Under the pieces are notes generated by a model, which saw only the letters and a list, made by a program, of their open reading frames with translations, ran no database searches and was not told where the DNA came from. This document shows positions 1 to 64,000 of a stretch of 64,000 nt of DNA, piece by piece; the first letter of the stretch is position 1, and every line of letters starts with the position of its first letter. The position numbers were made by a program, and so were the translations under genes. Source of the stretch: Octopus vulgaris (Eukaryota); contig OX597816.1 in assembly GCA_951406725.2 (NCBI GenBank), forward strand, positions 84,940,001 to 85,004,000, in the 5' to 3' direction.

Positions 1-27
1 TCACCACTTCCTCCTCTTCTTCCTTTT

Positions 28-115
28 ACTACTACTACTACTACTACTACTGCTGCTGCTGGTACAATTACTACTACTATTAACACCACCTCCACCACCA
101 CCACCATCCGCCACT

Positions 116-165
<50 letters not shown>

Positions 166-230
166 AGCTGCGGCTGCTGTTTCTAATGCTGCTAGTACTA
201 CAATTACGATTACTACTACTAAAAATTTAA
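28..230. repeat. Compound (CTA)n/(CAC)n trinucleotide microsatellite
   Basis: Runs of ACTACTACT and CACCACCAC; source of the poly-V/G/S ORF 1..345. Confidence 0.95.
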
Positions 231-827
231 TATAACAGACAACTGATTTCAAAGAAAAATTACATTGAGACAGACATCCATATATGGGTATACATATATA
301 CATATATAAACATATACATTCGCTCATATGCATATATACACACATAAAAATGAAAAATATTCAAAAAAAGAACAAGACTAATTGAGCAGAGGATATTAGA
401 GAACTTAAGCAAACAAATAAAATTTTATTAGAAATATGAGAAAATTTCAACGTCGACTCCATTGGTTTCACGTAACCTGCTGAGTTATCCTTATTTCTTT
501 CCAGAATATTTCGGATTTTTACGGTAATTTATAGACACTGTGTATTTATATATATATATTTATATAATATGATATACGTAAACAAGAGAATGCGTACACA
601 CACACACACAAAAGACACACATATATGCATATTTACACGTGTATATATACATATACACAAGCGTATATACATACATAGACAGCCGTGATAATTATCTCCA
701 TTTTGAATGAGAGTTTACATGACGTTACATGAGGTTACACGAAACTGAACGGAATTTCGAAATAACTACACAGATCAATGGAAGTAACTTGTAAGAATAC
801 CTTAACCGTTATCTCCTTGGAGTTAGT

Positions 828-1247
828 TTTACTCTTTTTTACTCTTTTACTTGTTTCAGTCATTTGATTGTAACCATGCTGGAGCACCGCGTTTAGTCGA
901 GCAAATCGCCCCCAGGACGTATTCTTTGTAAGCCTAGAACTTATTCTATCGGTCTCTCTTGCCGAACCGCTAAGTTACGGGGACGTAAACACACCACAAT
1001 CGGTAGTCAAGCGATGTTGGGGGGACAAACACAGACACACAAACATATACACACGCACGTACATATATATACATACATATATACGACGGGTTTCTTTCAG
1101 TTTCCGTCTACCAAATCCACTCACAAGGATTTGGTCGGCCCGAGGCCATAGTAGAAGACACTTGCCCAAAGTGCCACGCAGTGGGACTGAACCCGGAACC
1201 ATGTGATTTGTAAGCAAGCTACTTACCACACAGCCACTCCTACGCCT
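828..1247 (-). mobile_element. tRNA-derived SINE, family A (Octopus-type), full length
   Basis: Minus strand head GGAGTGGCTGTGTGGTAAG...GGTTCCGGGTTCAGTCCC (A/B-box like), internal (TA)/(TG) tract, tail of GAGTAAAA repeats; near-identical copies at 4943-5369 and 16523-16848. Confidence 0.9.
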
Positions 1248-1504
1248 TCTGCATGTCTGTTTTCCTTCTCGTGATCTTGGTCACTCTCTTGTAACGGGGA
1301 ATATTTTCATCCAAAATGCAGATGATTGCCAATACTTTCATGTGACTCGTTGAACAAATGTAAAAATTTGTTCACAAGAATCCATTGGTTGCATTGTTAA
1401 CCCACAAATAAGGAATATTTAAGTACTAAAGCGAGGCTGCAGACTCCTTCATCCTTAACTTGCCGAAGGTCTGTCTCAAAAATGTTTTTGTATAAGAATA
1501 AACT

Positions 1505-2483
1505 TGTACAGCGAATATGGTGAGTGGGGCTTAGTTTCCAATCAAAACTGCTCCGGCCTTTGGAATGTCATCCTCGCTCTATGTCACTAAGCATTATTCT
1601 GATGGAATATCACCTTTCGTCTTGAAACGAAAGACGTTAGTTTTTCTTCTGCGCATGTTGCTGAAGTTTACTCGCAGTGGATCTTTGTTATCGTTTGGTT
1701 TGGGTTTAAAAGTTTAAAGTGGATTAAAGCTTTCATATCTCACTAAACAGATAACAACAACCTACGTGGGTGAATACCTTCTTTAGCCTGGGTTACCGGT
1801 GTTTGTCATTTCTCTATCCACTGTCTTCGGCTTTTGACATTTTTATAGAGAATACCTTTCTCGTCACCACTCACTAATCGTGAGACCTGACTGCAAAGAT
1901 GAGCACATATTCACTCTCTGTACGCGATTAGACTCGGAAACTTTGTGACCAACCCAGTGATCCAATTTTCTGCTTTTACAGATGGCACACATGTGTCAAT
2001 GAATAGTTAAATGACCAAACCCAAGCCTCTCTGCTAGTTCCTCAACAGTTACGATGGACTTTTGTTCCACTAGTGTTGTCAGCACGTCCTCGTCGAGCTC
2101 TGCAATCTTCCAGGACGAGAATCGTCTTCTAGGCTGTAGTTTCTGGATCGGAATTTCAGGAGCCACCGTCGATATTGACTTACGCTTATTGTCCGATCCT
2201 CCATATACTGCATTAATATTCCTCGCACTTTCCGTTGCTTTGTTGCCTTTATTGAACTCGTAATGCAAAATATGCCGAATATGCTCCTTTGTCACTTCCA
2301 TTATAGCTTTGAAAGAATAACTGTTAAAATCAAACTGCACTCTTCAAAACTTGCACTAAGAATAAAACAAGGTAAATTTACTACCTGCTTTTACAGCAAG
2401 TCGAAGCAGGTTGTTTATCTCGTCCTCCACCGACTTTTAGTACATGTAACTAAAGAAACCGCATTATTTATGGGATGACACAA
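1505..2483 (-). mobile_element. Mariner transposon fossil (transposase pseudogene, one TIR)
   Basis: ORF 1996..2340 MEVTKEHIRHILHYEFNKGNKATESARNINAVYG is a mariner N-terminal HTH; degraded catalytic region runs down to a PHSPYS motif near 1510-1530; TIR-like end CCGCATTATTTATGGGATGACACAA followed by TA at 2484-2485. Confidence 0.85.
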
Positions 2484-3074
2484 TACATACACACACAGAG
2501 GAAAGTAAGCTATAAATAGTCGACTGACACTTATGCATAAGTATACATATTTATGTATAGATATGTAAAGTGTTGAGAAGAACAAAGGATTAGGCTTCTG
2601 CACAATCAGCATGAATGATGATTCGTAATCGGGACATTTAAAGAATATGGCACTATTGCAGGAGGAGATATAATCAAATAATTGATGGTATTTTGAGGAG
2701 AGCAGTGAACAATTCAGATGTGTTTTCCGTTCTAAGGGAATGTGATATTGAGTCAGAGAAACCGGAATTGTTAAAGTCCTGATGAGATATGTGAGAGGAA
2801 GTGAGAGTCTGCACGTACAGACTCTCACTTTAGCATTGTATGACAAACATAAATAAAGAATGCACCCTGGACAACTGAAATGGTTTGTAGAAGCGGATTG
2901 ACAAATTTACTCCTCAAAGAGAAATAGAATGTGTGCTTTTCGCATGAGATGATGTGTGCGATCTCGTTTGTAGAGAAATGATTGGATGTTTGCAGAGAAG
3001 GGGAGGAAATTGCTTAAGCGTTTGGATAAATGTCTTCTCAGAGTGAACTTGATACATATAAATAATAGGGTGGG

Positions 3075-3270
3075 TTCAGTAAGCGAGTTGCCAGAACCGT
3101 TAGCACCCCACGCGAAATGTTTAACGGAATTTCGTTCGTGCGTGCGATCTGAATTCAAATACTGCTAAGGTCTAATTTGCTTTTTCTCCTTTCGTGGTTG
3201 ATTAAATTAGGACTAGTCTAGCATTGAGTTACATGTAATCAATTTACCCGCTACTCAAAATGTCTGGCCC
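3075..3270 (+). mobile_element. Degraded SINE, family B
   Basis: GCGAGTTGCCAGAACCGTTAGCAC...TCCTTTCGTGGTTGATTAAATTAG aligns by eye to copies at 15278-15511 and 57677-58036. Confidence 0.65.
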
Positions 3271-3491
3271 AAATAAGAAGAGAAAATTGGGGGTGGTTTC
3301 ATAAGTGATAACGACAAAACGTTACTGATGATGGACTTAATTCTAGTAGCCATGTCAAAAATATTTTATTTTTTTTTAATACAGCTTTCACCTCTAGCAA
3401 TTATTCGAAAATAATTTTTGTATAAACCTCGAGAAGAGAAAATTGAATTCATTTTCAATCTCTCCAATTTATCTGTCCACCTGCCTCTTAG

Positions 3492-3494
<3 letters not shown>

Positions 3495-3572
<78 letters not shown>
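3495..3572. repeat. (CA)n microsatellite
   Basis: Pure CA run. Confidence 0.97.
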
Positions 3573-3578
<6 letters not shown>

Positions 3579-4847
3579 ATACACATATATATTTACGTAC
3601 ACTTGTAGAACGTTTACTTTTATATCCAAATAAATCGAAAAGAGAAGACCGAAGATTAAAATCTTTCTATAAAGACTGGTGTATAACCTAACTGTTCCTC
3701 TGCTAATCACCACACGCTAAGACAAACACTTTCACAAAATCAAGACGAAGTATTACAGCATCTTCACTGTAAAGAACAACAGCATATACACACAATTATT
3801 AACTCATACAAATACATGCACGCAAATTCACATACACATACACACACACGCTAACACAAACGAAGAAAGAAACACTTATAGAAGAATATTCAGTAAGCAA
3901 AACAATATGGACATGGTTTTGATCAAGAAATGTCTTAATGTACATTGTGGTAAATGAACTGTCGCTAATGATCTTTAAAAGGAAAAGTACAGTAATGTGA
4001 ACAGCAATGATGTTGCTGGTGGTGTTGATGGTGATGATGGCGGTGGTAGTATTTAAGATGGAGATGGGATTTAGAGGAAGGTAGTAATAGTTATGATGAC
4101 GATGATAATAACAATAATAATGATTATGATAATGATGGAGATCACTTATTTGATGGCAACCCTATTAAGCAATTTTGTCATTAAACGACAATTATAAAAA
4201 GAAAAACAATTAATAAACAGTAACCAATGAAAAATAGAAACATGAAAGCAAAAAAGGAAAACAAAAACAATGAAAAATAATAAAAACAGCTAAAGTTTAA
4301 CATTAAAGCTGAAAGAACATCAAATTACTTATTCTCTTCATTTTCTCCGATAGCAACATCAACAACAACAACAACACCCACGAAGTAAATGTATTGTCTT
4401 TAAACTGTAAATGATATATTTTGGCTCTCATTATCTCTCCCTCTTTCTCCTTCATCTACACACATATTATCTCTCTTTCACTCTCTCACTTCCCGTTAGC
4501 TGATCAAGCAGATTATAGTTTCTGATGATTACTATAATAAGCACATCTTGTATTTATGTGTGTATGCGTGTCTATGTGCATGTGTGCAGAATGAAAGGAG
4601 AGGATGGAGAGATAATGTGTTCCTCTGTCTGTGTGCATGTGTGTATGTGTATGTTTGAGTGCATCTGAGTGTAAACTTCAACTATCAAATTTTAGCAGCC
4701 TCCAATCTCTTCATGAAATTAAAAGTGCAATATCGGCAAAATTGCTTGAGAATAGTTAAGTAAGTATTGAACTTTTTTAAAAGTCACATAGCATACTATA
4801 TCTTGTATGATGCATAAAATGAAATATTTTTCTTATCGGCATACACG

Positions 4848-4853
<6 letters not shown>

Positions 4854-4931
<78 letters not shown>
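4854..4931. repeat. (TA)n microsatellite
   Basis: Pure TA run next to the SINE tail. Confidence 0.97.
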
Positions 4932-4934
<3 letters not shown>

Positions 4935-4942
4935 AATATATA

Positions 4943-5175
4943 TACTCTTCTACTCTTTTACTTGTTTCAGTCATTTGACTGCAGCCACGCTGGAGCACCG
5001 CCTTTAGTCGAGCAAATCGACCCCAGGACTTATTCTTTGTAAGCCTAGTACCTATTCTATTCTATCGTTCTCTTTTGCCGAACCGCTATGTTACGGTGAC
5101 GTAAACACACCAGCATCGGTTGTCAAGCGGTGTTGTGGTGACAAGCACAGACACAAAAACATATACATACACATA

Positions 5176-5214
<39 letters not shown>

Positions 5215-5369
5215 GCGATATGCCTCTTTCAGTTTCCGTCTACCAAATCCACTCACAAGGCTTTGGTCGGCCCGAGGGTATAGTAGAAGACACTTACCCC
5301 AGGTTCCATGCAGTGGGAATGAGCCCGGAACTATGTGGTTGGTATGCAAGCTACTTACCCCACAGCCAC
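4943..5369 (-). mobile_element. tRNA-derived SINE, family A
   Basis: Colinear with 828-1247; internal (TA)n expanded at ~5180-5210. Confidence 0.9.
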
Positions 5370-5734
5370 GTGTGTGTGTACATATGTATAGTAAAATAAT
5401 TACCCACATATGTAATATGTTCGCGTCAATTAAAGATACACATACACGCACACATGTACACATTCATGTAATACTTTTTATTTCATTATGGAGTGATATT
5501 AGCCTCAAAATCAATGAAATATATCTAGCCACCGATTCTTTAACTCTTTCGTAGCCCAAACATTCCGCTTTTCACCTTTGGAAAAGTTACCAACCTTATA
5601 TGTATGATCACAATATATTAACATATACGTACAAGTATTAATCTATACACACAGACATACACGTATATGTATATATGTAAGTGTAGTATGAAAATCGAAA
5701 AGAATGTGGGTACGATTTACGAAAAAGGAGAGGC

Positions 5735-5784
5735 AAATGCACTCATCAGCCATGGAGACTAGAATTAGCATAGTTTCGGCACTT
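5735..5784 (-). ncRNA. Candidate type II (permuted) hammerhead ribozyme
   Basis: Minus strand AAGTGCC GAAA CTA tgctaattc TAG TC T CCATGG CTGATGA GTGCATTT; both core boxes present, 4-bp stem III, GUC triplet, palindromic stem I, bulged stem II. Confidence 0.3.
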
Positions 5785-5894
5785 TTGCAGTTAACCAACT
5801 TTAATTTCTATGATGATATTTATCTGGCTGTCACCGCTTGATTCGTTGTACCCAGCATATTTTAAAATCATTTCGTTCTGGATTTCCTATTTTT

Positions 5895-5975
5895 ATTGGG
5901 GTCGATTCATTCGAGTGGAAATTCAAAGCAGTGCTCCAACATGGTCACAGTCTAATGACCGAAACAAATAAGAAA
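5895..5975 (+). mobile_element. 3' fragment of a family A-related SINE
   Basis: GGGGTCGATTCATTCGA...GCAGTGCTCCAACATGGTCACAGTCTAATGACCGAAACAAATAA matches the family A tail. Confidence 0.6.
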
Positions 5976-6354
5976 AAGGCAAAATCCCTCATTTGTCTTT
6001 CTCTTTGCATTTCTTTTGTATTTTGACACTCACTTATCTTTCTCCTATCTCTCAATCTTTGTTTCTATCTCAAACTTGCCCTTTTTATCTGCCCTCTTTC
6101 AAAAGTTGACTTTCTCTCTCTCTCTCTCTGTCTCACTCTTTCTCTTTTACGCACTTCTATGCGCTACCACTATTAATGCGGCCCAATCTGAAAATTGCTC
6201 AACCTCATTCGGGCTGTTTTAATGAATATTTTATTGAAATTAGACAATCTTTCTTTCTTGTTTCCTTCCATTCGACACGAAAGTATCTTCCCTATTCCTT
6301 CCGCCATACTTTTTCCGTGCTTTTGCAAAAGGCTATCACTTTGCGTGGTATGTT

Positions 6355-6512
6355 GGTGCAGGCGTGGCTGTGTGATAAGTGGCTTACTTTTCAGTCACGT
6401 GGTTTCGGGTTCCGCTCCATTACATGGCATCTTGGAGAACTGTCTTCTCCTAAATTCACGAACTGACCAAAGACTTGTAACTTGAATTGGTAGAGAGAAG
6501 GTGAGGCCCATG
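6355..6512 (+). mobile_element. Degraded 5' half of SINE family A
   Basis: GGCGTGGCTGTGTGATAAG...TTTCGGGTTCCGCTCC...TGACCAAAGACTTGT matches the family A head. Confidence 0.75.
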
Positions 6513-7030
6513 GTACATACACACTGACACGTAAACACACACTCACACAACGACATACACACGCATATATATGTATACATTTATTTATATGTACATTCAC
6601 TACTGTATATAAACGATATATTTAGTTAGAATTCAAAACACGGAGCATAAGTCAGGTGTATTGTTTAGTGTGCGCGATTATATTTATATATTTACACTGC
6701 GTTTGATGCCTAGATATTTGGGTAGAAATAATCGAATGGCAAAGTCTATATTTCAGTAATATGCTTTCTGATCTTCCTATAAGCTGTAAATACATTGCAA
6801 AAATATGGAGATAATCAATGTAAAATCATGTGTTGTATTATTTTTCAAATGCATATATTTAAAACACACACGCGCACACACACATACATATATGTATATA
6901 TTTATATAAATTCAAGTAAAGATTATGAACCTCAAAAAAGTATAATAAATCCTATCAAAATACTGGTTAGTAGCCAATCAATAGAAAGTTCAACCACAAG
7001 GTAACCATATAAACCGTGGTCCATTTATTT

Positions 7031-7725
7031 ATATATTTAAAGAATAAGGGGGAAAATAGAGTAGTAATTAATAAAATATTATTTATTAATTATAAAATAT
7101 GACAACATCTCTGGCAGTTGCTCGATTCAGTAATCTTTAGATAATTAAATTGTAAATTTAAAATCATTATAAGATTAATCTCTTCAGAGGTAGTAAAGAC
7201 ATACCGATTAGAAATACATGCTAAAGTAAGGGCTATAAAGCGTTATATACAAAAAAGAACCGGTTATAGACGGCCTCATTCCAACATAAGGGGAGAAGGT
7301 AGTGTATATTTTGTCTTAAAGAAAGAAAAGAAAAACGCATGTATATTTGAATATATAATAATGTCATATAGCGTCGTACTTCTTTATAATACAGCAATAC
7401 AAAAATTTAAAGTTATAAAATTCAAGTCAAGTAGAAGCAAAAAGTGCCAATTATATATTAACTGAAGCTATCAGAAAAAGATAAATAATTTCTTTTTGTA
7501 TATATGCTATCAGTTACCGGTTTATAGCCTTTATCTCAACATGTAATCACTAATCGGTATATCTTTGCTACCTCTGAAGAGAATTATCTCATGAAGATTT
7601 TAATTTTATAAATTATCTGAAAACTATTGAATCGAAACAGCTGTCAGAGATGTTGTCATGTTTTATAATTAGTAAATAATATTTTATTAATTACCTCTCC
7701 ATTTTCTCCTTCTTCTTTATATATA
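7031..7725. mobile_element. Penelope-like element remnant: ~230-bp inverted arms, each with a hammerhead-like motif
   Basis: 7031-7259 is a diverged reverse complement of 7489-7725; TA-rich flanks; CTGAAGA...GAAACAGCTGTC in the right arm. Confidence 0.65.
7570..7650 (+). ncRNA. Type I hammerhead-like motif, weak stem I
   Basis: CTGAAGA at 7574-7580, long stem II/loop closed G-C, GAAA at 7634-7637, palindromic ACAGCTGT, GUC site; stem I only 2 bp. Confidence 0.5.
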
Positions 7726-7869
7726 TATTTTATAATTATATACATAATCATAACAAGCATTTGGTTATGTGCCTCACCATGCACTGAAAACTAGACGCCA
7801 AATGACACTATTACCACTATAAATTCTCCGAGAATAACACACCAAATAATAGGCTAGCAAAAGAAAGAA

Positions 7870-8050
7870 AATGAATTAGAACTTTCAGTTACACGCCTAC
7901 AAGATCCTGTTTCGAGCTTAAAGTAAAAACAAATATTACCAATTGCTTTCATCAGCGATGGTATTCCATAGCATAAATTCACGAGTGTCTAGTGTCTAGT
8001 GATGAAAGCAATAGGCAATATTGTTTTACTGGTTCTTCAATATTGCCTTT
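7870..8050. mobile_element. Short inverted PLE-terminus remnant with degenerate hammerhead (minus strand 7893-7960)
   Basis: GTAAAAACAAATATTACCAATTGCTTTCATCA is inverted with TGATGAAAGCAATAGGCAATATTGTTTTAC; minus strand CTGATGA aagc...gctc GAAA CAGG AT CTTG TA. Confidence 0.5.
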
Positions 8051-8059
8051 CTACCGTTT

Positions 8060-10360
8060 ATTACCCATTTGACAACATAAACTTCCACAAAGCGGACTGG
8101 GGAACAATCAGAAAGGATCTGTCTTCCATCGACTGGTCTTTTACTCTCAATTCCTCTCATATTGAGACCGCGTGGCAGCACTTTGAAAACATTGTCACCT
8201 ATACATGCTCTAAACACGCTCCCAAGAAATCTACTAACACAAACAGAAACCGGCTCCCTAAAAAGAAAAAAAACACTCATCAGGCGCATCAAAAGACTCA
8301 ACAAAAAAATCAACCAATTAAAATATTCCCACACACAACATCCACACTCAACAACAATGAAAAGACTACAGCTGGAAAAACTTCATCTGCAGACCAACAT
8401 GAAAACCTCCATTGAAAATCAAAGAGCTGTGGAGGAACAATGGGTAATCAAAAACATCAAACAGAACCCAAAAGTGTTCTATTCTTATGCAAATAAGCAT
8501 AGAACCACTGTCTCACCCATTGGGCCATTGATTGATGATAACGGCATTCCCCAACACGATGATAAAGAAATGGCAGAAATACTGCAGAAACAATACTGCT
8601 CTGTCTTTAGTGTTCCCACTGATATTGACGTAAGGGAAACGAACGAAGTTGACTCCCAACACAAAATATCAGACATAACCTTCACTGCCACCGACATCGT
8701 AGCAGCAATAAATGAGGTCAAATATTACTCTGCTGTAGGCCCTGATAGATTTCCCGCTAGTCTCCTGAAGGAATGTAGATACCAACTTGCAGTCCCTCTG
8801 ACCTACCTCTGGAGAAATTCGTTAGACGCAGGTTATATACCGAAACAGTTTCTATCCCAGTCGGTCATCCCGGTTTTCAAACAGGGAAACAGATCCCTCG
8901 CAGTCAACTATCGCCCAATCTCACTCACCTCCCACATCATTAAAGTGTTTGAAAGAGTGTTAAGATCAAGGATAGCTGACTTCCTGGAGACCCACAAACT
9001 CCTAAATGCAAATCAGCATGGCTTTCGCTGTGGCAGGGACTGTCTAACACAGCTCTTACACCATATTGAAGATGTACTCAAAGCCTTGGGAACAGGTTCA
9101 AACTCTGACGTCATATATCTTGACTTCAGTAAAGCGTTCGACAGGGTAAACCATAACATCCTACTCTCAAAATTGGCAAACGTTGGAATCCGTGGAAAAG
9201 TTCTACACTGGATTAAGTATTTTCTGGCGAATAGAACACAACATGTTGTAGTTGATGGAGTCCACTCAAACCCAGCAAAAGTCACCAGCGGTGTTGCCCA
9301 GGAAACTGTTTTGGGTCCGCTACTCTTCATAATTTACGTAAACGACCTTTCCAGTGTCGTACATTACTGCAAAGTGAAAATATTTGCTGATGACACTAAG
9401 CTCCCGCAAATCGTCAATGAAGAAACAGACCGAACTCAACTCCAGTGTGATCTATATGCTGTGAGTCAATGGGCAGACAGAAACAAAATGCAACTGAATG
9501 AGGGAAAATTTGAGCTGATGCATTTTGGAAGAAATTCCTCACTAAAACAACCATACTCTCTTCCTTCAGGGGAACAGCTCACAGCCTCTAACAATATCAG
9601 AGACCTGGGTGTAATTGTTGATGACGATCTCAGTTGGAGTGCACACATCAACAAGAAGGTCGATATAGCTCGTAGGATGAGTTCCTGGATCTTAAGAACT
9701 TTCCGGTCCAGAGAACAAGGTGTCATCATACCACTTTTTTCCTCCTTTGTACGGCCACACCTTGAATACTGCTGCCCACTGTGGTCTCCTCACACAAGAC
9801 AAAACATCTCCAGAATTGAGTCACCCCAGAGGGCACTCACTAAACAAATTGAAAGCATGGCTGCTCTCGATTATTGGGATCGCCTTAAAGCCTTGAAACT
9901 TTACTCCCTCCAGCGTCGCCGTGAGCGGTACATCATTTGTACGATGTGGAAAATATACCGCCAACTTTGCCCAAACGACCTGAACATTAGCTTCAAGGTT
10001 CATCCAAGACTTGGACCACGGGCTATACGTCCCCTGCCCAATTCAAGATCACAACATACATGTACACTGCAACATAATTTCTTTTCTTCAACAGGCCCTG
10101 CCCTATTTAACATTGTCCCGAGGGAGATCAAAGAGGAAAAGGATCCCATCAACTTTAAACAGAGTCTGGATAGATTCCTTCAAAGAATACCAGATAAGCC
10201 ACCCATAATTGGATATAACTCACCCAACAAGAACTCACTAATTGAACAAAACTTGACTTAAACAAAAATTGACTTAAACAGGATTCGAATAATCCTATCA
10301 GGTGGTGCTATTAATTTAGACATGGCCTGGAGCAATCTTTGGTCGAAACATATCTAAGTT
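8060..10360 (+). mobile_element. 5'-truncated CR1/L2-group LINE retrotransposon
   Basis: EN-RT linker (NFHKADW...IDW) plus RT; short 3' UTR ending at (TA)n; no endonuclease domain. Confidence 0.92.
8162..10261 (+). pseudogene. LINE ORF2 reverse transcriptase (truncated; 1-bp frameshift in A-run near 8265)
   Basis: Motifs NYRPISLTS, QHGFR, YLDFSKAFD, GVAQETVLGPLLF, FADDTK, RDLGV, VRPHLEYCCPLWSP. Confidence 0.92.
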
Positions 10361-10530
10361 TATATATATATATATATACATACACTACAAATAATTTTGT
10401 AGCCACATTTGTATGAAATCGTTTAAGTTTTATGAAGTAGGCTTCTCTGGACAAGAAGAACGACATTATTTGATATTATACTGAAACGTCAGGTAAATTT
10501 TCTTCACGATACACACGCATACACAATTAT

Positions 10531-10532
10531 AC

Positions 10533-10610
<78 letters not shown>
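10531..10610. repeat. (CA)n microsatellite
   Basis: CA run with a few CG interruptions. Confidence 0.95.
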
Positions 10611-10613
<3 letters not shown>

Positions 10614-11221
10614 TGCACAAATATTTCTGTAAATACACATGCATAGATTTATGCGTATTAAGCATTTGTTAAGTTGTTCACTAACCTTTATATTCTAGAG
10701 ACAGTCTTTTGTTAATGCTTCAAATATTCATTATTCCAGTTTTAGAGCATTCTTTACTAAGTTGTTTATCATTTGGTCGTGATATATCAATAAAAAATAT
10801 CTTGGAAAGATACACACCAACGTATGCACTCACACTCCTACATATACTTGAATGTATATACGCATGTGTGTACTGTGTGTGTGTGTGTGAGTGTGTGTGT
10901 ATACATGCTCGCGCGTGTGTGCGTGCGCGCAGGTGATATAAACACATTTCAATAGAGAGCAGTTACATGAAAATATAAATAATATGCCAATATCTCTTGT
11001 TTAGTACGATACCTTGTTATTTGTGCATCTGCTTGTCAGGAAAGACAGTTTGGCTGGAAATATCCATATTTATATGATGAATTATTGGTACATGAAATTC
11101 ATTCCGAAGTATTTTAAATTCGCAATTTTACATTTGAATTTGTATTTCACAAAATCCTTTTTAGGTAACTAATGCAGATTTTTGCGGCATTCGCGTACCA
11201 GAGCAAATTCATGTAACTATA

Positions 11222-11350
11222 GCAAATAACCTCGTATCAAAAGTGTGTACGGACACTTTAGTAAGTGCATGAATGTGCGGAGACATAGTAGATACAGGGG
11301 TATGCTGTCCTTGACTCTACATTGCTGTCTACGTTATTAAGACACCTCGA
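11222..11350 (+). repeat. ~130-bp direct repeat, copy 1
   Basis: AAAGTGTGTACGGACACTTTAGTAAGTGC...TTATTAAGACACCTCGA recurs at 12362-12490. Confidence 0.9.
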
Positions 11351-11870
11351 GTGTGTGTGTGTGTGTGAGTGCATGTGTACATGTGCATTAATGCGTACCC
11401 TTTCTTAGTTGGACATTCCTCAAGCGATACTTGTTCTCTCTCCTGCCAGCTTCACTGCTGATACGCCTCAGTTTTGTGCTCTGCTAGTCTGCTAGTTGCT
11501 GAGAAGAGTAGATCTGCACCTTGGTGTATTTCATTGTCTTAGGAAATCTAGCACGTGAACGACATGTTAGGAATCTTGGTCTGCGCTACGTAGTCTTCTT
11601 TGAATTTCCCATTACATGTCCAAATCATTTACTTATCACGTTAATGGTGTTTTAAATGAAAGACTTTACTCATGCAGATATTTCTCATCGCATTTCATAG
11701 CATGAGATATGTGCGTTTCTATTAAGTAAGAAGATATGCAAAATATCGAAGGTGATGTCGATGAATGGAAAGAAAGAGAAAAGACAGTGTATTGATATAC
11801 ATACGTTCACAGTTTGTGTCTGTGTCTCACTCCACAGTCTCATACACACGCACATGCATACACACATGAG

Positions 11871-11875
<5 letters not shown>

Positions 11876-11928
<53 letters not shown>
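11876..11928. repeat. (GA)n microsatellite
   Basis: Pure GA run. Confidence 0.95.
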
Positions 11929-11930
<2 letters not shown>

Positions 11931-12361
11931 AAGAGAGAAAGAGAGAGATTGGAAGACATAAAGAGAAACAGTAAGAGATGAAAAACACACAAATAGAACG
12001 AAGAAGATTATGCGTTAAGGAAAAGGACAAAAAAGACCGATATGAATTTACAGACGTAAAACACGTGCTGGTAAAATCAAAGAAATGAAACGAACCCGTA
12101 ATAAGAAGAATGTAAGATTATAAATAAATGTAACATTTCGGGATGTTTACTTCATCAAAGAGTGAAAGAGAAATATAAGAAATAAGGAAATAACAAGGGA
12201 GAGGGAAACAGATAGAGTGCGAGCGAGCGGGAGAGGGGGAGAGGGAGAGAGAGAGAAAGAGAGCAGTGTACCTATATAAATATACATACACGCACACACG
12301 CGCAAACACACGAATATATATATATATATATATATACACATAGCAAGGTAAAGTCAATGAC

Positions 12362-12490
12362 AAGCATAACCATCTATCGAAAGTGTGTACGGACACTTTA
12401 GTAAGTGCGTGAGTGTGCGGAAACATTGTAGATACACGGGTATGCTGTCCTTGACCCTACCTTGCTGTCTTCGTTATTAAGACACCTCGA
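12362..12490 (+). repeat. ~130-bp direct repeat, copy 2
   Basis: Colinear with 11222-11350 with scattered substitutions. Confidence 0.9.
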
Positions 12491-12529
12491 TTCTATTGGT
12501 TCCTGGAAGAGATTATGTATGCATGTATA

Positions 12530-12610
<81 letters not shown>

Positions 12611-12727
12611 TGTTACTTTTTATCATTATTATTATTATTGTTATTATTATTGTTCTTCTTATTATTATTATTATTACTAGTCTTCTTCTGCTTCCTGCTA
12701 ACTTAACCGATACCGCAAATGGAGTTG

Positions 12728-12781
<54 letters not shown>

Positions 12782-13167
12782 GTATATGTATATATATTCT
12801 TTTATTCTTTATTCTATTATACGTTCCAGCCCTATATATGCCTGAATGCATACGTATTAGTGTCTGTGTAAAGACAAAAACAAAAAAAAAATGTTCCTCT
12901 ATACTTTGGTACCATAATGGTAAGAAATTAAGAGAGAAGTCTCCTCGTGCGTAGTTACTATTGGGTAGGGATACGTGAAATTTAGCAACTAGAATTATAT
13001 ATCATACTTAAATATAATGGCTGAAACATGTTATAAAAAGAATGTAGGAAACCTGACATGTGAAGCTAATACAATATATCAGTTATTTCAAATTATGTGG
13101 AATGTGTATTTAGAGACACAGATACACACAAACACCTACTCATTCTTCTACTCTCTACAGCACATGC

Positions 13168-13217
<50 letters not shown>

Positions 13218-13428
13218 TTGTGAGTGTGTGTGCGTGTGTGTGTATGCGTGTATATGTGTGTGCATTCATATACATACATACGGATATAAATATATATATG
13301 TCATATATCATATATATGTATACACACACACACACACATATATATACAATATATCAGGTATATCATATATCAAATATATCATATATCATTCATGTACATA
13401 TAAGTATATATGCATATATGTGTGTGTG

Positions 13429-13459
<31 letters not shown>

Positions 13460-13930
13460 ATATATATATGTGTGTGTGTGTGTGTATATAAAGATATATA
13501 TATATATATGTTAATACATACATTTCTACATATATATGCGTGTGTGTATATATATATATATATGTGCGTATATGTGCGTGTGTGTTGCAGCCCACTTGAG
13601 TTTATCACCGTTAGATTATTCAAATTTCGATGTATGCAATAATATTGAGTTACAATAACACTTAGAGCGGTAACAGATAAAAATATTAACGTAATCTGGA
13701 TAGCATTATGGTAAAAGTGATAAAAACGTAGGTATTTTTCCCTACTACAAAATTGTACTTAGCAAAATGAGGTTATTAACCATATCCATTTATATTCTCT
13801 CTCATATACACACGCACACATTTATATACATGTATACATTTATAAATATGTACTTTTATATAGGTGTGCGCACACACACACAAATGCACGAATAAATATA
13901 CACTTATATGTACATATATATGCATATATA

Positions 13931-14003
<73 letters not shown>

Positions 14004-15277
14004 CACAAACACTCACGCACCATACGCACAGACACAAACACGTACACATACATGCGCGCACACACATACATATATTCATATATATTTGTATGCGTGTGCC
14101 TATCGCTTATTTTTAGAGGGCATAAATAGGATGGTTTGAAATTGTAGTATTTCTTTGTGTGCTTATATATTTTGGGGAAGATAAGAATATTTTGTGCTTT
14201 GCCGTATTTTTTTAACATACCGAAATGAGGATATACAGGAAAAAAAATCAAGATGATAATAGCATCTGGATATGCCAGGGGAATATTTATAACAGAATAA
14301 TATAATAATTGCTTAGATACAGGTGCACGCAAAAAAACACTTACGACCATATGCTACCAGTTGATACTGTACTATAAATCTACCTGCTGGAAATAGCTGA
14401 TAAATTCTCCTCAATCTACGCATTATCTTGAAAAAGAAGCAAGGACCTCATTCGATAAAATACTTTTGTATTCAGAAAAACGGAAAAACCCACCTCCACA
14501 AAAAAAAGGAAACAAAACAAAACAAACTTATCACAAAGTGCAGAAGTGGCTCCGCCTGCATATGTGATAGCCTGATTTAAACATAGATAGACAGTGCCGT
14601 TTTAACGGAAAGATATAGGTGAAAATATAGTTTTTATTATAGACAATAATGAGATTATCGTATCAAGAAGATCTTTGGTTATATTTCTGTTCTGTGAAGT
14701 CAGGTATTGTGTTATAGAACTATAACACGACAAATAATACTCTTAACTGGAACATACCTAGTCTTGGTAATCGCTATGCGGAGTGGGCAGATTATTTTTC
14801 AAGTGCTTTTGTCGATCCTGCCGAGCTTCGAAAACATCTTTCATAGATCATTATGTTGCGAGTTGCGATTTATTGTGGACTGAGCTGCGATTCTGAGTAG
14901 TGTTTTCTGAGTAGTGTTCTTTATACTTCATGCATCCATGGTTGCTCCAGACTGCGTGAGTAAATACTTTGGCAAGAAAGTCTTTAAAAAAATATTCAGT
15001 AAAACGACAGATCACTTGAGACCTTCAGTTTCGGAAGCTGCACTGAGTAGAAAATAAGAAGGGAAGAAAAGAAAGAAGAGAGAGTGAGAGAGAGATAGGA
15101 GAGAAGCGAAATGAAATAGAGCAATTAAGTAAAGAACAAGAGAATGGAGGAGAAATATTAATAATATTATTAACTATTAACAGATTGTTAATAAGAAACA
15201 TTGGCAGTCTGAGTGCCAGGAAGAAAAGTATAAAACTGAAAGAAATATTGTCAGCAGAAAAGAAATATAAAAATATA

Positions 15278-15511
15278 TATTTCTTTATTGCTCACATGGG
15301 GCTAAACATAGAGAGGACAAACAAGGACAGACAAAGGGATTAATTCGATTACATTGACCCCAGTGCGTAACTGGTACTTAATTTATCGACCCCGAAAGGA
15401 TGAAAGGTAAAGTCGACCTCGGCGGAATTTGAACTCAGAACGTAACGGCAGACGAAATACGGCTACGCATTTCGCCCGGTGTGCTAACGGTTTTTGCCAG
15501 CTCGCCGCCTT
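15278..15511 (-). mobile_element. SINE family B, monomer
   Basis: Minus strand AAGGCGGCGAGCTGGCAAAAACCGTTAGCAC...CTTTCATCCTTTCGGGGTCGATAAATTAAGTACCAG; the central block resembles, from memory, the conserved Meta/Nin-type SINE core. Confidence 0.85.
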
Positions 15512-16522
15512 CTGTACCAGCTCGCCGGGCTAGGAAATCTGTAAACAAAGTAAGAGAGAATAGGTGATAATGAAAGCGACTGATCTATTTTTTACATATT
15601 TACGACTGGGGAACATATTTTATATTTTTCTTATCTACCCCAATTTTGGAGTTGGCCACACTCATCATCTGCATCTAAAATTGCTACCCTTCTTTTAATC
15701 AGCTGAGTTATTTTGTTGTCACCTCGTTTTCGGTCTATCATTGACACTTAGTTAATTTTAAAATTTCCCAGCATTCATTTTGGTCATTTTCCATTTGTGG
15801 TCGCCAGAGAACATCTTGTGACCTCTTCGTTTATTTTTCATTAATTTCAAATCTTTTCATCCTTATTGCTTATTAATTTCACTCCTACTTACACCCACAA
15901 ACTACTCCCTCACTATAACCATCTTCACTTTTACAATTGACCACTTTCGATAACCGGAGCCCCAAATTGTTATTGTTTTAAATAGTCATACTCTATTTTC
16001 GTCTCGCAAAATTTTACCTCCAACTCAATACCATAAGAAAATATCACTTCTTAACATGTACCTGGAATTTTTCCTCTCAAGCAAATTTATTCTATATTTC
16101 AATTCATACTCACGAATTGACGACGCTAACCAATACTTTCTTTGTATTCTGCTATTTTTTTGTAACTGGGAGATTTTCTACATTAAATAAGAATAAGAAG
16201 ATACTGTCACATCATACAGAGTCTGTAAAATATTGTTATTTTACACACTCTGTTGGTTGTTCCATTTAATGATGAAGGGAAACTCTGAACTGGGATAAGA
16301 GGACTTAATAGAGAAAGAGTGCACCATGAGTTGTGCGCTTAACATCAGATAAAATATTTTAACTACAAGGATACAGAGCAACGACGGCAAAAGTTTCCAA
16401 CGAAACAAAAGCTTGATTCTATTAAATAAAGCAAAAGACGTAGACACATGAGTCTGAATAAATAAGAATAATACAGCATGCATATTTTTTCAAAAGTGTG
16501 CTTCACAGAGTGAAAATTTATA

Positions 16523-16848
16523 TTCCGGGTTCAGCCCCACTGCATGGCACCTTGGGCAAGTGTCTTCTACTATAGCCTCGGGCCGACCAAAGCCTTGTGA
16601 GTGGATTTGGTAGACGGAGACTGAAAGAAGCCCGTCGTATATATGTATATATACATGTGTGTGTGTGTATGTTTGTGTGTCTATGTTTGTCCCCCCAGCA
16701 TCGCTTGACAACCGATGGTGGTGTGTTTACGTCCCCGTAACTTAGCGGTTCGGCAAAAGAGACGGATAGAATAAGTACTAGGCTTACAAAGAATAAGTCC
16801 TGGGGTCGATTTGTTCGAATAAAGGCGGTGCTCCCGTATGGTCACAGC
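16523..16848 (+). mobile_element. SINE family A, clipped at both ends
   Basis: Reverse complement of 828-1247 from the B-box to near the tail. Confidence 0.9.
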
Positions 16849-17752
16849 TCGTAGAATAATGTAGTATCATATTAAAATTTCTCCCATATTTGCGAACGAT
16901 ACAGTCTGACAGGAGTCTCTGTAATAGTAAGGCAGCAACTAGCAAGTCTCACAAGCTGTTGTAGACTCTGAGTGAAAAAGTGTGCCTAAATTCGGCCATA
17001 AAGAAAGTTTGGTAGATCATTCGATAGTTCTTTTAGATGAGTCCCAAATTTCTCTGGTACTTCCAAACTGTAAATAGACCGTCGCACGTTCGATTTCAAG
17101 GCGTCGCTACGATAAAATCAATCTTAGGAAGAAATGGCATGTGCATGTCTGAGTTTGAAGGTAAATATCTCTGCATCTGTGCTTCCACTATAAACCAGAA
17201 GGTGATAGTTACAATCTTGACAAACGGCATCTTAATAAAATGTACTAAAATACTATATGACAACAGTTGTCTTCTGATAACTTACCGTATATGTTACTCA
17301 GCTACTGAAGAGTTGCTATAGCAGCGTCTGCAAATGTGTGACACTGTGAAAGCATAGACAAACGAATACAATAGATGAACATAGGCAAAAACAAAAAAAT
17401 GAAATATAGAGATAATGACAGTGATTGAAAGAATATGATGGTAGATTGAACTGTAAGTAAAAACGACTTGTGAAGAGGGTGCAAGAAAATCCCACGAAAA
17501 TGTATTTCGTTTTGGTCACAAGAGGAAGATAAGTTGTGAGCAACAGCGGTTATGCGAAAGAGGATATGATAGCGCGTTCTTCGGTTTTAAGCTGTCCTTC
17601 ACCAAAAAAAAACAACAAAAAAACAAAAACAAAACAAAACGAACAAGGAAACAAGAGGAGAATTACAACTTCAACAGTCAGTTCAAATCTAAGAACAGAA
17701 GGAAGAAAATGACTGTGAAAGGTGAGAGAGTGAGTGAGTGAGTGAGTGAGTA

Positions 17753-17825
<73 letters not shown>

Positions 17826-18049
17826 GGGAGAGAGAGAGTGAGGGAGAGAGAGAGAGTGATAGAATAACAACCGAGTCGAGAGAAATAAAGAGACGTGTTA
17901 TACAGTATATAAATATGCATGTGTCTGTCTCTGATACACTCGCACACTCATACATAATACATAGAAATTAAATAAGCGTTAGAGATGCTTTACCACATTC
18001 CGAAACTACAGGAACTGCATAAAAACATTACAGTCACATCCCTGATGTT

Positions 18050-18900
18050 GACCAAAGCTATTGCACTGTTGGAAGCCTCCTGAGGTTACGACCGCTTGTA
18101 CGCTTTACCTGAGAGGGAGAATAAGGACTAGATAACCCCTCGAATACAGAGAGGCTCCATCTGCGGATCTTTGTCAACCATATTAAATTCATCTCAGCTG
18201 CTATGATTCTCTTTTTGGTGGTTTTCTCCAGTTGTTTGAGTTCCAAGATTTTAACACATTAATCTTGCCGAGAAACCTCATCAGCTGAATTCAATAGGGG
18301 ATTTTGTTGCATGACATCCTTTGACAAGAGCTTCATCAACTTCGGATATTCGGTTTCCTTCCATTCGCGATAAATATAAAATCTTTGGTTTCCTTCCATT
18401 GGCGATAAATATAAAATCTGTCTTTCCATGTCATTGTTATTTCAGCCAAAATGATCGTTTGTGTGCTCTTGGATAGAAGGAAAATGCCTCATCGGAGCAA
18501 CGTTACTGCCACCACTTCTTGAAAGGGGTGTCTACCTTTCAGATCCATTTACACAATCAGAGCTTTGATGCAAAATTCAAGATGCCTCAACAATATTACT
18601 TTGGCCTGAGATTCATTACAAATCTTTCTTAGGAATCTCACCTTTTGTTAGCGATGCCTATTAGTTATTGGATTTGACTCTTTGCAGTTCTTTGTCGTTA
18701 GAAATTTCAGCAAGGATATTGTCTTGCCTGAACTCGTTTCGGTTTTCTCCCAGTGCTATAGCTCACCTAGTCAAAGTGTCGTACAAGATGAACAATGCTT
18801 TTATCTTTTGAGAACAGCAGATTTTCAAAGTTATTTGATGTAAGAAGTCAGCAAATGGTAGAGGGGGATAACAAATTTCCATGATTAGTATTCCAAGGAT
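18050..18900 (-). mobile_element. Highly degraded LINE remnant (RTE-like)
   Basis: Minus strand traces resembling HF..LL, K..G.D.I.AE and G..QG..P motifs, with many stops. Confidence 0.35.
18352..18419 (+). repeat. 35-bp-period tandem duplication
   Basis: GGTTTCCTTCCATT(C/G)GCGATAAATATAAAATCT twice. Confidence 0.9.
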
Positions 18901-20143
18901 CCATCTAGTTCAGTGACCGTTTGAATACTTAATCACTTCTCTTGGGCAAGGAAGAAACTATTGCATTTACACACACACGCACACACACACATGCACACAA
19001 ACACACACACAAATTAATTATGTGTGTGATTGTATGTATGTATGTATATGTATATATATATATATATATATGCATATATATATATATGTGTATGTGTGTG
19101 TGTATATACATATACAAGTATGTATATGTGCGCGTATATATGTGTGTGTGTCTTGGAGGGCGAGTGTGAATATGAGTGTACTTTAGTTGGATAGTAGAAA
19201 GTTGCTGAAAATTTTAAGGCTTTTTGCTGCCTGAGGCTTGTGCCTTTGTATCTCACTTAACTGACAAATTATCTGTTTGGCTCAATTCTAATTTTCCTAT
19301 TAATGTGACTTTTATTCTTTTAAATACTTATTGAACGACGCCGTATTTGTCATCGTTAGTGTATAAACTCTCAGCTATCTGACATCTCGCCCGTTTAAAA
19401 TTTGATCTGAAGATGGTGGATTATATCTTACATAAACTATAAATAAATTAATAAAATTCTACAGCAACAGCTCATAAATATTAAACTCATAAATCTCATA
19501 AATATTAAACTCTATCTGTGTTCTCTTTTTATACATATGGCACACCTGGAATCAACACCAGAATCGGATTTACTGTTTAAATAATATTTATTACTTACAT
19601 ACCTGCAATATCTTACCAACACGTGATATCAATGTGCACGCGCGCATGTGTGTGTATGTGTGTATGTGTGTCTTTGCCTGTGTTTCTGGGCGTATATCTA
19701 CGCTTTTCTTCATATTCAGCGTTGCACGCAGTATTGGGCATTTTCATTGAAAGAAGCAATGAAAGCCAAATGTTCGAAATTTCCTTTTGAATTAAATATG
19801 TCACTTAAAAGTGTCAAAATAAACTAGCAATCATTGGCCTTTGAAATGCGAAACAGCTAAATAAATGATTGCTATATTGACCTCCCGTGATCTCGTAAAC
19901 CGATCGATTGGGTTACACTTGAATTGGCTTATCTACAATTTTCTCTAGTCAATGACTTATTCCTATTTCTTTGCGGAAGATATAATTTATATTAATTAAA
20001 ATGCTTTGTTGTCTTCGCTCATATAATTAATATGTCTAATATATGTATGTGCATATGTGTATATATATATGTATATATATATAAAAATTGATACACAGAC
20101 AGTTATACTGATATATATGTGTGCGTATATATTACATTTCTAC

Positions 20144-20207
<64 letters not shown>

Positions 20208-20210
<3 letters not shown>

Positions 20211-20392
20211 GGTCCCGGGTTGATTCGGGGTTAACCACAGTAAATAAGGTACTCAATACATAGCAGAGTAAAATATATTGAAGGAGCTTCTACAGGACTA
20301 GAACTGTTTCATTCAAGAGAAATCTTCAGTGAGCTTCCTGAAGATTTCTCTTGAATGAAACAGTTCTAGTCCTGTAGAAGCTCCTTCTATAT
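20208..20392. mobile_element. PLE-type terminus with perfect 50-bp inverted duplication, embedded in (TA)n
   Basis: 20280-20329 is the exact reverse complement of 20338-20387; TA repeats on both sides. Confidence 0.7.
20331..20383 (+). ncRNA. Type I hammerhead ribozyme
   Basis: GAGCTTC CTGAAGA t TTC tctt GAA t GAAA CAG ttctagtc CTG TA GAAGCTC: 7-bp stem I, 3-bp stem II, 4-bp stem III, GUA site after 20376. Confidence 0.8.
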
Positions 20393-20501
20393 AATAAATA
20401 TATATATATTATATATATATATTACATGCATATATTATATATGTATACAGTATACATATGCATATATATATATGAGACCATATATACATACGTAAATACA
20501 A

Positions 20502-20546
<45 letters not shown>

Positions 20547-20781
20547 CATATACATCACTCACATATATTTATTCAGAAGAGCATACTGTATGTAGATTTA
20601 GTAATTAATTATAAGTTGAGAAATCTCTATAGGATTAGTAACGTATTTGAACCGAATAAGTCTTTCTCAAACGGAATATTTCGTATTTATCATATTGAAA
20701 ATCTTCATTCTCACCTCGCTCTTCCTATCTGGATATTTGTGTGACTGTATATGACTTCATGTGCAGACGTTCCAGACATAC

Positions 20782-21038
<257 letters not shown>

Positions 21039-21543
21039 AGTTGACTCGGCTCCATGCAAAGTAAAAGTTTCTAGCCTCGTAGAATGAACCTAGCGCATTG
21101 GGCATTTGGAGATTAAGTAAGTGGAAATGAAACAAATATATATCTTCTAGATGTTAGTTCTCGACTCGTCAACTCAGGTCACGTGGTGTTATTGGTTTGT
21201 GACATCAGTTCCTATGTTATAACTAGTGTTCTATATCTGGACACTGCAGTGTGGCATATTAGACGTTATAAGCTGTTAAACATGTCACAACGGATTGTGG
21301 TCACGGCGACAGCCACCAAATAATCAGATTTGGATTTGCTTGTTTGGGTTCTCCGTGCCGATGGGGTTGTAGTGTATACAGGCAGCAAATGTTAAGTGCA
21401 GTCATATTGTGTATGGAGCATTCACGCCAAGGGTAAATATATCAAGATTGTTGGATCCCAATAGTCTGAAGTCATAGGCAAATAAATGGGAAAAGCATTT
21501 TTAATTAAGTTTTAAATACATCTTTAAAATTATCAATTGCAAC

Positions 21544-21627
<84 letters not shown>

Positions 21628-21916
21628 TGAGAAACAGACAAGGAAGGGCATGTGGTATAAACACTTTGTTGAGTGAGGCTCAAATGTGCATTTGGTAAAA
21701 ATACAGTGTTACAATTTAGTATAAATCAAAACACTTCTTAAATAACTGATGCGCATAACATATAAACATATATACATACACACGCACACTCCTATACGTA
21801 TATATGTATATCTATGTTCATATATAATATATAAATTTATCTTTTTAGCTATGTCTTTGTTTACACACATATGCACACACATATACCACAGATATACAAT
21901 ACAAGATATACTGATA

Positions 21917-21967
21917 GAGTGGGACTGGACCTGGAACCATGTGGTTGGGAAGCAAACTACTTACCAC
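21917..21967 (-). mobile_element. SINE family A head fragment
   Basis: GAGTGGGACTGGACCTGGAACCATGTGGTTGGGAAGCAAACTACTTACCAC matches 1180-1229. Confidence 0.75.
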
Positions 21968-21989
21968 GAACTACACAGACATGCATGCG

Positions 21990-22036
<47 letters not shown>

Positions 22037-23376
22037 ACATAGAGAATCCACTTATAGGGATTCTATGCATTAGAAAGAACACCTAAGTTCTATGACCACA
22101 AAAAATTCGGGATAAATTTCGACAGGAATAAATTTGGAAATGAAACACATTTACCACCTAGTTTCCTGAACCAATTGGTTTCTAATCATCTTTTAGCGAA
22201 TCATGGAGAACTCACAAGGTTTGATTTTCTTCAGCAGGTCCAACCTAGTGCTAAACATATCCACACGAAACAGAACAAGGCTACCTGTCTCGTGTTTATA
22301 CGAGCTAACTTTTCAAATTTAGTGCACAGACGCAGTTCTTCGTTGGCTACAATAAAAAACTGCCAACTTATTAACCGAAAATTATCCAAAAACTTACAGT
22401 ATTTAAACATATCAAAGGGAAACATATCCCTTTGATATGTTTATATATATATATAAAGAGAAAGAGAGAGAGAGAGAGAGAAACAGACATAGACAAAGAG
22501 ACTGGGAGATACACCGATGCATGCATACGTACATACATGCACGCACGCACACACACATACACACACGCACAGATACAGATAGATAGGAAAAGAGAGAACG
22601 AGTGAGCATACTTGAAATAGAATTTTTCCGTGTCAAAACTGATAATTTTCCATCCCTGTAATCTTATACGTAATATATACGTTCTATAATACTTGTAATT
22701 AACCCCTGTTGGTGACAATCCTTTCCAGATTAAGCGTGTGAATATTTGAAAGTTTGAATATATAATCAATGGGAAAAGAAGGAATAGCACCGAAACTTTA
22801 AGATTATGTTTTCACTTCATATTGTAAATATTTAATGAGAATCAAGTCATTAAATCGCCTTTTATGGAAATCAGTTATGTTTTGTGTTTTAGTTTTATCA
22901 AAGTCCACATTAAATTTATTCTTGAGAAACATCTTAAAATTTCCATCCGTTATTAGCCAGATATACGCCATTTTATCCTTGTTTGTAGTCATCGGTATAT
23001 CATAATCCAAAGTAAATAAATTTTGCTACATTAAACATTTTTCTAAGCTAGACACTTCCTAAAAACGTTTTCAAAACTCTCTGCGCATAGAAATGCACAC
23101 ATGTTCAACTTATTTTCACTAGATGTTGAAATGAGGCAAAAAAGAATTCTTGATTGCATTTTACACTGTGTTGAGATTTATACCTCAAAGGGGTACTCTG
23201 TATAAGAGGACAGGGAAATATTATTATGCGTCCACTATCGCATAACCTGACTACGCCAATTTACAAAAATATAACAGCGTTGATATCTTATTAGATAAAT
23301 CACCATTTTTTAATGATATTATTCGATGACATCACCTCATCAAAATATATATAATGTTGACCTTAAATGTTTGTAT

Positions 23377-23481
<105 letters not shown>

Positions 23482-23634
23482 CATGTATATGTATATACAT
23501 ATCTGTGAGTATGTGAGTGTTCATTTCATCAAAATGTATATAATGTTGACCTAATATGTATGCATATAAATATATATATATATGAGTGTGTGTATGTGTG
23601 TGTAGATATATATCTCCATATATACATACATATA

Positions 23635-23692
<58 letters not shown>

Positions 23693-23704
23693 TATATATG
23701 TATA

Positions 23705-24002
23705 TACACATGCATATTTGGGTACATTACGTCATAAAACGTAAAAACATGAAATACGAAAACATGGAATAAGAACTTTTTTGCGAATAACGAAAGAAAC
23801 AAATGGAAAACAAGAAAAGTAACGTAAAGAACGACCCTTCATCAGTTGTCGGCTGTTTTATCTATTCCACATTTCGATGAACGGTCGTCTTTCATGTTAC
23901 TTGCTTTGTTTTCCATTTGTTTCTGTCGTTGTTTCTGTCGTATTTCGTATTCATATTGTTTACGTTTTATGATGTCCTGTACCCATATATGCATTTGTAG
24001 AT
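23705..24002. mobile_element. ~130-bp inverted arms flanked by TA/CA repeats; probable PLE-terminus remnant
   Basis: ATGCATATTTGGGTACA...ACGACCCTTCATC is inverted with GATGAACGGTCGT...TGTACCCATATATGCAT; CTGATGAAGGG on minus strand. Confidence 0.55.
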
Positions 24003-26545
24003 ACACACAAACACTCACACACACACACACACACACTCACACATATAAGTACATATATGTATATATGCACATATATATTATTTATATTGCATATATATAT
24101 ATGCATATCTATACGTATGTATATATGTCTGTGTGTGAGCACGTATATGTTTGTGTGTGTATGCGTGTGTGCTTTTGTGTGAATGTGTGCTTGTGTGTGA
24201 GTGTGTGTGCGTCTGAGCGTGTGTGTGTGTGTAGATAGAGGGATAAATATATACGTATATTAATATATGCATGTACGCATTTTATGCTTTTATCTTGTAT
24301 GCATGTGTGTAAATGTGTGCGTGTGCGTGTACTGTATGTGCTTATTGGCATGCTTTAATACCTACCACTTTTTCTTATTTCTTCCTTTCTCTATATTCCC
24401 TCTTTCGAGAATTTGCAGTTTAAATTTGAGAAGGAACATAAATTTTCAGTGATATTCTATTTTTTGAATAGAATTTTATATCTGTAACCAGAAAGTGATC
24501 CCATGAATAGATAATTCAATGCATGAAGAGCAGTTTAGCGCCAGTATATGAAAGCGATTAATACCTCGTTTAGACGAGAAGGTGACACAGACCTGGAAAC
24601 GTAATAAATCATTCACCTACGCATCAGCGAACTGCTTGCAGAAGTTAGAATTCAAGGATCTAAAATTATAATATTTAAAAAAATTTTTACCGTCTAAATC
24701 TAACGCTAACGCCCTTGTTGAAATGAGATAAATGTTAAATGAATACACTTTGCATAAATAAAACTTGCTATCACCTCGAGGATAAAAAAAGGGAAGTCAA
24801 TAATGAACAGCAGAAGCTCGACAGTTGCCATGCAAATATTGTATAAACAACTAGTCGCATATGGCGAAATATTTACAATTTATTTAAATCTGGATAATAA
24901 ACCTGCAGTGTATTTGTTTTATTCTATTTTTTAAAAGAATTTGGGTGATCAGCAGAGTCTATGACTATTTAAAAGGCCTGTGTGACTGTTATGCAGAAGG
25001 AAGCTCTCTTCAAACAGGGTCTTTGCTCGAATACTTGAAATAGAATAACGCCGGTAACTTACATAATAATTTTGCTGATTTCTCCAACTTTCTACGTCCT
25101 TTGTGATAAGTGTAACATATCTATCCATATTGACAAAGGGATCACAAAAACCGCCAGGTTTTGTCGATCGAAAAGAGAAATGAACTTATTTGTGCCCTGA
25201 CAGACGTCATCATTCTTTCGGGTTAAAGCATCGGATAGAATGAATGGAAAAAAAAGAAACAACTTGTGTTATTGGAAAAATCTTCAAACTAAAATGAACA
25301 GGGTGTGTAGTACGAAAGCGAAAACAGCGCATTTCATAAGGAAAGTAGGTACGAATGGGAACATCTGAACAAATGATTAAAACATGCAAAAGTTCACACT
25401 TCTATACTCAGTTAAGAAATAGTTCTACTGGGCACAGTAGAACTATCAAAATATGCTTTCAATTCATTAGCAAATCTCACATAACATACTGTCTACTGTT
25501 ATCAACCAAAATATGACGCAACAAAGTCTCTCCACACTCGAAGAAAATTACAACCCAGTAAAATAATGTAACACAGACAATTGCATAATCAACATTCTCA
25601 AACACAGTCAAAGTTCTGTTAATGACAAAAAGCTGATATTCTACAAAACTTTTACCCTTTAATATAACACAATCAGCATACTTCATTCTCTGCATACTGA
25701 TCACCCGACGCTGGAACACGCAATACAACACACAAAATATACGCTGTATATAACCACTACCCAGCAAATGAAGCCAGCTTACATTGAACATAAACTATAC
25801 AACAAGTATACGAAACCCAGAAGTATTATCAAATCAAACAGACTAAATCCCAAAGCAGATCGGAACAGATACAGGGTATGATAAGAAATATACCCCTGCG
25901 TTCTCATAACATAACGCACCCTACGGGTACGGTTTTACATCGGGTGGTGCAGCATAAGTTCGCATGGAACTGTTCAAAACATGAAAATACTAATATTAAT
26001 CGATTCTCTTTACTGTATACTATTCTGATATTCTGAAGGAAAATTGGAAAGAATAGAAATAGCACACCCTCCCATAAAAAATCTAAATGACATTTACAAC
26101 AAATAAAATACAATATTCTCTTGTATTATTCTCTTGCCAAATAATTTAATACTGGTAGAGATATTGGCATATGAACACTGGACAATTTTCAAAACTTCGT
26201 AGATTATTCAAACTTCTAATATTTACAAATTTTCATTTCCCTTCAGATTTTACTATATTTCACACATATACAAACGCATGCGCATGCATACAAACGCACA
26301 CATACACAATCTGGCATAAAATCACATACTAACGTAACACACATGTACATCTTTTGTTACGTTCTTCAAAATAATTTAGTGAATCAGAAATTCCAAGAAT
26401 GACATTAGTTCGCGTTAGATAGGCACATATTAAAAATAGCCAGGAATCTCTATATTCATGAATTTTTTCATATACGCACATACCCATAGACATACATGTA
26501 TACACACACACACACACGCACATATATATGTATATATATATATAA

Positions 26546-26596
<51 letters not shown>

Positions 26597-28846
26597 CCAT
26601 CCTTTGAATGTGTCATTCTATGCGTGCTTGTGTATGTTTGTATGCATTGGGTGTTGCTTCTGCAATATTATATTATTCATTTCTGTTATATATTATATAA
26701 TCTAAATATATTTTGCACGCTTCTCTATACCATTCGTTCATCTGTACGCATGTATCTTAACATGCGTGCCTGCGTGCCCGCGTGAGTGCAGGGTGTAAAC
26801 TTATCTATGCGTTTGTGTATGAGTATTAACTCTATGTGTTAGTAGAATGCCGTTGGCTGGCAATTCAAAGATCACTTGAACTTTCTTGTTTGTTTTGTTT
26901 ATCTACCGCAGTTTCTTCTTTGATTTTTGTTCCCATTTTCTAATCTTGCTTACAACTTTTTTTCTTCTGCGAACATCAAAACAAGAAATATAACATAATG
27001 TATACAATATACATAATTTGAATTAATGAAAAGTTATAAAGCTCCAACTCATTTTTACAAGTTTTTTTTTTATACTTCGCCATTTGTGGTTGACTTCTTT
27101 TCGCTTCTCATCCTCTATCTTCACTAACTTTCTGTCCTAACCTTTTTTTCTTATTAAACACCACAGCAGAAGAAGAATGACGCTGACTTGCTGTATATTT
27201 GATTTCATGCTCAAGTACATGATTAAAGTCGTTAGTGGTAACTTGATGATTGCGTTGCGAAAGATGTGTAAATCTTTCTCAAAAGTACAAACCGGATATC
27301 GAAATTTGCATGCAGTCACTCTTTATATGGAACTTACTTCAACATATTGATGTTCATATAATATTTTCGTTCTGTTATACAGATTTTTTAATCTGTTAAA
27401 ACTTAAAAACTGCATAAGTAATGTGAAAGTATGATTCGAGCCTTTTTGGGGTCAACAATAGTGTATATAGCAACATCTGGCTGTACTTGACTATTGAACC
27501 GATATGCTACACACGCTTTCTATCAGCTCACCTTTTGTTCTATTGTTACCTGATATCGTCACCTTTACGATTATTCAAATCTCTGGCCACATTTTGGATA
27601 GAACGAGGTAATATTTTTGTGATAGATATTTTAGATACGTAAATTGAGCATCGTGAAAGATAAAAGAAAACTCACGTTCAAATTGAAATCAGTGAAGACA
27701 GTCACGCAAATTAATCCACAAATAACAACCCGGCTAATAATTATTTTCTTCTTTTTTAACCCCTAGAGCTAATTATAAATGTCAATTTACAGTGATACGA
27801 ATTGCAAAAAGATATAGATGCTGGAATAAATGAATCAACGTCTATGAGTAATTATCAGTAATATATGATGTCAGCTGAGTCGATTAAAATTTTCTGTTCT
27901 ACTTATGTCTATAGAACCATGTTTTAGTTTAACCGAAGTGTTATGTTTATTAAAAGATATACAACTTATAACTGTTCTGTGTACATAATTTTGGTGAGAC
28001 GGATGCTTATTGGTAGAAGACGGATGCCTATTTGGTAGAAGGATGCCTATTTTCTCTCTGAATCTATAATATTGCAACAAAAAGGTAATACGTTTAAAAT
28101 AGGAATCGAAACAGAATCTCAGAACCATTGGCTTGAAACTTAGCTTATACTGTAAGATGGTCGTCAGAAATCTTAGTCATGCTGAAGCATTTAGCTTTAA
28201 CAAATTCCACGTTAGACATCTTCAGTATCTTCGGTTACCTAATTTTAACTTCAGTTTTTTCATAACATAAAAAGAAATAAGAATATATATATACATACAT
28301 ACAGAAGAGTGTGAATTAATCAAAAGTTATAAGAGTCAAGTAATTTTTTCTTCTTGTTACAAATCACTGCATTAGAGGACAAGAAATAACTCAGCGCCTT
28401 TTCTTTAAAATATTAATATCTTCTCGGCACACAGAAAGAGAAGAACATATTAACACACTTCTTTTACTATTTCCTTCTTAGCTTTTGAATGTTGTTTTAT
28501 TTTTTTTTAAATTATTTCATTCAAATATTTTTCGTGAATTATTTATTATTTCTTCTTCTTTTTGACTTCGCTTGGCTTTCACTATATCAATGAGGTGCTT
28601 TTTGTTGCTTATATTTTTTTTATATGACTTAGCTAAGAGAAATAATGGACTCTTGGAAATCACTTTCATAAAAAATATTAGACGAAAAGGAGAGCAGAAT
28701 AAAATGCGAATAATAAATTTCTTTTGATAGTCTTCGATTTGAAAGAGCAAAACCGTGTAAGAATTTAATTCTATTTGTCCTAATTTTTTTTCCGATCAGG
28801 TCAGCCGAAAAAAGTAACAAATAAGTTTAATTCTAATAATATATAC

Positions 28847-28847
<1 letters not shown>

Positions 28848-28938
<91 letters not shown>
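28848..28938. repeat. (TAA)n microsatellite
   Basis: Pure TAA run with no inserted element. Confidence 0.97.
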
Positions 28939-28940
<2 letters not shown>

Positions 28941-31900
28941 TGATGATTGCAACAACACCAATAGAAGTGATAAATACAATAAGAAAAGTAAAAGAAAAAG
29001 GTAAAATTTATAAATTGATAAAATTTCACTCGTTCCATATTTCTTTTACACTAAGACCATGAGAAAAATTATGATTTTAATTAAAATATAACACAATAAA
29101 ATATTGAAACACTACAAAAAATAAATGACAGTATAAGAATAATAAAATAAAATGAATTAAACATAATTTAAATTATTGTTTTGTTTTTAGAAATAAGAAA
29201 TAAATTTTCAATTCAAACAAATTTTTGTAAACTTTAAAATGAGTATTTGATTTCACTTCTGTGCAATATTACACTTAAAACTTCAATCTATGCAGGGCAG
29301 CAGAGACCAGACAAGAATAAGACACGTTTAGGTTGTTAGAAATTATGTTGTGGTTTTAAAGAAAACATTGTAATTTACACTACAGCTATGATTTTTAATG
29401 TATTCTAAAGTGAAAAATGAAATTAAGACAACATATTAAAATGTTCACTGATTTAGATTTCAAATTATAAAATTCAATTTCTTTCTGAAACTTAGTATTC
29501 AAAATCACAGTTTGAGATGTTACGTCTCTGTGTGTATATTTGTATCATTTGTAAATGTACGTGTGCCTTGGGCATATTGTATATAGTGTACAATATATTT
29601 TGTTCACGACTAGCGTCTACTGAGTGTATGTATATTAAGAGAGTTTGCAAGCAGCTTGTCAAGCAATATGCATGTGTATATGTGGTGTTTCAGAATTTTA
29701 GAGTAGTTTCAGTAGCCTAAGCATTGTAGTATATTTATTATGTTGTGCAGAATATATATCAAGATATGCATCTGGCGTATAAATGTGTAGAGTGTTTTAG
29801 GGTTATATACGTTGTGTGTTTCTTATGAATGTGTGCGTGTGCTCGTGTATGTTTCTGCAAAGTTTATAGTGTTTTGTAAATAATGTTTATATATATTTCT
29901 GTCTACTTTCGTATACTTTTTGATATTCATATATCGATTTCTATAAGTCTGTATTAATTGTGTACGAAAAATACATTGATATGTTCACCGTTGCCTTCGC
30001 CAGCTGTTACTGAAACCTAAACATTTTAGAGAAGTTGCGAAGTTTCAAATCGTCACTCATTTGATTTTATATGCTTCAGAAATAGCTCCTATAATGTGTC
30101 GAATTACGTAACTGTCAAGAATGGTTACCAGACCACACGCGTGTGTTTCCTTTGGGCTATTGATATCACTCATTGCGTCATGGTGTTATTTATTTGGTAA
30201 GCAACAAATTCTGAAGCATATGTTATTGTGCGTTTAAATGGCTCAGATGTCTCAGTTGAGCTGCATAATTTTTCTTGTAGATAAAGTGACTCCGTACTAA
30301 CTTATCTCTCCCACAGCACAATAACGCAAATCATCGCAGCTAACGACTTAATGTACACTCAATTCATCGATCACGAAGATATACTCGGAAAATTGGACCT
30401 TAAAGGATTTGATCTTAGAATTTGAGGGAATAAAAACGATGCTGTTAAGGAGTTTGTGCCTGGCGAATATTCGAAATTATATTTATTTTATGACCTTTAC
30501 ACCCCTTACAACTAAAAAGTACCTCTGCTTGATACTACAGTTTGCTTTATTTACTCAGATTCAGAGATGGAAATAAAAAGGTGCTCTAATTATTGTGCAC
30601 TCTATGTAATTTATTATCTAAACTGTAAATCAGCCTTGCACATATGCCGTCAAAATATCGTATTCAAAAGAATACAAATAATTTGACAACTGTCTAAAAG
30701 AACATATTCAATTTTCAGAGTGGAGCGAACTATGGATAATTCCAGGAACTTTAACATTAGCTCACTTAATTCCACTGATGTCGAGAGTTGTTGGATGACT
30801 AATAAGTTAACTTGTTTCAGGCCATGTTTCTTTACATTATTTTGTTCCAAGAAGTACATGGTGCAGAACCAAGAATCATTATATTTCGAATAAGACAAAT
30901 GCTTCATGTCTATATTCTTCGTTATCAATCTAGAATGAAATGACACTCTAATCATTGCGGATGAGCGGATGAAAGTTGAAAATATTGTTAAATATATTCG
31001 TTTATGAGATCCAATTTGAAAAAGAAATGTTCTAATATTCTAATAAAACGTTTTAACAGTTAAGTTGGTAAAATACCTAGTGGCGTGGTATGTGCCTTAT
31101 AGCAGATAAAATAACCTGACAACAATGTACATTTAAGTTACTGTCTATTTCCAGAAGAACCCATAGCTTCACTATTTAACAACTAGAGTTAAAGATGAGT
31201 TTGTAGAGATATTCATATCCAACGTTACACTATACTAGTTGATACGTTGTCAAGAGTCGGTTTCAACAAGATCGAACCTCAATGAAAACCACCAGATGAT
31301 CAATTGCATGTTTGTTTATACACTAGTGCACGAGAATGTAGTCCTACAAATTCTCATAACCATAAGATTAAATGCAGTGTCATGTTATGGAAGAACACCA
31401 TTCTACAAATTTTCGAAAAACCTTTGTCATATAAGGGTAGGATCAGATAAAATTCATTTGGCAGTATCGTTGAAAATATAGGCAAGCTGATCAAATCCAG
31501 ATGCAACCATGTTTTTTGCAGCTCGAGAATTTTGCTTCAACAAATCATCACATAACGTTGTCCGTACTGCCAAATGTGGTCTGATAAATTGTGTCTTGGA
31601 CAATACTACATCAGATAACGCGGAAGAGAAATTAGTAGAAGGAGAAACCGGGGAGCTTTAGAAACACATACACACACAAACACACACTCACATGCACACA
31701 CATTCTCAGGACGGGTATAAACATTTTTAAGCCCAAATTGAATGCCGATTCTCGCGGAATTGCTGAATGTATCCTTTATTAGTTGACAGCTATGATAAAT
31801 AATTGATGTGCTATCGAAAAAACTCCCAGAAGAAATGACGAAGCACTTTCAAGAACTTTTGTTATGAAATCCTCTACTGACTTCGTTGATATCATTGGCA

Positions 31901-32749
31901 AATTTACACTTGATTTGATATTCTATGAGGCTGTGTCAAACCCTCTGAAATATATCTACTGTATCTAGAATAGAGAACACATGGGATGTTGCCTGTAAAT
32001 ATAGTGATGTAAAATTAAATAGAAAATATGATGAGAGTATCGTATTGCAATATTAGCAAGGCAGAGATACAACATCATGATAGTCACACAATTATTTCTG
32101 CTCTCATAACAGTAATAAAGTTTTGAATAGTGTCGTCATTTAATTATTTCGTATTGCTTTCATAGATACCAGATAGCCGAAAATTCCGTCTGATTTTAGA
32201 TTTAACGATTGACGCGCAATAAATCAATGAGAATGCGACAGCATACAGACTGGAAATAAAGTAATTTTTTGGAATAGCAAGTCAGATATTAGGTTGTGTT
32301 TTAAGAATAAATTTTATCACTACTGTTTTATAAAATGATAACATTTGTGTGCCTCTCTCAAGGTGTCATATTACTTTCTGGCAGCCCTTTTGCCGACTTA
32401 TAGAGAATACGATATCCCATGACATCGTAAACTGCTCAATTGCAATAGCCAATACACTTAAGTGTCCCCATACCTATTAACGGTTATCATTAGGTTTCAA
32501 TGGATTTGATAGAAATTGAAAAATTTTTGAAGTGTTTAAAAGATCCATTGAAAAATGTGAAAATGAATGTTTTATAAGTATTCATATAAAAGCCCTCAAA
32601 ATATATTTCATATACATTTGAAGGAAACATGCTTTAAATTAATAAAAATCTAAAATGCGCGAAGTAAAATAACATTCAAATTAATTATCAAGAAATGTTA
32701 AATAAAATATGCAAATATATACGGAAAATTAGAAAAATGCATGCAAATT

Positions 32750-33000
32750 GTGACAAATAGACCGTGGCTTGTGGTTAATGTGATCACTAGTAATTATAGA
32801 AAAGTCGATATGAAAAATTATCAACAAACTTGATAATGAGGTCCATAAAATTACTTCTAAATTAAATATACATGACAGAACCACTGAATATCAAGTTTAA
32901 AGAGCATATATTTTCTAATGGTAACCAGCAGTGCACCAAATTAACACTTCAAAAACGATGTTGGAACTATAAAGACAGGGAGTATCAGACCACGAATTAC
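32750..33000 (+). pseudogene. Degraded PLE (Neptune-like) ORF fragment
   Basis: Traces SKLNIHDR...KFKEH..F.N...C..INTSKNDVG resemble the ITLKDHK.NF....CRLINP.K...G block before PLE RT; ends at (CA)n. Confidence 0.45.
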
Positions 33001-33014
33001 ATTATCATACATAC

Positions 33015-33076
<62 letters not shown>

Positions 33077-33414
33077 TACACACACACGTGCATGGTAAAT
33101 GAAAGACGAAAGATGGAATATATGGGAATATATTATTAATGATGTACATATGTATATATATAAATATATATGCAAACACATACACACATATATATGTATA
33201 TATATATGTATATATATAACAATATATATATATATAATATAGCGTTAATGAAATCGTTAATACAGAATTATCCATAATTCTGATTGCCTCCTTTTTCTCA
33301 ATAATCGTACAACCCCTCATACACTCTATACACCCCTCACACACACACACACACACACACATATAAATATATAACACATATAATATATATATATATATAT
33401 ATGAATAAATAAAT

Positions 33415-34140
33415 ATATGGAGTTGAACGAAGATGTTAAGAAAATTCCTTTACTCTCGACATATGTTTCGAAGACAACATGGTTTTATTCCAAAGGAATA
33501 AACGGTGCAAGATGCAATCTTCTCATCAGGAAAGAAAGGAAGCCTCTCTCGACAACAAGACAAAACAATAATTGCGATGACTGTCTACATGGTAAACGAA
33601 GCGATAATAAGAGTTTTAAAAAACCGTTAGTAGAGTTGACGTCGAAGTTAGATAGTAGGAAGAGAAGGGTTAAAGGAATAATAAGTAGGGAACAAGTAGA
33701 GAGGGAAGGGTACGTTGATTAAAAGAATGTTCAAAGGCTTAGGAAAGAGTTTCTCTATTGAAGTAGAGTGCACGTTAAGCTAATTGTTCAAACTATAATG
33801 ACTATCGAAATCATTTATATGAGTAAAAAGTATGTTTCTGCCAGTGTTTACATTTGTACGATTTTTCTATAAGTGTGTTTACAAGGGGATCCTTAGAGAA
33901 GAGAATATGGAAGAGTTCAGAGTTGCAAATGTTACAAAATCTCCTGCCCTTATCAAAAGGAAAGGATACAGACAGTATTCATATATAACACACAAATTTC
34001 TGCACATGAACCCGGAGTTTTTACCCTTGGACAGGTCGCTTCAACCGTGTTTCTGACGTGAACTTGCTACCCTGGTATCGGTTCATCGAATTTTCCATGT
34101 TGACGGTAAACATGTAGGATAATTCATTCACCTATCGAAA
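33415..34140 (-). mobile_element. 5'-truncated Penelope-like element: GIY-YIG C-terminus plus hammerhead-bearing terminus, in (TA)n
   Basis: Minus strand FCNICNSELFHILFSKDPLVNTLIEKSYKCKHWQK (~33835-33950) matches the C.LC..E...I...LN...E...C.H motif of Neptune-type PLEs; TA repeats on both sides. Confidence 0.78.
33453..33534 (-). ncRNA. Type I hammerhead ribozyme
   Basis: CTTTC CTGATGA GAAGA...TCTTC GAAA CATATG TC GAGAG: 5-bp stem I (one GU), 5-bp stem II, palindromic ACATATGT stem III, GUC site. Confidence 0.85.
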
Positions 34141-34179
34141 TATATATATATATATATATATATATCTATATATCTATCT

Positions 34180-34247
34180 ATGTATGTATGTATGTATGTA
34201 TGTATGTATGTATGTATGTATGTATGTATGTATGTATGTATGTATGT
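34180..34247. repeat. (TATG)n microsatellite
   Basis: Pure run. Confidence 0.95.
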
Positions 34248-34364
34248 ATCTATCTCTCTCTATATATATGAATTTTCTTTCTTTCCTTCTTTCAAATAAT
34301 AAGGATTCTAAATTCATTGAGTTTGAAAACGAAAACTATTATCACTCAGTAATCGAAGAAGTAA

Positions 34365-34930
34365 AATGTACATTTAAGAAGTTTTGAGACATTTTCAGGA
34401 GAGATATTTTTGAAGTTTAGAGGAGTACAAGGCACTAATCTCCTTGGATGTAGGATCTTATGGCTTCAGTGAACCTGTTGTAGCGCTGGCCCCACTTCAT
34501 GAAGGCTGCGCTGGAAGCCTTTGAAAGTGAAGATGATCAGAGCACAAGTCACAGCCTCTTTCGCCTTCTTCGGGTTGGGGAACAACCAAGTCACAGTGAT
34601 CAAGATTTGGGCTGTAGGGAGGGCGAAGAACAATTTCGTTACTCATCTCTGTGAAATATTGGGTTACTAGAATGGTGTTTTGTACCGAAATCTCTTTCCA
34701 TTAAACTGGAGTATGTCATAAATTTCTGTAGCGTTTTTGCCCAGTTTAACACTTTATTGCATAGAGAACTTTCAAGTTGTATTCACATCCCGACAGCATT
34801 CTGAAAACAAGTCAGTTATGAGAAGCAGTGCTTAGTAGGGTGTGCTCAAAGTGCTGTTGCAGTGTCTCCTTCAAAGGGGACTAATAAAATTTGGCAGGCT
34901 AGCTTATTAGATATATAGTAAGATGATATT
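34365..34930 (-). mobile_element. Internally deleted, degraded mariner
   Basis: Minus strand N-terminal YAIK..VKLGKNATE and C-terminal KEAVT...RYN...SY.QGD* traces; TIR-like AAGTTTTGAGACATTTTC near 34378. Confidence 0.6.
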
Positions 34931-35179
34931 ACCATAAACACTGATAAAGAAATTTAAATAAACTGATTTTCATTAAAAAATAGAGCGCACTGATTAGCAA
35001 AACTAAAATCTACACAAATTCCATTGACTCAGAACGGGAGATCACTGTTCTTCTGAAAACGTAGATTGTGTGGAAAATGGATGACGATGTTAACCAATTT
35101 GTAACTGCAACTAGAAAGCATAGAATAAAAAGAATAAAGGCAAAACAAAAAAAAAAACAAAAAAGAAAAGAAAACACAA

Positions 35180-35520
35180 CTGAGAAAGAAGTATGAACGC
35201 AAGCATAAATATGTTGGGAAAATAGTGTACTGGGATAATAGATATGTTTGGGAATTTGAAGAAACAATGTTAAGGACACGAGGTTATGGATGACATGATC
35301 AATGATAATTACCAGAGTTTATGGGATCTTCACGTAAAGGATAATCATTCTATTAAAGCCAGGCGATCAGACATGGTGAGAAGCCAGTAAGAGAGTTTTG
35401 CTTCTGTAAAATTAGTGGCTGTGTTATCATGTAACATAGTAGACTGGTCATGAAGATTACGAGAGTTAAGTGATATCAGGTAAGTTTAGCAAAATAACTG
35501 GGTTGGCTAGTGAAAAATGA
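35180..35520 (+). pseudogene. Ancient Dong/R4 RLE-domain remnant
   Basis: KKYERKHKYVGKIVYW...RVLWDLHV..NHSIKARRSDMV parallels EYKLRHDRVGQYLHW...ILWDFPV..DRTIKANKPDIV in the young copy. Confidence 0.6.
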
Positions 35521-35599
35521 GAATAGACCGAAAAGATGCTAATCTTTATGTCGATTAAATTAAGACCCCGAAATTTCTCAAACTTCTCTGGTTTTATTT

Positions 35600-36450
35600 A
35601 AACGCTATATGGTCATTATACAGATGAACCATTCGATACCACCTCTGACTTCCATAAACAATTTAACACATTCTTATGTGTCGATTACTTTCAAACTTTT
35701 GTCATTGTTAACATCTATCATGGAGACGTCCATCAAAGTACTAGGTCTCTATGTAAATCAGTCTTTTCCCTTTCACCGTCACTACACAATCTTTTATAAA
35801 ACCTACCGGCTCCTACTCCGTCCATGTCTTTTCCTCCTTTAACTCCATTCACGCTAAACGCATCATCCTCATTCCAAATTCTTCAGTTTCCACATCTTTG
35901 CAGTGGTCAGCTCAACTTGGAGAGCAAATAAATGATGCGCTTATTTGTTCGATATGTTTTCGTTCAACTGCCCTCAACTACGTTACTTAAACAGACTGCA
36001 CTAATGCGTTTTCCTCTGCACCTGTCCTCCCATTTCGATTTTGGCCTTATTTATTACACACCATAGAGTCCGATTCAGCTTCTGCCTCATTCAAAAATTG
36101 CCATGCAACCTTTGTCACAAACACCCATCCCATTACAGAAGCCGCATCATATGTTCACAACTTATGCAGCCTACACGTCTGTAGCATCTTACCTCTTTCC
36201 AAATCCAGGTCATTTGAACCTATTCCGCGATCTGATTTATTTGAAATACATGTCCGTTCTTAACGATCCTTACTTTCTTTAGTATATGTTATTTCAACTT
36301 CACGAACCATACGACAAACCAGCTCTACGTGTTTGGTTTCCCTTTAAACTTCAGATGCACGAATTTAGTCTTAACCAAGAGTAGCGATTTATATCATCCC
36401 TATATCTCAGACGCTCTCAAATTACTACTCTTCCCTTTTTAATACCACCT
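35600..36450 (+). mobile_element. Degraded CR1/L2-like LINE 3' remnant
   Basis: Traces of KVLGL and V..QLE motifs; heavily decayed. Confidence 0.3.
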
Positions 36451-37032
36451 GTAACATATAAAACCCACAGGCATACTGCAATCACACATTGTATACACAA
36501 ACACGCATATGGTACATTTTCCTGTTACAAACACACAACACAAAATAGACATACTTTGCAACACTCATAAAATAATTTAGCTATGTACGAGTATACACAT
36601 ATGCTCCAAAGCATAACAATGTAACTGATACACACTCGCATGCACACACACTCACACACACATACACACACACGTACACGCATATACACATATACACACA
36701 TACAAACATACACGCACATGCACACACAAGTACACACACACATACACGCAGATATACGCACACACATGCACCATCCGGCACGCACACACAAGCAATACTT
36801 CATTTCTCTACCCGAACGCATATATCTACAAATACCTTTAGCACACAAACTCTTACAAGAGAAAATTATGGACACACATTTGTTCGCACACACTTTATCA
36901 CACACACATTCGCTGCCGCATGGTTCTTAACTCCAAACCCTAAACAACGACACAATACTCATCATAAGCACAACATATAACAACAGAGAAGAAAACACTT
37001 GCACACATATGAACTAAAGACTACGTATCCAC

Positions 37033-37076
<44 letters not shown>

Positions 37077-37739
37077 ACACACTTGCCTGCACACACAACA
37101 TATGTGCACATGTACAAAAACTGTACACTCAAACAAACGATTTACGGGTTTTGGATTCCTGCAGTGACTTACCTAAAGATACTGTGATTCCAAGCAAACA
37201 ATTGCATGCATTTATTGAACAACTTAACGTATTTTTTAGGGATTTCTCCTTTAGTCGTTTGTTCTGAGAAGAACTTATACACTACACACGCTCACACGCA
37301 CGCACATTCATGTAAAAATTATATACAGTAAAATACACAAGAAAAACAGACGCCAAAGATGGGGAAAAAGGAAAATGAGTCAGACAGTTTTACCTTATCA
37401 CCCTTAAATTCGTCAATAAATTGTATATATTTGATAAACTAAGCTGTTGAAAACTGATAAAGGTCTATATAATAGGGGGGAAAATCCATATGTTGACAGT
37501 CATTTCTGCTACAAATTCAAACAACAAAAGAAAAACAACAACGAAAAAAAAACAACAAAAAAACAAAACATTAATCTCCAGCAGTCGAAGAGAGATCAAG
37601 AAATAGAAAAGTGATAACGGGGAAGAGAAAGTCTTTGATACTTCAAGCCTTATTTTAGATTAGTTTCTTTGTAACTTGAAACGTACTAGTTGACATTTCT
37701 GCGCATTAATCATGATTTTTTGTGCGTTTTTTTTTCCAA

Positions 37740-37870
37740 GGCGTGGTGGCAAAAACAATAGTTTCACGAACTAAATGACTTGCAGATTTGAGTCATACTC
37801 GTTCACACTTTGAGCCCAAATTCTGACAGAGCTAATTATACCTTTCATCGGTAGTTCTCATTCAGGATCG
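37740..37870 (+). mobile_element. Degraded SINE family B
   Basis: AAGGCGTGGTGGCAAAAAC...CCTTTCATC. Confidence 0.4.
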
Positions 37871-38084
37871 ATCTAACGTCGAGTCTTCCGTCAGTTTCGA
37901 CGATGACCATTCAGTTGTTCTGTATCACGAGAATTTGATACATAACTAATTATTCCAAGATGCACTTGTATACTGAGCATAAGCTGAAGCTGAATCAACA
38001 TAAAACAATTTTAGGTTATGCTGTAACTTTCTATTACAACTATAATCGGACCATGATATCCACATAATTTCTGCTTACTTAATG

Positions 38085-38210
38085 TCACTCTCAAAACCTT
38101 GGTCAACTCAAGGGTTTAGTAAAGACACTTACCTTATATATCATCCATTAAGGTTGAGCCAAAAAGCACATGATTGAAAAGCAAACATCATAATCAAACA
38201 ACCATGCTTT
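38085..38210 (-). mobile_element. Degraded SINE family A head
   Basis: CACTCTCAAAACCTTGGTCAAC...AGTAAAGACACTTACC resembles 1118-1167. Confidence 0.5.
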
Positions 38211-38985
38211 CGTCCACAATAAGATACGTCCTTGCGATATACCAATGTCATATTTCTGACATATTTGGCTTTGCATATCAATATTGGAAATCTTTATTCG
38301 TATAGAGCTTTCATGGCAACAAATCGAAATCCACCCTCAAGTAATCTATGCACGAAAGTACAGAAGCAAAAACACAAACGTGCGTGCACGCACGCAAGCT
38401 CCCCCCCCCCCCACTACACGCACGAAGACACAAGTATATCATAGTGTTCACCTACACACAGGTGCGGACATATACAAATACACTTATACAGTAAGACGAA
38501 AACATGCGAGACATTCTAAATGTTCTGTAATAATAGTTCTTTATAGAAACATACTGTTGATAATTGTATCGATGAGTGCATTGGATTTAGTTGGATGTAT
38601 TAATTCAATAAGGAATGATATATGATATCATCGTTCCTTTGTATTTCAATATTCAAAATACAAACAATGGCAACGAAATTACATAACGAGTTATACAGAA
38701 CCATTTGGGCAATTATGGCAGTGTCATCGGGGATGATTTTTTTCTATCTTGAAGCACACTGAAACACAGACAAAAACTTTTCACAAAGGATGACTCTCAT
38801 ACGGACATTTTGGTACAATATGATGCAATTATATATCTTGTCAAATACATAGACACGAATATCCATGCACGCATATCTATACGCACACACACACGCACAC
38901 ATATATATATGTATACACATGAGTGTATATATAAGCATGTATATATATATCTATATATCTATAAACTCTCTCTCTCTCTCCCCCC

Positions 38986-39081
<96 letters not shown>

Positions 39082-39280
39082 CCATATCCATAATATATAG
39101 ATGTTTTCGATCTAGTTTGGATTCTTTGCCATCAATTTTGAATTCTTTGCAATCAAATTTGAATTTTTCAATTGGTGATCAAGCCTTGAAAAAAAATGAA
39201 TTAAACTACATCAGCCGTAATGGAATACACGTCTATCTTATCTAACTCGTCCAGTAGAGCCCACCAATTGATATCTGAAA

Positions 39281-39477
39281 AGTTCCATGAAAGAACTCAT
39301 GAACACTGCGATAGCTTCTACCAAAAAATGCTCCGTTAGGTCGGCCGGTCTGAACAAGGGGAGATAATAAACGAATGATTCTTTTTACTATTATCTCCCT
39401 TTGTTCAAACCGGTCGACGCAACGGAGCATCTTTTGGTAGAAGCTATCGCAGTGTTCATGAGTTATTTCATCGAACT
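39281..39477. repeat. ~88-bp inverted repeat with ~20-nt loop (MITE-like hairpin)
   Basis: AGTTCCATGAAAGAACTCATGAACACTGCGATAGCTTCTACCAAAA...GGGAGATAATA pairs with its near-exact reverse complement. Confidence 0.9.
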
Positions 39478-39679
39478 GGCATACATATGAGACGACGGGT
39501 ATATAGATTGGAATGTGGTTTGTATTTTTCCCTAGTCCCCATAGTTATCGAGAAAATCGATTAAAAGATTTTGTCATGGAATTCCCTCGCCATTAGAACA
39601 ACCAGTTGCTCACACAGCCGGCATATACCATTTCGCTAGCAGCAAGGGGAGTATAAGATGACAATCAACCAAAGCCATT

Positions 39680-39785
39680 CATACATACATACATACATAC
39701 ATACATACATACATACATACATACATGGATGCATACATACATACATGCATACATACATACATACATACATACATACATACATACA

Positions 39786-39819
<34 letters not shown>

Positions 39820-39833
39820 CATACATACATACA
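39680..39833. repeat. (CATA)n microsatellite
   Basis: Tetranucleotide run. Confidence 0.95.
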
Positions 39834-40104
39834 TAACCTCTCCTTTTCTTTGTCACTCACTCACATATTCACTCACTACAAAAAGTGAATAACAAAATTT
39901 CAGTTAACTCTCTCTCAGCCATACATAGATACATACATACATAACAATCTGCGCGCGCGCATGTGTATGTGTGTGTAACTGACGCCATTCATACATACAT
40001 ACATACATAACATCTCTCTCAATCTCTCTCGCTTTTCCTCTATCAATCACTCACACATTCACTCACTACAAAAATGGAATAAATATTTCACTTATCTCAT
40101 TCTT

Positions 40105-40139
<35 letters not shown>

Positions 40140-40727
40140 GTCTCACATACACACACAGCAGCAACATTACTCTCTCTGTCTCTTCACACACACTAACAAA
40201 AGCAATTCACATACACACCACACATTCTATTTCGCACACACCATCAAACACACACACACACACACATACTCTCTCTCTCTCTCACTCACACACACACACA
40301 CACACACACACACGGATGCAGGCACATCAATCCTTCCGCTTCACAACCACTTCAAAAGAACTTCACTCACACATTCGCGCTCTCTTTGTCTCTTTCACTT
40401 TCACACTGTCTTCAAACGATCCCCTTCCCACATAACCCCATATTAAAAAAATAAAAATTACTTACGGAAATCGACGATCATCTTTAAAAATGTAAATAAA
40501 TAGACGTGGTTTATAAGTGGTTTGTAAGTGACATGCGTACGTTCCTATATCGAAAGATCGCCCAATGTTTTAATGATTAGACAGAGGTCCAATAGAATAG
40601 CTCTCAGAAACAGACTATGTACAAATTCGTTCTTTACAACGCCTGAAGTTGTTTTCTGACAAGGGTTGTGGGACAGAAAATTTTCATACAGATGGAGGCT
40701 CCAATCGAAACAGGGACCAGAAATGAT

Positions 40728-40744
40728 AAGGTTGAGAAGCGCTG
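40728..40744. mobile_element. Possible solo hAT-type terminal inverted repeat
   Basis: AAGGTTGAGAAGCGCTG resembles the reverse complement of CAGCGGTTCTCAACCTT ends of Charlie-like hATs; partner end not found. Confidence 0.35.
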
Positions 40745-40821
40745 TTATAGATGTGCCGAACCAAACACGATCACAGCCACATCAACCATTTAGACGGGGT
40801 GAAAACGGGCTTAGCTGCTAG

Positions 40822-40937
<116 letters not shown>

Positions 40938-40955
40938 CAGTGTACCCCCACTTGT

Positions 40956-41268
40956 GGAGGCGCAATGGTCCATTGGTTAGGGCAGTGGACTCACGGTCGT
41001 AGGATCGCAGTTTTGATTCCCGGACCGGGCGTTGTGAATTCCCGGACCGAGGCTCCGGCAGGTGTGGTGGTGAACCCTGCTGTACTTTTTCACCACAACT
41101 TTCTCTCACTCATTCATCCTGTCTCACTCTGTTTTACGCTGAATCCCACCGAGAACTACGTTAAGGGTATACGTATCTGTGGAGTGCGCAGCCACTTGCA
41201 CCTTAATTTCACGAGCAGTTTGTTCCGTCGATCGGATCAGCTGGAACCCACGTGGTCGTAACTGGCGC
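40956..41268 (+). mobile_element. tRNA-derived SINE, family C
   Basis: GGAGGCGCAATGGTCCATTGGTTAGGGCAGTGGACTCACGGTCGTAGGATCGCAGTTTTGATTCCCGGACCGGGCG is a tRNA-like head with A/B boxes, followed by an unrelated body. Confidence 0.7.
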
Positions 41269-42447
41269 CTTAAAACTACTTTCTCTTAATGCCGTGCCGA
41301 ACGTATCAAAGTTTTCTCGACTACTTTGTGTGTAACAGTTTTAGATCCATTTGCTTGCATTTAGGATATCTAGAGAGAAAAAGAAAACACAAGCGGAATA
41401 ATTTCAATCCTGAGGGAGGTTGTCTTCAACATTTCAGCGATCAATTACACACTTTGGGCATCCACAGAGTTGCTCATTAACAGCCTAATTTCATGAAGAA
41501 TATAAAGGAATTGGGTACCCCTATTTGCAAACATAATGCATTATTGACAGCTACTTCAGTATATTACTTGTATGTAAACTGCGTTTTCTTCCTCCGCTAT
41601 ATTGTGCAACAAATATAGCTATAAATGGTATTTATTGACTGCTATAAGTATTTCACCTTTATATACAATATATTCGAGGACAGTAAAGAGAACTGAAAAT
41701 CAATAAAACTTAACGTGAATTGTGAATAGAAACATACGTCGCACCGTTTTTTATAACATTTTCAAACGGATTTAACATTTTAATGCTTGGATTAAATCTA
41801 TTTGAAAATATAGTTAAATTCATATAAATATGTTTTACATCAGTTGCTAGCTCCCACACGTCTACTTAAGTTTAAATTATTTTTCTCTTTTTTTTGTAAT
41901 TTATTGTCAAGGGGAAATTGCTCTAAAATGAAGTCGTATTTCGTAAATGATGATGTATGATGTCGTACACGATGGCGTCGAAGAATATCGTTTCAAAATA
42001 TTGAAATTTCAATTCAGATATCCCTGAATGATGAAACTAAATAGATGTGAGTTTTAAAAAATCGTATGCTCTTTGGTAATTTATTTTTGAATCAACATAG
42101 CCGTACTACCTGTATTTAAAATTGCAAATTATCGACGAAAATCCTGAAATTCGGAACCACGGCATATCAGAAGCAACATGGCAGAAACCACGAAAATAAA
42201 TGTGTATACTTCTATGTGAGAATGTACGTAAGAAGTTGTGAGCGAGCGTAGAGACATATCTATGATTTCAATTTAATGCAGTTCTGACAGAATCGTAATA
42301 GATGTCGACCAATTACAGATTTCATAATCTCTAGGTATATTCAAAGTTTTTCTTATTAAATCTCTTTCGCAATGAAAAAGTATATATTTGCATACATACC
42401 GATTAATCCGAAGAAAACAATTTGTCAAGCAGCACAATTTTGCAGCA

Positions 42448-42474
42448 GTAGTAGTATTAGTAATAGTAGTAGTA

Positions 42475-42526
<52 letters not shown>

Positions 42527-42613
42527 CAGTAGTAGTAGTAGTAGCAAAAGCAGCAGCAACAGTAGTAATAGTAATATTATTATTATTATTATTATTACTA
42601 TTATTATCATTAA

Positions 42614-42660
<47 letters not shown>

Positions 42661-42668
42661 CTAGTAGT
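42448..42668. repeat. (TAG)n-(TAT)n-(TAG)n compound microsatellite
   Basis: Source of the poly-S/V/L ORFs. Confidence 0.95.
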
Positions 42669-43319
42669 AAGGATGGATGGATATCTATATGTTAAAGCGA
42701 CATATGTAAAAATATCTTGTTTATTAAGATCAAGATATAACCGTTAGCGAATTATTTAATGTACTGTCCTATCCGCAATATGCATATACGTTGCATGTTT
42801 TCTTGAATAAAACCTACATATGTTATCCATCTACACACACATATAAGTATATATCTTTATACTCACAAGCACACCATACACACACTCACAAACACAGACA
42901 CATGCGCAAGCATATATATATAAATACATACGTATCTACATAAACAGATAATAATGTGCTCATGACAGCGATATTTTGAATACCTTCCGTTGACATCTCG
43001 TTCGAAGCACTTGTTTTCCGAAGGACACAAACACAGCGTGATTTAATGCATTTCGTTAGCTGGAATTTTCCATAAGATCTTGAAGTTTTTATTGAAAGAT
43101 AGCGAGGAAGGTGAATTAAACTGCTGGAAGGCTTGAAACATATTTCTCGCTTCTTTCCATAATTTCTCTCCTTCTCTTTTTCTCACAAAATCGTCAGCGT
43201 TTATATATATATATATAAATAAGCGCACATATGCATATACACACTCACACACAGACATACATATATACCTTTCATATCTATATCTATTGTTAGATATGTA
43301 TATATATTCATCAAATTCA

Positions 43320-43352
<33 letters not shown>

Positions 43353-44959
43353 GTATGTATATATATATATATATATGTATGTATGTGTGTATATATGTAT
43401 GTGCATATGCATACGCACACACACACATACACACAAAACTGGTAATATCACGCGTACATATCTATGTGCAAAGTACGTGTGCGCATGGCTGTCCATGTGT
43501 GTGTGTATTTGCGTTTGCATGTCTTTATGTGTATGTGAGTGTGAGTATATGTGTGTGAGAGAGAGAGAGAGAAAGAGTGAGAAAGACATTGAAAGAGAAT
43601 ACGAAATACGTGTATGTTGATGTGTAAATTCGTGATACGATGTCTGTTTATGTAAGATTATGCATATGGCTGTGTAAGTGTTCTTGGGTGAATGTGATAT
43701 TATGTGTCTTTTCGAAATCAATATATTATTTTCCTCAAATGTCTCGAAGTATCTAAAGTAATACCGAAGTTGTCTAAACATGCTAGAATCATTAAAAATA
43801 ACAAGACTTACAATGATGTTTTCTATCATCATCACCTCATAACCGCCATAGCCATAACTTCCATCACATCATTATCAAAATAGCCATAATCCTTTTTCTT
43901 CTTACCACCATCATCATACTCCGTACTACTTTGACCTAACAGTGTCAATAAGAAACAATGAATTCTAAATTCGCAATAAAGTGTAATTTAGAAGGATTTA
44001 ACAACTCAGAAGGGATTCTCACAGCTAATATGGAAATAATTAAATACTGAACTGAGTTGGACTCAGCACTGTATCTCAACACTGTATCTTCAGATGTATT
44101 ACATGTATTTATGTTTCCATTCCTTCTTGAATTTTGTACAACTTATTTATCATTTTACTCACCTCTTGATGTATTTTATTTCATGATGGTAGTTTATTGT
44201 ATTGAAGAACTGATCACGCGTTCACAAAGAAATTGCACTTCGTATTTTCCGCGATTAGATGAAGTTTTATTAAACTTCCTCTTTCAGTCTCTTTGAATTA
44301 CAAACGAAGAAATGAATACATATGGATCAATCAGCAATCAGCATCAGTATAAACAACACCAATAAAAAAAGTACTGATAGGACCATCGTCTCTTTCAACA
44401 GCTGTAATAAGAGGTCATTCAAATTTGGGTGTTGAGACCAGCAGCGACAGCATCCTTAAGACAGGACAGAGCAAAAATGCAACCGAAAATATGGCCCGAT
44501 CCACCAGCCAAATATCTATTTCCGCAGGTTTTGAAAAGGAGGAACAAAAGTGGCGGCATCAGAAAATCGGTGAAAATATCAGTCTCTGACTGGTAAACAT
44601 CAGTGCGTCAAAATATGGGTAGGTAAATAGTACATATATAATATTTGAGAAATTATCGTCGAGTAGAGTCATCATCGACATACGCGTTCTCATATACCTG
44701 CAACATCCCAAAGCAATCCCGTACATGAGTCTTGAGATGAACACTTTAAAGTTCCGTAATCAATGTATACAACCGAGCTGATAAACTTATGGCGGCAAAA
44801 CCTATCTAAATCCTTTCTACAGACCAAGTCTGAGGGAACAAAATTACCTATCAAATATCCAAGAATCTGTTCACTAGAATCTGTCAGCTGTTCACTACCA
44901 GTGAACTAAGGTAACACCTCTTATTTTTCGAGCACCTTCCGGAGTATAATAATGAAGGC

Positions 44960-45151
<192 letters not shown>

Positions 45152-45294
45152 TATGGGTTTTTCTCCTTTCAAATTTGCTTCCATTTCTTGCCGAGTGTCT
45201 TCCCGACTCCTAGGGAAAAGAAACTCATAGTTCGTTCATTTTCTTTTTTTGATAGAAATAAAGTTAAATTAAAATACATGGGTAGTAATAGTTC

Positions 45295-47715
45295 TCACAT
45301 CGACAATGCTCTTCTCAATACGTGTGATGTACCAGTTAAGACAATCTTTTGCACTTCTTGCACGGATGGTAAGCCAGGGATCATTCTCATATAATTTTCG
45401 GTTCCCTTCTTGATCATGCCTAGTGCTCCTACGATCACTGATATTGTAACCGCCTTGAGATGCCGCATTTTCTCAATTTCAATGAGCAGGTCTTTATATT
45501 TTCTGAGCTTGTCAAATTCTTTCGTCGAGATATTATGATCACAGGGGATGCTCATGTCGATCAATAAGCAAACTTTATTGTTTTGGTCTTTCACAACAAT
45601 ATCCGGTTTATTGGCTTTGATGGTTCGGTCTGTATGTACTGGAAAGTCCCACAGAATCGTTAGATTTTCTTCTTCAGTTACAGCTTCAGGGTGGTGATTA
45701 TACCACTTGTCGGCAGTTTTGATATTGTAATGCCGACTTATTAGCCAGTGTAGATATTGGCCAACTCTGTCATGTCTTAATTTATACTCCACTGGTGCTA
45801 AGACTTTACATCCAGAGATTAGGTGGTCCACTGTTTCAATCATGTCGTTGCAGAATCGGCATTTTGGGTCTGCTCCATTTTTCATCACATTGACCTGAGA
45901 GTTATGGGTTAATAGGCTTTGACCTTGAGCAGCCAGGATGAAACCTTCGCTCTCTGCTTTTAGCCCTGAGCTCCGTAGCCACTGATAGGTTTGCTTCTGG
46001 TCAACATCAGCTTGTTTGCTACGGGCCACATATTTGCCGTGCAGAGGTTTCTCCTCCCACCTATCAGCCAATTGCTCGTGCGCTTTTTTCGTTGCCATTA
46101 TTTTCACTTTCTTTGCAACAATAGTTGCCGTACTTCCCTCGGGTTGTTCAGTTTGGGTATCTTGCACGAGGTCAATAGCAAATTTTTTGCTTTCCTTTAT
46201 GATAGAATGAAGCTTCTTTCGTCTCTCTTGATTTTCCACGAGCTTTAGCATCCAGTCATTCGTTATTTCAAGATATTTGGCCAGTCCAATTGTGGTTGTT
46301 TTGTAAGGTAGTTCAAATTGGATCAGGCCTCGACCTCCTTGGGCTTTGGGGAGGTAAAGGCGATCTACGTCTGCCTTTGGGTGGTGCGTCCTATTACAAC
46401 TCAGCAGCTTGCGTATTTTCCTATCTATTTTCTTTACTTCACCCATATGCCAGTTCAACACTTTGTAGCTATAAGTAACAACTGGAACTGCTAAGAAATT
46501 TATAGCTAACACCTTGTTACGTGCATTTAGTTCAGATTTCAAAACTGCTCGAATTCTCCTATAACATTCCTTCCTGACCTTCTCTTTAATGCTTGCATGC
46601 TGAATACCAGAGCCTTCATTTATCCCTAAATATTTGTAGGTTTGTTCTTGCTCAAGCTCTCTTATGACTGTGCCAACATCTAACACGACTGAATTTGTGG
46701 TCTTCACTTTCCCTTTCTGGAAAGTGGCCTTGGCACACTTCTCAAGCCCAAACTCCATTCCGATGTCATCACTGAATGCTTTCACAGTGCGCAATAGGCC
46801 TTCAAGTTCATTATCGTCTTTACCATAGAGTTTTAAGTCATCCATATAAAATAGATGGCTTATTTTTTTATTGACAATTTTATACCCATACCCTGTTCTG
46901 TTTAATTCACTTGTAAGGGGTATTAGGGCTATGCAGAATATTAAAGGTGAAAGTGAGTCACCTTGAAAAATGCCACAGTTGATGTTTATATTCTCTGAGA
47001 CAAGTACTCCATTAGAGTGGTATAATTGGAAATTCGTATTCCACAACGACATATTATGCTTCACGAAGCTTGAAATCACAGGGGAAATTTTGAAGATGTC
47101 CAGCGATTTCAAGATCCATGAATTCGGTATACTGTCGAAGGCCTTTTTATAGTCAATCCATGAGAAGCTGAGATTTCTGCGATTGTTGTGACAGTTCTCA
47201 AGGATCATACGATTAATTAGCAGTTGATCTTTGCATCCGTATGAGCCTCGACGGCACCCTTTTTGTTCAATGGGGAAAATATCGTTCTTCTCCACGAATG
47301 CATATGTTTTCTCCGCCAGGATAGATGTTAGGATTTTATACGTGGCGGATAAATAGGTTATAGGCCGATAGTTTTTTGGAAGTTTCGTTTCGTTATTCTT
47401 TGGGAGTAGATAAGTAATGCCACTTGCTAACAATTCAGGTGTTTTCTTTGGGTCTCTCATAATTCCATTGAGCAGCTGAACAAGCTTACCGTGTGCGCAT
47501 GAGCGCCAGAAATTCGGCATCCTATCTTTACCGGGTGATTTCCAATTAGGGGCCTTCGTGAGTGCCTTTCTTAGGTGTGCTATTGTGATGTCTTCCCATG
47601 CTTGTTGTTGTAAATTTTGGTAGGATCCTTCTGTTTGTATAATCCAGTCTGCATTTATGTTGTACGTCTTCTCGTCACTCCAAATCCTTTTCCAAAAGTT
47701 TTGAACTTCTTCCAT
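45295..47715 (-). CDS. Dong/R4 polyprotein: RT, zinc knuckle and restriction-like endonuclease (806 aa open)
   Basis: NYRPIT, EQKGC, WIDYKKAFDS, GIFQGDSLSPL, YMDD, YKYLG, CRFC..ETVDHLISGC, RHD, KPDIVV..IDMSIP..K. Confidence 0.9.
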   Translation of the reverse strand: MEEVQNFWKRIWSDEKTYNINADWIIQTEGSYQNLQQQAWEDITIAHLRKALTKAPNWKSPGKDRMPNFWRSCAHGKLVQLLNGIMRDPKKTPELLASGITYLLPKNNETKLPKNYRPITYLSATYKILTSILAEKTYAFVEKNDIFPIEQKGCRRGSYGCKDQLLINRMILENCHNNRRNLSFSWIDYKKAFDSIPNSWILKSLDIFKISPVISSFVKHNMSLWNTNFQLYHSNGVLVSENININCGIFQGDSLSPLIFCIALIPLTSELNRTGYGYKIVNKKISHLFYMDDLKLYGKDDNELEGLLRTVKAFSDDIGMEFGLEKCAKATFQKGKVKTTNSVVLDVGTVIRELEQEQTYKYLGINEGSGIQHASIKEKVRKECYRRIRAVLKSELNARNKVLAINFLAVPVVTYSYKVLNWHMGEVKKIDRKIRKLLSCNRTHHPKADVDRLYLPKAQGGRGLIQFELPYKTTTIGLAKYLEITNDWMLKLVENQERRKKLHSIIKESKKFAIDLVQDTQTEQPEGSTATIVAKKVKIMATKKAHEQLADRWEEKPLHGKYVARSKQADVDQKQTYQWLRSSGLKAESEGFILAAQGQSLLTHNSQVNVMKNGADPKCRFCNDMIETVDHLISGCKVLAPVEYKLRHDRVGQYLHWLISRHYNIKTADKWYNHHPEAVTEEENLTILWDFPVHTDRTIKANKPDIVVKDQNNKVCLLIDMSIPCDHNISTKEFDKLRKYKDLLIEIEKMRHLKAVTISVIVGALGMIKKGTENYMRMIPGLPSVQEVQKIVLTGTSHVLRRALSM

Positions 47716-47750
47716 GGGAGGGGGGTCTTTAACGGTTACTTTCTCCTTCC

Positions 47751-48360
47751 CTATTTCTCTGTAGAATTTTTTGGCATCGGATGTAAACAGCTTATTTTGC
47801 TTGTAAAACTTGTTTCTCTTCTCAAATCTTTGTATTCTTTGAGCTTTTGCTTGGATTTTTTTTGTTTCAGCGTTTCTTTTATTGATATCAATTCTTGTCT
47901 TGGTGAGGATCCAAATTTTCTCTTCATCTTTCTTCCTGTTCTGGATCTTACATCATTTCCACATACTAGCTCATTTAATATTGATATTTCCCCTCTCATA
48001 AATTCAATCTCTTTTTCAATTTTACTTTTCCAGGTTTGATTTCTTCCCAGGTTTGGTTTTCTTTGTTTTTTCGGGGGCATACAGCTGGTTTCAATTGCCC
48101 TAGCAGAAGCGTAAATAATTTCATTTAACTCAGTAAAATCAGGTTTTAATTCTTGTATTATTTCATTTGTTACATAGTTGCCAATTTTGATTTGTTTTTT
48201 ATTTTGGTTTGTATTTGAGAGTTTATGAAGTGGTTCTCTATCATTCATACTTGTATGTCTTACAACTTCAAGCGTATTCAGGATTTTTTGCCTCATTTCT
48301 GCCATAAACTCTCTGTGTTCTTCAGCAAATGCGAGATCATCAGTTACTGTTGTTTTGTCA
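47751..48360 (-). pseudogene. N-terminal continuation of the Dong/R4 ORF, joined by one 1-bp frameshift
   Basis: Removing one A from the A-run at ~47856-47863 gives QKIQAKAQRIQRFEKRNKFYKQNKLF...DPPPMEEV, in frame with the 806-aa ORF. Confidence 0.85.
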
Positions 48361-48362
48361 TC

Positions 48363-48450
<88 letters not shown>
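48363..48450. repeat. (TTA)n microsatellite at the 5' junction of the Dong/R4 element
   Basis: Pure TTA run. Confidence 0.97.
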
Positions 48451-50174
48451 CGCTGTTACTTTTGATGTCATCATTTTTGCTTGTACTTTAGCCTTTGATT
48501 TGTAAACTTTGTTCAACCGTTTGAGGTATACATATTTACGTATTAATAAAATTTATATTAGTCGAGTGCCCTGTTGGAAGTATACGATTGACATCTACCT
48601 GGTAAATTTCTGTATATGTCTCCGTTTATGAAATCTTCCTGCACCTTCTTCTTTTCTTCATACTCCTTCCTGTTTTTCTTTTCCTCTTCCTCATCATTAC
48701 CGTCAGCATTGCCATTATCACCGTTATCAACATCGTAATAACATTCACAACATCCTTACATTAATGATCATCGTCTTACCTACTTTCTTATTCAAGACAA
48801 TAATTATTTTGCTCCCGGTTAGTTACGATAGCAGAGTTATGATCAAAATCATTCCTTGTTGTCCCTCGTCCTGCTCTCTAAGCATTCATATTTCCTACCA
48901 CTATTGAATATACTGCACTTAATGTGCGGAACAGACACTAGAAATGCAATCAGTGAAATTTCCTTTCTTTGACTCGGAAACACAAGGTCTGGGGTTTCAG
49001 ATGAAATATTTCAATTTTCTTTATTTAAAATTGTTTGAGGCTCATTAGCATTTTATAAACATCTATAATTAATCTATATTCAAATCTGGCTAAGTGGTTA
49101 AGTATTAGAGTATCAGCTAATAGAATAAATTAAATATATTGATTTGAATGAAATATAACTATCTGCAGGCATTTCATTATGTTTCCAGGAGAGGATAGTT
49201 AATTGTAATGTTTCCCAACTGACCCGAATATCAATAAGTCATTAACTTGAAGAGCGCGAGAGATCTGCAATCCATTTTCTGAGAATTTAAAATCAAATAT
49301 GAGCTTTAAATCTGATTTCCACATGGTTTCGTGTCCCCGTAGTCTTTGGAAATAAAATGAGCAAAAGAAACCAAAGAAGTGAAACCAAGAGAAAGTTTCC
49401 TCAGATCATACTCTGCCATCTTAAAACTGAGTGATGGACACATCGAAACATTTCATGCTTGATACGCTTAGACAAAAGGGATAATCAACATAGGATTGGC
49501 TTTTCATATATGTATATTAGAGCGGAGTAGGGTTGGTGTTAATACCAATAAAAACATCAAAGAAAGATTCACGGGCCACTTTAATCGCAAGGAAGAGAAG
49601 CTGACTCTCACTCAAATCATACTCTGCTGTCTTGAAATACTACCTTGGACAACCTAGTTCAAGTTATATATGATAATCGTAGATAGGACAAGTTTGGAGT
49701 TAGAACTGCTAAGATGAGATAACATAGACCTAAACCACAACACGATTATCATAACTTCAGCTAAATTAAAATTCTTCTCAATTTCTTAATTTCATAACTA
49801 ATATGTTGTTTATAGTTTTATAATTATTCAGGCAGATATAAGGAAAAAGGGGAGATTCTTCTAAGTATATTACTGATCAGGGTTATGAAAATTATGGTTT
49901 TGATCATAGGAAGCTACATTAATCATTATGATTTATTTATCACTTTTCTCAGTGGTTGAGGGTAATGTACTTGAAGTTAATATATTAACGATACTTATGT
50001 ATTTGAAATTTACGATACCCATCTCATCGCCAACGTTATTTGACATCTACGTGATACTTCTGACCTAAATCCATAGTAAAATGAAAATGGAATATGTGCT
50101 GGATGGTATTAATATCAACTATGTGTTATTCATGAACGGTTTAAAGCTATTTCCAAAAGTTACTATAAATCTGA

Positions 50175-51460
50175 TCAGTCAGGGTATTAAGATGGAGTTT
50201 GGGATAAAAAATGAGGCGCTGTAACCCTGAAAACTAGCAAAGAGTAGAGACAGCCAACTTGCAAACGGCTCCAGTGTAAAAGAAATTGTAGAGATACAGG
50301 TACTTAGGAATCTGTGAGTTGGATAAGATGAAAGAAAAAGAAATGATGTTCGAAAAAAGAATTTCTCAGGCGAATGAGACTTGTGATATCGTCTACATTG
50401 AATGAGAGGAACAAGAACAATGGATACATGGCACGTATCTCCCATTGCCCACGGGGGTAGGAGTTATTAAATAGAGGACAGATGAATTAAAAATCTATTG
50501 ATAGAAAAAGCAGGAAATTCATGGCAGTGCATAACGAACTTCATCAAAAGAATGATGTTGCAAGATTTTATGTTGGGAAAAAGAAAGGAGGCAGATGACT
50601 AATGAATTGTAAAATTTTTGGTAAAAGCGAAGTAAACAACCTAGCTTGGTACCTTAACAATGGAAAGGATAACATCATGTCAGAGATAAGACACCGTGAC
50701 ATACTGAAAACTGCTGATGCAGTAACACTGAATGAGTGCAAAATGAAAGTGAAAAGGAAATTGAAATGGAATTGATGGACAAAATTATGCACGGGCAGTA
50801 CACTAGAGATAAAGTAGGCATTGCTTAGAACAGGCGATGGTCGTGACTTAGAGATGAGGATTTGAAAGGATGCACAGGAGCGCTGATATGCAGCGCCTAG
50901 AAACAGACTTTCCAAACTAACTACATTATACATCATGCTGACAAAACGTAAGAATCAACTTAATGTAGAACGAGTGAGAAGCAGCATGGGTGTGGCTTAG
51001 CAAAGGTGACCTTAAATGGAGTACCTAAAGCCTGCTCATCGCTGCCCAGGACCATGAACTAAATACCAACTCAGTGAAAGGGGATACATGCAAAACAAGT
51101 ACAACAAACTTTTGCTAATGAGTGGGAAGAAGGCCAAAAGCGTCACTTATGTTGTTAGTGTGGGTAAAAGTCTGGCGCAGAAATACTACAAGCAGAGATA
51201 CTCTAGGGTAGCCCTAAAACTTAACTGGCTACTGAACCCGAAGTATAGATATGACGTAACAGATGCTTGATATCAACACACACCAGAAAAGGAATGAACG
51301 AAAACGGGGAGGCAAAGATCCTCTGAGTCTTTGGTTTCCGGATACAGATGTTGGGACACCGAAGGCCGGATATAATAGCCTTTAAGAAAGACATGAAAGA
51401 GTGCCTGAAATTGATGTGGGAGTGCCAGTAGATCAACGTATTGTAAAGAAAAATAGAGAA
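50175..51460 (+). mobile_element. Ancient degraded Dong/R4 copy
   Basis: IKMEFGIK, YRYLGICELDKMKEKEM, EYLK and HRRPDII...KEC..IDVGVP.D traces in the expected order. Confidence 0.7.
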
Positions 51461-52488
51461 ATTGTCAACAAATATGTACCTTTTTAATTCTGACCTTTAC
51501 GCTGTGAAAGCAAAAGGATTAAATCCAATAATACCCCCCAAAAATAATAATAAAAACAGCAAAGATACTCCCACAACTTGTGATTGTGCTTACAGTATGT
51601 TCACAAAGAGAAACACCTACAGTTTGTTCACAAAGTTTTACATGCATTAATAAAGTCTAGGCATTAACATAACACGAAATAGAATCAATTAAACATTTTC
51701 CCTAACTCCTTTCCATAAGAACCAACCTTAGAAACGTAATTACCACTCTGCGCAAACCCACAGAGTCTACATAAAGGCAAGACTAGCTTAAATGCATCGC
51801 TGTTCGACGTCGGCTTAGCTGGCCGAAACTTTGAGCTTACAGTCTACAACATTATTGTTTAAGAATAACAAGTATGTATAGAGTAATCCACCAGATTAAT
51901 GTAAAACATTTAAAAAAAAAATTATAAATGAATATAAAGACAAACGTTAATATAACATCTATATTCGTGTATGTTCAGCATCTATACGTCTATGTAACTG
52001 AAATTTTGCATAGCGTTATACCATTTTATTGAGAAGCTCATAGAAAGTATAGCGTATTCAAATATTGTTACTCGAAGTTTCAGAGAGAAAAAAAAACAAC
52101 TTGGGAGAAAAACTAGTAAACTTTTATAACCCTAAAATCTGTAGTAGATACTAGAAGTAGTTAGTGTTGCGAAAAATAATTTAAGAAGACTAATTTAAAA
52201 AAAATATATTATAATACGTTTTAAGAAAACAAAAACGTATATTTCACTAGAAGATAATGTAAATATAAAAATAATGCTTTCTTTCTATATTTGTTCATCT
52301 TTTCTCACTTTTTATAAATATCAAATTGAAAAATTTGGTTTGTTTGTAAACAAGAAGTTTGAGTGAATTAATACACTCTGACCAAGTGAAAATCATCATC
52401 AGGGAAAACGTGATATATATATATATATGTGTGTGTGCGTGTGTGTGTACGTATGCATGTATATCTATATATATATATATACATATAC

Positions 52489-52564
<76 letters not shown>

Positions 52565-52779
52565 GTATGTGTGTGTGAGTGTATTTATAGTTTAATGTTC
52601 CGTTATGTTAGGATCAGCAAAAAGTACTCCATCCACTGAGAGATACATATCATTTAACGTGCACAATATTGAAATATGAACTGCTCACAGAGGCACTGTA
52701 ATTAGGCCTTGTTTGATCGACTCTGTCGTCTAAGTGGCCGAATACGCAGCAGCGCTTGAAGATGACGTAATAGAAAAAA

Positions 52780-53330
52780 ATTACGTCGGTTTATGCGAAG
52801 TCAATTTTAAAAGACGTTGTATAAACCTTCAGTCTTCTTTCTAGCATGTCAGCAAAAATAAAGCCAAAAAAGTTTCCTAGCGATTTATGGGGTGGGAAGA
52901 CAAACTGCAGATCACGTATAATCAAGTGAGGAATAACGGAGAAATCAGTGCTATATGTAAAGAGGGCAAAGAGATGTAACTTTTGCGTAGCTGAAAGATC
53001 GTATATTCTCTTTAGATCCAAGAATTCCACCAAATTACTTGATTCAAAGTCCATAATTTCCAGCGAATGTCGAACAGGAGGACACCATTCTTTCCAGGTT
53101 GAGCAGTTGTCTCGCATACTTTGGGCTTCTGCCCGTTTAGTTATTCTATACCAGCAAAATTAGTTATTATTTCTACGGTCAAATTGTATGTAACCCTTAA
53201 TTTTCTTTCTTTTCTTCCCTTCTTTTACCGTTTCTATTCATCCATTGCCTTTTCATTTCAGTTTTTGCGCCAATCTTCTCTATTTGTTTGTCTCTTTGTT
53301 TCTCATGCTGAAGATTGCTTGGTAACACAA
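52780..53330 (+). mobile_element. Degraded PLE 3' end (GIY-YIG C-terminus with decayed CTGAAGA box)
   Basis: KRCNFCVAERSYILF...LLDSKSIISSECR in ORF 52948..53163; CTGAAGATTGC at ~53308. Confidence 0.65.
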
Positions 53331-54316
53331 GGTACATTATATAAATCTGTTTGACTGCAGTGTCTCTATTGCATAAAATTATTAAACCTCTTATTTTGAT
53401 ACTGTGTACGTTAAATTATACAGACACAGACATATATGTGGGAGTTTCAGTTTCACCTAGTCATTCTTGCGGTATTCTTAAATTTGATTTCAACGAATCG
53501 ATTCGGAAGGTATGCTGTTTAGAGGGAAGGTAATTCGTCGATAATATCAACACAAATGCATGAGTTGTCCTTTATTTTATTCACTCCATAGAATAAACGG
53601 CAAAGCTGGTTAGTGTCAGATATGAGCATAGACCACAAAGCTTTTTACTCGATACACTAAAGGTTCCGCCAGCTCAAACTAATAAACAGTATTTAATATA
53701 TGTATATTTACGCGGACACACACACGCACACATATACACACATACATACAGATATATGAATGTGTGTGTGTGAATTCTATTCACTAGAAATGAATCTATC
53801 AGACTATACAAATTTTAATTAAAAGCTATAAGTAATTTGATTTTGCCCCGTACTGCTCATTTGCTACAACGTGCACCATTAGCTACATTCATTTATATAT
53901 AAATATACACCAATTTATATGAAATTCAAATACTTAATTAAACCTGCCTCTTTGTAGGATTGTTTTGCAAAATTGAATTTTCCATAAGTGCTATTTGTAC
54001 AATTGTTTTTCAAAATTTATTTTTCCATAATTAAACCTAACCATTTGTCCAATTGTTTTCCAAAATGTATATTCCTGAAATATATGAAAGGCTAATCTTT
54101 ATGCTTTCTACAATATCATAGGAATTATTTAAATGAATTTAAATGTAAAAAAAAGAAGATAAAATAACTATTCTATTGTAACAGTACTACGTCTATGTTT
54201 GAATGTATAGAAATTTTCATCTAAAGCATAAGTATGAACATTTACACAATTCGCAGCAGCACGGGAGTCCTAGTGTGTGCAGAAACATAAATTTATAGAT
54301 GAATATTCTCTCTTAC

Positions 54317-54319
54317 CTG
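54317..54319 (-). other. Candidate 3-nt microexon (CAG)
   Basis: Minus strand TACTAAT branch point, AG-free spacer with TGC motifs, then GCAG|CAG|GTAAGAG. Confidence 0.3.
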
Positions 54320-55081
54320 CTGCGCCACACGCACAGTTTTCAGTAACCATAATAAACACACGCAAAAAGTAATTGATTAGTACGTCAATGTGAAGAAGAC
54401 ATATACTTACAGACATCTTCATATACACACACGCACACTAAATCAAACACGCATCATACATACATAGATACACATAAGCATGTTCATAGATAAACATAAA
54501 AGGATAGCCATATGAATATAGATGCGAATACGTTAATGTATTTGAAGAACCGAATTTTAATTAAATATGCAAGACATTTCGTTAATTATTTAACACTAGA
54601 ATATATTGTTTCCTTTGCCCATGCGCAATCTTAAATTTACATCAGTTGAAAATGGTATGACGTCAAAGAAAATGATCGATTGTCAGATTTCTGTAAATAA
54701 ATTGTTTACGTTTCTATAAAGACACTTGAGAATGATATTTCTTGTTATATAAATAGGAAATATTGTACAGTTGCATGAAAGACAAATTACGCAGTACCAA
54801 ACATAGACTACTTAGAAGCCTCTGCATTCAGTTTTCACAAGTGCTACAATAACACATATCAGGTATATTCGGGCTGTAGTCAATGAATCACTGTATGCTT
54901 GTCAAATGATTAAAATTTTACAAACCACAATTTAAACTTAACTCTTTTCCACAGTCTTCAGAGATAAAGAAGCACGGTGTGCTCTACTGCAGCAGACATG
55001 CGATTTGGAGTTGGTTGCTCAATAAATTACTGAGATTGGTGTTTGTTGTTCTGCCGTAGCAGTCTTATTTTCTTACATGTA

Positions 55082-55298
55082 CGGAGGGATGCTGAAAAGT
55101 CTCTGGCTTTAAGGGTGTCATGAAATGCCTGGTTCGAGATCCAACATTCAGAGTTCTTTTACTGGGTTTAGAAAAACTGAAGGACCGCTACAGTATGTTT
55201 GTGAATCTAAAAGAGGAATATTTTGAATGATATCATAATTAACTAATCCACCTGTATTTCTTTTACTTAAAGCCTGGAATCTTTCAGTACCCACCACA
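55082..55298 (+). mobile_element. Mariner-derived MITE
   Basis: TIR-like GGGATGCTGAAAAGTCTCTGGCTTT / AAAGCCTGGAATCTTTCAGTACCC; internal GLEKLKDRY...VNLK.EYFE* transposase C-terminal trace. Confidence 0.75.
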
Positions 55299-55784
55299 TC
55301 ATAATCTATGTTTAAACATGTAATCTTCATTTTAAATTCACAGTTGTCACAGAAAATTTAGAAAATTGTGTTAAAATGTCAAGTTACTAAAATACGTTTT
55401 GGTGCCCATTGAAAAATATTCATTATTTGATGCATTAAAATATAATAAATTATCAGATTCTGCCCTTTACTCACTCATTTCTAGTACTCTGTCCTCCCCG
55501 TCCTTGTACTCTGTCCTCCTCGTCCTTTTATACAATAATTATTAACATGGTCGTTAATCGTACAAAGTATTCTATTATAGGAATATTTTAGTATCCCTCA
55601 TATTCATTGTAGGTGGGTTGTCCTTGCCATCTATCCGTCTTAGGACAATAAATTAAATTATTCAGGTTTAATTTGCATGAATTGAAGTAGGGAGCAATAC
55701 GCTTCGCAACAATTGACGAGATTGAATGTGTCTATATTATTACAGGACTTGTGTTATTTTACCACGTGAGTAAACTTTTAAGTA

Positions 55785-56350
55785 CGAGGGTGAGTCAAAA
55801 AGGAATGCCATTTTGTTTAGGACAGGTATAATTACAAACACAGAAACATGTATCATACATCAAAATGAAGCTGGTCCTCTGTGGATCACATCCCTACTTC
55901 TCAACATAGCCACCGTTTCTCTCAATAGAAATGTTCCATCTTCGAATGAGCGCATGTATCCCTGTCCCCTAAAATTCTGTTGACTGTTCCTTGAGTCACT
56001 TCTTCACAACAGTTTTCACCTTCTCGTCCCTGGACTATCCTCGTCAGTGGACTATCATCTCTTCGGCCCCATAAAAGTGAGTTTGAGAGGCAAAGATTAT
56101 TCCAGTGACCAGGAAGTGAAAACTGTAATGAAGAAGTGGCTCAAAGAACAGTCAACAGAATTTTACGGGACAGGGATACATGATCTCATTCGAAGGTGGA
56201 ACATTGCTATTGAGAGAAGCAGTGACTATGTTGAGCAGTAGGGATGTGATCCACAGAGGATCAGCTTCATTTTGATGTATGATACATATTCCTGTGTTTG
56301 TAATTGTACTTCACGTAAACAAAATCGCATTACTTTTTGACTCACCCTCG
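55785..56350. mobile_element. Foldback mariner MITE built from two 3' ends
   Basis: TA|CGAGGGTGAGTCAAAAAG...CTTTTTGACTCACCCTCG|TA; ~245-bp inverted arms; ORF 56047..56241 DYHLFGPIK...RW...DYVE is a mariner C-terminus. Confidence 0.92.
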
Positions 56351-57676
56351 TAGTTCAGTCCAAGTAACTAAACATAGATAAAACAGTGTAAAATATAACA
56401 ACTCGTTCCATGCATTGTCAGCGCAGTAAATTTGGGAAGTAGTTTGTTAGACATTAAGTATTTGAACTCTTTTTGGGTATATTAAGATGATGGATTATGT
56501 CAGGATGATCTTCGTAACAAAAGTGACATGACAGCGACTTCACTGGTTATCCAAGCAGTATTCAAATATGTTAAGAGAGTTGACATTTGTCATTTCCATA
56601 CAATACCTTTCAAGTTGTTGTAACTACGTCGATTAATGACCTAATAATGCATAGTTCAAAAGTTCACGTCCATCTTCGGTATTTCGTTTTGTGTCTTGGT
56701 GCGATACTTTGTTCAGTGTTGCATGATCTTATCCTAGCTGTCTGAATAAATACTATGCTTGTTAAGAAGTCTACTGCCGAAACCTAGAGCCATACACAGG
56801 AAAACATTCGTGACCTCGTTTAATGTTAAAACAAAAACGGGTTTAATTCTCAACTCAATGACACTTTAGAAGCTCTTGATGAAATTAATTGTAATTATTT
56901 CTGACATATTTTTCGAAGCCAAAAAACATTTTCATATTTGAAGAGCAATTCAGTAAATAGAAATTAAAGATTTGTCAAGATATTTCTAGCATTTTCTTTA
57001 CCAAATATACGAGGAATGATACGCTAAGTGAAACGGACGAGAATTTACTTCAGATTTTAAAAGAGAGAAAGTAAATATAAATTAGAATATAACTCGATTA
57101 TCTACTGTGTCTTTCGACTCGAAACCCTTCATTAAGTAGCTAATGAGAAGTTTAGAATTTTATATGACTTGGTGTATATTGATGTTAATATTTTATTGAA
57201 GGTTATAGACGTTGCATTGCAAATGAGGTGAAATATCTACAAGTAAGAATCTAAGACAGGGTCACGATTTAGTCCTAATCACACAAAATAATTAAATTTT
57301 TCATAGTACGCAGAATTTCGAATTAACAGCTGTGTCTAATTAATAGTGAGAGAATGGCATAATCTGTTGCTACTTATAAATCGGATGTTAAAACAATCCA
57401 AATCGAATATAATTAAATACAATGACTTCAATAGTATACGGCTTCCACACGCAGAGTTAATCGTAAATATTAGGACGAAAACGCTCAGAAAACACATATG
57501 CATAAAGAAGGCAGACCAATAAAAATAATTAATAGATACCACTGACAATATTAACATGCAATAATAATGAAAACAAGTCAGAATTTATATTCAGCAGTTT
57601 TTTCACTGATATTTCAATTTCCAATACTACAGTTTTGTCACCAATACTTGCAATTTCCACAATAATATATATTTAA

Positions 57677-58036
57677 AGCAAGGCAGTGAGCTGGCAGAAA
57701 CGTTAGCACGCCGGGCGGAATGCTTAGTGGTATTTCGTCTGCCGAGGTCAACTTTGCCTTTCATCCTTTCGGGGTCGATAAATTAAGTATCAGTTACGCA
57801 CTGGGGTCGATGTAATCGACATAATCTCTTTGTCTGTCCTTGTTTGTCCCTTCTGTGTTTATCCCCTTGTGGGTAATAAAGAAATAGATATTTCGTCTGT
57901 CTTTGCGTTCTGAGTCCAAATTTCGCCGAGGTTGACTTTACCTTTCGGATGTAATTAAGTATCAGTTGCGTACTGGGGTAGGTCTAATCGACTGGCCCCT
58001 TCCTCCAAAATGTCGGGTCTTGTGCTTAGAGTAGAA
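57677..58036 (+). mobile_element. Dimeric SINE family B with 16-bp TSD
   Basis: TSD AATAATATATATTTAA at 57661-57676 and 58037-58052; the block TATTTCGTCTG...GCCGAGGT...AATTAAGTATCAGTT...TAATCGAC occurs twice. Confidence 0.9.
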
Positions 58037-59391
58037 AATAATATATATTTAAGTCATCCTTGGTTTCTTTTCAAATCAACATACACCAAAAATAGAAAAG
58101 GAAACTGCAATGAGAAGTTAATTTATTTTAAATTCCAGTTAAATGGTAAAGACAGTTACAACAGTTTTACCTACAATAGTAATTATTTCTAATATTAGCT
58201 CCACGCCACTTGCAAGTGATGCAATCCGTTTGATGACCCACAGTATGTGATTAATTTTTATGTATTATCCTCACTCTTGAACTTTTGAAAACAAGTGGAA
58301 AGAAGCCCCAAATCCTTGTTTTTATGAGACACCTGAGATATATCATAAACCTCATAAAGTTAGAAAAGCTGAGGAATACTATCTCCTTTCTGAAAGCAAA
58401 GCTTATTAGCAAGAAAAGGATAATACTATAGTCTGATATATTTTGAGCGTGATTCAACACGTTAATGTTATTTCACTGTCACTCAATGAATTTTAGAATA
58501 CCCAAATAGTCTTAATTAAACTGTAATCGAGATCAACACTGAGGCTGCCACAATTTTGCCGACCGAGTCAGTACTGGCATGATAAAAATCGTTCGACTTC
58601 CGTATGCTAACGTTCAAGTTAAACTCTGTAGCTTCAAGTTCGGCACCTGTAAACGTAAGAGCATGTAAAAGAGTATATAGAGTTTTATCTACAAAAATAA
58701 ATTACAAAGTTGTTTGCATACTAGGCCCAGAATAGATATTAAAGGGAACACTTATATTCCTGTATTTTGCACATGAATTGGAAAATGTGACGTTTCCTCT
58801 ATGCAATGTCAAATAGGATTCAAGATTCTAGCCAAAAGTATTCACGTTTCCTTTCAAAGAAGCGAATGTACACACTGGATGAATATAAATCAGCATTATC
58901 TTCTGTTCACAGATAGGCAATGTAAAACCCAAAACCCAGTTTATAATAAATAATATAAGTATCTTCAATACCCCTTGTGAGTCTTAGTCATTACATTTGT
59001 TCGCGTAATTCTGTGTAGGGACATAGTATAGCACAAACTTTACTCAAACACATATACGCACATGCACGCATATATTATCTATATACATGTAGACATGCAT
59101 GTATGGTTATACGTATATAAAAATCATGGTCTTCATTCACATGTGTGTAGGTCTCGGTTGTATTTACCATACTTCCGTTTAGTATTTGTGGTTTGTATGC
59201 TGACCCAGTGTAACACGCCTAAAATGACATCTGTTTGGGAAGTGAAACGTATGCTAGCATTTAGCAAATACTATTTCCAGCTGTTTACATTGAAGCGATA
59301 TGAAATGATTTATTCTTCAAGAGCGCACTTATGGCCGTGGACCTAACAAATTAGCCAATAATCAATGCCATTTCACTTTATATGTATAATG

Positions 59392-59428
<37 letters not shown>

Positions 59429-59504
59429 ACATATATATAACTATTCATACATATATACATACATATATATAAATATATAACTATAAACATAAATATAAAT
59501 ACAA

Positions 59505-59565
<61 letters not shown>

Positions 59566-60412
59566 CATGACTCAACAAAGAAACAATTTTCATGACCAAA
59601 TACCATCCATGCCTTAGTATTTGTAGTGGCGAAAGGGAGATAAATACCTCCGATCATTCTGAAACTTTTGCTGAATTTGCTACAACAACTAGTGTTACTA
59701 TATGTCATTACAAAGACTCCCTCAGCCACTAAAATTTCTGCAGCTGGTACTTGAAGCCTGTAGGGTCTAGTAGGCAAAAATAATTATGGGTAGCAATCTG
59801 CTCTACTGAGTTTATTTTTTAAATAACCAAATGCTATGAACCAAAAAGGAGGTTAAGGTTTCTGACAAACTTCACAAATGAAAGTGAACGACGCAGAACT
59901 TTAACCAACTCCCTATTGAACATACTATCGCACTATAAATACTGTAGACAGTTGGTCTGTAAATCGGCACCAGCACCAGAAATAAATTCAAAGGAGCGAC
60001 GAAGGCTTCTAACTGTTACTACAGAAAAATATACTTACTGCTGCTGCAATACTACGACCAGCCAACAATTTGTATCATGTAATTTTGGTAAGAGAGTCGA
60101 GTAAATTTCCAGAACTTATATCATGAAAGATTAATTTAATTAAGTTATTTCAATATATTTTTACATTTATCTCAGCATTACAAGATCGTCTTTCAAAGCG
60201 AATGAAGCCTGTAATATATTTTGATAAAAATGTAAATACGTATTTTGCTTTTATTCTTCATAGAGTTCTCAAAGCACTTTCTTTTTGTTTTGTAATTTGA
60301 ATTTACTTGGCTGTGTGTGTGCGTATAAGTATATACATATATGCCTACATGAGTATGCGTGTATATAGATATATATACTTATATACACACAAACCCACAT
60401 ATATATGTGTAC

Positions 60413-60500
<88 letters not shown>

Positions 60501-60549
60501 AGAGGCAGACAGACATGCAACACATACATACGTACATGCATCCATATAT

Positions 60550-61010
60550 AAGACCATCATTGTCAAAAGTTTGGCAAAATTATCATAGATAAATTTTACG
60601 CATCTCATTAGTGGGATATGTGGGTTTTGTTGAAGCTTGATACTGGGTGAATGTTATGCACAGAAGCCCCATCGAAACGGGGAGGAGCGGAAAAGGCAGA
60701 TTATAATGCTCTTACAGGAGATGAAAACATCGAAATTCTGCTAGAAATCACGCTCAGAAACTGAAAGCATGAAAGTTACCACAACGCGTGTCTGGAAAAG
60801 ATAATATATGCTTGGAAAGTTAGAATAAATGTAAATAATAGGGGTATACAGAGAAAATAAACCCAATTCTTTCAAGCACTTTTAAGACTATTTCTTTAAA
60901 TTTGGAAACCTGTGGCGACAGATAGGGACAGAAACTCAGATGCCAATAATCTCTTTAAATGTCCCGATTTCGACTTTCTAACGCTGGTCTGGTTGGTCAC
61001 CAAACGCTAC
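60550..61010 (+). mobile_element. Possible very old RLE-LINE remnant
   Basis: Faint ENIEIL and LW...MPII traces. Confidence 0.2.
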
Positions 61011-61460
61011 ACGAACCAAAGTCAAATAATAATATATCAATACCTCCTATAAAACATAAATTTACTAATCATCTAACAATTGTTGTTTTTCTAGCGTTGG
61101 TCTGAAGAGACATATATGTCTGTGTACGATGCCAAGAAAAATAACATTTTTATTAAGGTAAAGAATAAAAAAGAAATGAAAAAACTTATGGGTCGCACAT
61201 GTGCCAAAACTTGAAGGGGTCTAGTTTGCAGGTCATTAATATGATCATTCTCATTATTGAACAGATTCCCATGCATAAATGTTTCGCTGAAACACATACA
61301 CAAGCATACACATACAAAATACACCATTTTCTTGCTAAACATACAAACTTATCCCTTTGAGTATAAGTACAAAATGCTGCTTCTACGATCATCTTTATTT
61401 ATAGTGTATAGTTTATAAATAACTATAACGTCTGCCTCTCTGTCTACCTCTTATTGCGGA

Positions 61461-61503
<43 letters not shown>

Positions 61504-61530
61504 TATATGTGTATATATATGTATATATAC

Positions 61531-62122
61531 TTCCCGCCTCCTCATCCGTGCAACCATCCGTTCCACCCGCTCTCTCCTTCACTTCCTTGACCACCAACTT
61601 CCCCAGACTTACCTCCTTCTCTCCTCCCTCTGCCCTCTACTCATTACCCAACCTATTCTCCGCTTCATTCTTAATCTCAACCACCAACTTCACAATTTCC
61701 TCATACACACAAATAACAAAAAAAACTCCACTACCTCCTCAACCCTTCACCTCCTTACCCTCGCCCATCACCTACATCCTCCCCTCCAGCTCCCCCGACT
61801 CCCTCCAATCCCGCACCCACACGCCTTCCACCTGCCCCCTCCACGGTCCCCCCCTGACCTTCCTACGCCTACCCCATCTTCACCCAACCTTCCCAACTCT
61901 CCTCCTTACACCTCTGCACCTCCTCTTCCTGACCTCGTATGTACCGTTGGCGATTTTTCCTCTGTCTTCCCTTCTCTGGATCTTTCTTTCTCTTATGTTT
62001 CCGACGAAGAGCTCCGCTCGAAACGTTAAACCCTCCTTCTTTCCTGAGCGTCCAATAATACTATATTTGTTCCACGTCCTCGCGTTGTTATGTTTTTTTG
62101 TGTTTTCTTGTTTGGATTAACT
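61531..62122 (+). mobile_element. Non-autonomous PLE-like element between (TA)n and (CA)n
   Basis: Pyrimidine-rich body with an ORF fragment (SRLLIRATIRSTRSLL), then a minimal hammerhead motif. Confidence 0.6.
61997..62031 (+). ncRNA. Minimal type I hammerhead, core-mutated (U4C)
   Basis: GTTT CCGACGA A GAGC tcc GCTC GAAA CG TT AAAC; palindromic ACGT stem III typical of PLE minimal hammerheads. Confidence 0.6.
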
Positions 62123-62379
62123 ATTTATACACACACACACACACACATGTATATATATATATATATATATACTTATAAGATTCAAGAATCGAGGTGTAGG
62201 AAGAAAGTTAACTTCAAGCAAATCATAGTAATTATGAGAAACAACTTTCAGGGACAATGGTGCTTTATTGAGACGGAAGATTGTGTTTTTTCCCGTATCG
62301 AAGTATGATAAATGGGAAAAAAGTTCTTTTTATATATCACGGTGGGCAACAAGGGTTGTCAGTTATGCGAATAAGAATA

Positions 62380-62716
62380 GAATAGGTAAGGAAAGAAGTA
62401 GATAAAATCCGGGTTACATATATTTCATAGCGAGCCTATCCTCGAAAATGGTAAATATCCATGCGAGGTATTTGAATCTGATTGAATCTTCCATGTATTT
62501 TTCAGGAACCTCCTTTCGATAATTCTGATTGAATCTTGAATGTGTTAACATGTATCTCCTTGCGAGAATTAAAACTTTCATTTAATCAAGATATCCTTAG
62601 CCTGAAGAGTAGCCTGCGGTACAGACCTCGCTTGAATATTTACCATTTCCGAAAGTCCGCTCGCTATGAAACACATGTAGCCCGGGTCTTGCCTAGTCCT
62701 TATATTTAACTCTTGT
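62380..62716. mobile_element. PLE terminus with inverted partial duplication, ending at (CA)n
   Basis: ~62385-62470 (CCGGGTTACATATATTTCATAGCGAGC...GCGAGGT) is the reverse complement of ~62625-62705. Confidence 0.65.
62599..62682 (+). ncRNA. Type I hammerhead ribozyme motif
   Basis: GC CTGAAGA GTAGC...GCTAT GAAA CACATG TA GC; 5-bp stem II, near-palindromic stem III, GUA site after 62679; stem I only 2 bp. Confidence 0.62.
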
Positions 62717-62745
62717 ACACACACGCACACACTCACACACACACA

Positions 62746-62800
<55 letters not shown>
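62717..62800. repeat. (CA)n microsatellite
   Basis: CA run. Confidence 0.95.
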
Positions 62801-62807
<7 letters not shown>

Positions 62808-64000
62808 ATATGCATATATGTGTGTGCTTATGTTTATGTATGTGTTATATATTTGTGTGCAAGTAAGTTATGATCTGATAGCGGTGTTTACAATCGGGAA
62901 ATATCTTGTTTTGAGCGCGCTGAATTACTGCTCATATCTATGATTTCAAAGCTTTCAATGCCTTGCCTAACCAAGTAAAGATACTGCAAGAAATATTCAC
63001 ACACATTAACAATAATAAATATGTAAATATATTTGTATAACATATATTGGTAACGCCTATGCACATTATACCTCTACTCTCTGGAACACTGGCGGAATGA
63101 TATGAATGATAAATATGTAGAAGCTTCTTGAATACCTTCTCGCAGACATTGGCATTCAGAAAGGAAACTAACACGAGGAAAGGGAGGTGGTGTCAAATCT
63201 CAAGACTTGTTTCCTCAAAGTCTTACATAAAGTATCTTTGCAACAACAGTTTGTATTTGTCCAACTGTTTTCCAAAAGTGTTACAGAGCATGACTATAAT
63301 TTCAACTGAGACTTTTAAAATATATCTAGTTGCATTTTCCCGTAACGTACCAGATTAGCCATCTGGAAAGTGCTTCATGCACAACATCAATTCATTGATC
63401 CAAGAACGCTACTGTAGAAAAAAGTATATGGAAGTTACACAGAAATGACACAAAAGGCAGGGAACGTGCAATTCTGAATGCAATGCTCCAGTATGTCATT
63501 GGCTATTAAGGATAAATCAAAACTAACGAAGTAAAAATACATACAATTGCTACGAAAATTTAAGTTCCGTTGGGTGATCATTTGTGTGTATGATTATATA
63601 CGCATGTAGACATTGCAGGATGTCGTAGCAGGTATAGCTGAATACGTTTCCTGTATTATTATTTATATCTGTACACAGTTGTGAGCGTTAAGATATCTGC
63701 ATCGGCAAACATTTCGAATATGGAAAAGATAACGAGAATTTAATAGCTGCTGGCAATTGAAATTTCTCTTCAATTGAATCAATGATACAATCTGTCCTTA
63801 GAGATGAGTATGATGAAATACTGCAAAAGCATAACCTATTACATCATCGAGTTAACCCTTAGGTTACTAAATGTAATTTACATGTTCATATATTGGTGAG
63901 ATGCAAAAGTTTAAGCAACAACCACAACTACAATTGGTTCCAAATGCACAGATCTAAAACGAATGTAATTGGTTTTTAGAAATTATTAACAGCTTTGAAT

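What the first reader, a model, noticed from the sequence alone, without database searches (positions are those of the whole stretch)
33415..34140. Hammerhead physically linked to a PLE endonuclease tail
A canonical core (CUGAUGA, G-C closed stem II, GUC) with palindromic ACAUAUGU stem III and an internal hairpin TTTATTCC/GGAATAAA lies ~300 nt downstream of a Cys/His-rich GIY-YIG C-terminus, all between TA repeats. This ties the window's ribozymes to Neptune-type PLEs and is the best candidate for activity, probably as a dimer.
Basis: partly seen in the sequence, partly recalled or inferred. Interest (0 to 1): 0.75.

Follow-up and report, generated by a model that had tools for sequence, protein, structure and literature searches.

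The report
Two-armed octopus Penelope stub with ribozyme
This is a broken 740-base piece of a common jumping gene that carries an intact self-cutting-RNA motif of untested activity; all 76 two-ended copies examined stop at two fixed points, one at each end, which likely means that the element is copied into both sides of a cut TA repeat at once.

Summary
The hammerhead is real and intact (minus strand, core 33529-33523, cut site 33458/33457), and it follows the last 55 codons of a Penelope-like endonuclease. The element is not Neptune: the family carries Hydra motifs (DKT, CxxC-E-N-CxH, no CCHH, (TA)n targets). 33979-34140 is not coding; it is the element's non-coding tail, inverted. The copy is a 5'-truncated, non-autonomous member of a high-copy family in a probable octopus genome. 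The family-level points are more interesting. All 76 two-ended insertions pair one arm ending at site A with one ending at site B, about 155 nt further on; none is A+A or B+B. This best fits priming from both nicked strands. The lineage lacks the Hydra linker cysteines yet still targets (TA)n. Its hammerheads share a 53-55-nt covarying stem II and a self-pairing stem III (97 of 100 genome matches), which favours dimers. 34 of 39 arms run through the cut site, so templates were mostly uncut or religated. Cleavage and expression are untested. Earlier notes of this scan reached similar readings on other DNA. Verdict: new variant of a known kind.

The parts
33361..33402 (.). (TA)n target repeat at the A end
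   Evidence: the last ~7 nt are shared between element and target
33396..33978 (-). Arm A: 5'-truncated body (unit positions 2435-2978) ending at start site A
   Evidence: up to 95-96% identical to the closest copies
33811..33978 (-). Last 55 codons and stop of the Hydra-type endonuclease (CxxC, E, N, CxH); no start codon, no GIY/YIG strands
   Evidence: 53% identical to the end of an intact 895-aa sister ORF, E 5e-23
33530..33541 (-). Hammerhead stem I, 5' strand
33523..33529 (-). Catalytic core CUGAUGA
33470..33522 (-). Extended stem II (53 nt): 11-12-bp proximal helix, asymmetric loop, distal hairpin 33502-33484
   Evidence: 6 of 12 proximal pairs change on both sides across families
33458..33469 (-). 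GAAA, self-complementary stem III ACAUAUGU and GUC triplet; predicted cut between 33458 and 33457
33445..33457 (-). Hammerhead stem I, 3' strand
33976..33978 (.). 3-nt microhomology (TAT) joining the two arms head to head
33976..34143 (+). Arm B: the non-coding tail (unit positions 2967-3132; part of the 5' UTR of the next unit), inverted relative to arm A and ending at start site B
   Evidence: 97-98% identical to the closest copies
34141..34253 (.). (TA)n and (TATG)n repeat at the B end

Best explanation
The stretch is a 5'-truncated, non-autonomous insertion of a Hydra-derived Penelope-like retrotransposon in a TA repeat, made of two head-to-head arms that were likely written by two priming events, one from each nicked DNA strand. 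SHOWN: arm A holds the last 55 endonuclease codons, the 3' UTR and an intact type I hammerhead, and ends at site A; arm B is the ~155-nt tail between sites A and B, inverted; the arms meet at a 3-nt overlap; the family unit is 3,179 nt (RT-endonuclease ORF, ribozyme, A, tail, B, then the next ATG). INFERRED: the endonuclease nicks both strands of (TA)n; one 3'-OH primes cDNA at B and the other at A, probably helped by 1-7 nt of U/A pairing; both cDNAs stop early and anneal by microhomology. INFERRED: the ribozyme needs an intermolecular stem III, probably cleaves slowly or only with protein, and mostly leaves the template uncut or religated. This copy is probably inert debris.
For: Architecture of tandem copies and unit. 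76 of 76 two-ended insertions are A+B, 46 of 46 in a genome-order sample (p 3e-14 against independent 50:50 choice). The same holds in 22 of 22 two-armed insertions of sister families, counted by eye. In 45 of 76, arm A reaches further 5' than arm B, as in this copy, so neither arm is a copy of the other. 31 of the 64 simple junctions overlap by at least 1 nt (tallied from the gap list). Two RT start sites that define the PLE tail, with both strands nicked and extended, were shown in vitro for a Poseidon element (PMC11167929). Hydra motifs. The modelled sister protein is closest to telomerase RT. Ribozyme core intact in 162 of 208 copies. Stem III centre self-pairing in 97 of the first 100 of 12,312 genome matches (266 in the control). 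34 of 39 arms cross the cut site; 0 of 118 end at unit positions 2914-2921.
Against: No biochemistry and no expression data. The GIY-YIG call rests on alignment, not on a library hit: Pfam gave none, and the displayed fold matches are all polymerases. In 25 of 76 insertions arm A lies inside arm B, which fold-back could also give. One three-armed locus (L314) has an internal A/A pair, though its outer ends are B and A. 115 of 191 chains were single-armed or had an undefined end and were not counted. Only 4 of 76 B arms stop at A as this one does, so a single shared template is not shown. In vitro, Poseidon start sites were not homologous to the target and did not differ between strands. The Hydra linker motif is missing and RWK reads RWL. 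Covariation counts are inflated by relatedness: the count of pairs with two-sided change did not beat shuffles (262/500).
Confidence: 0.75

Rival explanations
1. One cDNA is primed at the target and then folds back or self-primes, or a tandem intermediate is resolved by endonuclease cuts at A and B; the second arm is a copy, not a second priming event.
For: Self-priming was proposed for head-to-head PLE repeats (PMC3846280, passages) and endonuclease resolution for the tail (PMC8557442). 25 of 76 insertions have arm A inside arm B and 6 have equal inner ends, some at palindromes. A and B are both AT-rich and could be cut sites.
Against: In this copy and in 45 of 76, arm A holds sequence that arm B lacks, while arm B holds tail that arm A lacks. 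A 155-nt stagger is far longer than the 30-40-bp tails described. The tail was shown to lie between RT start sites in vitro.
Confidence: 0.15
2. A colinear copy (body, ribozyme, tail) was rearranged after insertion by a local inversion that moved the tail to the 5' end.
For: The two arms are adjacent in the unit (2435-2978 and 2967-3132), so the copy contains almost no duplication.
Against: Both outer ends are precise family end points flush with (TA)n, and the same head-to-head A+B form recurs in 76 independent insertions with different inner ends.
Confidence: 0.04
3. One reading: a Neptune-type element whose endonuclease coding region runs through 33800-34140.
For: A Cys/His-rich C-terminus, a hammerhead ~300 nt downstream and (TA)n targets, which Neptune is also said to prefer.
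Against: No CxxC between the GIY- and YIG-like strands and no linker CX2-5CxxC. DKT, CxxC-E-N-CxH and the RT match published Hydra proteins by eye. 33979-34140 is an inverted UTR.
Confidence: 0.02
4. The extended stem II stabilises the ribozyme enough to cleave as a monomer, and this copy cuts host transcripts.
For: The active monomer fold is only 2.2 kcal/mol above the MFE. The window copy has an intact core, and 2 of its 4 differences from its subfamily majority add Watson-Crick pairs.
Against: A monomer has a 2-bp stem III. The stem III centre stays self-complementary across families. Most arms cross the cut site. No host exon was recognised among 34 ORFs scanned. Single metazoan PLE hammerheads did not cleave in PMC4209133.
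Confidence: 0.1

Closest known systems
Hydra clade of C-terminal-endonuclease Penelope-like elements (Craig et al. 2021, PMC8557442), incl. Hydra-1_Obim from Octopus bimaculoides
   Same: Single RT-GIY-YIG ORF, DKT, divergent RT4, no CCHH, C-terminal CxxC and CxH, (TA)n targets, hammerhead in the pLTR, inverted 5'-truncated arm, one-sided tail.
   Different: No linker CxCX5C (replaced by a ~120-aa disordered N/S-rich tract and a cysteine-free motif); RWL for RWK; ORF ~895 aa; unit 3.2-3.6 kb; stem II region 53-55 nt against about 11-25 nt in the listed Hydra ribozymes (read by eye); tail ~155 nt against 30-40. Hydra-1_Obim has a different ribozyme, so it is another family.
Poseidon PAc of Anolis carolinensis (Frangieh et al. 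2024, PMC11167929)
   Same: Two internal RT start sites define the tail; both strands are nicked and extended; unprocessed RNA is the main template; no reads end at the cut site.
   Different: PAc sites are 30-40 nt apart inside the ORF, are not homologous to the target and show no strand difference; here they are ~155 nt apart in the 5' UTR, are U/A-rich, and are strictly paired one per end.
Metazoan PLE type I hammerheads with palindromic helix III (Cervera and de la Pena 2014, PMC4209133)
   Same: Type I topology, conserved core, G10.1-C11.1, unstable palindromic helix III, predicted dimer.
   Different: Helix II there is 4-8 bp; here it is an 11-12-bp covarying helix plus an internal loop and a second hairpin.
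Adineta vaga Penelope elements with N-rich inserts (Arkhipova et al. 2013, PMC3846280)
   Same: An asparagine-rich in-frame insert between RT and endonuclease; inverted pLTR with optional tail.
   Different: Different clade; there the insert is reported as an addition, here it coincides with loss of the linker cysteines.

Membership tests
Hydra PLE clade | Single ORF with RT and C-terminal GIY-YIG endonuclease | tested here: met
   Family-level: intact 895-904-aa ORFs in sister families, YRDD, telomerase-like fold, endonuclease aligned with Hydra-type homologues. No Pfam GIY-YIG hit. The window holds only 55 aa.
Hydra PLE clade | DKG modified to DKT | tested here: met
   DKT in L031 of the window's family and in 5 of 5 sister ORFs that include the region; copy L033 reads DKA.
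Hydra PLE clade | N-terminal RWK motif | tested here: inconclusive
   Same position, but RWL in all 5 ORFs with the N-terminus and in L072.
Hydra PLE clade | No CCHH motif in the endonuclease | tested here: met
   no Cys pair between the SIY and YIG strands.
Hydra PLE clade | C-terminal CxxC and CxH around conserved E and N | tested here: met
   Present in the window's own 55 aa.
Hydra PLE clade | Linker CxCX5C | tested here: not met
   No CxC anywhere in 6 of 6 long ORFs and 2 pieces of the lineage, against 86 of 87 database homologues with an endonuclease end. 83 of 85 translated linkers lack CxC (one of the 2 exceptions is a canonical Hydra neighbour, the other was not inspected). Filed as Hydra-derived, not as a canonical member.
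Hydra PLE clade | Insertion into (TA)n | tested here: met
   Outer ends listed and this copy.
Hydra PLE clade | Short element (generally <3 kb) | tested here: not met
   Unit 3,179 nt; sister family 3,624 nt.
Hydra PLE clade | RT groups with Hydra in a PLE phylogeny | tested here: inconclusive
   Quick tree of 54 rows, SH-aLRT only, midpoint root, no Neptune, Poseidon or Nematis references: the lineage is one long-branched clade (100) among Hydra-type homologues.
Neptune PLE | CCHH finger with two Cys between GIY and YIG | tested here: not met
Neptune PLE | Linker CX2-5CxxC | tested here: not met
Type I hammerhead ribozyme | Core CUGANGA, GAAA, NUH triplet, G10.1-C11.1 | tested here: met
Type I hammerhead ribozyme | Three stems with open stem I, supported by covariation | tested here: met
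   91% of cells paired, 43 two-sided changes against 19.5 in shuffles, at most 9 in slid controls; RNAalifold recovers stem II only; stems I and III show no two-sided change.
Type I hammerhead ribozyme | Match to an Rfam hammerhead model | tested here: not met
   probably due to the long stem II (inference).
Type I hammerhead ribozyme | Self-cleavage after C17 | not testable with these tools
   Only contigs were available.

The most novel reading that the evidence does not exclude
A cephalopod Penelope lineage has dropped the zinc-binding linker thought to direct (TA)n targeting and aims by RNA-DNA pairing instead. Each insertion uses both nicked strands and two fixed start sites 155 nt apart, always one of each. 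Its long-stem-II hammerheads pair through stem III mainly to hold two uncut RNAs in one insertion complex, so the ribozyme is a structural coupler more than a cutter.
Probability: 0.2. Interest if true: 0.75.

Novelty: new variant of a known kind. Interest (0 to 1): 0.45.

Why it matters
How Penelope-like elements make their inverted, one-side-tailed insertions, and what their hammerheads do, are open questions (PMC8557442, PMC11167929). This lineage makes both testable. The start sites are 155 nt apart and easy to resolve, the pairing rule is strict, and a young sister family has many intact 895-aa ORFs. (TA)n targeting without the linker cysteines argues against the proposal that this linker sets the target. 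The copy in the window is itself ordinary debris.

Tried and rejected
Rfam at gathering score and at E<=10: no hammerhead. Pfam on the endonuclease pieces: only a weak KDM6 GATA-like hit below cut-off, rejected as a CxxC look-alike. An alternative hairpin UGCA-nnn-UGCA in stem II was rejected: it is broken in 32 of 208 copies by a family-fixed change and is absent from the consensus fold. One search had stem I off by one column; one search replaces it. An apparent pile-up of arm ends just 3' of the cut site in the tail-selected loci was not borne out in a genome-order sample: 1 of 39 at 2914-2921, and that one confounded by a (GA)n flank; 4 of 39 at 2922-2937. The raw histogram is unusable because divergent sister families give false ends. 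The 0-of-118 count is blind to ends 3' of position 2917. Expression: no RNA holder listed; contigs of four runs cannot show ends, strand or level; neither is used as evidence. A single-sequence fold was unusable (pLDDT 34.6). The careful tree did not finish. No intact ORF of the window's own subfamily was seen among the 123 best-scored of 8,328 candidates (longest open frames at >=81% identity: 785-833 aa); this is not proof of absence. Literature: eight searches found no paper on a long-stem-II Hydra ribozyme, on linker loss, or on a strict one-of-each end rule. The library lacks most subscription papers; Lunse et al. 2017 on dimeric PLE hammerheads was not read (recalled only); the supplements of PMC11167929, PMC4209133 and the bioRxiv preprint were not seen and may bear on novelty.

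Full report
Observation. The minus strand reads, 5' to 3': stem I strand 33541-33530, CUGAUGA 33529-33523, a 53-nt stem II region opened and closed by G33522-C33470, GAAA, ACAUAUGU, the GUC triplet ending at 33458, and the stem I partner 33457-33445. Rfam does not find the motif, and its folding energy is not unusual (z -1.71), so the case rests on comparison. The genome is 2.8 Gb. The closest named homologues are from Octopus sinensis, O. bimaculoides and Argonauta, so the host is probably an octopus (inference).

Family. The stretch has 3,540 first-look candidates in the genome. A 33-nt motif just after the cut site has 865 exact matches and a 19-nt motif 3,918 (controls 0); the second count includes sister families. 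Tandem copies define a 3,179-nt unit: ATG, RT, endonuclease, 3' UTR, ribozyme (core at unit position 2845, cut at 2916/2917), end site A (~2978), tail, end site B (~3132), and ~50 nt more of 5' UTR before the next ATG. The window copy is unit 2435-2978 on the minus strand plus unit 2967-3132 on the plus strand, joined at a 3-nt overlap. So 33979-34140 is the non-coding tail turned round, and only 33978-33814 codes: the last 55 residues, without the GIY or YIG strands. This copy cannot make protein.

Clade. Craig et al. (PMC8557442; I read the abstract, outline, sections 3 and 11, search passages, and supplement parts 2 and 58 plus search hits) define Hydra by DKT, RWK, no CCHH, a CxCX5C linker, C-terminal CxxC and CxH, and (TA)n targets. 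The family has DKT, YRDD, no CCHH, and CxxC-E-N-CxH. Its RT and endonuclease resemble the published Hydra alignment by eye, and not the Neptune rows. A model of an intact sister protein (78-sequence alignment, pLDDT 80) is closest to telomerase RTs (best E 1.6e-9). No library named the GIY-YIG domain. Two listed features fail. RWK reads RWL. The linker cysteines are absent from all 6 long ORFs and 2 pieces tested, while 86 of 87 database homologues with an endonuclease end keep them (27 of 114 proteins lacked that end and were not counted). In their place is a ~120-aa disordered N/S-rich tract. Canonical Hydra families with the linker also occur in this genome. A quick tree without reference clades shows the lineage as one long-branched group among Hydra-type proteins. 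I therefore call it Hydra-derived, not a canonical member, and not Neptune. It still inserts into (TA)n, which does not fit the proposal in that paper that the linker drives this bias.

End rule. I mapped arms in the loci fetched up, leaving out the tandem array L069-L071 and the divergent subfamily L119-L148. Of 191 chains, 76 had both outer ends at a family end point; all 76 were one A and one B, arms head to head, and none was A+A or B+B. 46 of these came from a list in genome order (p 3e-14 under independent 50:50 choice). The other 115 chains were single-armed, cut by the locus edge or had an undefined end; at least three single arms show a short opposite arm by eye. Sister families follow the rule in 22 of 22 two-armed cases counted by eye; a three-armed locus, L314, has an internal A/A pair. 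In 45 of 76, arm A extends further 5' than arm B, so neither arm can be a fold-back copy of the other; in 25 arm A lies inside arm B and in 6 the inner ends are equal. Outer ends vary by a few bases and merge into the target at TA or AT steps.

Mechanism. Each arm, read inward from its flank, is the antisense of the element starting at A or B, which is what a cDNA primed by that flank's 3'-OH would be. Frangieh et al. (PMC11167929; parts 1-2 of 4 read, covering the main text) showed for a Poseidon element that both strands are nicked and extended and that the tail lies between two RT start sites. I infer the same chemistry here with a strict division of labour, then annealing of the two cDNA ends by microhomology. 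Whether one or two RNAs are used is open: this copy's B arm stops exactly at A, as a shared template would predict, but only 4 of 76 do. Self-priming (PMC3846280, search passages only) and endonuclease resolution remain rivals for part of the copies. A conserved 10-bp helix in the 5' UTR encloses site B, with a hairpin just 5' of it; support is mostly conservation, and the covariation term is unfavourable overall.

Ribozyme. The core is intact in 162 of 208 copies, and this copy differs from its subfamily majority at 4 positions, none in the core. Five related families keep a 53-55-nt stem II region. On 25 distinct sequences, 6 of 12 proximal pairs change on both sides: 43 such cells against 19.5 in shuffles and at most 9 in slid controls, though the count of such pairs does not beat shuffles and relatedness inflates cell counts. 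RNAalifold finds the same helix unaided. The Hydra ribozymes listed by Craig et al. have much shorter stem II regions. Stem III can form only 2 bp in a monomer but 8 bp between two RNAs (-7.0 kcal/mol). Its central two bases are UA, UG or CG in these families. Among the first 100 of 12,312 genome matches to the stem III motif (266 in the control) I counted TA 45, TG 27, CG 20, GC 4, AT 1, TT 2, CA 1, so 97 can self-pair (this motif also catches unrelated families, and copies are not independent events). This supports the dimer described for metazoan PLE hammerheads (PMC4209133; parts 1-2 of 4 read, results and discussion), where activity was low. 34 of 39 arms run through the cut site, so copied templates were mostly uncut or religated, as in PAc. 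Activity of this copy in vivo is doubtful: it has one ribozyme, no partner in cis, and no host exon was recognised in the 34 of 99 candidate ORFs (plus hand-picked ones) scanned.

Novelty. PLE hammerheads, Hydra elements in octopus, inverted arms and one-sided tails are published. I found no paper on the long stem II, the linker loss, the 155-nt tail or the strict pairing (searches; limits given under Tried and rejected; of the bioRxiv retrozyme preprint 10.64898/2026.07.22.740005 I read part 1 of 5). My reading was on record before I looked. Earlier notes of this scan then turned out to hold the two-armed model, the Hydra call and the long stem for other DNA; they are not independent support. 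Verdict: new variant of a known kind, interest 0.45.

Noticed in passing
L069-L071 (G000:C20:23.327-23.357 Mb): A tandem array of full units of this family carries ~260 A>G against ~65 T>C differences on the sense strand, versus ~42 and ~62 in four other long copies. This looks like ADAR-type hyperediting copied into DNA; sequence context was not tested.
   Followed up: partly
L354-L357, L363, L364, L367: A young sister family has many uninterrupted 895-904-aa ORFs, near-identical copies and 3,624-nt tandem units, with stem III ACACGUGU; it may still be mobile.
   Followed up: partly
window 52885-53088 (+) and 53308: Decayed Hydra-type endonuclease end (tblastn E 2e-4 with P0003) with a CUGAAGA 220 nt downstream and no clear second half of the core.
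   Followed up: partly
window 62601-62680 (+): Hammerhead-like motif of another family, also with a long stem II; stem III ACACAUGU cannot fully self-pair and stem I is short.
   Followed up: partly
window 7187 (-) and 7574 (+): Head-to-head pair of hammerhead-like motifs of another family; the plus copy has palindromic stem III ACAGCUGU.
   Followed up: partly
window 12694-12735 (+): 42-nt scrap of this family's 5' UTR and start codon, 93% identical.
   Followed up: no
window 45298-47952 (-), 8081-10258 (+), 1999-2343 (-): Two long LINE-type RT frames (885 and 726 aa) and a mariner HTH piece; 34500-34700 (-) has a mariner-like PPYSPNLD motif (recalled, no Pfam hit).
   Followed up: partly
L324-L343: A canonical Hydra family (RWK, DKT, linker CxC) with many intact 727-aa frames and a short-stem hammerhead-like core in its 5' repeat.
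   Followed up: partly
unit position ~3079-3084 (L194, L195, L214, L227, L229, L236): Six of 45 B arms stop here, at the 5' side of a conserved tail hairpin; unexplained.
   Followed up: no
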